Assembly (NCBI GenBank): GCA_048885535.1
Contig: JBHLLO010000016.1
Location: 1 to 51,018 of the forward strand
Direction of reading: 5' to 3'
Source of the DNA: Candidatus Hermodarchaeota archaeon
GTDB taxonomy: Archaea > Asgardarchaeota > Lokiarchaeia > Sigyniarchaeales > SOKP01
Length of the DNA stretch: 51,018 nt
Shown: piece by piece, positions 1-51,018 of the stretch
How positions within the stretch are numbered: the stretch's first letter is position 1
Layout: each line of letters opens with the position of its first letter
The notes under the pieces: generated by a model
The model's input: only the letters and a program-made list of their open reading frames with translations
Database searches by the model: none
Told to the model about the DNA's origin: nothing
Position numbers and translations under genes: made by a program

Positions 1-1037
1 AAAAATTCTGAATACACACCAGTTAGATAAATTTTGTTATTGTATAAAAAGAAACTATATGCGACGTCCTCACCATCTATAGGATCATTTAATGTGATAT
101 TTTTAATTTGGTTTAAATTTGTGTCATACTTAGCAAGGAATATATCATAACCACTCCCAATGCCAGTTAATGTTCCAGTTAAATAAATAACACCACTTCC
201 ATCGTAATAAATTCCATAGCCTTTGTCTTCTCCTGTTGTTGGACCTGCTATAATAATCTCATCCAGTAATATTAATTCTGAATTGAATTTCCCCACCCAC
301 ATATCATAATTCGTGCCAATTTGAGATTTAGAGCCACTTACATACAAATTTCCAGAATCATCTAGTGCAAAGAATCTTCCTTTATCGGTACTGCTTGAAG
401 GACCATTAAGTGTGACACTCTTTAGTAAATTTAAATTGGTGTCAAATTTTCCAATATAAATATCATAACCTTGACTTGAGTTGGTAATAGTTCCTGTAAC
501 ATATAACATTCCATCCAAATGATTATAGAATAGACCATAACCTTCATCAGTATCATTCGATGGACCATTGATAGTGATATAATCAATCATGGATAAATTA
601 GCGCAATAAAATTTACCTAAAAAAATATTATTACCCTCACCAGTTTCATTAATATAACCGACTACATATAAGTATCCATTACCGTCACATACGGGGACAT
701 AACCCCAATCATTTGCAGACGCATTTCCATTTATAGTTTTATTTACCAGCATATTTAGATTCGAATCAAACTTAGCTAACCAAATATCGGTTCCATTTTC
801 AGGAATCAAAGGTCCTCCTGGAATTGTGATAAATCCTGTAGCATAAATATACCCTTCCTCATCCTGAGTGATTCCAAATGCAGCATCAAAATTATTATAT
901 CCACTATCTATACTTATTGAGTTAAGAAGTGTTATATCTTGTGAATATGGCCTTATTAGGGCTATAAATGAAATTGTTGGAATTACCAAAATTATAATTA
1001 AAATTAAAAGAAGAATCACTTTATTTCTCTTTCTCAT
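1..1037 (-). CDS. Secreted/membrane-anchored beta-propeller repeat (SBBP-like) protein, 3' end runs off the window; missing from the ORF track
   Basis: Manual translation from ATG at 1037: MRKRNKVILLLILIIILVIPTISFIALIRPYS (signal anchor), then ~54-aa repeats of the form D.GYG...D..G.LYVTG....G.DI..GKFD.NL....T.NGP; open to the window edge. Confidence 0.85.
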   Translation of the reverse strand, partial: MRKRNKVILLLILIIILVIPTISFIALIRPYSQDITLLNSISIDSGYNNFDAAFGITQDEEGYIYATGFITIPGGPLIPENGTDIWLAKFDSNLNMLVNKTINGNASANDWGYVPVCDGNGYLYVVGYINETGEGNNIFLGKFYCANLSMIDYITINGPSNDTDEGYGLFYNHLDGMLYVTGTITNSSQGYDIYIGKFDTNLNLLKSVTLNGPSSSTDKGRFFALDDSGNLYVSGSKSQIGTNYDMWVGKFNSELILLDEIIIAGPTTGEDKGYGIYYDGSGVIYLTGTLTGIGSGYDIFLAKYDTNLNQIKNITLNDPIDGEDVAYSFFLYNNKIYLTGVYSEF

Positions 1038-1104
1038 TTATCTTCAATAAAGTCTAATTTCTTCACATATTTTAAATTGCCTATTTCCACCATATACGAT
1101 TCAT

Positions 1105-1602
1105 TTATTTTTTAAAGGGGTTTGGGATCCATTTTGATACTCTCTTTTTATAACTCAAATATTTATCCCCAAACATATTTTCAAGAATCTTCTCTTCAAA
1201 ATTTGCCATCTTATTGTAAACTAAAAATACTAGAAAGAAAAGGACAATACATATAATTGAAATAGAAAAACAGAGGAAAGCAATATATATTAACAAAATT
1301 CCAAAATACATGGGATTTCTCGAGTATCTAAGAATTCCTTCTTTAATTAAAGTATCTGCTGGCCGATGTGATTTAAATAGAGCTCTATGTGATAACAAGA
1401 TGAGAGTAACCGCTATTGTGAAAATGGTGATTGCTAGGATTAGACGTACAAGAAAGGGTATAAACACATTTAATATTGTTGAGATTTGAAAAATTTGAGA
1501 ATCTAAAAACCAAATTAATATGAACGTTATAGGGAGTACAATATGATATATGTGAGCATGGGGAATTTCTCTATTGTAGCCTTCGTGTCTTTTTAAACTC
1601 AT
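1105..1602 (-). CDS. Isoprenylcysteine carboxyl methyltransferase / PEMT family membrane protein
   Basis: Several TM helices, LIKEGILRYSRNPMYFG and EE..L...FG..Y..YKKRV motifs. Confidence 0.85.
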   Translation of the reverse strand: MSLKRHEGYNREIPHAHIYHIVLPITFILIWFLDSQIFQISTILNVFIPFLVRLILAITIFTIAVTLILLSHRALFKSHRPADTLIKEGILRYSRNPMYFGILLIYIAFLCFSISIICIVLFFLVFLVYNKMANFEEKILENMFGDKYLSYKKRVSKWIPNPFKK

Positions 1603-1732
1603 ATAGAAATCATTTCAATCAATTAATAATTATAGACTAATTTCTTTCTATTATATTTTTTTTATAGTCCAATTCTTCTTGTTCAATCAAATTATCTGAT
1701 AGATATTAATCTGCTTGCTAATTAAACGTATT

Positions 1733-1828
1733 TTAAGAATAGTATACCAAAACTAGAACTACTGTTGTAGGGATGATTAGCATTAGAATAAATAATACCA
1801 AGAGAATTCTTTTGCTTCGTTTATTCAT
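1733..1828 (-). pseudogene. 31-codon ORF, probable remnant (signal anchor only) of a paralogue of the beta-propeller gene, or a membrane micropeptide
   Basis: MNKRSKRILLVLFILMLIIPTTVVLVLVYYS* lines up with MRKRNKVILLLILIIILVIPTISFIALIRPYS of the gene starting at 1037. Confidence 0.45.
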
Positions 1829-1894
1829 AATTCTTTAAAAAATCTAATTATTTGTATACTTAAATTATTTTACATAGTTTAAATAAGATTCTTC

Positions 1895-2563
1895 CTAAGG
1901 TATCCAGGGTAGTGTTGCTCCTCTATCAGCAGTAACACTTTTAATAGCCTTCTCAATTTTTAATATCATTTCTACATGCTCAGGATCATTTTTTTGGTTT
2001 TGAATCAATGCGTTAATCCGGAATTTAGCTAGCCCTCTATCTCCTTTTGAAACATACATATTAATAATTCTCCCAAACCTCAATAAGCTTATTAAGCATA
2101 ATAATTCAATATCAGGCTCAACATTTTCAACAAGCACTTTATGAATTTGTTTCATCAATGACAGCTTTACTTCTGGTAGAACAGGAAAAGAAAATGATGT
2201 TTTTCTAAAAACTTTTAAGAAAGATTTTTCCTTAATTTTCAAGATTCCTTGATTTTCTAAGCGTTTTAAAAATACATGCCAGAATACATACTTTCTTGAG
2301 AGAAAATCAATCCAACTTTTTACTTTACGCAATTTCTTGGAACTATCTAAAACTCCAAGAATCTCATCTAAATACTCATCTCCAGTTGTGTTTACATCAA
2401 TCACTCTTACATACTTTTTTTCAATCAAAATTTTTTTCCTAAGAATCAAATCCATTAGTACCGCACCCGCTAAACATAATTCTTTAACTATAGCGGTCTT
2501 AACATAATAGGATCCTTTTGATTCATCAAGAATCATTAATAGATAATTTTCACAGATGAGCAT
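1895..2563 (-). CDS. GPP34 (GOLPH3/Vps74-related) family protein
   Basis: E.YLLMILDESKG, LAGAVLMDL, TGDEYLD, L...GIL motifs; likely start MLICEN at 2563 (the upstream extension to 2737 looks non-coding). Confidence 0.8.
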   Translation of the reverse strand: MLICENYLLMILDESKGSYYVKTAIVKELCLAGAVLMDLILRKKILIEKKYVRVIDVNTTGDEYLDEILGVLDSSKKLRKVKSWIDFLSRKYVFWHVFLKRLENQGILKIKEKSFLKVFRKTSFSFPVLPEVKLSLMKQIHKVLVENVEPDIELLCLISLLRFGRIINMYVSKGDRGLAKFRINALIQNQKNDPEHVEMILKIEKAIKSVTADRGATLPWIP

Positions 2564-2786
2564 CTGAAATTCAAAATTAGTTATTATTTTATTGGATTTA
2601 ATTACAAAATTTTTTAAAGATTTCAGAATAATAAACAGAATTATTCTAATATAAGTATTTGGGTAAAAAGAAGGTATAAAAATAATGATCATTATTTTGA
2701 TTTCATAAACTTTAAATAATAACATATAATTACCCATAATTAGATACCATTAAATATCACTAAATAAAATTAATTTTGAAATAATT

Positions 2787-2939
2787 ATGGAATCATATAA
2801 AATAGGAAAGGAGGCCCAAGAATTAGACGAAAAGACGATCTTTGAAAGAATGAAAATAAATAAAAAATCTATAAAAAAGTTATTTGGGGCTGTAATAGTA
2901 TATATAGCTATTATGACTCTTTTCTTCTTCCTCTTATAG
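2787..2939 (+). CDS. 50-aa small protein with a C-terminal TM helix; missing from the ORF track
   Basis: MESYKIGKEAQELDEKTIFERMKINKKSIKKLFGAVIVYIAIMTLFFFLL*; its stop overlaps the AGGTG RBS of the next gene. Confidence 0.6.
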   Translation: MESYKIGKEAQELDEKTIFERMKINKKSIKKLFGAVIVYIAIMTLFFFLL

Positions 2940-2951
2940 GTGTATAAGTGT

Positions 2952-3743
2952 ATGGAATTAATCTTAATTATAATCCTTTTGGCATTTATATTCGAAACAC
3001 TTGATTCAGCAGCTGGAATGGGCTTCGGAACGGGAATGGCTCCACTACTTTTATCGATGGGCTATAGTTCTCTTCAAGTTGTTCCTGCCCTTTTAATTTC
3101 TGAGGCTATAACGGGCATAATGGATGGAGTATTTGACCATGAATTTAAAAATGTACAATTTTCATTTCGACCTTTAAATGAAACGACAAAAGTTACTCTT
3201 CATATTGCATTTTTCGGTTGTTTAGCAACATTCATTTCAGTTTTTCTTTCTCATTATGTGATTGCTTTTCCTGAAGAAGTTATCAAAATATACGTAGCAG
3301 CATTAGTCGTTTTCATGGGCATTTTTGGTTTATTAAGATTGAAGTTAAAGAATATTAAAAAATATAAATATAAGCCTAAAATGTTATTTGCTTTTTCAGC
3401 ACTTGCAGGGTTTAATAAGGGTATTGGTGGCGGAGGTTATGGCCCTGTGGTAACTCTTGGAGAAATTTTTTCAGGTATTTATGAAAAGAGCGCTACAGCT
3501 ATCGTTTCGTTTGCTGAAGGTTTAGTCTCAATAACAGGAATAATTGTATTCTTCGGAATAAGTTTTGCGGGTGTAAATGTTGATTTAATCCTGCTACCTT
3601 CAATTTTCACAGGTGGTTTTTTTGCTGCTATTTTAGCACCTTACCTAGTTAGAGTTTTACCAAATAAAATTTGGAAATATCTAATTCCAGTTTATGCCTT
3701 TGGTATTGGAATTTTCCTAATATTGAAAATATTTGTCCTTTAA
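2952..3743 (+). CDS. Sulfite exporter TauE/SafE (TSUP) family transporter
   Basis: DSAAGMGFG and GFNKGIGGGGYGP repeats, about 8 TM helices. Confidence 0.85.
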   Translation: MELILIIILLAFIFETLDSAAGMGFGTGMAPLLLSMGYSSLQVVPALLISEAITGIMDGVFDHEFKNVQFSFRPLNETTKVTLHIAFFGCLATFISVFLSHYVIAFPEEVIKIYVAALVVFMGIFGLLRLKLKNIKKYKYKPKMLFAFSALAGFNKGIGGGGYGPVVTLGEIFSGIYEKSATAIVSFAEGLVSITGIIVFFGISFAGVNVDLILLPSIFTGGFFAAILAPYLVRVLPNKIWKYLIPVYAFGIGIFLILKIFVL

Positions 3744-3751
3744 TTCTCTTT

Positions 3752-4498
3752 TCACAATTTTTTTATAATAATAAATATCCATGCTAAATAAGATAGTATT
3801 TTTATGTCTAACATATCAATTTCTAATAGGATATCTCTTATTTCTTCCTTAGTATAACTTGCTTTTAATGAACCTAATGGCTCATTAATCTCCTTCAATG
3901 CTTTAGGTACAACAATTTTGGTTGCAAATGTTAGTAATCCGTAAAAAAACCGACGAGAATCTCTACGAAAGTCAAAAATTAGCAAAATTCCATCTTTTTT
4001 TAAAACTCGAACCAATTCTCTGAAAGCTTTCTTTGGGTCAGACCAATGATGTAATGAAAGTGAGCTTACAATGAAATCTGCCGTATTATCCAAAAGAGGT
4101 AGCTTTTCAGCATTTCCAATTTTAAAATTTATCTTTTCATTAACTTCATTTGAATTAGCTCTTTTCTTAGCTAAGTCAAGAATTTCACTTGAAATGTCAA
4201 TCCCTAAAAGTTCGAGTTCTTCAAAGTTTTGCGCCATCTCTACAATTAGGTTTCCAGAGCCACAACCAATATCAATTAAAAGTCCTTTCATCTTGTAATT
4301 CTTTAATTCATTAATTATTCTTTTCCTTAATAATTTAAATGGGAGTAAATTTGTCATTTTCTCGAATGCATTTGCTACCGAACTATCAAGACCTTCTATA
4401 CTAATTTTTCTCTCATTTCTCTTTCGAGGTAAACCAAAAATTAGAATCAAAATCACGATTATTCCAAAAATTAATAAAAAAACAAACCAAGAGTTCAT
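3752..4498 (-). CDS. Class I SAM-dependent methyltransferase (UbiE-like) with an N-terminal TM helix
   Basis: IDIGCGSG, GNAEKLP, SLSLHHW, RVLKKDG. Confidence 0.9.
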   Translation of the reverse strand: MNSWFVFLLIFGIIVILILIFGLPRKRNERKISIEGLDSSVANAFEKMTNLLPFKLLRKRIINELKNYKMKGLLIDIGCGSGNLIVEMAQNFEELELLGIDISSEILDLAKKRANSNEVNEKINFKIGNAEKLPLLDNTADFIVSSLSLHHWSDPKKAFRELVRVLKKDGILLIFDFRRDSRRFFYGLLTFATKIVVPKALKEINEPLGSLKASYTKEEIRDILLEIDMLDIKILSYLAWIFIIIKKL

Positions 4499-4555
4499 AA
4501 TTAAATAGTTACAAAACAATAATTAAAAATTAGATGGTTTAATAATTCAAATTAC

Positions 4556-4981
4556 CTAAATAAAGGATGATAAGGATGAGGTTCTAAAGGTTTCTGCCTT
4601 TTTTAATAGCTTTTTAGAATTATTAAATGTTAATTGTTTAATTGCTTTATGAAAAGGTAACCATTTAAAATCATCATGCTCATAACTTAATTTGACTTTT
4701 TTAGTGTTAGATTTTATTAAATAACAGGAAACTAGTTTATGAATTTTCTGATTTCTGAATGTGAAATTATATTCATATTTTTCTTTGAATCCTTTAATAA
4801 TTTCGGCATCTGTAATGCTAGTTTCCTCTTTTAATTCCCTCAATATTGTCTCTTCATCAGTTTCATTTGCTTCTTTATGCCCTTTTACAAACTCCCAGTG
4901 ACCTAAACCGTATTTTAACAACAGGTATTCGTTATTAGAATACACAATAGCAGCAATTGAATGTTCTTCCTTTACAGTCAT
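4556..4981 (-). CDS. NUDIX hydrolase (Ap4A hydrolase-like)
   Basis: HWEFVKGH and Nudix box G.....ETDEETILRELKEETS; LSYEH. Confidence 0.9.
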   Translation of the reverse strand: MTVKEEHSIAAIVYSNNEYLLLKYGLGHWEFVKGHKEANETDEETILRELKEETSITDAEIIKGFKEKYEYNFTFRNQKIHKLVSCYLIKSNTKKVKLSYEHDDFKWLPFHKAIKQLTFNNSKKLLKKAETFRTSSLSSFI

Positions 4982-5043
4982 TAATCCTAATAATGATTGT
5001 TATTTTTAAATAATTTATTTCTCATTAAATATTCAATGCATAG

Positions 5044-5928
5044 TTATTCTAATCCCTCAAATACCCAGAGTTGGAAAAATCTTTTTCTTAGGTCTTCAGC
5101 CAAATTAATGTCGATAATATTTATTGAAGCATAGATTTGGGATACATTTATAGGATTTTGTAGCTTTAATAATACTTGCTTTGTATCAAAAACGTCATAG
5201 TAAGTGGGGATCCGTTTATGTAAATATTTCATTTCAAACCCATCAATTTCTTCAGATATTCCAAATAAATCTTCCATCTGCTTTTTTACATCATAATAAA
5301 GATCGCTGTTTCTTTTAATTAGAGTGTTAGATAAATTTCTATTATCAAAATCAAAACTCCAAAGGTATTTAACTTGGACATCTCGTAACAAGGCATTTCT
5401 AATTCCATTATATATTAATTTCCCATAAGGAAGTACTTTAAGTGTATTCTCATTAATAAAGCCAGTCATTAATAATTCTTCTTGAACTTCTTTCATCTTC
5501 TGCTCATATAAAGATAATATGGATATGGCACCAAAAGTAGTAGACCAAAACGTTTTAGAAATATCTTTTTTAATGAATGATTCGGAATTTAAGATAGTAC
5601 GCTCTAGGATCTTAGCTTGATCGTACAAAAAGGAAACTTTATCCTTTCGTTTACTATCTAAATAGGAAATGAGGTTTTGAAATGCAGAGTTAAATGGTTT
5701 TGCTCTATAAACCTTAGGACGAGATTCTTGAACTTCAATCATCCCTTTTTCTTTTAAATGTTCTAAAATTTCATAAATCCTGCCTGTGGGGACTTCAGAT
5801 CTTTCACTTAGCTCTCTTGCAGTAAGATTACTATATCTTAATAATTCAATAAGAACATTGATTTCATAATTTGAGAGATCAGCATTCTTTAGAAATTGTC
5901 TAACTTGCAATAAAATTTCATTACTCAT
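5044..5928 (-). CDS. TrmB family transcriptional regulator
   Basis: LSNYE, TARELSERSEVPTGRIYEIL..L...G......RPKVY; likely start MSNEIL at 5928. Confidence 0.9.
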   Translation of the reverse strand: MSNEILLQVRQFLKNADLSNYEINVLIELLRYSNLTARELSERSEVPTGRIYEILEHLKEKGMIEVQESRPKVYRAKPFNSAFQNLISYLDSKRKDKVSFLYDQAKILERTILNSESFIKKDISKTFWSTTFGAISILSLYEQKMKEVQEELLMTGFINENTLKVLPYGKLIYNGIRNALLRDVQVKYLWSFDFDNRNLSNTLIKRNSDLYYDVKKQMEDLFGISEEIDGFEMKYLHKRIPTYYDVFDTKQVLLKLQNPINVSQIYASINIIDINLAEDLRKRFFQLWVFEGLE

Positions 5929-5942
5929 ATTAATTCCTTTTA

Positions 5943-5961
5943 TCAACTATATACGAGTTGA
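5943..5961. promoter_or_regulatory. Palindromic operator 1 (TCAACT-N7-AGTTGA)
   Basis: Inverted repeat just upstream of the TrmB start; same core as operator 2. Confidence 0.6.
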
Positions 5962-6011
5962 ATATTATATAATAATTCATAATGATTAAGGTCAATATTT
6001 ATGTTTTCTTT

Positions 6012-6038
6012 TTTTACAACTAAAAAATAGTTGTAAAA
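6012..6038. promoter_or_regulatory. Palindromic operator 2 (TTTTACAACTA-N5-TAGTTGTAAAA)
   Basis: Perfect 11-bp inverted repeat about 40 nt upstream of the DUF6125 pair. Confidence 0.65.
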
Positions 6039-6079
6039 GATCGAAAAACATTAAAAATTAAACAGAAACTACCTAAAAT

Positions 6080-6604
6080 ATGGAAAAAAAAATAAATTAT
6101 TTAGATTCTCTTAGCGATAAACAAAGAATTGATATCCTTAGGAAAAATTGGATGTCTCATGATGCTAGAGCTCAAATGGCAATAGTTAAAGCATTTGGAT
6201 GGGAACAAGCGAATAAATTAAACAAAAAAATTATAGCAGAGATGGGTAAAGTTATGATGCATCGTTTTGCTAATGCAATAAAGATATCCCAAGTAAAAGA
6301 TCTTCAAGATCTCCATGACGTCTGTCTAGCTGTAATGGAATTTTACTATCCTCCTCCTTCAATGCGTTACGAATTCCAAAAAGTATCTGACACAGAGCTT
6401 TTGGGAATTGTGAAAAATTGTGCTGTTATAGAACAGGTAAGACGACTTAGAATGGAAAAGTATTATGAATGTGGATGTTTTGCAATGCGATCAGGTTGGT
6501 ACAAAGCATTAGGAGTCGATGCGGAGGAACAATGTCTCGAATGTATTAAAGATGGTGATGAACAATGCAGAGTTCTGATAAAGGTGAAAAATTGGAGTCT
6601 ATAA
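6080..6604 (+). CDS. DUF6125-like protein (V4R/ATC-hydrolase-like Cys pattern), copy 1
   Basis: NWMSHDAR motif; conserved Cys (NC..YECG..C.....C). Confidence 0.7.
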   Translation: MEKKINYLDSLSDKQRIDILRKNWMSHDARAQMAIVKAFGWEQANKLNKKIIAEMGKVMMHRFANAIKISQVKDLQDLHDVCLAVMEFYYPPPSMRYEFQKVSDTELLGIVKNCAVIEQVRRLRMEKYYECGCFAMRSGWYKALGVDAEEQCLECIKDGDEQCRVLIKVKNWSL

Positions 6605-7125
6605 AAAAAACCACTGAGTTAAAAACCCTGGAGTTTAAGCAGGTTAAAGAACTCTTAATTAAAAGCTGGATGACTCATGATGGAATGTGGTTTTATCATT
6701 GTGCGAAAGAATTCGGAATTGATAAAACCAATAAAATTAACAAAGCAGCAGTAAAATCAATGGCTAAAATTGAAATGCAAAGGATTAAGAATGCCATAGG
6801 CATTAAAGAGGTAAAATCTTTTGAAGCGTTTAAGAATTTGATGAAAATCGTTTTTTCTGTGGTAAAAGCTGACTTCATGGATTTTACATTTGAATGTCCA
6901 TCTAAAAACATATTAATATTTACTATGAATAATTGTTTTGCTTTTGATGGGATTAAAAGAATGGGTTATCTAGAAAGATATAGTTGTGGTATATTTCAAC
7001 GACTAAAAGGTTGGTTTGAGGAATTAGGTATTCAATATGATATAATTCCTCAAATTAATGGTTGCATGATGAAAGATGAGGGAATTTGTTATAGAAAATT
7101 CCAATTCTTTTTTACAAGTGACTAA
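6592..7125 (+). CDS. DUF6125-like protein, copy 2
   Basis: SWMTHDGMWF, CFAFDG, YSCGIF; likely TTG start at 6592 after an AGGTGA RBS. Confidence 0.75.
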   Translation: MESIKKTTELKTLEFKQVKELLIKSWMTHDGMWFYHCAKEFGIDKTNKINKAAVKSMAKIEMQRIKNAIGIKEVKSFEAFKNLMKIVFSVVKADFMDFTFECPSKNILIFTMNNCFAFDGIKRMGYLERYSCGIFQRLKGWFEELGIQYDIIPQINGCMMKDEGICYRKFQFFFTSD

Positions 7126-7139
7126 TTTCAAACAACACC

Positions 7140-7454
7140 TTACATTTTAAAATCCCAACGGTAAATCTCTAAATCAATCAAATTATTATCATTGAATGAA
7201 ATCCCTTCTAATTCTAAAAGTCTCTTTTGAGTTTCATATCCCCCTCCAATAGGTAATGAAATACCGCCCTTACTATTAATAACTCTATGCCAGGGTAAAT
7301 TATCTTTCTTAGAAGAAGAATGTAAAATCCAAGATACTTGTCGCGCACCACGAGGATTGCCTGCAAGAGTGGCAATTTGACCATAAGTAGCAACTTTTCC
7401 AAAAGGTATTTGTTTGATTAATTGTTTTACTTGTTGGGAAAAAGATTCAATCAT
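7140..7454 (-). CDS. Alkyltransferase-like (ATL, YbaZ/Atl1-type) O6-alkylguanine-binding protein
   Basis: IPFGKVATYGQIA..AG.P..AR.V and PWHRV (Trp in place of the catalytic Cys of MGMT). Confidence 0.9.
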   Translation of the reverse strand: MIESFSQQVKQLIKQIPFGKVATYGQIATLAGNPRGARQVSWILHSSSKKDNLPWHRVINSKGGISLPIGGGYETQKRLLELEGISFNDNNLIDLEIYRWDFKM

Positions 7455-7508
7455 TATTCATACTTTTAAATATTCATGTATAATTAACTAGAATATAATA
7501 AAATTTAA

Positions 7509-8321
7509 CTAAAAATTATCTAATCCTGTCTGTAATTTACTTTCACTTTCACTTGGATTGTATATAATGTTTTGATTAATTTTTGCTTTTTTATTTATAA
7601 CTTCAAGATAATCTGGATTGCTTTCTATTGAGATACAGTGGCGTCCCAGTTCTCTACATGCTAACAATGTACCTCCACTCCCAGAAAATAGATCTGCTAC
7701 CCAGTTACCTGGATTTGATGAGATGTTGATCATTTTTTTCATTAAAATTATTGGTAATTGACAAGGATGCCCCTTTATGTGATCTGGATCGTTTCCTCTA
7801 TTATATTTAGGCCAATACCAGACATCCTTTTCATATTTGAACCCTTTTCTTTTTGTTTTAGGATTTGAATATTGTGGCTTGAATGTAAAGTTATTCTCAT
7901 CTTTTACTAAAAAAGGGATATGATAATGACTTGTAATATATTTTTTATTTGTGAATACTCCCCATTCATAAAACCAAATAATATGATTTTTTAGGATGAA
8001 TTCAGTTCTTTTAATCGCATTAAGTATAGCATCCAAGTTCGTCCAGCCGCTAACAATATACATTGAACCATTTGGTTTAAGGGCTTCATAACTTTTGGAA
8101 ATCCAGTTGTAGGAGAATTCCTCATAATCATTTCCCTCAAATTTATCTTCATATAAAATAAATCCCTCAGCTCCATATTCATGACAACTTTTATTGAAAT
8201 CAATGCCAAAAGGGGGGTCTGCAATAATTAAATCAAATGAAGATTTATAGTTATCCAGTACTTCCAAAACATCTCCGATTATTATTTTATAGTCGGAAAC
8301 TATTTCTTTTCCATTCATCAC
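7509..8321 (-). CDS. Orphan beta-class N6-adenine/N4-cytosine DNA methyltransferase
   Basis: Motif IV ADPPF precedes HPCQLP and motif I DLFSGSGGT; no restriction endonuclease nearby. Confidence 0.9.
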   Translation of the reverse strand: MMNGKEIVSDYKIIIGDVLEVLDNYKSSFDLIIADPPFGIDFNKSCHEYGAEGFILYEDKFEGNDYEEFSYNWISKSYEALKPNGSMYIVSGWTNLDAILNAIKRTEFILKNHIIWFYEWGVFTNKKYITSHYHIPFLVKDENNFTFKPQYSNPKTKRKGFKYEKDVWYWPKYNRGNDPDHIKGHPCQLPIILMKKMINISSNPGNWVADLFSGSGGTLLACRELGRHCISIESNPDYLEVINKKAKINQNIIYNPSESESKLQTGLDNF

Positions 8322-8397
8322 TCAAAAATTAATCATTGATACAATACATTAAAGTTTTGTTATCTTACAGCTTTTTCTATTAATAATTAATTAAAAA

Positions 8398-8413
8398 TTA
8401 CGATACTTCGTAA
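8398..8413. promoter_or_regulatory. Candidate operator TTACGA-N4-TCGTAA upstream of the ZIP-DtxR operon
   Basis: 6-bp inverted repeat containing CG in an extremely AT-rich spacer. Confidence 0.4.
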
Positions 8414-8478
8414 AATTTAATAATAATTAAAATTACTATTCACATAATTTAAACTAAAAAATTTGAAGTGGACTTGAT

Positions 8479-9234
8479 ATAATAGGTTGGATTTTACTTT
8501 TTAGCATTTTAGGGAGCTTAGGTGCTATTTCCACAGCGGCAAGTTTCATTTTATTAAGTGAAAAGATTCAAAAAATACTAGTATCTATCTTAATATCTTA
8601 TGCTATAGGTATATTACTTACGGCTTCTCTATTTGGATTAATCCCTGAAGCAATAGAGAGTTCAGGTGGAGAACCCCATTTTATAATGCTCTCTGTTTTG
8701 GGTGGTATTTTATTCTTCTTTATCATAGAAAAAATAATTATATGGCGGAATTGCCAACGTGATGAATGTGAAGTACATAGTGCAGCTGGACCTCTAGTTT
8801 TGATAGGAGATGCCTTTCATAATTTTACTGATGGAGTTGTTATAGCAGCAGCATTTTTAACTAATTTTTCGATTGGTATAGTCGTAGGAATTTCTGTATT
8901 AATCCATGAAATACCCCAGGAAACAGGAGATTTCGGAATCTTGCTTCATCAAGGATATTCAAGAAAGAAGGCACTACTGTTTAACGCTCTTTCTAGTATT
9001 TCAACCATTCCTTCTGCCATTATCAGCTATTATATATTAGATGTTTTTTCTGTAGCTGTGCCTTATTTATTAGCAATTTCTGCATCCAGTTTTATATACA
9101 TAGCATTAACAGATTTAACTCCAGAACTTCACCAAAAGACTGATATCAAGCATAGCATCCGTCAAATTCTTTTAATTTTTGTTGGCATTTTAACAATGGC
9201 ATCTATCATTATTTTAATTGGACACCCGCATTAA
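8479..9234 (+). CDS. ZIP family divalent metal transporter (start uncertain, frame open from 8467)
   Basis: GDAFHNFTDG, HEIPQETGDFG, DLTPE; ZIP-like TM1-TM2 (YAIGILL...LFGLIPEA) lie upstream of the first ATG at 8686. Confidence 0.85.
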   Translation: MIGWILLFSILGSLGAISTAASFILLSEKIQKILVSILISYAIGILLTASLFGLIPEAIESSGGEPHFIMLSVLGGILFFFIIEKIIIWRNCQRDECEVHSAAGPLVLIGDAFHNFTDGVVIAAAFLTNFSIGIVVGISVLIHEIPQETGDFGILLHQGYSRKKALLFNALSSISTIPSAIISYYILDVFSVAVPYLLAISASSFIYIALTDLTPELHQKTDIKHSIRQILLIFVGILTMASIIILIGHPH

Positions 9235-9267
9235 TTTGAAAAAAATAGCTTTATGAGGATCTAAACC

Positions 9268-9690
9268 ATGCGTGATATTGATTATAGGATATTAAGATAT
9301 TTAAGTGAAAACAAGAAGCAAAAAGTAGGAGATATCGCTAGGAAATTCAAATTAGCTCATTCTACAGTAGGAAGTTCTGTTAAAAGGTTAGAAGAAGAAG
9401 AATTAGTAGGATATGAGAGGTATCAATGGGTTGAACTAACCAAAAAGGGGAGAAATCTTGCAATTGAAATTTCAAGACATGCTCACTTACTTGAATTATT
9501 GCTCTATAATGAATTGGGGTTAACTACTCAACAAGCAAATAATGAAAGTAGGAAATTTAATTTATTATTTTCCTGTGAAACAATAAATAAAATCTGTGAA
9601 AAATATAATCATCCTAAAATTTGTCCATGTGGTGTTGAAATAAACAGTACTCCTGATTGTTTCTGTCAAGAAGATGCAAAAAATTCATAA
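9268..9690 (+). CDS. DtxR/MntR family metal-dependent regulator
   Basis: wHTH, YERYQWVELTKKG, HAHLLELLL, HPKICPCG. Confidence 0.85.
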   Translation: MRDIDYRILRYLSENKKQKVGDIARKFKLAHSTVGSSVKRLEEEELVGYERYQWVELTKKGRNLAIEISRHAHLLELLLYNELGLTTQQANNESRKFNLLFSCETINKICEKYNHPKICPCGVEINSTPDCFCQEDAKNS

Positions 9691-9701
9691 TATTAACATA
9701 T

Positions 9702-10169
9702 TTAGGATTGGATATAATTCTTTAAATTCCCATAATTCTCTATTTTATTGTATTTATTTTTGTTTGACTCAAAATGAACATAAATAAGAGAATTATCTAA
9801 ATTTGGAAATAAATTGAAGAGCTCTTGATCTCCATTCCTAATTGTTTTAAGAACTAAAGGCATGTGGTATTGAAATATTTTATACCTCATTCTTGCCCAA
9901 CCAAAAACTAAACCTCCACTTACATGAACATAAACATGTAATTCATATTGGTCCTGATCCTTTTTCCATTCAGCCATGACTTCGTCTCTCATAAAACGTG
10001 TATATAAACCTGATATTTGATCATAATCGTATTCACAATCAATTGTTAAATACAACTCTCCTGTACTATCTGAGTGAGTTAAGGTATATTTTCGAGGAAT
10101 GAAATCTTTGTCAGATTCTATAGATTCCTTACAACTTACATGTAATTTGTCCTTCTCTAAATAAGACAT
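9702..10169 (-). CDS. Stay-green (SGR, Mg-dechelatase-like) family protein
   Basis: PRKYTLTHSDSTGELYLTI, RDEVMAEW, LHVYVHVSGG, YVHFES. Confidence 0.9.
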   Translation of the reverse strand: MSYLEKDKLHVSCKESIESDKDFIPRKYTLTHSDSTGELYLTIDCEYDYDQISGLYTRFMRDEVMAEWKKDQDQYELHVYVHVSGGLVFGWARMRYKIFQYHMPLVLKTIRNGDQELFNLFPNLDNSLIYVHFESNKNKYNKIENYGNLKNYIQS

Positions 10170-10289
10170 TCTTTTAATCGTAATAAAACTATTAATTAGT
10201 TTTAAAAGTTGTTTTACATAATTGAAATTTACGTTTATTTTATATTAATCTTAACGTTATTCCAGCATAATTTTTATAAAAGAAAAAAA

Positions 10290-11117
10290 TTAAGTAAGAG
10301 TTTTTCTATTGAAAAGAAAAATCCCTACTATCAGAGTTAAAAAAAGGAAAGTAATAATCACGACTAAAGCTCCCCAAAGGGGAATATTTGTCACTCCAGC
10401 ATTAAAAATGTTATCTGAATTTGATAGAAGGGGATCAGTCCAAAGATTGTGACCTAAAACAACAACTTGTAAATAAAATTGATTTGCCCAGAATGGCGGA
10501 AACACATAAACAATCGGATTTTCGAAAGGTATCATAACTCCACTTAAAAATAGTACAGGCATAACATATACCATAGATATCCCTAACCCAGCTTCTATTG
10601 TTTTAGCATAAGCAGAAATAATAATTCCTAATCCTAGTGTTGAAAGCCCAAATATAAATATTATAATGAATCCAATTATTAATAAAGACAAATCCAGATG
10701 AAACACTCCTGTAGTAATATCATATCCCCATTTCAACCTTAATATTCCATAACCAACAATAAACATTATTATTAATTGAATCATTAAGAAAACTGACTCC
10801 GATAACAAAGTTCCGATAAAAATGTGTGATCTTTTACATGGGGTTGTATCAATTCTAACCAAAGTACCTGTTTGCTTTTCAGAGCAAAAAACTACAGCAG
10901 TATTTATTGTTCCAAATGAAGCTGTGTAAATCAGCAATCCTGATATTGAAAGTGTGAAAATAGAAACTCCAGATATAATCTCCTGCGAACCAAATATAAA
11001 GTAAAAGACAAATGTAAATATCAAAGGAAAGCCAAATGAAAAGAAATAGGTTTGACGCTGTCGCAACCTTATTTTTAAATTTTTAATTGCAATATCTATA
11101 ATAGACTGAATCTTCAT
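10290..11117 (-). CDS. ABC-2 type exporter permease
   Basis: FFSFGFPL, EKQTGTL.R..TTP, FLSGVMIP; 6 TM helices; overlaps the ATPase stop. Confidence 0.9.
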   Translation of the reverse strand: MKIQSIIDIAIKNLKIRLRQRQTYFFSFGFPLIFTFVFYFIFGSQEIISGVSIFTLSISGLLIYTASFGTINTAVVFCSEKQTGTLVRIDTTPCKRSHIFIGTLLSESVFLMIQLIIMFIVGYGILRLKWGYDITTGVFHLDLSLLIIGFIIIFIFGLSTLGLGIIISAYAKTIEAGLGISMVYVMPVLFLSGVMIPFENPIVYVFPPFWANQFYLQVVVLGHNLWTDPLLSNSDNIFNAGVTNIPLWGALVVIITFLFLTLIVGIFLFNRKTLT

Positions 11118-12064
11118 TAATCCCTTAACCTCCTTCCAGTTAATTTTAAGAATACATCTTCAAGACTATTCTGCCTTAATCTCATATATTCAAGCTCGCT
11201 CACATCAGTTATTATCTTTTGGTTCAAAATTTTTACAAAGTTAACGATTGTTCCATCAAAGTGAACATTTAGGCTCATATCAGCATTTATAATAACCTCT
11301 CTCACAAAATCTAAATCTGTGAGCATTTCCTTTAATTTAGGTCCCAAGAAGTTATCTTTATATTTAATTTCTAATATATTATGTTCGCTATATTTGTCTT
11401 TTAGCTCATTTGGCGAACCTTCAGCAATAATTTTACCATTATCAATAATCAGAACTCTATCGCTCAATATTTCAGCTTCAAACATATCATGTGTAGTTAA
11501 AATGATGGTTTTTCCTTCTTTCTTCATGTTTTTAATAATATCCCATATAATAATCCTGGATTGAGGGTCTAAACCTGCTGTAGGCTCGTCTAAAAATAGT
11601 ATCTGAGTATCCATTATTGCACATACCCCAAAATTTAATCTCCTTTTCATACCCCCTGAAAAATTTTTTACTTTATCATTTCTTTTTGCAAGACCAAGAG
11701 TACTAAGAATATTCTCCGATTCATATTTTAATTTATCTTTAGGTATATTATGCATTTTACCAAAAAAGAGAAGATTCTCTTTCCCAGATAAATCTTCATA
11801 AAGAACTAATTCTTGAGGTGCTATGCTGATTAACTTTCGGATCTCCTTTTTATCCTTTTGAATATCATATCCATTTATACGAGCTGTTCCATTATTAGGT
11901 TTTAGTATTGTTGTTAACATCTTGATTGTTGTTGATTTACCAGCACCATTAGGACCAAGCAAGCTGAGTAATTCACCTTGATGAATTCTAAGGTTAAGGT
12001 TATCCACAGCGATTCTCTCATTAAAAAATTTGGTTAAATTTTCAGTTTCAATAATTATACTCAT
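11117..12064 (-). CDS. ABC exporter ATP-binding protein (DrrA-like)
   Basis: GPNGAGKS, FSGGMKRR, LFLDEPT, LTTH, SLEDVF. Confidence 0.95.
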   Translation of the reverse strand: MSIIIETENLTKFFNERIAVDNLNLRIHQGELLSLLGPNGAGKSTTIKMLTTILKPNNGTARINGYDIQKDKKEIRKLISIAPQELVLYEDLSGKENLLFFGKMHNIPKDKLKYESENILSTLGLAKRNDKVKNFSGGMKRRLNFGVCAIMDTQILFLDEPTAGLDPQSRIIIWDIIKNMKKEGKTIILTTHDMFEAEILSDRVLIIDNGKIIAEGSPNELKDKYSEHNILEIKYKDNFLGPKLKEMLTDLDFVREVIINADMSLNVHFDGTIVNFVKILNQKIITDVSELEYMRLRQNSLEDVFLKLTGRRLRD

Positions 12065-12132
12065 TCTAAAACCACCAAATTGTTTAATTAATGAATATTC
12101 TTGAGTAAATTTTAATCCATTAGTGAAGAGAG

Positions 12133-12158
12133 TTTTAGTAAAAATTTCTTTACTAAAA
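12133..12158. promoter_or_regulatory. Perfect inverted repeat TTTTAGTAAA-N6-TTTACTAAAA upstream of the ABC operon
   Basis: 10-bp arms about 70 nt upstream of the ATPase start. Confidence 0.5.
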
Positions 12159-12215
12159 TTTTTAAGAAGAAACAGACGCTTACTACTTAATTATAAGGAA
12201 GAATCATTAAGAACC

Positions 12216-12707
12216 TTAGGATTTTTTTCTTAAAGTCCACACAATTACATAATTTATAGAAGAAATAACAGCAATTACAATTTGAACTAATATAACCGTT
12301 AAATTTCCAAGATTTAAGCTTATTATAAGAGGTATTAATGTTGAAGCGCTAACCCAACAGATTACAGTAATACAATAAGCATATAAAAATTTCTTTTTAT
12401 ATTTTGAAATCCTAATTGATTGATCAGTTTTACTCAGTAAATTCACAGCCGCCTCTCCAATTTCAGATAATTTATACTTATTTTCTTTTTGATATAACAT
12501 GGATTGCAAACTTTTTAGATGATAAGAAAGGGTTGGACTATCAATAGGATCTAAGTGGGATTTGATTTCTGTAAAACTTAATGTTCTATTGCCCACAATT
12601 TTAAGAATGTCTCTTCTAATTTTATGATTTAGAGATTTGAAAATCTCTTCCTCGTCTTCTACAGCACCTTTCTTTTGTTCCTCATTCCTTTTGGTACTAT
12701 CTGACAT
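12216..12707 (-). CDS. Winged-HTH (ArsR-like) regulator with two C-terminal TM helices
   Basis: IFKSLNHKIRRDIL, LSYHLKSL, YKLSEIG, then two hydrophobic segments. Confidence 0.8.
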   Translation of the reverse strand: MSDSTKRNEEQKKGAVEDEEEIFKSLNHKIRRDILKIVGNRTLSFTEIKSHLDPIDSPTLSYHLKSLQSMLYQKENKYKLSEIGEAAVNLLSKTDQSIRISKYKKKFLYAYCITVICWVSASTLIPLIISLNLGNLTVILVQIVIAVISSINYVIVWTLRKKS

Positions 12708-12897
12708 TTTATCTCTCAAGCTACCATATCCAGAACATTATATAATATAATTACATTCAGAAAATTAAATATTAGTGAATGTAAGATGATTAATGAATTT
12801 TCAAAAATACGAATATTTAAATACATAAATGAATATTAATTTTTACAGTAAAAAATTTTACGGTAAAAGAATTTTTTACTAATATTGGTGATATATT

Positions 12898-13302
12898 ATG
12901 ACCAAAAAAAAAGTAGATAAAAAACCCATTTTCGATAAAGTCGGTCTAGTATTTCGAAGCCCTGTAAGAGTAGATATTATGAAACAACTCTCTGAAAAAG
13001 CCCAAAAACCAATAGAAATTGCTGACAATATTGGAATTCAAAAACAAAATTTAAATTATCACCTAAATGCCCTTAAAAAAGGTGGTTTAGTCCAAACACA
13101 TAAAGAAGAATTATTAGAAAAGGAATTCAAAGCAGAGAGAGGCTTAAAAATAAATGGTGTAAGTGAGAAAGGGAAACTTAAAATCTCTCAAGGGGTTGAG
13201 TTAACCAAAAATGGAAAGAGTATAGTTAATAAATTCATAGAACCTCTTTATGAGAACGAAGGAAAAGAATATGGTAAAAACAAAAAAATGGAGGATGATT
13301 AA
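12898..13302 (+). CDS. ArsR-like winged-HTH regulator
   Basis: PVRVDIM..L, EIADNIGIQKQNLNYHL..LKKGGLV, LTKNG; GGTGA RBS. Confidence 0.8.
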   Translation: MTKKKVDKKPIFDKVGLVFRSPVRVDIMKQLSEKAQKPIEIADNIGIQKQNLNYHLNALKKGGLVQTHKEELLEKEFKAERGLKINGVSEKGKLKISQGVELTKNGKSIVNKFIEPLYENEGKEYGKNKKMEDD

Positions 13303-13304
13303 TT

Positions 13305-14360
13305 TTGAAAAGTGAAAGTATTAAGATAATTGTATCAATTTTTGAGAATCCATTAGGATTTCTTAAATTAGGCACTCCTCAAGTTTATGAAAATATGACA
13401 GTTATACCCATCATTATTCAAGAAGATAAGTTTATCGATTTTATTAGTATTAAAGAAGCAGAAGAATCAGATTTAGTTGAAATCATAGAAACGGAAGCAG
13501 TTAGCCAATTAGAAGTGATAAATAAAAGTGATAAGCAAATATTAATCCCATTTGGAATGACTGTTCATGGTGGAAAGCAAGATCGAACAATCTGGGAACC
13601 AATTTTACTTCCCGTTGGAGGAAAACAACATGTATTTAAGAGCAATCCAGGAAGAACAGGAAATCCGGGAGGATCAAATAAAAAGTATGTTATTCCCGCT
13701 AAATGCGTCGAACAATCACGATGGACCTATACTAAAGGTAAGAATTTCAAATCATCAAACATAAGGATTCATCCAAATGTTGCTTTTGAGGCAATTTCTA
13801 AAGCAGGTCAAGGAGCGGTATGGGGAGAAATCCAGTCACATCGAACTGAAATGAAATATGCTATGAACGCAGCACCTACCCAAAGTTATCTCGAAATGAC
13901 AAGAATTTCTGAAAGAAATACGGAAAAAATTGTAAAAAATTTTAAGAATATTGAAAATCAATGTGGTATAGCGGTATTTATAAACGGAGAATTTATAGGA
14001 ATTGAATTTTATGCCAATCCAAATGCATGGAAATACATGAGTGAAGATATCTTTAAAGCTTTTGCTATCGAAGCATTAAGATTTAAAAATAAGCCTGCCA
14101 AAAAGAGTTCAATTGAATATCATGATACATTTCTCTCGATACTTCAAAATTTAAATTGTAATTTCTCCACCAGAGAAGCTATTGGTGTTGGGAATGTGAT
14201 TGAATTTAATACTAAGGATAATAAGTGGAGAGGTATAGCTTTAGTACATAATGGAACAATAATACAATTCTATTTTGTTTCAAAACGGGGCGGATACAAT
14301 GTTCAAAAAAATTCTCGAATTCAGTTTCAAACTAATATTAATCAAAGATATACAGTATAG
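13305..14360 (+). CDS. ARPP-1 / DUF6569 family protein
   Basis: V..LEVINKS...ILIP.G....GGKQDR, CVEQSRW, QGAVW, QCGIAVFING. Confidence 0.75.
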   Translation: MKSESIKIIVSIFENPLGFLKLGTPQVYENMTVIPIIIQEDKFIDFISIKEAEESDLVEIIETEAVSQLEVINKSDKQILIPFGMTVHGGKQDRTIWEPILLPVGGKQHVFKSNPGRTGNPGGSNKKYVIPAKCVEQSRWTYTKGKNFKSSNIRIHPNVAFEAISKAGQGAVWGEIQSHRTEMKYAMNAAPTQSYLEMTRISERNTEKIVKNFKNIENQCGIAVFINGEFIGIEFYANPNAWKYMSEDIFKAFAIEALRFKNKPAKKSSIEYHDTFLSILQNLNCNFSTREAIGVGNVIEFNTKDNKWRGIALVHNGTIIQFYFVSKRGGYNVQKNSRIQFQTNINQRYTV

Positions 14361-14370
14361 AGTTAAAAAC

Positions 14371-14398
14371 AGAATTTGAGAATTCTTTTTTTTTTTTT
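14371..14398 (+). terminator. Short hairpin followed by a T13 run
   Basis: AGAATT-tgag-AATTCT then oligo-T, 10 nt after the stop. Confidence 0.6.
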
Positions 14399-14438
14399 CT
14401 AATTTTTGTAAAAATTACTTTTTAAAGATTACTAAAAA

Positions 14439-14852
14439 TTAAAAGGAAGATATTTTTTTCAATTGTTCTTCAGGGACTTTCTCTGTTACAACTTCAAAAA
14501 GCTCTAAAAGTACATGATCAGGACCCTCAGCCATAACATATTTCAAAACACCTAAACTTTTTATTGATTTTCTGAATTCAAATCCTTTACTTTTCATGTG
14601 ATCGACAAGAGCTTCGAGATTATCTGTTTCGATCCCTAGATGATGTACAGCCCCTTTACCTGTATCTTTAGGAGGTTGGTCATAAAAATTAATTCTTGAT
14701 GTACCGATAGAAATCATAACATTACGAGCACCAGCCACTTCTAAGTCAAAAAGCATTTCAGCTCCAAACATATCACTATAAAATTGTATGCTCTCATCTA
14801 TATTTGAAGCAAATAAATGAGCATGATGTAAATTTGTTTTAATACTTTTCAT
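14439..14852 (-). CDS. VOC/glyoxalase family protein
   Basis: LHHAHL, FY...FG, HHLGIE, GPD.VLLELFE. Confidence 0.85.
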   Translation of the reverse strand: MKSIKTNLHHAHLFASNIDESIQFYSDMFGAEMLFDLEVAGARNVMISIGTSRINFYDQPPKDTGKGAVHHLGIETDNLEALVDHMKSKGFEFRKSIKSLGVLKYVMAEGPDHVLLELFEVVTEKVPEEQLKKISSF

Positions 14853-14934
14853 TTTATTTCATATATTGACTATTTTAATAATTAAATTAGGATTATGAAT
14901 ACTTAGATCACTTTAAATATTTTCTTTAGAAGGA

Positions 14935-15195
14935 ATGGAAGAATTCAACAGAATTAATAAGAAGGTCAGAAATATAGGACTTATTGCTATTGTTATAGCA
15001 ATAGTGGTACTTATAATTTGGGTTATCCTTTTTATTCTCTCAAAGGGGAATCGACTTGAATTTATGTTAGCAATAGCGATAGCTCTATTTCTTGCAGGAT
15101 TGTTAATAGTCACAAGAATCCAGTATATAATTTGGGTAAGTAAAAATTTATCGAAGGAAAGAAATCTATTTCAAAAACTTTTTCTTATAATCTAG
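14935..15195 (+). CDS. Small two-TM membrane protein
   Basis: Two hydrophobic helices; co-oriented with the HAD gene. Confidence 0.6.
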   Translation: MEEFNRINKKVRNIGLIAIVIAIVVLIIWVILFILSKGNRLEFMLAIAIALFLAGLLIVTRIQYIIWVSKNLSKERNLFQKLFLII

Positions 15196-15213
15196 ATTTT
15201 GTAATATCTAATT

Positions 15214-15981
15214 ATGCCCTTAAAAACTTCCGATATTTACCTGTTTTTTGATGATGGTGGTGTTTTGAATGATAACCAGATTCGAGGAGAGCAATGGCAA
15301 AAACTAGTTGGCATTTATTTATCACCAAGATTTGGTGGAGATCCTGAACTATGGGCTAAAGCTAATGTAGAATTCATAAAGGATTTTGCAGGTAAAGAAG
15401 TACCCAAATTAGTATGGGAACATAGAGAAAAATCATACTATGAATTTTTAGAATGGTTTATTGAAAAATGGGTAAATGATATGTTTGATTATATGGGTAT
15501 AAATCGACCAGAAAGAAATAAATATAAACAAATATATTATGGAGCAGCTAAATTTGTAGATTCAAGAATAAAGGCTGCATTTCCAGGAGTTATCAAAAGT
15601 ATCGAAAATCTCTATAATAAAGGATATAACTTATGCACTTCATCAGGAATGGAGTCAATTGAATTAAAGCTTTATTTAGAAGGTATGGGAATTAAGCAAT
15701 ACTTTAAAGCATTTTATGGTCCAGACTTAGTTAATATTCTTAAGATTGATGATAAATTCTACCGCGCAATTTTTACGGACCTGAATGTAACTCCAGAACA
15801 ATCAATAGTGATTGATGATAAACCATTTTACCTTAAACATGCAGAAAAATTAGGAGCTATTGTAATTCAGGCATGCTTGACTGGAGAATATACTTCACAA
15901 TTCCCATATATTATAACTCATATGAGTGAGCTCCCCGTGCTTATTGAAGAAGTTATTGGGGATAATTTTAACGTTGGATAG
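15214..15981 (+). CDS. HAD superfamily hydrolase
   Basis: FFDDGGVL motif I, TSSG, K, VIDD. Confidence 0.85.
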   Translation: MPLKTSDIYLFFDDGGVLNDNQIRGEQWQKLVGIYLSPRFGGDPELWAKANVEFIKDFAGKEVPKLVWEHREKSYYEFLEWFIEKWVNDMFDYMGINRPERNKYKQIYYGAAKFVDSRIKAAFPGVIKSIENLYNKGYNLCTSSGMESIELKLYLEGMGIKQYFKAFYGPDLVNILKIDDKFYRAIFTDLNVTPEQSIVIDDKPFYLKHAEKLGAIVIQACLTGEYTSQFPYIITHMSELPVLIEEVIGDNFNVG

Positions 15982-16106
15982 TTATACTAGTTTGAAAGAT
16001 TACAATTATATTTGTAATGTTGATTACTTACGAAAGTAAAAGTATTAATCTATTTGTTGGTTAAACTTTGTTTATTAGGCTCTCAAAATTAAATAAATTT
16101 ATTGAT

Positions 16107-16544
16107 ATGAATGATTTAATTAAAACTATGGAAACTCTGAAAATATATACAGACGGTGCAGCACGTGGTAATCCAGGTCCTGGTGCTAGCGCTTTTCTAT
16201 TTGTTCATAATAATAAAATTATTCATCAAGGAGTCAATTTTATTGGGACAGTTACTAATAATCAAGCAGAATACCAAGCAATAATTAATGCATTAAAAGC
16301 TGTTAGACAATTCCAAACAAGACATATCCAGATTTATTCTGATAGTAATTTAGTAATTCAACAAATTAATCGAAAATGGAAAATTAATGTCCCACATTTA
16401 CAAAAATTGAATAATCAGGTCTCTCAACTCAAACAGAATTTTGAAAAAGTTGAATTTCTCTACGTTAGAAGGAACAATCCATATATTCAAAAATGTGATG
16501 CCTTATGTAATGAAAAATTAGATAGTGAGGGCATTAGAATTTAA
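16107..16544 (+). CDS. rnhA: Ribonuclease HI family protein (start 16107 or 16128)
   Basis: YTDGAARGNPG, TNNQAEY, YSDS.LV..Q, V.R..N...D. Confidence 0.9.
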   Translation: MNDLIKTMETLKIYTDGAARGNPGPGASAFLFVHNNKIIHQGVNFIGTVTNNQAEYQAIINALKAVRQFQTRHIQIYSDSNLVIQQINRKWKINVPHLQKLNNQVSQLKQNFEKVEFLYVRRNNPYIQKCDALCNEKLDSEGIRI

Positions 16545-16571
16545 GATTCAATAATTTATTAAGTGATTTTT

Positions 16572-17087
16572 ATGAATTTACTTAAAGAACTTAACAAACA
16601 AGAATTAAAGGAACTTCTAGTAAAATGTTGGATGACCCATGATGGCTCATGGTTCTATAATTCTGTAAAAGAATTCGGTATTGATACTGCTAATAAGTTA
16701 AATAAAGGAGCTATTACAAATCTAGCTCCATTTGAAATTAATCGAATTAAAAAAGCTATGGGAATGGAGAATGCTAAAATAACAACTTTTGAACAACTTA
16801 AAAAGTTCATAGATGCTGCATTTAGTGTATTAAAGGGAGATTTCATGAAATTTACATATACATTCTCTGAAAAAAATCACCTTCATTGGGAAATGAGCAC
16901 ATGCTTTGCTTTTGAAGGTATGAAACTTATTGGGATCACAGATAATTATGAATGTGGAGTAATATTTCGTGTTTGTTGTTGGTTGGACACTTTAGGAATT
17001 AAATATAAAATTGAACCCGAAATTAATAAATGTTTACTCTATTCTCAAGAGAAATGTACAGGAGATATAAAATTTAATTTAAAATAA
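16572..17087 (+). CDS. DUF6125-like protein, copy 3
   Basis: CWMTHDGSWF, CFAFEG, YECGVI; clearly paralogous to 6592-7125. Confidence 0.75.
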   Translation: MNLLKELNKQELKELLVKCWMTHDGSWFYNSVKEFGIDTANKLNKGAITNLAPFEINRIKKAMGMENAKITTFEQLKKFIDAAFSVLKGDFMKFTYTFSEKNHLHWEMSTCFAFEGMKLIGITDNYECGVIFRVCCWLDTLGIKYKIEPEINKCLLYSQEKCTGDIKFNLK

Positions 17088-17103
17088 TTTGTCATTTGTT
17101 TAA

Positions 17104-18036
17104 TTATTCTACAAATGCATAACTCTGTATTAAAAAGTCAGAAGGATCTACTGGTAATTCTCCGATCATCCACCCTTGAGCAGTCGTTTCACATATCCAG
17201 TATTGATTCGCATCTTCTGATGCATTCAAATAATAGCTGGGAGGATAACTTGAATGATGAGTAGGTGTAAAGTCCAGATGAACCCCCACGACTGCATGTC
17301 CAAGCCATTCACCATCCATAAAAACAAGAACGCAAATAATAACCGCTTCAAAACCTAAACACTCTACTAAAGAGCCAAAAAAGATTGATAAATCTTCACA
17401 ATCACCTTGATCAATCAAAGTTTCTAAGGGATAAGAAGCCCTATCAAATAGCTCAGATTTATAATTTATACCCTGTGTGAAACTTAGAAGTGCATTTAAT
17501 AGTTCTTCCTCATCACTTGGGTTGAAACATTGGGATCTCACTTCCTGAGCAATTTTTAATAACTCTTGTTCATTTGGAGTACAGTAGGAAGCAATAGTAG
17601 TTGCTACATAATCCCAATCAGTACTTGCATGAGATGGATGAGGTTGAGTATTATAATAATTGTATGTAGCACGAGGAATCATACAATTATAGGACTTTGA
17701 TGTTGTTCCATAATTCACATAGTAAGATATTCTCCTAATCTGATAACTTGAATAAAATGTGATTACCGGAATTAGAATCCCTGCTAATACAACTGAGGAA
17801 ACAATGATGATTATAGCAATCTTTTTCTTTGTGAACCATTTTCTCTTTTTTTCTAAGGTACCATTCTTTATATCTAACTGCGTGTCGATATTATTAGTAC
17901 TTACTTTAACAACTAATTGAGGTTCTGCTTGTTCAGAAGGAGAAATAGGTGTTGGATAAAATAATTTCCCACAGTAAGGGCACACTCTCCAATGAGATTG
18001 TAGGGGTTTTCCACAATTAGTACAGAATTTTGGCAT
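17104..18036 (-). CDS. Zinc-ribbon + TM + transglutaminase-like domain protein
   Basis: FCTNCG..CPYCG, single TM helix, YPLETL..GDCED, GHA, ICETT. Confidence 0.8.
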   Translation of the reverse strand: MPKFCTNCGKPLQSHWRVCPYCGKLFYPTPISPSEQAEPQLVVKVSTNNIDTQLDIKNGTLEKKRKWFTKKKIAIIIIVSSVVLAGILIPVITFYSSYQIRRISYYVNYGTTSKSYNCMIPRATYNYYNTQPHPSHASTDWDYVATTIASYCTPNEQELLKIAQEVRSQCFNPSDEEELLNALLSFTQGINYKSELFDRASYPLETLIDQGDCEDLSIFFGSLVECLGFEAVIICVLVFMDGEWLGHAVVGVHLDFTPTHHSSYPPSYYLNASEDANQYWICETTAQGWMIGELPVDPSDFLIQSYAFVE

Positions 18037-18197
18037 TTGATACTAAATACTCCAACTTTCAATGGATTTTGATTAATTAATAATCAATAACAATTTTATA
18101 ATTTTGTATTTTAAAAAAAACATGTTCGCATTTAGCTTTAAATCAGTTTGGTTATTTATAAACTTAAAAAATTCTATTCAGGAGAGTTGAAAAAAAT

Positions 18198-18536
18198 ATG
18201 TCAGAGAAGATTAAGATTAAAGGTTTCGTAGAAGTCCAGAACGTAAACGAAATGTTAGACTATCAAGAGGGCTCTATAGTTAGTAGAACTTTAATTGAGA
18301 AGGACCATGGAACAGTGACACTCTTTTCTTTTGATAAAGATGAAGGTTTGAGCGAACACACAGCTCCATTTGACGCCATGGTACATGTTTTAGATGGAAA
18401 AGTGAAAATTACTATTTCCAAAAAAGAGTATGTATTAAATAAGGGGCAGATGATAATAATGCCAGCTAATGAGCCTCACGCATTGAAAGCTCTTGAAAAG
18501 TTTAAGATGATGCTTATAATGATTAAAGAGAAATAA
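18198..18536 (+). CDS. Cupin domain protein
   Basis: LSEHTAP, MPANEPHAL. Confidence 0.9.
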   Translation: MSEKIKIKGFVEVQNVNEMLDYQEGSIVSRTLIEKDHGTVTLFSFDKDEGLSEHTAPFDAMVHVLDGKVKITISKKEYVLNKGQMIIMPANEPHALKALEKFKMMLIMIKEK

Positions 18537-18540
18537 CTGA

Positions 18541-18550
18541 TTTTTTTTTT
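18541..18550 (+). terminator. Oligo-T terminator
   Basis: T10 run 4 nt after the cupin stop. Confidence 0.55.
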
Positions 18551-18616
18551 CTATATTATTTAAATTATTTCTAACCTAACTAAAACCAATAAAAAAATTT
18601 AATTGGGGATTTAAAG

Positions 18617-19429
18617 ATGGCAATAGTAGGAATTAATTACGATAAATGTACTAATTGTGGATTATGTAATAAGGAGTGTCAGTGGCTATTTATTAAAAAT
18701 GAACAACAGAATAAGATTATTTTTGAAGACATTCACGGAAGGTGTAATTTATGTGGACATTGTATTGCTGTATGTCCTCAGGAAGCGATAATTTATGAAA
18801 ATTTAGGGGATGATCCTTACTATTTTGATGGAATAGAAGATCTTGAAAATTATATCCCCTACGAAAGAATCTCTAACTTTTTAAGAGCAAATCGTTCAAT
18901 TCGGCATTATAAGAACAAACCTATACCTGAATTAATCTTGAAAAAAGTAATTAGAGTTATGGAGTACGCACCAACAGGAGCAAATGTAAGAGGAGAAAAA
19001 ATAACTATTATATCTAACCCAGAACAATTAAAGGATCTTTCAGATGGAATTATTGACGAACTACTCAAAAATTCAGCCATTAAATCTCGTAGTGGAGAAC
19101 GCTTTAAAAAATTAAGAAAAACACATAAACATGCTATTTTCCATGATGCTCCCCACATTATCATAGTCTCCTCTTTCGGAGACTCGGCATTAGATCATTA
19201 TAATATCGGTAATATAATCACATATGGTAGAATTGGAGCTCAATCTTTAGGTTTAGGAACATGCTATATTGGATATGCCCAAATGGCTTTTAAGAGCAAT
19301 TCTAAACTCCTCAAAATTGCTAAGATTATAGGTAAAAGTTGGGGTGTGATCACAATAGGGTATCCTAATATCAAATACTTACGTTGCCCACCACGATCCT
19401 ATAAAAAAATAAAAAGTCTAGACACATAA
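18617..19429 (+). CDS. Nitroreductase family protein with an N-terminal 4Fe-4S ferredoxin domain
   Basis: CTNCGLC...C, CNLCGHCIAVCP, RSIRHYK, YAPTG.N, LGLGTC. Confidence 0.9.
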   Translation: MAIVGINYDKCTNCGLCNKECQWLFIKNEQQNKIIFEDIHGRCNLCGHCIAVCPQEAIIYENLGDDPYYFDGIEDLENYIPYERISNFLRANRSIRHYKNKPIPELILKKVIRVMEYAPTGANVRGEKITIISNPEQLKDLSDGIIDELLKNSAIKSRSGERFKKLRKTHKHAIFHDAPHIIIVSSFGDSALDHYNIGNIITYGRIGAQSLGLGTCYIGYAQMAFKSNSKLLKIAKIIGKSWGVITIGYPNIKYLRCPPRSYKKIKSLDT

Positions 19430-19477
19430 AAGCCAAAAAGGTAATAAGATTTTATAAAAAAAAAGTAATATTAATTC

Positions 19478-20386
19478 CTATATTATTATAGAAACATCAA
19501 TAATAATTGATAAAATGTAAATCAATAGTGTTGCATGGAATAGAGGTAATGCCTTCAATCTCCCTTTTGAATCCTTAGCTTTTAATATAATCAAATTAGC
19601 TATTAAAATAATGATCCAACTGACTGCAAATCCAACTAACGCTATAACACCCATATTAAGAAATACAAATATTACTGAAGTTACAATATGAATTAGAGAA
19701 AAAGAACTAATCCATATGATATTTCCCTTAACACCGTACAGACCTGTAATGGTTTTAAGCTTCTTTACCTCGTCATTTTCAATATCTACAATATCGTTTG
19801 CTCCAAGATGAGCTAGAGCCCATGGATAGAAAAAGATAATATAAAGAATAACAGTATAATCAAATTGACCAAAACATAAGTAACCTGCTATTGGAAACAA
19901 GAGCAGATCAGTTCTTCCAAGAATTTGGGCAATTGGAAATGTTTGTTTTCTTTTCACTATTTGATAAAAAACTTCCATTGAATATGCATAAACCATAATG
20001 ATGTAGATATATATAAGATTTGGAAATGGTAAAAAGGCTATCAAAATAGCAGTAATTGAAACAAGAACAGCAAAAATCGCTATGGCTTCCTTTAAAGAAA
20101 CTTTCCCCGAAGGAATGGGGCGTTCTTTGAAAGGTCTCCAATAATTTGTAAGTGTATCATCAGTATCTAATTTATCTATGCTATGATCGACAATATCATT
20201 TAAAACCATTCCAGCTTCAAATCCAGCAAGCCCAATGAATATCGCCAAGAATAATAGGTTCCAGGAAAAATAATTGTAATTTCTAAAAGCAAGCATTAAA
20301 CCTGAACAAAATAATAAAGGCCAAACAGGTGCAAAGTGTGCTCTAGTTAGATCAATGTATGCTTTAATTTTTTCTTTGATTTTCAT
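19478..20386 (-). CDS. UbiA family prenyltransferase
   Basis: NDIVDHSID, RPIPSG, NDIVDIEND; multiple TM helices. Confidence 0.85.
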   Translation of the reverse strand: MKIKEKIKAYIDLTRAHFAPVWPLLFCSGLMLAFRNYNYFSWNLLFLAIFIGLAGFEAGMVLNDIVDHSIDKLDTDDTLTNYWRPFKERPIPSGKVSLKEAIAIFAVLVSITAILIAFLPFPNLIYIYIIMVYAYSMEVFYQIVKRKQTFPIAQILGRTDLLLFPIAGYLCFGQFDYTVILYIIFFYPWALAHLGANDIVDIENDEVKKLKTITGLYGVKGNIIWISSFSLIHIVTSVIFVFLNMGVIALVGFAVSWIIILIANLIILKAKDSKGRLKALPLFHATLLIYILSIIIDVSIII

Positions 20387-20694
20387 AAATAAAACCTATT
20401 TTATGATAATGATAGTCATTAATTAAAGAAAGATTTTACTTTTTTAAAAAAACCTTTGGAGTCCAAATTTAATACATGATGTACATCACATAATCAATTT
20501 AATACAAAAATAAATTCCTTCTAATCAAGTGAAAAAGGCAAATTCATGAAAGATAATGACTTTAATCACTTTTACGCAATTTATTTGCTTCCAGATAATG
20601 CATGTGACCAAAAGACTATGAAGCATTGCTCAGTTTAATTAAGAAGGGAGTTTTTGTTCCTATTAAGAAACAAGATTAACTTTCAGAATAAACT

Positions 20695-21219
20695 TTAATA
20701 CTTATTGTTAGAATTTTTAAGCATTAATTTAGCAAGTTTTTTAAAAATTTCCTCGACATTAAGACCTGTTTTACTAGAACATTCAAACATTTCATTTAAA
20801 CTATGTGATATAACTATTTCCAATCCTTCATCAAAGGTTACTTGACGAAGTTCCTCCAAATCTGCTTTTCCTCCTACAAGGATAATTGGAAAGCTTTCTC
20901 CAGTCTCCTCTATAACAGATAACCAATCTTCAATATGAAAAGTCGAAGGGTAACTTGTAATATCATACATTAGAATTCCTCCACTTGCGCCACGTATATA
21001 TTTTGGAAGAAGAAATCTAAACCTTTCTTCACCACCAAAGTCCCAAATCTGCAATTTTACCTCTTTCCCCTCAATTTCAATAGTCTTTACTACAAAATCC
21101 ACTCCTATCGTCATTTGCGTATCCGATATAAATAAATTTGTCATAAACCTCTTAGTTAATGCGGTCTTACCACTCCCAGCGTCACCAAAGATAACTACCT
21201 TGAAAATTGCATCATACAT
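20695..21219 (-). CDS. Rab-like small GTPase
   Basis: GDAGSGKT, TIGVDF, KLQIWDFGGEERF, GGKAD, ECSSK. Confidence 0.95.
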   Translation of the reverse strand: MYDAIFKVVIFGDAGSGKTALTKRFMTNLFISDTQMTIGVDFVVKTIEIEGKEVKLQIWDFGGEERFRFLLPKYIRGASGGILMYDITSYPSTFHIEDWLSVIEETGESFPIILVGGKADLEELRQVTFDEGLEIVISHSLNEMFECSSKTGLNVEEIFKKLAKLMLKNSNNKY

Positions 21220-21410
21220 AGCTCTTTCTTTGAATTATCATCTTAAGTCTAATAAACCTATATATTACATTTTGCTACATAAACATTTTCTTTATTATTT
21301 ATTAAACCTAGCGTTATTCATTTTGAGATTTCTGAATTAAAAATATTCTCAAATTTACTGAGGAAAGAAACCGAATTTTATGAATTATATTTGAACCAAC
21401 TGAAAAACAC

Positions 21411-22754
21411 CTAAAAAGTTATAGTTTCAATATTTTTCAGCTTCACTACGAGTCCGCTATCTCCCGCATACAGCGACGATAGGGCTGTGTTTCGTAGCAA
21501 ATCCAACCGTTTATAGAAGGATTCCTCGGTCAAGGAGGGTTGATGCGATAGGAAACTGTATTTATGTTTCTTACGAATAAATCTTTCAAGAATATTTACT
21601 GCAGAATTAAGATCTCGATCAAGTTGGTTTCCACAATCACATATCATAATTCTTTCGGAGAGAGCTCTCTTTTTCTTTCTTCCACAAATGAAACAATTTT
21701 GGGAGGTATACGATTCGTCAATTCTTATTACTCTTTTACCTATTTTTCTTGCTTTATAGGTTAAGAATTCGGCAAATCGACCCAGAGAGCCTGTATTATG
21801 AATAGAATAATTTAAGGTTCTGTTCCTTTTTGTTTTAGTTGCATTCCCTGTACCTTTTTTTCTCTTGGCCATCTTTTTTACTGATAAATCTCCAATTATA
21901 ATCGTATTTGCTTTCGTATTTGAGACAATCTTCTTAGATATTTTATGTTGATAATCTCGCATTTGATTTGCACATCTCCGCTTCATTTTACTAAGTTTTT
22001 CATTATATTTATGCCATCGATGACTATATTTTTTACAATGGTCTCGTTTTGATTGAACTTCATTAACTTTTTTTTTCCAATAAAGATCCGCCCTTCTATT
22101 TTTAATCTGGATGAATTTTAAGTGTAGATTGACCGCTGATACAAGGTTGGAAATACCTAAATCGATTGCTTGATAAAGCCCATTATCTGTGTAGTTTACT
22201 GGAGTAAACTCATAGATTATACAGATAAACCATTTATTAGAAAAATGTGTAATCTCGATTTGTTTAATCTTTTCTGTCCCTCTATATGGAGACATAAAAC
22301 GGAATATTAATGGTTCTTTGGAAGGATGATTATGGGAAAACTGAACATGTGTTTTTTTTTTAGCTAATTTAAAACCACTCTGATTGTAGCAAAGGGTAGT
22401 AAAATATTTCTTTCCCTTGAATTTCGGAGGATGTGCTGTTTTGTCTCCATTGTTCCATTTGATAAAAAAAGATTTATACGCACTATCCAGTTTCCTTAAC
22501 GTCATCTGTAACACTTTAGAAAACACCCAGTTGTATTTGGGATACTTCTTTTTTAAGGAAGGTAAATTGTTTTGTTGTTCTTTATAGGTAATATTATGTC
22601 GAGCTTCTTTAGGTTTATCTCGATTCTCTCTCCAATTGTCTATCCTTTCTTTTAACCCAAAATTATATAGTAATCGACATTTCTCTGATAAATCCCATAA
22701 TACATTTGATTGTTCTTGAGTAGGAAAGATTCTGATTTTCTGAGCTAAAAGCAT
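21411..22754 (-). CDS. tnpB: TnpB RNA-guided endonuclease (IS200/IS605 family)
   Basis: N-terminal KIRIFPT..Q HTH, RuvC-I AIDLG, Zn finger CFICG..CDCG, RuvC-III DRDLNSAVNI. Confidence 0.95.
   Translation of the reverse strand: MLLAQKIRIFPTQEQSNVLWDLSEKCRLLYNFGLKERIDNWRENRDKPKEARHNITYKEQQNNLPSLKKKYPKYNWVFSKVLQMTLRKLDSAYKSFFIKWNNGDKTAHPPKFKGKKYFTTLCYNQSGFKLAKKKTHVQFSHNHPSKEPLIFRFMSPYRGTEKIKQIEITHFSNKWFICIIYEFTPVNYTDNGLYQAIDLGISNLVSAVNLHLKFIQIKNRRADLYWKKKVNEVQSKRDHCKKYSHRWHKYNEKLSKMKRRCANQMRDYQHKISKKIVSNTKANTIIIGDLSVKKMAKRKKGTGNATKTKRNRTLNYSIHNTGSLGRFAEFLTYKARKIGKRVIRIDESYTSQNCFICGRKKKRALSERIMICDCGNQLDRDLNSAVNILERFIRKKHKYSFLSHQPSLTEESFYKRLDLLRNTALSSLYAGDSGLVVKLKNIETITF
21440..21560 (-). ncRNA. 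Putative omegaRNA/reRNA scaffold overlapping the tnpB 3' end
   Basis: Locally GC-rich; nested stems CTACGA/TCGTAG (21446-21497) and CTATC/GATAG; position expected for TnpB guides. Confidence 0.55.
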
Positions 22755-22947
22755 ATTACTTAGGTTATAAAGCAATTTGAAATTTTAATGAAAGCTGAGC
22801 GTGAAATTATAAATTTTTAGCCAAATTTCAGAAGATTTATATTTAAAATCATTCCAATATTTTGTAATTTAATTAGTTTATATAGATTTTTCATAATCAT
22901 TACATTTATCTCCTTAAAAAATTACTAAATATTAAAAACGAAATAAT

Positions 22948-23796
22948 GTGATAAAATTGGAAGCGATACTGGGATTTTTAATGATTGTTATTATTGGACT
23001 TTTTAGCCTACTAGGTTTATTTATGATTTCAATTAAAGAAAAGACATTAGACAGATTTTTATTTGTTCTAGTAGCATTTGCCACAGGTACTATTCTCGCT
23101 ACAGCACTATTTGATTTAATTCCAGAATCTATTCATCATCTCGAAGAATTAAATGCAGGAGGTGCTGGGATTAGTGAATCTGTTTTATTCTCTTTTATTA
23201 TAATAGGATTTGTAATATTTTTTATTATCGAACGTTTTATTTATTGGTTCCATGGACATGCTCATGAAAAAGAAGATAAATTAGTTTGCTATGATAGTAT
23301 CACTGAAGGAATTGGAGGCGTTTTAAAAAGGAACGGTAAAATAAAAAATTTTGCACTCCTTAATCTAATAGGGGATTCTTTACATAATTTTCTAGACGGT
23401 ATTATCATAATGGTAGCTTTTTTGAATGGAATCAGTACGGGCTTTATAATCACACTTGCAGTTTTATTTCATGAATTACCCCAAGAGATTGGTGATTTTG
23501 GGATTCTAGTTTATGGTGGTTTTTCCAAAAGAAAGGCACTCATATTTAATTTTGCGAGTGCCATGGTTGCATTATTGGGAGGGTTATTAGTTTATCTGCT
23601 ATCAGATACTATCAGCTTTTTTAACTTATTCTTCTTAGCTTTTTCTGGAGGGGGATTCTTATATATCGCGAGTACCGAATTGATGCCAGAACTAATAAAG
23701 GAAAAAAACCTAAAAAAGTCTATCATTCAAGCACTCCTTTTTTTAATTGGCTTAGTACTGATTATTTTCATGGTACTACTTTTACCACATGAATAG
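22948..23796 (+). CDS. ZIP family metal transporter
   Basis: FDLIPES, HGHAHE loop, GDSLHNFLDG, HELPQEIGDFG, ELMPE. Confidence 0.92.
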   Translation: MIKLEAILGFLMIVIIGLFSLLGLFMISIKEKTLDRFLFVLVAFATGTILATALFDLIPESIHHLEELNAGGAGISESVLFSFIIIGFVIFFIIERFIYWFHGHAHEKEDKLVCYDSITEGIGGVLKRNGKIKNFALLNLIGDSLHNFLDGIIIMVAFLNGISTGFIITLAVLFHELPQEIGDFGILVYGGFSKRKALIFNFASAMVALLGGLLVYLLSDTISFFNLFFLAFSGGGFLYIASTELMPELIKEKNLKKSIIQALLFLIGLVLIIFMVLLLPHE

Positions 23797-23875
23797 TAAG
23801 ATAATATTTCTTTAAATTCTTAAACAAAAGTAGAAAAAAAATATATATTTTTAATATTAACTGTTATAGTCTCTT

Positions 23876-23986
23876 TTAAGCTGGCTTTTTTTTTGGTGCT
23901 GCTTTCTTTTTTGGAGCTGGTTTCTTTTTTGGAGCTGCTTTTTTTTTAGGTGCTGGTTTTTTTTTAGGAGCTTTCTTTTTTGCCAT
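23876..23986 (-). CDS. 36-aa Lys/Ala/Pro repeat microprotein resembling a histone H1 C-terminal domain; missing from the ORF track
   Basis: ATG..TAA encoding MAKKKAPKKKPAPKKKAAPKKKPAPKKKAAPKKKPA; purine-rich GGAAAAGGGACGGA leader; synonymous codon variation between repeats. Confidence 0.8.
   Translation of the reverse strand: MAKKKAPKKKPAPKKKAAPKKKPAPKKKAAPKKKPA
23879..23980 (-). repeat. Imperfect 18-nt tandem repeat with a 36-nt higher-order period, encoding [P/A]APKKK
   Basis: About 5.5 units of (C/G)CA GC(A/T) CC(A/T) AAA AA(A/G) AA(A/G). Confidence 0.9.
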
Positions 23987-24412
23987 TATCCGTCCCTTTT
24001 CCTGCTTTTAATTTATTTTTTTAAATAATCGTAAAAATATGAAAAAATATATACATAACTTAAATTTAAATATTTAGCTTCTGAAATTGAGTTTTTGCTT
24101 TCTATTTCTTTTTGAGTACAACCATTTAAACTCTCGGGTAATTAACAGAAGTGAGGTTATTCTAAGAGGTGATTGGAAAAAAGTCTGATTTAAGCAACCT
24201 AAGTGTCAATTAAGTACAATTACTTTTATAGATCTGTTTATTAACTGTTAATTAAAGAGCTTTAGTATTATATTTTCCTCATAATTAGAAATTAAAAAAA
24301 AAAAAATCTTCTCTCTTTCAAAATAAAAACTCATATTTACCAGTTAAATAATTCAAAAAAGTATATGAGAAAGGAAATATTTATTACTACTAAACGATAA
24401 AGGTGTAAAGAT

Positions 24413-25663
24413 ATACCACTCTTAAGTGATCCTCCTGAAGATATCAATAGTAAATTATTAACTCAAAAATCTTCAGGGGATTATCGAGTATGGCCTATCT
24501 TTATGCTTTCCTTTATTAGATTATGTTATGTATCTATTTTTGAAAGAGCTCTGCAAAATTATTTATATTTTGTTATTAATATTAGCGAGAGTACCTTAGG
24601 TCTAATTTCTTCTGTAGGAGCTATTGCATATATTTTTGCTCCTATCTTAGGTCAATTTATAACTCTGAAATTAGGTATTCGAAATTCAATAATTCTTTCC
24701 TCAATTTTAACACCTATATTAACAGGAGCCCAAGTTATTTACTTTGAACCCTGGTTTTTAATTATGTGTCGTATAATGTTAGGTTTGGCTTTAGGAGTTT
24801 TTTGGCCAAATTGTTTCAATTTATTAAGTAGATGGCAAAAAATAAGTGATACAAAAAGGTCTAATAAGAATTTCAAATTTTTCAACATTTCTTGGAATTC
24901 GGGATTCTTAATTGGACTTATTCTAGGATACATTTGGTCAATTTGGTGGAATGATTACTTTGCCATGATAGTTTCCTTCTTTATGTCTTTCTTATTAATC
25001 CCTGTAAGCATCTTCTTAAATAAAGAGCCCGAATTATCATCAATAGCAAAAAGTCCGGAAATGCAGTTGGATTCATCAATATCTCATATTGAAGTAAAAA
25101 GTAATACCCCAATGATAGTATATCCAATATTGTTCTCTTGGATTGGTATAATCTTCTTAACTATATCAAAATCAAATTTTATCTTTTCTTATCAAATTTT
25201 TTTAAAAGCTTCTGGAAATCCTTCTTCTTATACATATCTTATTCAATTTGGGATACAGGCAGCTCAACTTGTAGGATTAACGTGGATTAATGTCATAAAT
25301 ATTTACAAAAGAAGGGTGTATGTAATATTAAGTATTCTTATAATTATCCTATTTTCATCTTTAGTTCCCACTATTGACAGTATTATGTTTATTTCAATAA
25401 TTAGTATTGCCACAGGTCTTTTTTTTGGCTTAATTCATGGAACATCCATGAAAGTTATGCTTGAACACGGAACAGCAAAAAATACGGCAAAATATTCAAC
25501 TATTAATGAAATTTTAGTTGGAGTTGGATTTGGTTTAACACCAATTATTGCGGGTTATATTGCTGAAATAAACATTAACTTTATGTTTTTCTTCCTATCT
25601 GTATTAGGCTTTACAGTATTAATATTTTTGACACATCTCTCTCGAAACATTAAAAGATATTGA
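24413..25663 (+). CDS. MFS transporter (start uncertain; first ATG is 24503, frame open from 24401)
   Basis: Multi-TM paralogue of 31996-33258; the shared YRVWPIF motif lies upstream of the first ATG. Confidence 0.85.
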   Translation: MPLLSDPPEDINSKLLTQKSSGDYRVWPIFMLSFIRLCYVSIFERALQNYLYFVINISESTLGLISSVGAIAYIFAPILGQFITLKLGIRNSIILSSILTPILTGAQVIYFEPWFLIMCRIMLGLALGVFWPNCFNLLSRWQKISDTKRSNKNFKFFNISWNSGFLIGLILGYIWSIWWNDYFAMIVSFFMSFLLIPVSIFLNKEPELSSIAKSPEMQLDSSISHIEVKSNTPMIVYPILFSWIGIIFLTISKSNFIFSYQIFLKASGNPSSYTYLIQFGIQAAQLVGLTWINVINIYKRRVYVILSILIIILFSSLVPTIDSIMFISIISIATGLFFGLIHGTSMKVMLEHGTAKNTAKYSTINEILVGVGFGLTPIIAGYIAEININFMFFFLSVLGFTVLIFLTHLSRNIKRY

Positions 25664-25868
25664 TTTGAGTTTTCAATTATTTTAACTTTTTTTATATTAT
25701 TTAGGTTTCAACTTCCCAATCCGGAATTTGGTATAGATTGGTTCTTGAAACAATTTTTACAAAAAATAATACCTCAATTTCCTTCAATATCGATTTAAAT
25801 AGATGATAGAAAATCTATTACATAATAATTCTAAACAAAAATTTAGTTACCATTATGGAGTGATATGT

Positions 25869-26888
25869 ATGAAATTAAGAAATTATGGGATCTTAATGAT
25901 AATGATACTCTCTTTATTTGCTTTTAGCGCTAGTTTTAATGTGGCAGCTACAATCGATGATGATAATGATGGTATTGATGATGATTATGAAGAATCACAT
26001 AAACGTAACATTGAAGTTGAGCTTTTCCCAGATGAAATTAAAGTAGAATCACATTTACGTCAAGGTCCAATTGATGAAATTGAGCTGGAAGTAAAATATG
26101 ATAATAATGGCGTTGATATTAAAGTTAGCTATGAATCTGAATACACATCTGAGAATGAAACTGAATTTGAAATAGAGTTTGAAGCAAGCTTTCGTGAATT
26201 AATAGAATTTGTTGATTTGAATAGTGATGGTATATACGAACCTTCAATTGATAACACAATTCAGGAAATTGCTTTAAATAGTTTCAAACCTGCTGTATAT
26301 ACCTCATCTAATATCTCTACCGATACAACCTTACATTATATATTTATAAATAGTACAGATGGAGTTTTTGCTGCCCATTTATATGTTGTTGAGGAATATG
26401 CTATAGTAAATGGAACCTTTATTGCACCAACCTCTTTAAAAATTGACATTGAAATTAATAACTTCAATTACATCGATGGAAATTCGCAATTAGCCTTGTA
26501 TGTTAAACTTAGCTCTAGCGGTGAATATGAATATGAAGAAGAAACTGAAGATGAGAAAGATGGATATACCTCAGATGAATCAGGAGTAAAAACTGAAATA
26601 AATAATTATAAAGGCGCTTTTACGTGGAAGGAAAATGCAACTATTGACGGAATTTCAAAACAAGTCTTAGCAAGTCAAATAGAAGTTGATGATGATGATG
26701 AGAATGAACAGAAATTATACCTTAACTATCCTAGGGGCGACTCTATTTACCACGATCCAACGATGAGTATTTATTCGATAAATCGGGGGATTACTGATTG
26801 GTTTCCTTTTATATTAATTGGTAGTATAATAGGGATTATTGGGATTGTTAGTATAAGTAGTATTGTTATCATTAGAAGAAGAAAATAA
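25869..26888 (+). CDS. Acidic secreted protein with a C-terminal membrane anchor, paralogue A
   Basis: Signal peptide after a GGAGTGA RBS, DDDNDGIDD and DLNSDG Ca-binding-like loops, YHDP, C-terminal TM + RRRK. Confidence 0.75.
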   Translation: MKLRNYGILMIMILSLFAFSASFNVAATIDDDNDGIDDDYEESHKRNIEVELFPDEIKVESHLRQGPIDEIELEVKYDNNGVDIKVSYESEYTSENETEFEIEFEASFRELIEFVDLNSDGIYEPSIDNTIQEIALNSFKPAVYTSSNISTDTTLHYIFINSTDGVFAAHLYVVEEYAIVNGTFIAPTSLKIDIEINNFNYIDGNSQLALYVKLSSSGEYEYEEETEDEKDGYTSDESGVKTEINNYKGAFTWKENATIDGISKQVLASQIEVDDDDENEQKLYLNYPRGDSIYHDPTMSIYSINRGITDWFPFILIGSIIGIIGIVSISSIVIIRRRK

Positions 26889-26900
26889 TATATCTATTCA

Positions 26901-26910
26901 TTTTTTTTTT
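26901..26910 (+). terminator. Oligo-T terminator
   Basis: T10 run 12 nt after the stop. Confidence 0.45.
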
Positions 26911-26968
26911 AATTTTTAATCAAAAATTTAAAATAATTTAGAATTGAATTTAATTTGAAAAAAAAGCT

Positions 26969-28213
26969 ATGAAAAAAAAGAGCCTTTTAACAGGAATTAC
27001 CATTTGGTTCATTTTCATTTTATTGGTAAATTCAAATTCTGTTTTAGGTTCTGATGATGATGACGATTACGTTGATGATGACTTCGAAAGGTTAAACCTG
27101 AGAGACATAGACATCACACTTTCTTCCAACGAAATTGAAATACAATCTCTATTAAGACAGGGGCTAAAAGTAGATGAAATAGAAATAAGGGTTAGATATA
27201 ATAATGAAGGAATTAGTTTTGAGGTGAGTTATGAATCTGAATATATTTCTGAGAGTGAAGCTGAATTCGAAATAGAATTTAGAATTATTATTAGAAAACT
27301 GATTGAATTTGTAGATCTTAACGATAATGGAATATTTGATCCATCTATTGATGATAATATACAAGAACTAAACTTAGATAGCTTTGATCCAGCTCAATAT
27401 CAAGAAGAAATTATCACTACTCAAACCTCTCTTCACCATTTTATTATTAATTCAAGTGACAGCATTTTTAGTATGCATCTTTATATACCAGAAGAGTTTG
27501 CTTTAAAAGACAATGTACTGATGATTCCTACTAAACCAAAGATTGATATTAACATCCAAAATTTTCCCTTTTTAAATGTTTCTTCAAACTTAGCTTTATA
27601 TATTAGTTTAGAGTCAGAAACGAGTTATAGTGAATATGACGACACTGAAGATGAGGAACTTGGATACGCATTTAATGAGAAAGCAGTTTCAACCCTTAAT
27701 GACACGTTTACTGGAATATTTTCATGGAATCAAAGTCTATTAGTTGATGGAATAGTAAGGTCTGTAAATGCAAGTACAATCGAAATAGATGACTATGATA
27801 ATGAATATCAAAAAATGTATTTAATTTACCCCCAAGGAGTAAACATTTCACATGATCCAAAAATTGGACTCGAGGGAATATTTATATTTAACCTTGAACA
27901 GTTTCCTTGGTACTTACTAACGGTATTCTTAACTATTGGGGCGGTCAGTATTAGTATAGTGGTTCCTGTGTACTTCTTTTACTACAACAAACGCAATCGT
28001 TCACCTAGAAATGGACATGCGAAAATCCCAAAAATGAAAAATGGTGAAATTACAGCCTTTTCGGAAGATTTTTATGCATTTCTAGACCAATTTGAATGGG
28101 ATACAAATGAAAAGGAAGAATTCATCAAAGAGATGTCATCATTAAAACCAGCGGAACGAAAAAGAATATTAAATGAAATGTTAGACAAATATAAGTCAGA
28201 TCAAGGTTATTAA
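26969..28213 (+). CDS. Acidic secreted single-pass membrane protein, paralogue B, with a cytoplasmic helical tail
   Basis: Co-linear with paralogue A (SYESEY.SE.E.EFEIEF, LIEFVDLN..G, SHDP) plus a ~75-aa cytoplasmic tail. Confidence 0.75.
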   Translation: MKKKSLLTGITIWFIFILLVNSNSVLGSDDDDDYVDDDFERLNLRDIDITLSSNEIEIQSLLRQGLKVDEIEIRVRYNNEGISFEVSYESEYISESEAEFEIEFRIIIRKLIEFVDLNDNGIFDPSIDDNIQELNLDSFDPAQYQEEIITTQTSLHHFIINSSDSIFSMHLYIPEEFALKDNVLMIPTKPKIDINIQNFPFLNVSSNLALYISLESETSYSEYDDTEDEELGYAFNEKAVSTLNDTFTGIFSWNQSLLVDGIVRSVNASTIEIDDYDNEYQKMYLIYPQGVNISHDPKIGLEGIFIFNLEQFPWYLLTVFLTIGAVSISIVVPVYFFYYNKRNRSPRNGHAKIPKMKNGEITAFSEDFYAFLDQFEWDTNEKEEFIKEMSSLKPAERKRILNEMLDKYKSDQGY

Positions 28214-28244
28214 ATTTTCTAAAGATTAAGGATTCAATTCTAAA

Positions 28245-28907
28245 ATGACGGAACAGTTAGCTGAACTAGAAAAAGTCGTACTAAGCATAATTCAAGACTA
28301 TTTAAATAAAAATAGAGTCTTAGATATAGATAAAGTAATTCCATTTATCCAAACGCGTTTGAGAGAGAAATCTAAAAGATTAACTACTTATGGAATCCAA
28401 TTAATTCTCAAATCATTACAGGAAAAAAAACTTATAGTAAAAGCATCAAAATTAACTTATGATACTATATTAAATAATAAGAAACGTAGAAAAATACATA
28501 AATTCATTAAAAACTATCCCGGAACGCATTTTAGCAGAATTGTATCTAAATTAGAAATAAGTAGCCACGTTGTAGTCTGGCATTTGAACATTTTGTTAAA
28601 ATTCGGATTTATCAAGAAAGAAAAGATTGAAAACAGAGATGCATATTATACTCCTGATATCGACAAACAAAGATTTCAACAATTACATTACATATATAAG
28701 GCAAAAAGCCAAAAAATAATTTATTATTTGAAAGAAAATAATATTGGCATATCTAAAACACAAATCTCTTCTGACTTAAATATGCATATTAACACAGTTA
28801 ATAAGTATTTAAAAGTCCTCAATAATGTTGACATAATAACAAAAGAAAAGCTTTCTAATTCTGTATTGTTTTTCTTAAATGAGGAGAGAGTAGATAATTT
28901 ACTTTAA
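28245..28907 (+). CDS. Tandem winged-HTH transcriptional regulator
   Basis: NKKRRKIHKFIKNYPG.HFS.I...L......VVWHL..L...G; second HTH ISKTQIS..L.MH.NTV.KYL. Confidence 0.8.
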   Translation: MTEQLAELEKVVLSIIQDYLNKNRVLDIDKVIPFIQTRLREKSKRLTTYGIQLILKSLQEKKLIVKASKLTYDTILNNKKRRKIHKFIKNYPGTHFSRIVSKLEISSHVVVWHLNILLKFGFIKKEKIENRDAYYTPDIDKQRFQQLHYIYKAKSQKIIYYLKENNIGISKTQISSDLNMHINTVNKYLKVLNNVDIITKEKLSNSVLFFLNEERVDNLL

Positions 28908-29279
28908 TTGTTTTTCCAAGGTTTGAATTTCTTGGTTAATTTCTTTCATCTTAGCTTTCTTTTCATTGGAAATTAATTTTAATTTCTGGTTTAAATTTTT
29001 TTCCTTGTCTTTCTTTAATCCAATATACTGTTTTTTTAAATTTTTAACGAAAAGAATTAACTTTTTCCTCTCTGAATTTAATACATCAAGAGTCTTATTT
29101 ACTTCTTCTAATCTATCTTGATGATTTTTCAATCTTATTTCCATTTCATCAATTTGTGAATCGAATTCTTCATCGAGTTTGTTTTTGACGTACATTTCTT
29201 TCTTTTTTGCTCCTTCTTCTACTTCCATTATTTTCTTAGCTATTTTGTTAATCTCATCTCTAAGTTCTTCTTCAGACAT
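28899..29279 (-). CDS. Coiled-coil hypothetical protein
   Basis: K/E/L-rich heptad pattern, no Pro. Confidence 0.65.
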   Translation of the reverse strand: MSEEELRDEINKIAKKIMEVEEGAKKKEMYVKNKLDEEFDSQIDEMEIRLKNHQDRLEEVNKTLDVLNSERKKLILFVKNLKKQYIGLKKDKEKNLNQKLKLISNEKKAKMKEINQEIQTLEKQLK

Positions 29280-29464
29280 TCTATTTACGTATATTTGTAA
29301 TTCTTGCCAAATTATTTAAAATCAGTTTTTTAAATAAGGCTTAATCTAATCATTAATCCTAATTACCCTAAGAAATACTTTCTTTTTAATTCTTTATATT
29401 TTAACACTTTTTATACAAAAGTTGAATTAAAGTATTCAAAACATAAACAAGTAAAAAAGAACTC

Positions 29465-30382
29465 CTAAACTCCTTTCTTTATTAAAGATATTTTCTTGAG
29501 TAGGGGTTTTATGTAATTAATTATAGGGGGATTGTGCTCCTTAATTTTTTGAAGCAAGCGATTTGCATCATCATTACGTGGCTCTATCTCTAATACATAA
29601 TTACACAAATCTAATGCAAAGTCATACTCCTTTAGTTCATATAATTTTAGCACTAATTCATTCCAAATTTTAATATCGGCTACTTCTTCTTCTATTGTTA
29701 AGTGAAAAAGTTCATTTAATTCCAAATATCCATTGATATATTCTGAAACTTTCTTAGCTGGTTTTATGGGACCGGAATGACCATCGCATAATATATCCGC
29801 ATTTAGTCCTTCCAGTTTCTTCATAGAGTTAGAATATTCATTGTAATTACCTCCATAAATCATCAAAGACGATCCTGCAATATCTCCACCGAATAAGATT
29901 TTATTTTCAATCGTCTCTAAAAAATAAGCTACTGCTCCTGGCGAATGTCCCGGTGTATGAATACATTCAAATCTGTAATCACCAATGGTTAAGATTTCAT
30001 TTACACCTTTAATCTTCTTAGTTAATTTAATGGGACTGTAATCATACCCGGGATAAGATTCTTGAATTTCTATGCTGCTAAGTTTCTGTTCGATACTGAT
30101 GGCCTCTAATTCATGTGCATAAAATTTAATATTTTCATTCAGCTCTTTTAGTTTATAACAAGCACCAAAATGATCCAAATGACCATGGGTTATTAAACAA
30201 TGGTTAATATCCTCAATAGAAAAACCTTCTTCTTCAATTTCTTTAAGAAATTTTATATAAAGACCGGGATCAATTAGAATTAACCCCTCAGCACTCCTAG
30301 TGTCAATGAGATATTTTGAACTATCAAAAAGGACATCAGTACAAGGATTAATACTATATATATGATCAAGAATCTTCTCCAT
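29465..30382 (-). CDS. MBL-fold metallo-hydrolase with a C-terminal TPR-like helix pair
   Basis: THGHLDH, HTPGHSPG, GGD, DGH; W..L...LYELKEY..AL......LEIEP.N. Confidence 0.88.
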   Translation of the reverse strand: MEKILDHIYSINPCTDVLFDSSKYLIDTRSAEGLILIDPGLYIKFLKEIEEEGFSIEDINHCLITHGHLDHFGACYKLKELNENIKFYAHELEAISIEQKLSSIEIQESYPGYDYSPIKLTKKIKGVNEILTIGDYRFECIHTPGHSPGAVAYFLETIENKILFGGDIAGSSLMIYGGNYNEYSNSMKKLEGLNADILCDGHSGPIKPAKKVSEYINGYLELNELFHLTIEEEVADIKIWNELVLKLYELKEYDFALDLCNYVLEIEPRNDDANRLLQKIKEHNPPIINYIKPLLKKISLIKKGV

Positions 30383-30624
30383 TTTTAACACACTCACAGC
30401 TTCACTTTTGGAAAGTGGTAATCTCGCTTTTAGTATGTATAATAATTAATGAATATATTATATAATTTATACTAATGAAGTTCAATGGAAGTGTACTTCT
30501 CCTAATATTAGTATTTAAGTGTCTTAAGGAACAGAAAAATTTGTCAAAAGGAAAGTTTGAAGTCTTATTAATAATTAAAATAAAATAAATACTATAAGTA
30601 AAATTAAAGTGGTTTTGAATAGAA

Positions 30625-31962
30625 ATGGTTAGACCTAAAGTTGTTTTACCAGAAAAAGGTATACTCAGTAATGAACTTTTGGATGAAATGAATCTAATTG
30701 CAAAAGATGATGTAGATTGGAAAGAGGGAAAAGTTTGGAGTTTAGTTTATCATGCTTCAGATGAACACACTGAATTACTTAAAAAAAGTTACCAGCTTTT
30801 CTTTGAGAAAAATGCATTAAGTCCCTTAGCTTTTCCGAGTCTAAAAAAGTTTGAAACGGAGGTAGTTTCAATGGTCGTTGACTTATTCAACGGCGATCGT
30901 AAGTGTTGTGGTAGTATGACTTCAGGAGGAACAGAAAGTATTCTAATGGCTGTTAAAACTTATAGAGATTGGGCAAGAGAAAAATTTCCTAAGATAAAGA
31001 ATCCAGAAATGCTATTACCTAGCTCTGCACATCCTGCATTCTATAAAGGCGCAGATTATTTTAATGTAAAGCCTGTAATTATTCCAGTCGATAAAAATAC
31101 TCATCGCGCTGATGTAGATACTATGGAAAAAGCCTTAAACGAGAATACTATTTTGATAGTTGGGTCTGCTTGTGATTTTCCTCGAGGGGTGGTTGATCCG
31201 ATATCAGATTTAGCTACCCTCGCTCAAACTAAAGGCATTGGTATGCATGTTGACAGTTGTCTTGGAGGTTTCATGTTACCTTTTGTTAAAAAACTTGGTT
31301 ATAAAGTACCAGAGTTTGATTTTTCCGTTCCAGGTGTTACATCTATTTCTGCTGATGTCCATAAGTATGGATATGGAGCAAAAGGTGCATCAACTATCTT
31401 ATATCGTAATGATAAAATTTGGAAACATCAATTTTCTGTGTATACCGATTGGTCAGGAGGGGTGTATATCTCAACTACAATGCGTGGAACTCGTCCGGGA
31501 GGCGCAATTGCGGCAGCATGGGTTGCAATGAGATCTTTAGGAATAGATGGTTATTTAAAATTAGCAAAGATTGTTATGGATGCAACTAGAAAATTAATTG
31601 ACGGAGTTAAGCAAATTCCTGAGCTATATATCCTTGGAGAGCCAGTAATGAGTGTTTTTTCTTTTACTTCAGATGAAATTAATATCTTTCAGTTGGGGGA
31701 TGAATTAGATAAAAGAGGTTGGCACCTAGATAGGATACAATTTCCTTCTGCTTTGCACATGATGGTCAATCCACATCATGCGGATGTTATTGATGACTTT
31801 TTAAATGATCTTAGAGATGCAATTGAAGCAGTACGCAAACATCCTGAAAAAATTTCTGATGGTGAGGCTGCCATGTATGGAATGATTGCAAGTTTGCCTG
31901 ATCGTGCCAAAGTTAAGAATTTTATTATTAATTTCTTAAAAACTCAATATAAAATTAATTAA
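30625..31962 (+). CDS. PLP-dependent sphingosine-1-phosphate lyase-like enzyme (group II decarboxylase superfamily)
   Basis: W.EGKV..LVYH, TSGGTESI, HVDSCLGGF, SISADVHKYGY..KG.S, W.GG.Y......GTRPG, AAMYG. Confidence 0.85.
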   Translation: MVRPKVVLPEKGILSNELLDEMNLIAKDDVDWKEGKVWSLVYHASDEHTELLKKSYQLFFEKNALSPLAFPSLKKFETEVVSMVVDLFNGDRKCCGSMTSGGTESILMAVKTYRDWAREKFPKIKNPEMLLPSSAHPAFYKGADYFNVKPVIIPVDKNTHRADVDTMEKALNENTILIVGSACDFPRGVVDPISDLATLAQTKGIGMHVDSCLGGFMLPFVKKLGYKVPEFDFSVPGVTSISADVHKYGYGAKGASTILYRNDKIWKHQFSVYTDWSGGVYISTTMRGTRPGGAIAAAWVAMRSLGIDGYLKLAKIVMDATRKLIDGVKQIPELYILGEPVMSVFSFTSDEINIFQLGDELDKRGWHLDRIQFPSALHMMVNPHHADVIDDFLNDLRDAIEAVRKHPEKISDGEAAMYGMIASLPDRAKVKNFIINFLKTQYKIN

Positions 31963-31995
31963 CTATCTCTTATTTTTTGGATTTCATGATCCATT

Positions 31996-33258
31996 ATGTC
32001 AGAAATCATAACGCCAATACCATATAAACGGCCTACTTCAGAATGCCATGGTTTAACACCTTATCGTGTTTGGCCAATATTTATTCTTTCTTTCATACGA
32101 TTGTTTTCAATTTCCATTTTTGAAAGGGCTTTCCTAAACTATATATATTTTTATCAAAATGTGAGTGAAAGTATTCTAGGTTATATAAATTCAGCACCAT
32201 CCGTTGCATACATTCTCGGACCAATCGTTGGCCAAATAATCACCTCTAAACTTGGTGTAAGAAACTCTCTTATCTTATCTTGTCTCATTACCCCAATCAT
32301 AATTTTTGCTCAAATGGTTTACTTTGATCCAATTTATTTGATTTTAATTCGCATCATAAGCGGAATACAATTAGGAATTTATTGGCCCAATTGTTATAAT
32401 TTACTAAGTAAATGGCAAAGTGTTAGTAACGAAAAAAAGGCTACCAGAAACTTTAAACTCTTCAATATCTCATGGAATGTTGGATTTATTTCAGGGCTCT
32501 TTTTTGGGTATTTCTTAGCTTTTACACTGACTGAATATTTTACCATGTTCTTATCATGGTTTCTTTCCTTTCTCTTGATCCCCTTTAGTTTTTTTATTAA
32601 AAAAGATATAGATTTAAAATCTATAAGTGCTAATAACAAGAAAGAAAATTTTCTAAATTCTGATATAATAAATGGTAATTTAGAGCAAAATTTGAATAAT
32701 AGGATGACTACTTATCCTATTTTATTTTCTTGGTTAGCATTATTTGGTTATACTATGGCAAAATCACTATTTCGCTTCAATTATCCCATTTTTCTTAAAG
32801 CTTTTGGAGGTCCCTCCTATTATGCTTATCTAATTCAACTAACTATACAAATAGGACAATTGGCTGGCTTAACTTGGACAAATTATATGAACGTATATAC
32901 AAGAAAGATTTCTGTCTTTACAAGTTTTATTGCAATTATTATTAGTTCATTTCTAATTATAATTCTTCAAGATCTGTTAGTTATATCAATAATAAGTGCC
33001 ACTACAGGTCTTTTTATTGGACTCATTCAGGGAGTTTCTTTAAAAATCATGATCGATTATGGTGCTGAGCGAAATAATCAAAAATATTCAACTATAAATG
33101 AAGTATTAAAAGGAATAGGATTTGGATTATTACCTATTGCTGCGGGATACATAGCAGAGATTAATATCTATGCAATTTTTGTATTTATAATAAGTTTTGG
33201 AATCCTTCTTTTAGTACCTTTAATTTATCTTTCTAGAAATATAAAAAACACTATCTAA
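31996..33258 (+). CDS. MFS transporter
   Basis: About 12 TM helices, KLGVRNS loop; paralogue of 24413-25663. Confidence 0.85.
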   Translation: MSEIITPIPYKRPTSECHGLTPYRVWPIFILSFIRLFSISIFERAFLNYIYFYQNVSESILGYINSAPSVAYILGPIVGQIITSKLGVRNSLILSCLITPIIIFAQMVYFDPIYLILIRIISGIQLGIYWPNCYNLLSKWQSVSNEKKATRNFKLFNISWNVGFISGLFFGYFLAFTLTEYFTMFLSWFLSFLLIPFSFFIKKDIDLKSISANNKKENFLNSDIINGNLEQNLNNRMTTYPILFSWLALFGYTMAKSLFRFNYPIFLKAFGGPSYYAYLIQLTIQIGQLAGLTWTNYMNVYTRKISVFTSFIAIIISSFLIIILQDLLVISIISATTGLFIGLIQGVSLKIMIDYGAERNNQKYSTINEVLKGIGFGLLPIAAGYIAEINIYAIFVFIISFGILLLVPLIYLSRNIKNTI

Positions 33259-33303
33259 CTCTTGAATTCGAGGATTAGATTAAAATTTTTCAATTAAAAA
33301 GCT

Positions 33304-33837
33304 TTACTTTGTTTTTATTGGGATAAACGCTAGTTGTATCATTGTTTTTGTTAAGTCTTCAAAAACTTTTTCAACATTTTCTCCAGTTTTGCTTGAACAT
33401 TCAATAAAACCATCTAAACCTCGCGATTTACTAAGCCTCAATCCTTCTGTATAAGTTATTTCTCGTAGTGAACTAAGATCGGTTTTAGTCCCTATTAAAA
33501 GAATTGGAAAATCTTCATTAGTTTCCCTTATGACTGATAGCCAATCAAATACATGAGAAAAAGAAGCATAATTGGTGATATCATAAAGTAAAATCCCTCC
33601 CATAGCTCCACGAATATATTTAGGTAAGATAAATCGAAATCTTTCTTCACCAGCAAAATCCCACACCATTAATTTCACGTGAATTCCATTAAACTTTAGG
33701 TCTTTTGTTTCAAAATCAACTCCAATTGTCATTCGAGTGTCTGGAATAAATACACCATTCATATATCTCTTTGTTAATGTGGTCTTACCACTTCCAGCAT
33801 CTCCAAAAATAACTATCTTAAAAATAGCGTCGTACAT
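33304..33837 (-). CDS. Rab-like small GTPase
   Basis: GDAGSGKT, TIGVDF, WDFAGEERF, GTKTD, ECSSK. Confidence 0.95.
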   Translation of the reverse strand: MYDAIFKIVIFGDAGSGKTTLTKRYMNGVFIPDTRMTIGVDFETKDLKFNGIHVKLMVWDFAGEERFRFILPKYIRGAMGGILLYDITNYASFSHVFDWLSVIRETNEDFPILLIGTKTDLSSLREITYTEGLRLSKSRGLDGFIECSSKTGENVEKVFEDLTKTMIQLAFIPIKTK

Positions 33838-33918
33838 CTTTATGTTTCTAAATACCCAATATATTAGATAATATTGTCGAAATATACCTTAACACAATTT
33901 ACATAAAAATAAGGATAT

Positions 33919-34524
33919 TTAATCTTTTTTAAAAATATTATATGGCTCCAATGTTACTCCTTCGTTCAATGCTTTAACGTTTAATTTTAGTATATCTCCC
34001 GAGAATTTTAGAATTAAGGAAGTCTTGAGATCCTCCTCATTTAAAGGTAAAAACCTTAAAATGTAACCCAACAGAACCATATTAATTACTTTCATGTTAA
34101 ATTTAAACTTTTCTGCTATATGATTAGTAGGAATAAAATAAATATTGTCAGAAAATTCAGATATATTATTAATTATCGAATTATTTAAGGAGATTACCTT
34201 TCCTGTGCTCCCCTCGTCATATGAAAATATAATTAATTTTGTGCTTTTATCTGCTTTCGCAAATTTTAATACATCATTAATGCAGTTTTTCTCAAGGCTA
34301 ATTATCATATCTGCTGATCCTATTATTGGTATAGGGGCATTTATCTTATTTCCAAAACGAAGAAAACACACGACCTTACCCCCTCTCTGGCTAAGACCAT
34401 GAGTTTCAGAAGTTATTACTTTATATCCATTATTCACTAAGGAATTTCCTAAAATTTCTATTAATGTTATTAAACCTTGACCACCTATACCTGTTATTAC
34501 TATTGTATAACTTTCAAATGACAT
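33919..34524 (-). CDS. iorB: Indolepyruvate:ferredoxin oxidoreductase beta subunit
   Basis: GIGGQG, SETHGLSQRGG, NMVLLG; follows iorA. Confidence 0.88.
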   Translation of the reverse strand: MSFESYTIVITGIGGQGLITLIEILGNSLVNNGYKVITSETHGLSQRGGKVVCFLRFGNKINAPIPIIGSADMIISLEKNCINDVLKFAKADKSTKLIIFSYDEGSTGKVISLNNSIINNISEFSDNIYFIPTNHIAEKFKFNMKVINMVLLGYILRFLPLNEEDLKTSLILKFSGDILKLNVKALNEGVTLEPYNIFKKD

Positions 34525-34526
34525 AA

Positions 34527-36470
34527 TTACCCCTCTTTATTAATAGCAGTATTAGGGCATATTTCCTCACAGATGCCACACCCTAAACAAACACTTGACT
34601 TTATACACGCAATTTCATTTTTTTCATAAATTGCTGGACACAAAAATTGACGATAACATAAGCCACAGTTATTACAAAGCTCTTCTTTTACAAATCTGAC
34701 TTGTACTTTGAACCGTGTGTTATATTTTTGAATACATTCATCTTCGACTACAACAACATGTAACCTATTGTGTTCTAATACCTCCATTCCTTTTTCATAT
34801 ATGATTTCTCTTAATCTAGTAAAATAACTTTTATCATCATTTTCATAATGCTTTATTATATTAACTTGAGCTCCAGTACTTTTTAGGAAAGATTCTAAAT
34901 TTATGCTTTTTTTAAAAGATCCTCCCATATAATAACGGGTATCACTTCCTGGGTGAGGTTGCTGTCCAGTCATTCCAATCCATCCGTTATCTAAAATTAA
35001 AACCAAAATTGAAGTGTTATTATGAACTGCATTTAATAATGCTGGTATTCCAGAATGGAAAAATGTTCCATCGCCTATGATAGCAATGTTTAAACTTTCA
35101 CTTGTTCGAGCGACTCCTTGAGCTAAAGCAATACTTGAGCCCATACAATATTTAACGTTAGCAAAAGAGATAGGGGGATAAGCCAATAGTGTATAACAAC
35201 CTATATCTTGGTAAAAATAGATTTCTTTTCCAGTTTTTGATTTAAATTTTTTAATAGCTTGGCTTATTGCAAACCCAGTTGTTCTATGTGGACATCCTGC
35301 GCATAGGATTGGAATTCTTGGTAAAATTTGATATTCCTTATTCATTATTTGATTTAAATCTACTCTTGGTTTTAGGTTGGTTAACTTAATTAAAGCCAAG
35401 GCAACCTTTGTTGGATTTAACTCTCCAATATAAGATAATAAAGATTCTTTCTTAGAATAAGAAAACGGATCCTTCCCATAGATTTTTATACCAAGACGAT
35501 TTTTTTGAGCTATTGCTAAAACTTGAGTTTCAATAAAGGCATCATTCTCTTCAACAATCAATACTTGCTTAAATTGACTAAGAAATCGTACAATTTTTTG
35601 CTCAGGAAGAGGATTTATCATACCGATTTTAAGAATTGGAGCTTTGAGATCAAGATAATTTAAGGCTTCACTTACATAACTGTAAGATACTCCACTGGTT
35701 ATAATCCCTAAATCAAATTCGTTTTCTACATTCTCATTTTCAATTCTATTCAATGAGATCTTCTCTGAAAGTTCTAATGCTCGATTCATTCTATTATATA
35801 TTTGATCTTCCTTCAGTTCTAAAAAGTAAAGTCTCGAAGCTACATTAACTTCCTTAGATAAATCAAATTCATCTTTAATTTCCGAAGGCTTAATCATTCC
35901 AAGAACGACATTACTTCTTGCGTGAGATACCATAGTTACTGTTCTTAAAATCACTGGAAGTTTTAATTCTCTTGAAATTTCAAATGCAGATTTAACAAAA
36001 TCTAAACATTCTTGTGGATTACTGGGTTCTAATGCTGGTATTTTAAATAGGCTTAAATAATATCTTGAATCCATCTCTACAGCACTAGAATGTTGTTGAG
36101 GGTCATCAGCAACAAAAATTACCAAGGCAGAATTCTTATTTTTAGGATAAGTTGTGGCTAAAGCAAATAAAGGATCAGAAGCAACATTTAATCCTGCGTT
36201 TTTCATGCCCACCATCGCAGTGGCTCCTCTAGCATAAGCTGCGCCAGCAAGCTCTATAGCAACTTTCTCATTAATACTACTCTCTACCCACTTTAATCCT
36301 ACATCTTTATAAATTTCAGTAAAAATCTCTCCTACTTCTGAGCTAGGTGTACCTGGATAATACGTATAAACATCGATGCCGCTTTCTAAAGCTCCACGAA
36401 CAATAGCTTCGTTTCCCAATAAGAATTTTTCCTCTCTAGGTTTACCATCAACTAATTTTTTATAATTCAT
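34527..36470 (-). CDS. iorA: Indolepyruvate:ferredoxin oxidoreductase alpha subunit
   Basis: LGNEAIVRG, YPGTPSSE, NEKVA, CAGCPHR, DIGCY, TPP motif GDGTFFHSG..DN, 2x 4Fe-4S C-terminus. Confidence 0.92.
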   Translation of the reverse strand: MNYKKLVDGKPREEKFLLGNEAIVRGALESGIDVYTYYPGTPSSEVGEIFTEIYKDVGLKWVESSINEKVAIELAGAAYARGATAMVGMKNAGLNVASDPLFALATTYPKNKNSALVIFVADDPQQHSSAVEMDSRYYLSLFKIPALEPSNPQECLDFVKSAFEISRELKLPVILRTVTMVSHARSNVVLGMIKPSEIKDEFDLSKEVNVASRLYFLELKEDQIYNRMNRALELSEKISLNRIENENVENEFDLGIITSGVSYSYVSEALNYLDLKAPILKIGMINPLPEQKIVRFLSQFKQVLIVEENDAFIETQVLAIAQKNRLGIKIYGKDPFSYSKKESLLSYIGELNPTKVALALIKLTNLKPRVDLNQIMNKEYQILPRIPILCAGCPHRTTGFAISQAIKKFKSKTGKEIYFYQDIGCYTLLAYPPISFANVKYCMGSSIALAQGVARTSESLNIAIIGDGTFFHSGIPALLNAVHNNTSILVLILDNGWIGMTGQQPHPGSDTRYYMGGSFKKSINLESFLKSTGAQVNIIKHYENDDKSYFTRLREIIYEKGMEVLEHNRLHVVVVEDECIQKYNTRFKVQVRFVKEELCNNCGLCYRQFLCPAIYEKNEIACIKSSVCLGCGICEEICPNTAINKEG

Positions 36471-36618
36471 AGTGTTTCAGATTATTTTTTTAGAAAATTT
36501 ATTCTAAATGAAATAAATCCTCTTGAAATAAAAAACCATTTCGAAATTTGATGAAAATAACAAGAACAAATGCAAGAGAAACAAAAATTATTAAGATTTG
36601 GTGCAATCAATTATAATT

Positions 36619-37590
36619 ATGAAATTAAATCTTGAAAAATTTGACATATTTTATGTAGTTGGTTTAATCGCAGCCACCATTTTCATGATATTGGAATTGA
36701 TTTTTGGATTTGTCGCGTTGAACTTCACATTTTTAATTTTCTTTTGGACTATGAAACTTCTCTCTGGTTTTGGTTTGATTATAACAATTGCAAATGCTAT
36801 ATTATGGCTATTGAATCGATTTACTGAGAAGTTTACTAAAAAACATATTCAAATTCTTGTGATCATTCAAGCTATAGTTCCTGGAATTTTAGCTGGTTAT
36901 TCTATTTATACTATTTTTTCAAATTTACCTCCCATTACCCCACCAACAGTTTTAGAGTATTGGGTTGATCTTCTGTTATTTCTTTACGGTATAATCTCTT
37001 TAACAATCTCATTATATATTATTCCTCTAATAAAATCAGAATTTCAAGAAGCTACAGAAACTGGATTAATAAGGCGTGTCAAGGGAGGTGTAAAGAAAAT
37101 TGGTCGAGGCATTAAGAAAAGGTATTACACATGGAGAGGGAAATACGCGAAAGTTCAAATTCAAGATCAGATGACATTAGGAGAAGTACTAGATATTTGG
37201 AGAGATCGCTTTGCAGTCTATCTATTAATCCCAATCGCTATAGGTTCGTTAATTTTTACCCCAATAACTTTTATTTGTATAATATTCTGGTTAAAAATAT
37301 TGATTCTTGATAAAGGTGAACCAAAGTTTTATGAAAGAATCGCTTTAATTATATCTATGATCTGGATTGCTACAATTTCAAGCTTGTCCTATGTTTTAAA
37401 TTTAGTATTTTATACCTCAATACAACCATTATTTTGGACAGTTCAAATCTTTTATTTAGCAGGAATTCTCATTTCTGGCTGTATTTTTATTTACAGATTT
37501 GCTAAACTTAAAGGTATCACGCTTAAAAAAATCAAGGAAGAGATTAAAGAAATTAAAACTAAAATTTCGAAAAAAGAGGAATCTGAATAG
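36619..37590 (+). CDS. Hypothetical polytopic membrane protein
   Basis: 7-8 hydrophobic segments with a basic cytoplasmic loop. Confidence 0.7.
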   Translation: MKLNLEKFDIFYVVGLIAATIFMILELIFGFVALNFTFLIFFWTMKLLSGFGLIITIANAILWLLNRFTEKFTKKHIQILVIIQAIVPGILAGYSIYTIFSNLPPITPPTVLEYWVDLLLFLYGIISLTISLYIIPLIKSEFQEATETGLIRRVKGGVKKIGRGIKKRYYTWRGKYAKVQIQDQMTLGEVLDIWRDRFAVYLLIPIAIGSLIFTPITFICIIFWLKILILDKGEPKFYERIALIISMIWIATISSLSYVLNLVFYTSIQPLFWTVQIFYLAGILISGCIFIYRFAKLKGITLKKIKEEIKEIKTKISKKEESE

Positions 37591-37632
37591 TAAGAAAAAG
37601 TGTAAGATTTATTATTCCTTCGGGTGTTTAGA

Positions 37633-38133
37633 ATGAGCAAATATCATTTAAGAAGAATAGAGAAAGAGGTTTCGGACAAGGAGGTCCTACTCGAGATTTT
37701 AAAGAATGGGAAATTTGCTATAATTTCATTGTGTAAAGAGAATGAAGCCTATTTAGTAACCTTAAGTTATGGATATGATGAAATTAAAAATTCCCTATAC
37801 TTCCATTGTGCTAAAGAAGGCCAGAAAATAGATTTTATTAAATCAAATCCATTTGTATGTGGTACAGTGATAGAAGATAATGGTTATGAAGAAGGTTGTG
37901 GACAAGCATACCGTTCAGTTGTTTTTAGAGGAAAAATGGAAATTTTGGTAGAATTACAAGAAAAAAAGTATGGATTCAAAGTAATATTGAACCAATTAGA
38001 AAGCGACCCTGAATTAATAAAAAACAAATTTTTGAAGAAAGATGAAACTTATGAAAATGCGGGGATGTTAAGATTAGATATAACCGAAATCACGGGCAAA
38101 GAAGAAAAAGCAGATTCTCAAACTACATCTTAA
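37633..38133 (+). CDS. Pyridoxamine 5'-phosphate oxidase-like flavin-binding protein (NimA-like)
   Basis: LRR.EKE, LSYGY, LYFHCAKEGQK, YRSVVFRG, ITGK. Confidence 0.85.
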   Translation: MSKYHLRRIEKEVSDKEVLLEILKNGKFAIISLCKENEAYLVTLSYGYDEIKNSLYFHCAKEGQKIDFIKSNPFVCGTVIEDNGYEEGCGQAYRSVVFRGKMEILVELQEKKYGFKVILNQLESDPELIKNKFLKKDETYENAGMLRLDITEITGKEEKADSQTTS

Positions 38134-38620
38134 TTTCATTCAATATACCATCGATATAATTTATTTTATCAGATTCGAGTTCATCCTTTAAAGCATTTGC
38201 TAAAGAGTATCTGAACGCCCATATTTCGATCTTTTTATCTAATTCTTTCACTTTTTTAATTACAGGTATGAAATCTCCATCTCCAGATACCAATACTGCG
38301 GTGTCATATGCATTCTCATATGCAAGAGAAATTATATCAATTGCAATTTTAATATCAACTTTTTTTTCAAACGCTTCATTTAAAGTAATCTTGTCAAAAC
38401 TGATTTTAATATTAAATCCACTTTTCACCCTTAAATCCTCATACCACTTCTTTTTCTCAGGGCTTAGAGGATATATTGCCCCTTCATATAAAAATATGCC
38501 CTCTAATTTTCGATCTTTAGTTATAAGACTTTTTAATTTTTCATAATCCGCTTTTATATTGTATTTCCTAAAGCCTTTGAAGATATTGCTATTATCTACA
38601 AAGATAATAATTCGATCCAT
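38123..38620 (-). CDS. NYN (LabA/DUF88, PIN-like) domain protein
   Basis: FVDNSN, EKKVD..IAID, LVSGDGDF. Confidence 0.9.
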   Translation of the reverse strand: MDRIIIFVDNSNIFKGFRKYNIKADYEKLKSLITKDRKLEGIFLYEGAIYPLSPEKKKWYEDLRVKSGFNIKISFDKITLNEAFEKKVDIKIAIDIISLAYENAYDTAVLVSGDGDFIPVIKKVKELDKKIEIWAFRYSLANALKDELESDKINYIDGILNEIKM

Positions 38621-38727
38621 CTAAATCATTCTTTCATTTTTGTATCTTATAAAAAATACTCTTATTTATTATTTTTATTTAATTATTCTAAAATAATCCG
38701 AATCTTAGATTAAGTAAGTTTTTACTG

Positions 38728-39900
38728 ATGTATGATGTTATAATCTCTGGAGCAGGTCCTTCAGGCTCAAAATGTGCCCAAATCTTAGCTAAAGCAGGAT
38801 TCAAAATCGCTTTACTCGAAAAAGATATAATGTGGCGAAAACCTTGTGGTGGTGCAATAAATCCTCTTGTATTTGAATATTATCCACAATTGAGAAAACT
38901 TGATTTACCTAAATTACAAGGAATTGTAATGCATTCTGCAGATTATCATTACTTAGAGTATTCTAGAGGGGGTGAACATGGAACCATTTTAGATCGCTTA
39001 GAATTCGATAATTTCATCAGAGATATAGCAATTGATGAAGGGGTAGAACTTTTCGACAAGAATGTTTCGTTTGATTTCATAATGAAAAATAATCTCAAAA
39101 CTGGTGTTAAAACGAAAACCTTATCTGGAATTGAGGAATACTATGGAAAAATAATAATCATTGCTGATGGAATGAGTTCTAAACTAGCAATAAGATCAGG
39201 AATACATCCTAAGTGGAAAACGGATGATATTGCATTAGCTAAGTGCTCCATCCTAGAAGGAAAACATCAACTAGATGAGCAACGCGCATACATTTTTTTT
39301 AGACCCTATGAAGGATATGGATGGATATTTCCTTTGGATCAACACCGCTTTAACACAGGAATTTATACATTTGGAAAAAGCAATCATGAATATAATTTAG
39401 ACGATGTATATCGTGAATTCTTAAAAGATCCATATGTTAAAAAATATATTCCCGCTTCCGATTATAAGACTATCTGGACCGCTTCTTATCCTTTCCCAAT
39501 CCTAGGAGTTCTCCAAAAAAGCCTTTATGACGATAACATGATGATTATAGGAGATGCTGGAGGTTTTATCTCGCCTATAAGCGGTGAGGGTATTCATACC
39601 TCAATAAAATCAGGTATGATTGCTGCAGAAACTGCCATCAAAGCGTTAGAAGAACAAGATTATTCTAAAAATATTTTAAAAAATTTTAAACAACATTCAG
39701 AAATAAAAACTATCACAAGAGATTTTAAATTAACATATTCTATGACTAACTTCTTTTATGAGAATAAGGGAGAGAATTTAAACCGTATGCTAGCACTAAC
39801 AGAGAAAGACCCCGAGTTTAAAAGTCAAGTTGTAGACATTTTTACTTCTAGCTCCATTTCTATTCCCTCAAAAGAGTTTTTTTCTAAAATAAAAGGATAA
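38728..39900 (+). CDS. Geranylgeranyl reductase family FAD oxidoreductase
   Basis: GAGPSG, KPCGG, R..FD, IADG, GYGWIFP, GDAGG..SPISGEGI. Confidence 0.9.
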   Translation: MYDVIISGAGPSGSKCAQILAKAGFKIALLEKDIMWRKPCGGAINPLVFEYYPQLRKLDLPKLQGIVMHSADYHYLEYSRGGEHGTILDRLEFDNFIRDIAIDEGVELFDKNVSFDFIMKNNLKTGVKTKTLSGIEEYYGKIIIIADGMSSKLAIRSGIHPKWKTDDIALAKCSILEGKHQLDEQRAYIFFRPYEGYGWIFPLDQHRFNTGIYTFGKSNHEYNLDDVYREFLKDPYVKKYIPASDYKTIWTASYPFPILGVLQKSLYDDNMMIIGDAGGFISPISGEGIHTSIKSGMIAAETAIKALEEQDYSKNILKNFKQHSEIKTITRDFKLTYSMTNFFYENKGENLNRMLALTEKDPEFKSQVVDIFTSSSISIPSKEFFSKIKG

Positions 39901-39927
39901 ACACAAGTTCCTTATTTAAGTAAAGGA

Positions 39928-40605
39928 TTATTTTTGCTTTTTAAGAATAATCTTCATCCATCCCTCAATTAATTCCATTTCAAAATTTTTTTTGAATTTT
40001 GAATGTTCAAGAAGTTTCATAATCAGTGTGTTATATTCATTCCACTCAAAACCATGCAGACTTTGGATTCGCGAAACAATATGATATCTCAAACTACCGT
40101 ACATCCGTTTCAACTTAACTTGTTCTTCATTGGGAGGATTAGAACATCCATCATATATCCATGCCTCCCCTCTTTCCTTTAAAACACGGTAACATTCATT
40201 AAAAACCTTAATAGGATGCTTCCAATGATGAAAAGAACCAGTACTTACGATAAAGTCAATAGAATTACTTTTAAAGGGGAGATCAGCTGCATTAGCTAAC
40301 TTGAAATTTACATTCTTATATTTCTTAGCATGACCAGAAGCAATCATCACCATTTTTTGGCTAAGATCAATTCCAAAAACAGTCAATTCTGGTGTTCTTC
40401 TCGCAATTTCTATGGCGAGGTATCCTGTACCTGAGCCAACATCTATTAAAGTACCCTTTTTTATTCTTTGGACAACTTTTTGGGCAATTCCAAATTCTGA
40501 TTTGCTTAAAAACCTTTTTATAAAGGCATTATAAAAAATAGCTCCCACACTTGGGATAGCCTCTAACTTTATTTGTATATTTTTTAAAAATCTTGTTAAG
40601 AACAT
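39928..40605 (-). CDS. Class I SAM-dependent methyltransferase
   Basis: IDVGSGTG, NAADLPF, STGSFHHW, RVLK..G. Confidence 0.9.
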   Translation of the reverse strand: MFLTRFLKNIQIKLEAIPSVGAIFYNAFIKRFLSKSEFGIAQKVVQRIKKGTLIDVGSGTGYLAIEIARRTPELTVFGIDLSQKMVMIASGHAKKYKNVNFKLANAADLPFKSNSIDFIVSTGSFHHWKHPIKVFNECYRVLKERGEAWIYDGCSNPPNEEQVKLKRMYGSLRYHIVSRIQSLHGFEWNEYNTLIMKLLEHSKFKKNFEMELIEGWMKIILKKQK

Positions 40606-40654
40606 GTTTAGCTCACCTAATTAAGAGCTAAGTACGCTTTTTTAAATATCTGGT

Positions 40655-40810
40655 TTAAGCATCTTTCATTGCCTTAAAAATCCAATTCAACTTGCATTTA
40701 AAGGAACAAAAAAATCGTTTTTCTGGTTTCTGACATATATTGACGTGACGGTATTTCTTATTCCATGTGTTTCTCAGGATTCTTTTGCCACAATATTCAC
40801 AATCGGTCAT
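40655..40810 (-). CDS. 51-aa TRASH/FCS-type zinc-finger microprotein; missing from the ORF track
   Basis: MTDCEYCGKRILRNTWNKKYRHVNICQKPEKRFFCSFKCKLNWIFKAMKDA*: CxxC ... FCSxxC. Confidence 0.75.
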   Translation of the reverse strand: MTDCEYCGKRILRNTWNKKYRHVNICQKPEKRFFCSFKCKLNWIFKAMKDA

Positions 40811-40986
40811 TAATTTCTCTCTTTTAAAAAAGTTCCTTTAAATTAAATTATAAGGCACATTAATACAGCTATCTAAAACATAATACTTAGAGAAAAAAGA
40901 TCTCGAGTATTAATATTATAATAAGTTTCATAGGCTTTTATATGTAACAAAAATTATTAAAAAAATGAAAAGCTGTCTACTTTCAA

Positions 40987-41691
40987 TTAATTTTGGGAGA
41001 TAATCTCCTTAAAAGACTTACGCTTATTAAACATAAGCTCAGAGATCTCTTCTGCACGCCTCATAATTTCTTCCCTATTGGACGATTTGTTCTTTTGATA
41101 CTTTTTATACCTCTTCTTAGCAATCTTTCTCCATCTCTTTTTCCAAGAAGGGAATCCTGTCTTAACGAAACGTTCACGATTAGGAAAATCTTGGCACACC
41201 CAGTCGAATAAAATGAAATATCTTTGGGCACCAGATTCTATCGTAAGTTTATTAGAAGATACTCCAAGTTTTCGTAGGTGTTGGACAAATCGACCTTCTA
41301 CAGCATCTTGCAATTTTCCTTCTACAATTGCGGATTCGAAATATATTTCATTCTCATTAAAATAATCTCTTACGAGATCAAAACAATTGCCTCTACATAA
41401 TAGTATTCGATCTTCTTTTTTATGATTAAATACTTTAAGAGTTTTAATTACAATCTTAAGTATGTGTTTTTTGGGGCGATCGCCATCTTTATTATCCTCA
41501 TTATAGAGACCTACAGGAACAGATTGGAACAATATCTTTCCAGTTTCTGTATCTCGAAAGCCAATAAAAGCATCTCCAACAAGATCTCCAGTCCCAGCAT
41601 CATCAATTTCTATTGTTCTACCGTTCCACTTACTGGGACAATTAGTGGATTGACACGACTCATTGTCGTTTTCTTCTGTTTTTGTCTTCAT
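40987..41691 (-). CDS. Uncharacterised protein with an RNase HII-like N-terminal motif
   Basis: IEIDDAGTGDLVG resembles the RNase HII IDEAGRGP..G; the rest is not recognisable. Confidence 0.5.
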   Translation of the reverse strand: MKTKTEENDNESCQSTNCPSKWNGRTIEIDDAGTGDLVGDAFIGFRDTETGKILFQSVPVGLYNEDNKDGDRPKKHILKIVIKTLKVFNHKKEDRILLCRGNCFDLVRDYFNENEIYFESAIVEGKLQDAVEGRFVQHLRKLGVSSNKLTIESGAQRYFILFDWVCQDFPNRERFVKTGFPSWKKRWRKIAKKRYKKYQKNKSSNREEIMRRAEEISELMFNKRKSFKEIISQN

Positions 41692-41790
41692 TATAAATCT
41701 AAATGTTTCGGCTCATAAATAAATTGGGATTTATTAATATAAATGAAAAATATCCTGTTATATCTTAAGAGTTAAATGAGAATTTTGAGC

Positions 41791-42582
41791 CTATTCTCTT
41801 TGATTTGTTATATCTTTAAGCAAAATCTCAGGATGATGATATCTCCCCACTTTCAGAGTGTCTTTACCGTATTGTATTGCTGTTTCTGGACAAAAATGAA
41901 GACATGCCAGACATAGCTGGCAATTATGCTGCCATTCAGGTATTCCATTTTTAAGTTTAATGTTATTCACCGGACAGACTTTAACACATATACCACAATT
42001 ATTACAACTATCAGTAGCGTAAAATAATTCGTCCATTTTATTAACACCTTCACGAAACTCTCTATTAATCCTTTCATGTCTTTCTGCTTCCCTTTCTAAG
42101 ATTTCTTCAGTTATATTTTTTCCACCACTCTTTATAACTTCACTAATTAATCGAATTTTTTCAACCATAATCTCAAAAAGCTTACTTTGACGTACTTCTG
42201 GTGTAACATCATATCCTATAATATAATTATTTGGCATATTAATAATAGAACCAACTTTAAGTTCTTTCCCTTTCATTTTTAGAATATTATTAATCTGTTG
42301 GAAAGGGAAATCATTTAAGTCTTCTGCACTTGTTATAACTGAAAAAAAATAACTTGATTCATCAGTTATAAGCTTGTGTAGAAAATCATAAACAATTTTT
42401 GGCAATCCAAAATAGTAAAGTGGAAATACAAAACCAACATTTTCGCTTGTGGATTCAATCTTTTCCACTTTCCATACTTTTGCTATAGCTACAAGTTCAC
42501 AATCTCCTAAACTTTCCGCAAGAAGTTTTGCAACCCTTAAAGAATTACCTGTTCCAGTAAAAAAATATATAGTCGTTTTCAT
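41791..42582 (-). CDS. EFR1-type flavodoxin-ferredoxin fusion
   Basis: YFFTGTGNS, GFVFPLY, MPNNY, CNNCGIC...CP, CQLCLAC...CP, RYHHP. Confidence 0.9.
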   Translation of the reverse strand: MKTTIYFFTGTGNSLRVAKLLAESLGDCELVAIAKVWKVEKIESTSENVGFVFPLYYFGLPKIVYDFLHKLITDESSYFFSVITSAEDLNDFPFQQINNILKMKGKELKVGSIINMPNNYIIGYDVTPEVRQSKLFEIMVEKIRLISEVIKSGGKNITEEILEREAERHERINREFREGVNKMDELFYATDSCNNCGICVKVCPVNNIKLKNGIPEWQHNCQLCLACLHFCPETAIQYGKDTLKVGRYHHPEILLKDITNQRE

Positions 42583-42682
42583 ATTAACTTAGAATGAATT
42601 CTTCTAAAATTCAATATAGAATAAATAAAACAATGAATCTTACCCCTTTATAGTTTAAACTTTTGAAGTAGATGTGAAGTAA

Positions 42683-42829
42683 CTATTCCATCCATACAAA
42701 ATTTACTGACAAATTATAAGCAATTTGTTGATCTAAACATCCTCTCATAAGTTCTGAACGGAAATCTCCTTCATTTAGCAATTCCAGACTGTGATTCGGG
42801 ATATTATAATGATAAATCCCACTTTCCAC
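42683..42829 (-). pseudogene. Internal fragment of a SagB/ThcOx-type nitroreductase
   Basis: VESGIYHYNIPNHSLELLNEGDFRSELMRGCLDQQIAYNLSVNFVW, bounded by stops. Confidence 0.65.
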
Positions 42830-42920
42830 AATTTAGATAAATCTAATAATTTAGAAGTAGTTAATTAATAGAAGTTTTTTTTTAATAACATTTTAAAAAC
42901 ACAGAAGTTTTAGATAGATT

Positions 42921-43319
42921 ATGCCTAAAAAAAAGAAAAGTCCAATTTCTTTTGATAGAATGTATTTTCAATTAAAAGTAGAAGATATCGAAAGAGCAAA
43001 AAAGTTTTATGAAGAAGTATTTAACTTTGACGTCTCATGGTATATGTCTCCTGAAGTTGGATGGTGTGAATTTGATTTACCGGGTGGAACTCCAAGACTT
43101 GGATTAAATACGATAGGAGAGGATGATAAAGTAACTCCTGACTCAGGTACTTTTACAATTGCAGTTGGAAATCTAGAAGAAACGAAAAAATATCTAGAAG
43201 ATAAGGGGATTGTAACTACCGAAATAACTGATATCCCTAATATGGTTTCCTACTTCAATATGACAGATTCAGAAGGAAATAGGGTTCAAATAGTATCTGA
43301 ACCAAGAATTCAAGAGTAA
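42921..43319 (+). CDS. VOC/glyoxalase family protein
   Basis: VEDIERAKKFYEEVF, DSEGN.VQI. Confidence 0.85.
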   Translation: MPKKKKSPISFDRMYFQLKVEDIERAKKFYEEVFNFDVSWYMSPEVGWCEFDLPGGTPRLGLNTIGEDDKVTPDSGTFTIAVGNLEETKKYLEDKGIVTTEITDIPNMVSYFNMTDSEGNRVQIVSEPRIQE

Positions 43320-43374
43320 ATTGAATAATAATTTTTTATTAGTTAATTAGAATTTAAGCCAGCATTCTTTAAAT

Positions 43375-44595
43375 TCAATAAGCTGTCAACATTTCCATGA
43401 ATGCTTCAAGGCGAGTTAATATTTGACCATGAGAGAAATTTCTTTCATCAACACAATCGACGTCAAGATGAATAAGTGGTATTCCAACTTTTTGAAGTGC
43501 TTCTTTGAATAATACTCTAGCTCCAGAAGATTGCCGACAACCCCAATGTGCAGGATTAATTGCTCCATGTATTTTGAAATCTTTTGCTAATTGTGCAAGT
43601 ACTTTTAGACGGCGTTCTACTGGACCAACTAAAGGATGGGTAATCATTCTGTAAGCTAGACTTTTCAAAGGATCACTTTCATCAAGAGGGTCCCACCAAA
43701 TGTGGTTTAATTCATCAATAACAATATTAGCGCCATAACTTTCTTCTAATATATCAATTAGGTCTGTTTTAAATTGAATTCTATTCTGTATCCAGAGTAG
43801 ACGATATTTTTCATTTGGTAATCCATACAATTTGTTTTCAACTCTATCTTGGAACTCGTTTCGATATAATTTAGCAACTTCAACACCTTCTTTAGTGCCA
43901 AGAAGTAGTATGAACATTATAAAATTTTTTAAATCTTTAGACTTAGATGGACTTGGAACGTTTTTGCAAAGTTCATTTATCTCTATAAGATACTCTCTTG
44001 CTTGATTATTATATTCTATAGTTTGCTTAAGTTTTTGATAATTTAATTTACGTCCAGTATTTTCTTCGATGTAATTAATCATCTCTTTATATTGTTCAGT
44101 CAAATTATCAACAGATTCTGGAGTGACTTCAATAGGGATATTAAGAATGAAAACTTCCTTATTGAATATTTCTCCAATACGTTTTAAAGCTTTAACTCCT
44201 CCATTGCAAGGGATGCTTGCTCCTATAAGGATATCTGGTTCTGGAAGAAGACCATCCATAGCAGCCCCGATTATAGTTCTATGATATGAGCAGCTATCTG
44301 TCGAATACCCTTTACTTTCAGCTATTTCAAAATACTTTTGAGATATACCTGCACCTGAAAGCATTGCGCCAAAAAATTCTACAAACATGCCCGAAACATT
44401 CATAGAATTTAAAATCTCGTACGGAACAAATACTGTAGTCCATCCAATTGACCAATTATCGTCAAAAATACGAGAACCAATACGAGCTATTTCATAAATA
44501 AACTTTCTACGAGCAGTCAATTTAGAATCCATCTTCTTTTTAAGAGCAGATTCTAATTGGAAAAAATATTGTTTTAATAAATCATGATCAACCAT
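43375..44595 (-). CDS. 2-hydroxyacyl-CoA dehydratase subunit (HgdA/FldB-like)
   Basis: P.EI, GYSTDSCSYHR, PC, HWGCRQ, D..D.R...GQ..TRLEAF. Confidence 0.88.
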   Translation of the reverse strand: MVDHDLLKQYFFQLESALKKKMDSKLTARRKFIYEIARIGSRIFDDNWSIGWTTVFVPYEILNSMNVSGMFVEFFGAMLSGAGISQKYFEIAESKGYSTDSCSYHRTIIGAAMDGLLPEPDILIGASIPCNGGVKALKRIGEIFNKEVFILNIPIEVTPESVDNLTEQYKEMINYIEENTGRKLNYQKLKQTIEYNNQAREYLIEINELCKNVPSPSKSKDLKNFIMFILLLGTKEGVEVAKLYRNEFQDRVENKLYGLPNEKYRLLWIQNRIQFKTDLIDILEESYGANIVIDELNHIWWDPLDESDPLKSLAYRMITHPLVGPVERRLKVLAQLAKDFKIHGAINPAHWGCRQSSGARVLFKEALQKVGIPLIHLDVDCVDERNFSHGQILTRLEAFMEMLTAY

Positions 44596-44608
44596 CTTAT
44601 TTATCACA

Positions 44609-45682
44609 TCACTTTCTTATCATTTCTGAAAATGCTTCAATTCTTGTTTTTAATTGATTAATACTACCAAGAGTTCCATCACTCTCAATAAATAAAACAT
44701 TAAGTCCTTCATCTACTAAAATCTCTTTTAACTTCGGAACATCGTATAAATATGTATCACAAAACTTCAATGAATGATGGATAATCCCATTTATTTTGAA
44801 TTTTTTTGAAATTTCGATTAGATTTTTTGCTCGTTCTTCTATTTTCATCATACGAGCACATGGAGTCTTATTTAAATATGCTTCACTTAATGATTTTACT
44901 AAATCTTTAGATTTCTTTATATTAATATCAAAAAATTTGCTCCCAGAACAAATATCCTCATAAACAACGTTTAATTCGCAATCTTCTATAAAAGATAGAA
45001 AATCCACATCATGAACAGGACTACCAGACAGAATTATTCTTGGTTTTTTATTTAATTGAGCATCTGGTGGGTTATTTGAAATTAAAGATAACTTTTCTTT
45101 AATTTTTTTGTTCCATATTTTTGGATCTGACTCAAAGAAGCTAGAAACCCATTTTATGATTTCACTTCCTTTTATTTGAGGAGGGTTCTGCAATCTCAAG
45201 GAATTGAGCCTATTATATAAAGAACGAGATTCTATAAATAAACTCATTGAATCTTCAATTTGACTTTCTTGAATGGCTTTCGAAGTATATTTCTCTAGTG
45301 CTACTTTAAATTTTTTGAACTCCTCCACAATATAATCTAAACCTAATAATGAATGACCCATAGGAATATCTAAAATGTAGACAAATTTTGAAGGAATATA
45401 GTTTTTCCATAGATCGTGAAGTCTCCTCATAGCATCACAGGAATTAACAAACACAACTCCTTCAAGAAATTTATACCCTCCTTCTATAGCAACATCAACA
45501 GTAGATCTAACAAATTGACAAAAATTCGAATGTATATATGAGTCAGCATCAACTACTGAATTTGAATGACCCACTATACGATAAGGAAGAAATCCTGCTG
45601 CATATATCAATTCTAAAGGAGTGTATGAACAAACCCATCCCATTTGAGGTTTTTCAGAAGTAATTATTTTCACGGACTCCAT
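44609..45682 (-). CDS. 2-hydroxyacyl-CoA dehydratase subunit (HgdB/FldC-like)
   Basis: CSYTPLELIYAAG, FC, NSCDAMRR, EDICSG, KFCD, QLKTRIEAF. Confidence 0.88.
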   Translation of the reverse strand: MESVKIITSEKPQMGWVCSYTPLELIYAAGFLPYRIVGHSNSVVDADSYIHSNFCQFVRSTVDVAIEGGYKFLEGVVFVNSCDAMRRLHDLWKNYIPSKFVYILDIPMGHSLLGLDYIVEEFKKFKVALEKYTSKAIQESQIEDSMSLFIESRSLYNRLNSLRLQNPPQIKGSEIIKWVSSFFESDPKIWNKKIKEKLSLISNNPPDAQLNKKPRIILSGSPVHDVDFLSFIEDCELNVVYEDICSGSKFFDINIKKSKDLVKSLSEAYLNKTPCARMMKIEERAKNLIEISKKFKINGIIHHSLKFCDTYLYDVPKLKEILVDEGLNVLFIESDGTLGSINQLKTRIEAFSEMIRK

Positions 45683-45815
45683 GTAATTTATAAAATAAAT
45701 CCCCAGAGTTATAATGTAAAATTATTATTTTATTAATAATTTTAGTATAATGTTATTAGAAAATTCAAAATAATAATTATACTGACTAATGAATTAAATG
45801 AAGTGAGATTCGTAC

Positions 45816-46649
45816 TTGAAACATATAGAGGATGAGTTTAAGGGAGTAAATAATTTAATGATCTATTATCAGGGTTGGGTTCCAGATGCTCCTAAAGCAG
45901 TTATTCAACTTGTACATGGGGGTTTTGAACATTCGGGCAGATACCAAAATGTGGTAAACCAGTTAATTCCAGAAAACTATGCAATTTATGCCAATGACCA
46001 TCGTGGACATGGTAAATCAGAAGGATTACGAAACTATGTAAATTCTTTCAATGAATATATAGAAGATGAAAAATCACTCTATGATATAATAAAAACAAAC
46101 CACCCCACTTTACCAATATTTATGCTTGGTCATTCTTTAGGTTCATTTATAGCTATTTATTTTACAAAAGACTACGAAAGTCTCTTACATGGGCTTATTC
46201 TCTCAGGAACGGGAACAGATCCAGGTCAAGAAACTAGTAGGTTTTTAAAACGTATTGTAAAATTTTTCTCCAAAATTACCCCTAAAATGAAATTCAATCC
46301 TAGAATTGATGCTAAATTCTTAAGTCATGACCCAGAAGTAGTAAAAGATTACAATTCCGATCCTTTAGTGAATGCTGATAAAATTACTGCAAGATTGAGT
46401 TATGAAATGGTGAAGGGTTTTGAGGAATTTAAAAGGTTTATTGGAAATTTTAACCTTAGTTTATTAGTACAGTGTGGCTCTGAAGATAAACTAATTAGAG
46501 GAGCTGAAAAACTGGAAGATTACTTTAAAATGAAAGATAAAACCATTAGAATTTATGATGGTTTATACCATGAAGTTTATAACGAAATTGAAAAAGACAG
46601 AACTACAGTATTAAAAGATCTTAGCAATTGGTTAAATAACCATATCTAA
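45816..46649 (+). CDS. Alpha/beta hydrolase (lysophospholipase / monoacylglycerol lipase family)
   Basis: HG..EHSGRY, DHRGHGKS, GHSLG, D, LYHE. Confidence 0.9.
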   Translation: MKHIEDEFKGVNNLMIYYQGWVPDAPKAVIQLVHGGFEHSGRYQNVVNQLIPENYAIYANDHRGHGKSEGLRNYVNSFNEYIEDEKSLYDIIKTNHPTLPIFMLGHSLGSFIAIYFTKDYESLLHGLILSGTGTDPGQETSRFLKRIVKFFSKITPKMKFNPRIDAKFLSHDPEVVKDYNSDPLVNADKITARLSYEMVKGFEEFKRFIGNFNLSLLVQCGSEDKLIRGAEKLEDYFKMKDKTIRIYDGLYHEVYNEIEKDRTTVLKDLSNWLNNHI

Positions 46650-46748
46650 ATTATTGACATTATTATGGTTTGATTCTTTTAGCTGATACCTAATGACGAA
46701 AGTTATTAATAGGGATTTCACATATAGTTTAAATTAATACTTAATTAG

Positions 46749-48392
46749 GTGAAGATTATAGTCAAATTTAAAAGAGGTCATCTTTATTATCCTGAAATCC
46801 CAATTTACAAAATTTTGGAGGATACAGCTGAAAGGTTTCCAGAGCGATTAGCTTTTTTATATCCAGAAGAAATGACTTTTAAACAATTTTTAGAACAAGT
46901 AGATACTTTTGCTACTGTGTTAAAAAACCTTGGAGTGGAGAAAGGAGATCGAATTGCTATATATTCTCCAAATTCAATCCAGTGGGCAATATGTTTTTAT
47001 GGTTTAGAAAAAGCAGGAGGTATTCTTGTTCCAATGAATCCACAATTTAAAGAAGTTGAAGTTGAATACGAGTTAAATGATTCTGGAGCAGAAACTATAG
47101 TAGTTTTTCAGCCGCTTTATCCCAATGTGGCAGCAGTCAAGGATAAAACAAAACTCAAAAATACCATTATTCTTGAATCAAGCCAAAACCAAAAAATACC
47201 AGATTCAACTTTAGGATTTTCAGTTGTAATGAAAAATACCAAACCAAATCCTCCAAATTACACTTTCAATTCTAAAGAAGATCTTTCTACATTAGTATAC
47301 ACAAGTGGCACAACAGGTTTACCAAAAGGAACTATGCTTACACACTATAATTTGGTATCTAATGTAATTCAAATATCCCAAATCTTTGAATTAAGTGAGT
47401 TAGACATTGCTATGGCAGTCCTTCCACTTTATCATATCTATGGTTTAAGTGTATGCATGAATCAAGCTGTATGGATAGGCGCAGCGCAAGTAATAACTCC
47501 CCGGTTTGAGGTTAAGGAGTTCTGCGAACTCATTGAGAAGTATAAAGTTACCTATAGTTTATGTGTCCCTCCCATATTTCTTGCAGTAGTTCGCCATCTA
47601 GAAGATGAAAATGTGAAAGGATATGACTGGTCTGACCTCAAAATCTTCAATAATGGAGCTGCTCCTATAGCTCTCGAACTTCTTGAAAGATTCGATGAAT
47701 TAGCAAAAGAAAAATGTAATGCGAAGGAAGTAACAGTTCAACATGGGTGGGGACTAACTGAAGCATCTCCAGTTGTGGCAGTAAACCCTATGCATCGCCG
47801 TAAAATGGAATCCCAGGGAACATTAATTCCAGATACATTTCATAAGATAGTTGATTTAGAGACAGGTAAAGAACTACCCGAAAGTGGTCAAATTGGTGAA
47901 TTGGTTATAAAAGGTCCTCAAGTCATGAAGGGTTACTGGAATAGACCTGATGCCACTGAGGAAGCCTTTTGGACTGATCCTCAAACTAGTGAAAAATGGT
48001 TAAGAACAGGTGATATGGCCTATATTGATGAAGAGGGATATGAACACTTACTTGACCGCATAAAAGAGATGATAAAGTATAAAGGCTGGAGTATCGCACC
48101 TGCTGAACTTGAGGATTTATTATTTAAAAATCCCCACGTATTTGATGTTGCGGTAATTGGTAAACCGTCTAAAGAACTTGATATAGGTGAAATTCCAAAA
48201 GCTATCATAATTCTAAAGCCAGAATCTAAGGGGAAGGTGACTGAACAAGAGATTATGGATTGGGTTGCTGAGAGGATTTCTGCCTATAAAAAAATAAGGG
48301 AGGTTGAATTTGTAGACAGCATTCCTAAATCAGGTTCAGGTAAAATATTGCGAAGAGAATTAATAAAACAAGAAAAAAAGAAACTGGAATAA
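46749..48392 (+). CDS. Long-chain acyl-CoA synthetase / AMP-binding enzyme
   Basis: YTSGTTGLPKG, GWGLTE, RTGD, DRIKEMIK, PKSGSGKILRR. Confidence 0.93.
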   Translation: MKIIVKFKRGHLYYPEIPIYKILEDTAERFPERLAFLYPEEMTFKQFLEQVDTFATVLKNLGVEKGDRIAIYSPNSIQWAICFYGLEKAGGILVPMNPQFKEVEVEYELNDSGAETIVVFQPLYPNVAAVKDKTKLKNTIILESSQNQKIPDSTLGFSVVMKNTKPNPPNYTFNSKEDLSTLVYTSGTTGLPKGTMLTHYNLVSNVIQISQIFELSELDIAMAVLPLYHIYGLSVCMNQAVWIGAAQVITPRFEVKEFCELIEKYKVTYSLCVPPIFLAVVRHLEDENVKGYDWSDLKIFNNGAAPIALELLERFDELAKEKCNAKEVTVQHGWGLTEASPVVAVNPMHRRKMESQGTLIPDTFHKIVDLETGKELPESGQIGELVIKGPQVMKGYWNRPDATEEAFWTDPQTSEKWLRTGDMAYIDEEGYEHLLDRIKEMIKYKGWSIAPAELEDLLFKNPHVFDVAVIGKPSKELDIGEIPKAIIILKPESKGKVTEQEIMDWVAERISAYKKIREVEFVDSIPKSGSGKILRRELIKQEKKKLE

Positions 48393-48415
48393 ATCTTTAG
48401 AAAAAAGCTTAAGAA

Positions 48416-51018
48416 TTAAGAAGGTATCACAACTTTCAGTTCTATAAGCCTTTCAAGGGCTTCTATTACCTTGTCTTTATTTTTTTCATGAACACTATTG
48501 ATTGCGTAATCTAAATAAAATTCCTCTCTTTCTTTTGTCATTGAAATGATGACGTTAAGAAGGCGTAATTCCATTTTACTTAACTTTTCTTCTTCCTTTA
48601 TGCGATTGATAAATTTGGTATGGTTTAATTTGAACCACTCTCTATAGGAGATATAAAAACTTTCCTCAAGAAATGAAGGTATAAGTTTATTAAATTCAGA
48701 TAATTCTCCATTCCAATTTTCAAGTTTTTCTGAAAGTTCTGAATCTATATCACTTATAAATTGCGCTGCTTGATTTTTAAATCTCTCAGAAGCTTTTTCT
48801 TTTAAAATAAAAGTGGTTCGTATATTTTTGTAATCAATAATAAAGAAATTGAAATACTTGAAATCAAGCTCGATCATGCTGTCAACACCTTTAAAATCCT
48901 TTAATATAATAGGCGTTTCTTCTAATGTTTCTTTTCCCGCGGCTTTTTTGCTTAATATTGTAATTGCCTGAATAAAACCTGTAAGTAATGTACTTTGATC
49001 TTCTTCTGGACTATAATAGTAATCTTTTGAATAAATACAAAGACCACTATTCTTCTGAGATATATACAACGCATCAATATTCATAATATCTTTGTATCTT
49101 TGAGTGTTTGCTAGTAATTCAGATTCTTTTTTCCTTTTTCTAGGTAAAATTACGAAACTCCTCAATCCTATAATCCCAAATATACAAATTATCCCTAAAA
49201 GCCCATATATAATAACCCAAAATACGTAGTTCGGTAAGGCACGTTCCTTGATAGAAATATTAAATGAAAATTCGGTTTGTTTATAAATTGTTCCTACTTT
49301 AGAAATCGTTAATGTTACTTCATAATTGCCAACCATATTGGGTAAGGTTAGCTCTAATTCATAAATCCCATTGCTAATATAATCAAAATATCCATATCCA
49401 AATTCCCTATCCATATCCAAATTCCATAAAGAGTAGAATATTGTAGCGTTTTCAATAAGGAGTTCCGTTCCAAATTCTGTTAAATTAAGTCTTAATAAAA
49501 TAGAGTCTCCAGAAAAGGCTTCTATAAAACCTTGAAAATTCATTGTATTAACTTTGATTTCAATACGGTTAATTATTATGATTATATTTTCATAAGCTGT
49601 TTCATAAGCTGCTTTCTCCATGTTAATTAACGCTGAATATGTATCTATTGCAAGACCACTTGTATTTAGCCGTAAGACAAATCCTTGAGCATCAGAAATT
49701 AAACTGTATGAACCTGGCCATGTTACACTGCAATTAGCTCCTAAAATCAACATTCCAGATCCTTCGACAGTATAATTAATTTTAATATCAACAACACTAC
49801 CTACATCGACAAATAGAACTGATTTATTCACTCCTATACTTGTCTGTATAGGGAATACTTCTATAGTTATAGAACGACTAGTTTCTTTATAATTGGTTTT
49901 ATTCGCAAAAATTGAAATGGTGTAATATTCTATTATTCCCTGAGATGGGAGATTCCAGGTTGAAAAATTTAATGAATAAGTACCATTATTATGATCTATC
50001 ACTGTATAAGGATTAAACCAATTGGTACTTATATTTACTGAAGAAATTAAAGCACCAGAAAGCGCTCCAGTAACATTTATCTGACAAGTGATATAATCGT
50101 TCCCAATTCCGTTAATTACCGTATTTGGAACCTCCAAAGCTAATGGTTGAGCGATTATTTTTAAATGGATCAAATTAACTTTTGTTTGATTTTCATAATA
50201 TTGTTTTGTTGCATTAAATGAAAAATAATAATCCCCTAATTCTAAGGAACTTGTATCAATATCACCAAAATATATTCCCAATCCTTGATAAATCAAGGTA
50301 CCAGAAATTCCAAATGAAGAAGTATAGGTAACCACTGCAAAAGGAATTGATTCATTAAAATCAAAATCTACAAATTTCACCTTCAACAAAAAAGGTTCAC
50401 CAGCAAGCTGTTCAAAATAAGAGTTAACTGCAGTCAAATTTGTATTATGAATCACTTTAAATTCTAAAAGCGAGAATCCTACTTGAGACATATTAATATC
50501 ATAATCATGCCAAAAAATTTGAGCAGAGTATTTTCCAGCACTAGCATTATTCTTACCAAGATTTATTTCAGGAAACTCAACAGTACCATCGATGTTAACT
50601 GAATTTGCTTTTTGATACCACAGCGATCCATTAGGCGCAAAAACTTTTAATGTAGCTGCGGTATTGTCAATACTTGGAATTAAAGATGTATTTATTGAAG
50701 CATTGATTTTCAATTGATCTTGTACATGGAAAGTGTCTTGTATATACCATACAGAAGCATCTCTCCTAAATAGATGTGCTAATTCAACATAATTAGGAGC
50801 CTCAGCGACGATTTTCCATATACCATTGGTAACAATATTATTTGGGATAGTTAATATCGAATTACCTACACCAGCACCAATAACTTCCGCTATCCTATTA
50901 TTGGAATATGGATCTAATACTTGAGTTACATTCCAATTTGATGGTTTTGACACATTAAAATAATAATTTATTGAGTATGAACCTGGAATTGTTATAGGGA
51001 TATTCATTGTCCAAATTA
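48416..51018 (-). CDS. Large cell-surface single-pass membrane protein with Ig-like repeats and a cytoplasmic longin-like domain (5' part outside the window)
   Basis: N/T-rich beta repeats (G.Y...., A.K..Y) with many N-x-S/T sequons, TM + PRKRKK, then SGLCIYS...LLTGFIQAI...IELDFKYF. Confidence 0.75.
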   Translation of the reverse strand, partial: IWTMNIPITIPGSYSINYYFNVSKPSNWNVTQVLDPYSNNRIAEVIGAGVGNSILTIPNNIVTNGIWKIVAEAPNYVELAHLFRRDASVWYIQDTFHVQDQLKINASINTSLIPSIDNTAATLKVFAPNGSLWYQKANSVNIDGTVEFPEINLGKNNASAGKYSAQIFWHDYDINMSQVGFSLLEFKVIHNTNLTAVNSYFEQLAGEPFLLKVKFVDFDFNESIPFAVVTYTSSFGISGTLIYQGLGIYFGDIDTSSLELGDYYFSFNATKQYYENQTKVNLIHLKIIAQPLALEVPNTVINGIGNDYITCQINVTGALSGALISSVNISTNWFNPYTVIDHNNGTYSLNFSTWNLPSQGIIEYYTISIFANKTNYKETSRSITIEVFPIQTSIGVNKSVLFVDVGSVVDIKINYTVEGSGMLILGANCSVTWPGSYSLISDAQGFVLRLNTSGLAIDTYSALINMEKAAYETAYENIIIIINRIEIKVNTMNFQGFIEAFSGDSILLRLNLTEFGTELLIENATIFYSLWNLDMDREFGYGYFDYISNGIYELELTLPNMVGNYEVTLTISKVGTIYKQTEFSFNISIKERALPNYVFWVIIYGLLGIICIFGIIGLRSFVILPRKRKKESELLANTQRYKDIMNIDALYISQKNSGLCIYSKDYYYSPEEDQSTLLTGFIQAITILSKKAAGKETLEETPIILKDFKGVDSMIELDFKYFNFFIIDYKNIRTTFILKEKASERFKNQAAQFISDIDSELSEKLENWNGELSEFNKLIPSFLEESFYISYREWFKLNHTKFINRIKEEEKLSKMELRLLNVIISMTKEREEFYLDYAINSVHEKNKDKVIEALERLIELKVVIPS

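What the first reader, a model, noticed from the sequence alone, without database searches (positions are those of the whole stretch)
23876..23986. Hidden gene for a stand-alone linker-histone-H1-tail-like microprotein (KKK-AP repeats)
Seen: an uncalled 36-aa ORF, MAKKKAPKKKPAPKKKAAPKKKPAPKKKAAPKKKPA, 50% Lys with no acidic residue and strict alternation of PAPKKK and AAPKKK. Equivalent repeats differ only at synonymous sites (AAA/AAG, GCA/GCT, CCA/CCT) and every A-run keeps the frame, indicating protein-level selection. It has a purine-rich leader, an in-frame upstream stop and its own ~400-nt upstream region. Established: K/A/P-rich disordered tails are the DNA-condensing part of eukaryotic H1, some protist H1s consist of little else, bacteria have analogues (Hc1/Hc2, AlgP), and archaea are generally described as lacking linker histones. 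Inference: an overlooked Asgard chromatin-compaction or condensate-forming protein, possibly a histone tail supplied in trans. Gene callers, low-complexity filters and tryptic proteomics would all miss it.
Basis: partly seen in the sequence, partly recalled or inferred. Interest (0 to 1): 0.9.

Follow-up and report, generated by a model that had tools for sequence, protein, structure and literature searches.

The report
Free-standing histone-tail-like lysine microprotein gene
A tiny, overlooked gene in an uncultured Asgard archaeon encodes a 36-residue, half-lysine peptide that looks like the tail of the organism's own histone without the histone, and is probably a DNA-coating polycation.

Summary
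Window 23876-23986 (minus strand) is an intact 36-aa ORF, MAKKKAPKKK(PAPKKK/AAPKKK)x2PA, with 18 Lys and no acidic residue.

It is a real, conserved, monocistronic gene. I found intact 27-38 aa versions in 33 of 135 species genomes of one uncultured family. That family lies in the same order as Ca. Lokiarchaeum ossiferum. Seven more are on low-GC metagenome contigs. Differences between species fall overwhelmingly on third codon positions: 8:42:382, 0:4:103 and 37:18:154. The ATG, a Shine-Dalgarno-like site, a TATA-like box about 81 nt upstream and an oligo-T terminator are conserved while the neighbouring genes change.

New point: the peptide's first 7-15 residues are the same as the N-terminal tail of the family's own tailed histones (MAKKKAPAKK...SEGYIAKAPIRRLM). 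The same kind of tail sits on bacterial HU, SWIB and Topo VI-A proteins.

Best reading: a "histone tail without the fold" that binds DNA or chromatin electrostatically in trans. Expression and function are untested, because no RNA run was available. I found no description of it in the papers searched. It is a new variant of the H1-like/tail polycation kind.

The parts
23876..23986 (-). Coding sequence of the 36-aa K/A/P microprotein (ATG 23984-23986, stop TAA 23876-23878)
   Evidence: The ORF is listed and read. Intact orthologues occur in 33 species genomes. Substitutions are biased to third codon positions.
23990..24002 (-). Purine-rich Shine-Dalgarno-like leader GGAAAAGGGACGG, ending 4 nt before the ATG
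   Evidence: GGAAAAGGGA is conserved in the window's subgroup. It is replaced by GGAGAGGT or GGAGACGT at the same place in the other subgroups. Its function is inferred.
24061..24080 (-). BRE/TATA-like promoter element (CTAAATA TTTAAAT; TTTAAA at 24065-24070, 84 nt before the ATG)
   Evidence: A TTTAWA starts 73-86 nt upstream of the ATG in 31 of 33 orthologues, and at -81 or -84 in 15 of 15 in genus g22. It is the only upstream block conserved in all 9 aligned loci. The transcription start was not measured.
23834..23841 (-). Oligo-T run (T8) 34 nt after the stop codon, a likely archaeal terminator
   Evidence: A run of 5 or more T lies within 62 nt after the stop in 33 of 33 orthologues. Its function is inferred.
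24008..24010 (-). In-frame upstream stop (TAA), which limits any N-terminal extension to 7 codons containing no start codon
   Evidence: Read. The stop-to-stop frame is 43 aa.

Best explanation
This is a real, independently transcribed gene with its own promoter, leader, Shine-Dalgarno-like site and terminator. It encodes a 27-38 aa peptide with no predicted fold and a charge of about +14 to +18.

The sequence is that of the lysine-rich N-terminal tail of the lineage's own tailed histones (HLoB type), lengthened by [AP]APKKK / APAKKK repeats and lacking the histone fold.

Most likely it acts in trans as a free histone tail or minimal H1-like polycation. The KKK blocks, spaced every six residues by small Ala/Pro spacers, would bind the phosphate backbone of the 70% A+T genome. 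That would neutralise charge and tighten or bridge histone-coated DNA. Like the histone tails, its lysines would be open to acetylation and deacetylation.

Shown: the gene exists, is conserved, is under protein-level selection, and matches the histone tails.

Inferred: expression, DNA binding, compaction and modification.

My odds: the gene is real and translated, about 0.9; its main partner is DNA or chromatin, about 0.5.
For: 1. Conservation. Intact ORFs starting MAKK(K/A)AP, 27-38 aa, occur in 17 of 42 species genomes of genus g1, 1 of 10 of g21 and 15 of 54 of g22. There are 7 more on 26-33% GC metagenome contigs, out of 21 pattern hits.

2. Protein-level selection. Pairwise differences by codon position 1:2:3 are 37:18:154 (6 sequences), 8:42:382 (9 sequences) and 0:4:103 (5 sequences). 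Synonymous versus non-synonymous codon differences are 132/38, 361/42 and 102/4. Length changes keep the frame. A co-occurring strain variant differs at 23933, 23945 and 23963, all third positions.

3. Gene anatomy. A TTTAWA lies 73-86 nt upstream in 31 of 33. An SD-like site sits just before the conserved ATG. A T-run of 5 or more follows the stop in 33 of 33.

4. Independence from neighbours. Neighbouring genes differ between loci, and in the window the downstream gene is convergent, so this is not a leader peptide.

5. AAG placement. AAG makes up 34% of Lys codons against 24% in the genome's long ORFs. It is placed so that the longest A-run averages 7.8 nt, against 9.2 +/- 0.16 when placement is shuffled; 0 of 1000 shuffles were as low. 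This fits selection for faithful transcription and translation.

6. Link to histones. The own genome encodes a PF00808 histone that starts MAKKKAAPKAKKGETY. Relatives' histone tails equal the microproteins over the first 15 residues: L171 vs L164, and L142 vs L208. They also share PAPKGK. In 400 genomes of the phylum, the MAKKKAPxKK start occurs only in this order (f1 69 of 134, f2 1 of 14, elsewhere 0 of 246).

7. Fusion evidence. The same kind of tail is fused to HU (PF00216), SWIB and Topo VI-A in bacteria.

8. No fold. AlphaFold2 gives no secondary structure and pTM 0.17.

9. Literature. Asgard histone tails are reported as abundant, lysine-rich, and acetylated and deacetylated by LoHAT2 and SIR2 (bioRxiv 10.64898/2026.07.02.735847; passages seen). 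H1-like proteins without a globular domain act on chromatin in kinetoplastids and Toxoplasma (PMC9769792; passages seen).
Against: - There is no evidence of transcription or translation.
- The sequence is low-complexity. Homology with histone tails cannot be given a meaningful E-value, and MAKKKAP starts also arise in unrelated bacteria, so convergence is possible. The upstream regions of the microprotein and histone genes are not alignable beyond a similar layout.
- Similar tails also sit on proteins that are not chromatin proteins: an AAA_5 ATPase and DksA. RNA polymerase A' carries a similar K-rich C-terminal extension. The tail does not by itself mean DNA compaction.
- With my queries the gene was not found in about three quarters of the family's species genomes, nor in the five searched genomes of families f2 and f4, Ca. 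L. ossiferum among them. It is therefore dispensable.
- 3 of 33 copies are cut short by a stop that is followed by in-frame repeat remnants.
- Third-position periodicity is shared by one antisense frame (see the rivals).
- No chromatin gene is a conserved neighbour.
Confidence: 0.5

Rival explanations
1. A general polyanion binder whose main partner is RNA or ribosomes, or polyphosphate, rather than DNA. It would act as a tiny basic RNA chaperone, a ribosome-associated peptide, or a polyP-granule organiser.
For: The composition alone (+17.5 charge, no fold) does not discriminate among polyanions. The Toxoplasma H1-like protein also associates with the nucleolus and ribosomal proteins (PMC9769792, passages). 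The bacterial H1-like AlgP is reported on polyphosphate granules (PMC9239181; title and start of abstract only). K-rich tails also occur on RNA polymerase A' and on an AAA_5 ATPase here.
Against: There is no match to any ribosomal-protein or other family (Pfam, NCBIfam, PDB). It is not in a ribosomal gene cluster. Its closest sequence relatives are histone tails. It is patchily distributed, unlike core translation components.
Confidence: 0.2
2. A decoy or buffer for the histone-tail machinery. As a free copy of the tail, it would compete with nucleosomal tails for acetyltransferases, sirtuins or readers, and so tune histone modification rather than bind DNA itself.
For: It is identical to histone tails over the first 7-15 residues, including Lys3. 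The preprint's AlphaFold model places the acetyltransferase LoHAT2 against Lys3 of HLoB.2. LoHAT2 acetylates synthetic tail peptides and even the yeast H4 tail (bioRxiv 10.64898/2026.07.02.735847, passages).
Against: This is entirely inferential. I did not look for the writers and erasers in this genome. The repeats are expanded well beyond the tail length, which points to charge or valency rather than mimicry of one site. It does not exclude DNA binding.
Confidence: 0.12
3. Not a functional protein. It would be a decaying 5' remnant of a duplicated tailed-histone gene, or a non-coding A-rich tandem repeat that happens to be open.
For: Truncated tailed-histone genes do exist in relatives (20-aa and 52-aa forms). 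3 of 33 microprotein genes carry premature stops. Short open frames are common at 30% GC.
Against: The frame is intact in 33 species across three genera and on 7 metagenome contigs, with 4 to 26 times more synonymous than non-synonymous codon differences. The ATG, SD, TATA and terminator are conserved. No histone-fold remnant lies downstream: the terminator follows directly. No Rfam family reaches its threshold in 23000-25000; the one listed match (mir-576, E 0.6) lies at 24855-24921, outside the gene.
Confidence: 0.05
4. The gene is on the other strand. An antisense frame would encode a Phe/Gly/Ala-rich hydrophobic peptide (such as FFFGAGFFLGA), and its third positions coincide with those of the lysine frame.
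For: That antisense frame has no stop across the region in 32 of 33 loci. It would also make most of the observed changes synonymous (TTT/TTC, GGN, GCY) (plus my reasoning).
Against: A possible in-frame start codon exists in only 7 of 33 loci. No plus-strand ORF with a start is listed here. The conserved ATG, SD, TATA box and T-run are all oriented for the lysine frame.
Confidence: 0.03

Closest known systems
N-terminal tails of Asgard tailed histones (HLoB/HMpB type; bioRxiv 10.64898/2026.07.02.735847)
   Same: The start is the same (MAKKKAP...), the K/A/P composition is the same, and the tails are identical to the microprotein for up to 15 residues in related genomes. They occur in the same family of organisms. 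The gene layout is similar: a TATA box about 80 nt upstream, then a leader with an SD.
   Different: There is no histone fold (PF00808 absent). It is a separate gene with a different promoter and leader sequence. The repeats are expanded to 27-38 aa, whereas the tails seen here before the histone fold are about 12-25 aa.
H1-like proteins without a globular domain (kinetoplastids, dinoflagellates, Toxoplasma TgH1-like, 91 aa; PMC9769792)
   Same: Small, stand-alone, very basic K/A/P-rich low-complexity proteins that resemble only the H1 C-terminal domain. In the organisms where they have been studied they act on chromatin.
   Different: This peptide is two to three times shorter. It is archaeal. 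It has a strict six-residue periodicity. Its sequence matches its own core-histone tail rather than H1. Common descent cannot be tested on such sequence.
Bacterial K/A/P-rich DNA-binding tails and H1-like proteins. HU with an N-terminal MAKKKAPAKK... extension was found here. Hc1/Hc2, AlgP and mycobacterial HupB are recalled, not tested.
   Same: The same low-complexity motif, in some cases letter for letter at the start, attached to DNA-binding folds (PF00216 HU, SWIB, Topo VI-A).
   Different: Those tails are fused to a folded domain or are much longer. Here the tail is the whole protein.
Protamines and other sperm nuclear basic proteins (recalled)
   Same: Short, fold-less polycations that condense DNA by neutralising its charge.
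   Different: Protamines are arginine-rich. This family has 547 K and only 2 R in the 33 sequences.

Membership tests
Linker histone H1/H5 (Pfam Linker_histone; accession recalled as PF00538) | Winged-helix globular domain | tested here: not met
   No Pfam family matches at E <= 0.01. At 36 aa there is no room for the domain. AlphaFold2 shows no secondary structure.
Linker histone H1/H5 | Lys/Ala/Pro-rich disordered basic tail | tested here: met
   50% K, 25% A, 22% P, no acidic residue.
Linker histone H1/H5 | Binds linker DNA at the nucleosome and compacts chromatin | not testable with these tools
   Needs biochemistry.
Globular-domain-less H1-like proteins (kinetoplastid, Toxoplasma, bacterial) | Stand-alone small basic K/A/P low-complexity protein | tested here: met
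   A stand-alone gene of 27-38 aa with pI about 11. It is shorter than the 91-aa Toxoplasma example.
Globular-domain-less H1-like proteins | Chromatin association | not testable with these tools
   No expression or localisation data; no RNA run holder was listed.
Asgard tailed histone (HLoB type) | Histone fold (PF00808) | tested here: not met
   The microprotein has no Pfam hit. The own genome's 79-aa tailed histone hits PF00808 at E 3.6e-11.
Asgard tailed histone (HLoB type) | Lysine-rich N-terminal tail starting MAKKKAP | tested here: met
   The first 7-15 residues are shared with histone tails.
Protamine | Arginine-rich | tested here: not met
   0 R in the window's peptide; 2 R among 1111 residues of the 33 sequences.
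Known small ribosomal or other named prokaryotic proteins | Match to a curated family model or to a solved structure | tested here: not met
   Pfam 0, NCBIfam 0 at E <= 1, PDB sequences 0 at E <= 1.

The most novel reading that the evidence does not exclude
One Asgard lineage has made the histone tail a gene of its own. The result would be a diffusible, modifiable 'free tail' that works as a minimal linker-histone/protamine-like compaction factor on archaeal histone-DNA fibres, and competes with nucleosomal tails for writers and erasers. This would be the first linker-histone-like chromatin component in archaea. It would also be a living model for how K/A/P tails and H1 C-terminal-type proteins can arise from, or be donated to, core histones.
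Probability: 0.25. Interest if true: 0.85.

Novelty: new variant of a known kind. Interest (0 to 1): 0.64.

Why it matters
Asgard archaea are the closest known relatives of eukaryotes. Their tailed, modifiable histones have only just been characterised. A separately encoded peptide that is the tail without the fold would add an unannotated component to that chromatin system. It bears on two open questions: where histone tails and linker-histone-type polycations come from, and whether charge-neutralising 'tails in trans' came before or alongside fused tails.

It is also a clean example of a conserved gene that standard pipelines miss. None of 10 sequences is in a 15-billion-protein collection, and profile searches miss known copies. 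The claim is cheap to test, because the peptide can be synthesised and assayed with recombinant histones from the same genomes.

Tried and rejected
- Protein searches are poorly suited to this sequence. The search for homologous proteins found 1 protein among 4093 candidates, a mis-started 57-aa call of a relative.
- The search of protein representatives with the 9-sequence profile gave 3 hits at E <= 1e-3 among 1.84 billion proteins. All are longer proteins (213-383 aa) at E around 3e-4 to 7e-4, which I take as low-complexity noise.
- The profile search of whole genomes missed microprotein copies that I knew were there. It missed all 5 in the genomes, where the one reported hit fell in an 85-aa frame. 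It missed 1 of 5. The counts are therefore lower bounds. I switched to DNA patterns.
- The pattern requires MAKKKAPxKK, so variants such as MAKKAAP (G010) are missed. 'Not found' outside family f1 means not found with this query.
- No RNA holder was listed for window 22000-26000, so expression could not be examined. The four DNA runs laid come from one study and three may be the window's own source. They only confirm the sequence and show a co-occurring variant.
- Rfam: no relevant match.
- Neighbourhood analysis gave no functional hint. Synteny is only partial and no chromatin genes are evident.
- Two repeat patterns were searched in five genomes of families f2 and f4. One of them is Ca. L. 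ossiferum by its coordinates; the others I cannot name. Only two tailed histones turned up, and no microprotein.
- I considered and rejected four ideas: a leader peptide or uORF (a terminator follows and the next gene is convergent); part of the nearby TnpB element (the ZIP gene lies between them, and relatives keep the microprotein with other neighbours); an antisense gene; and a pseudogene remnant (see the rivals).
- I did not run complex prediction, because I make no specific protein-protein binding claim.
- Supplementary tables of the 2026 preprint (histone lists, proteomics) were not available. They might show whether such peptides were detected or filtered out.
- I did not look for acetyltransferases or sirtuins in this genome.

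Full report
**What is there**

On the minus strand of window 23876-23986 lies an ATG-to-TAA frame of 36 codons encoding MAKKKAPKKKPAPKKKAAPKKKPAPKKKAAPKKKPA.
- It has 18 Lys, 9 Ala, 8 Pro and no acidic, aromatic or large hydrophobic residue. The charge is about +17.5 and the mass is 3.87 kDa.
- Tandem Repeats Finder sees an 18-nt unit x 5.7 copies and a 36-nt unit x 3.0 copies.
- The two PAPKKK units and the two AAPKKK units differ only at synonymous sites.
- An in-frame TAA lies 7 codons upstream, at 24008-24010.
- The flanking genes are a ZIP transporter (22948-23796, +, convergent), an MFS transporter (24503-25663, +, divergent, 516 nt away) and, further off, a TnpB.
- The genome (3.09 Mb in 112 contigs; the window is a whole contig) has 30% GC.
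- This is the only frame of its kind in the genome.

**Is it a gene?**

A 36-codon open frame means little at 30% GC, so I looked at relatives.
- A protein search of related genomes found small ORFs beginning MAKKKAP in 8 other species of the same genus.
- A profile of these nine sequences (A1) raised this to 13 of 42 genus members.
- The profile search proved insensitive: it missed copies I later knew to be present.
- I therefore searched for the DNA pattern of the first ten codons. In the window's order, 71 of 154 genomes matched, against 0 for the reversed pattern.
- I classified every match row, 83 by my count, by reading the frame.

The microprotein is present in 17 of 42 species genomes of genus g1, 1 of 10 of g21 and 15 of 54 of g22. 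That is 33 of 135 genomes of family f1. The remaining matches were tailed histones, an AAA_5 ATPase with a similar N-tail and one unrelated 44-aa ORF.

Seven more intact copies lie on 26-33% GC contigs among 21 pattern hits in the JGI metagenome collection.

All 33 copies share these properties:
- They are 27-38 aa, 44-54% Lys and pI about 11.
- Together they contain only K, A, P, M, G, T, S, V, R and N.

**Selection**

Differences between orthologues sit on third codon positions.

| Group | Sequences | Pairwise differences at positions 1:2:3 | Synonymous / non-synonymous codon differences |
|---|---|---|---|
| Window's subgroup (PAPKKK/AAPKKK) | 6 | 37:18:154 | 132 / 38 |
| KKKAPAKKAGP subgroup | 9 | 8:42:382 | 361 / 42 |
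| APAKKK subgroup | 5 | 0:4:103 | 102 / 4 |

- Length differences are in frame.
- A second, lower-depth contig in one sediment run differs from the window at 23933, 23945 and 23963, all third positions.
- One caveat: an antisense frame (Phe/Gly/Ala-rich) has third positions that coincide with these, and it would also read most changes as synonymous. It is open in 32 of 33 loci but has a possible start codon in only 7 of 33. All conserved signals point the other way.
- AAG is over-used (34% of Lys codons against 24% in the genome's long ORFs). It is placed so that A-runs stay short: the mean longest run is 7.8 nt, against 9.2 +/- 0.16 for shuffled placement, and 0 of 1000 shuffles were as low. 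That is what one expects if slippage on poly-A matters, that is, if the message is used.

**Gene anatomy**

- Upstream of the conserved ATG lies a purine-rich SD-like site. It reads GGAAAAGGGA in the window's subgroup and GGAGAGGT or GGAGACGT in the others.
- A BRE/TATA-like element has its TTTAWA starting 73-86 nt before the ATG in 31 of 33 loci, and at -81 or -84 in 15 of 15 loci of g22.
- After the stop there is a run of 5 or more T within 62 nt in 33 of 33 loci.
- The neighbours differ between loci in g1 and are only partly conserved in g22.
- In the window the next gene downstream is convergent.

So this is a monocistronic unit, not a leader peptide and not part of an operon. No Rfam family reaches its threshold in 23000-25000; the single listed match (mir-576, E 0.6) lies at 24855-24921, outside the gene.

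Three of the 33 copies (L002, L004, L187) end early at a stop that is followed by more in-frame repeat. The C-terminal length is therefore flexible.

**What it resembles**

By reading the frames I sorted them as follows:
- 23 are K-rich ORFs of 25-40 aa. Of these, 20 are on 26-33% GC contigs whose titles are mostly Promethearchaeota, and 3 are on 51-70% GC bacterial contigs.
- 28 are archaeal histones with the motif AP[IV]RRLM.
- 44 are other, longer proteins.
- 9 are other short frames.
- 8 run off the locus.

The histones are 77-94 aa and begin MAKKKAPAKK(K)SEGYIAKAPIRRLMKKEG. They are the lysine-tailed Asgard histones.

The own genome has one, at C18:30354-30593: MAKKKAAPKAKKGETYIAKAPIRRLM..., with PF00808 at E 3.6e-11.

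Some relatives have longer tails that equal microproteins for 15 residues:
- Histone L171 (MAKKKAPAKKAPAKKK|SEGY) against microprotein L164.
- Histone L142 (MAKKKAPAKKKPAPKGKK|SDAGY) against microprotein L208. L142 also shares PAPKGK with L005, L006 and L015.

In 400 genomes of the phylum (33 families), this start occurs only in the window's order: f1 69 of 134, f2 1 of 14 (a Ca. Lokiarchaeum ossiferum histone), and 0 of 246 elsewhere. The tail and the free peptide are thus the same sequence kind in the same lineage.

The two genes have the same layout, with a TATA box about 80-87 nt upstream and a leader with an SD. Their upstream sequences are not alignable, and Ala2 is usually GCA in the microprotein and GCT in the histone. 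I therefore cannot show which gave rise to which, nor exclude convergence.

In bacteria the same N-terminal motif is fused to HU (PF00216), SWIB, Topo VI-A and DksA. Within these archaea it is fused to an AAA_5 ATPase.

**What is known**

- Lysine-rich N-tails on Lokiarchaeal histones have been noted (bioRxiv 10.1101/2021.11.30.470311, passages; PMC6136690, passages).
[quoted passage not shown] In its text 'linker histone', 'small protein' and 'tail-only' occur 0 times (bioRxiv 10.64898/2026.07.02.735847, passages only; supplements not seen).
- H1-like proteins lacking the globular domain are described for kinetoplastids, dinoflagellates, Toxoplasma and bacteria (PMC9769792, passages).
- Three full-text searches returned no paper describing a stand-alone tail-like or H1-like microprotein in archaea. 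This is a statement about those searches only.
- The peptide is absent from curated families and from PDB sequences. 0 of 10 exact sequences are in the 15-billion-protein collection.

**How it most likely works**

Shown: a conserved, selected, stand-alone gene for a fold-less polycation whose sequence is a histone tail. AlphaFold2 gives no secondary structure and pTM 0.17.

Inferred: it is expressed, probably strongly, given the consensus-like promoter and SD. It binds DNA electrostatically. The KKK triplets, spaced by three small residues, would contact backbone phosphates of the A+T-rich genome. The peptide would add charge neutralisation and bridging to histone-coated DNA in trans, and its lysines could be acetylated like those of the tails.

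I put the gene being real and translated at about 0.9, and DNA or chromatin as the main partner at about 0.5. The rivals are:
- RNA, ribosome or polyphosphate binding (0.2).
- A decoy for the tail-modifying enzymes (0.12; compatible with the main reading).
- A non-functional remnant (0.05).
- An antisense gene (0.03).

**Limits**

- No RNA run held the locus and no culture of this family is known to me, so expression is untested.
- The distribution figures are lower bounds tied to one start pattern.
- Low complexity forbids statistical homology claims.
- The gene is missing, as far as my queries see, from most species of its own family, and from the five searched genomes of families f2 and f4, Ca. 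L. ossiferum among them. Whatever it does is therefore accessory.

**Verdict**

It is a new variant of the H1-like/tail polycation kind and the first such candidate in archaea. It is of good but not top interest until expression and DNA binding are shown.

Noticed in passing
G000:C12 (locus L212:298-3243, + strand); not in the window: The RNA polymerase subunit A'-like ORF (982 aa stop-to-stop) ends in a K-rich extension, KAPKEVKKEVKKPKKAVSKAAKKKPETEKK. Lysine-rich appendages in this genome are therefore not confined to histones. The naming rests on my reading of the sequence, not on a family search.
   Followed up: partly
L141:10-1269 and L144:1501-2847 (relatives G079, G096); also L007, L008, L010, L012, L014: A 420-449 aa AAA_5 (PF07728) ATPase in related genomes starts with the same MAKKKAP... 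K/A/P tail as the histones and the microprotein.
   Followed up: partly
L095 and L123 (Chloroflexi MAG contigs, 67-70% GC); L036 (Rhodospirillaceae): These contigs hold 26-27 aa ORFs, MAKKKAPAKKATAKKAPAKK... and MAKKKAPAKKAAPAKKAPAKK.... They may be bacterial stand-alone analogues or chance frames. I did not examine their conservation.
   Followed up: no
L061/L192 (G154:C7) and L092/L179 (G140:C128): In two relatives the tailed-histone gene is cut short, to 20 aa (MAKKKAPAKKKSEGYIAKNV*) and to 52 aa. This could be frameshift, pseudogene or assembly error. It shows one way a tail-only product could arise.
   Followed up: no
The public title looks wrong.
   Followed up: partly
window 23903-24004, run X2: A second, lower-depth contig in one sediment run carries a variant of the gene with 5 differences. 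The three listed are all third codon positions. Its flank resembles the truncated L002-type allele, so two related strains or species co-occur in that sample.
   Followed up: partly
window 21411-22775 (-): A TnpB/Cas12f-like OrfB_IS605 gene (PF07282, PF01385, PF12323) lies 1.1 kb from the microprotein gene, beyond the ZIP transporter. No link to the finding is apparent.
   Followed up: no
window 25803-26888 (+): A 361-aa ORF with long Asp/Glu-rich stretches, a hydrophobic N-terminal segment and a hydrophobic C-terminal segment has no Pfam match. It is an acidic, probably surface-anchored protein of unknown family.
   Followed up: no
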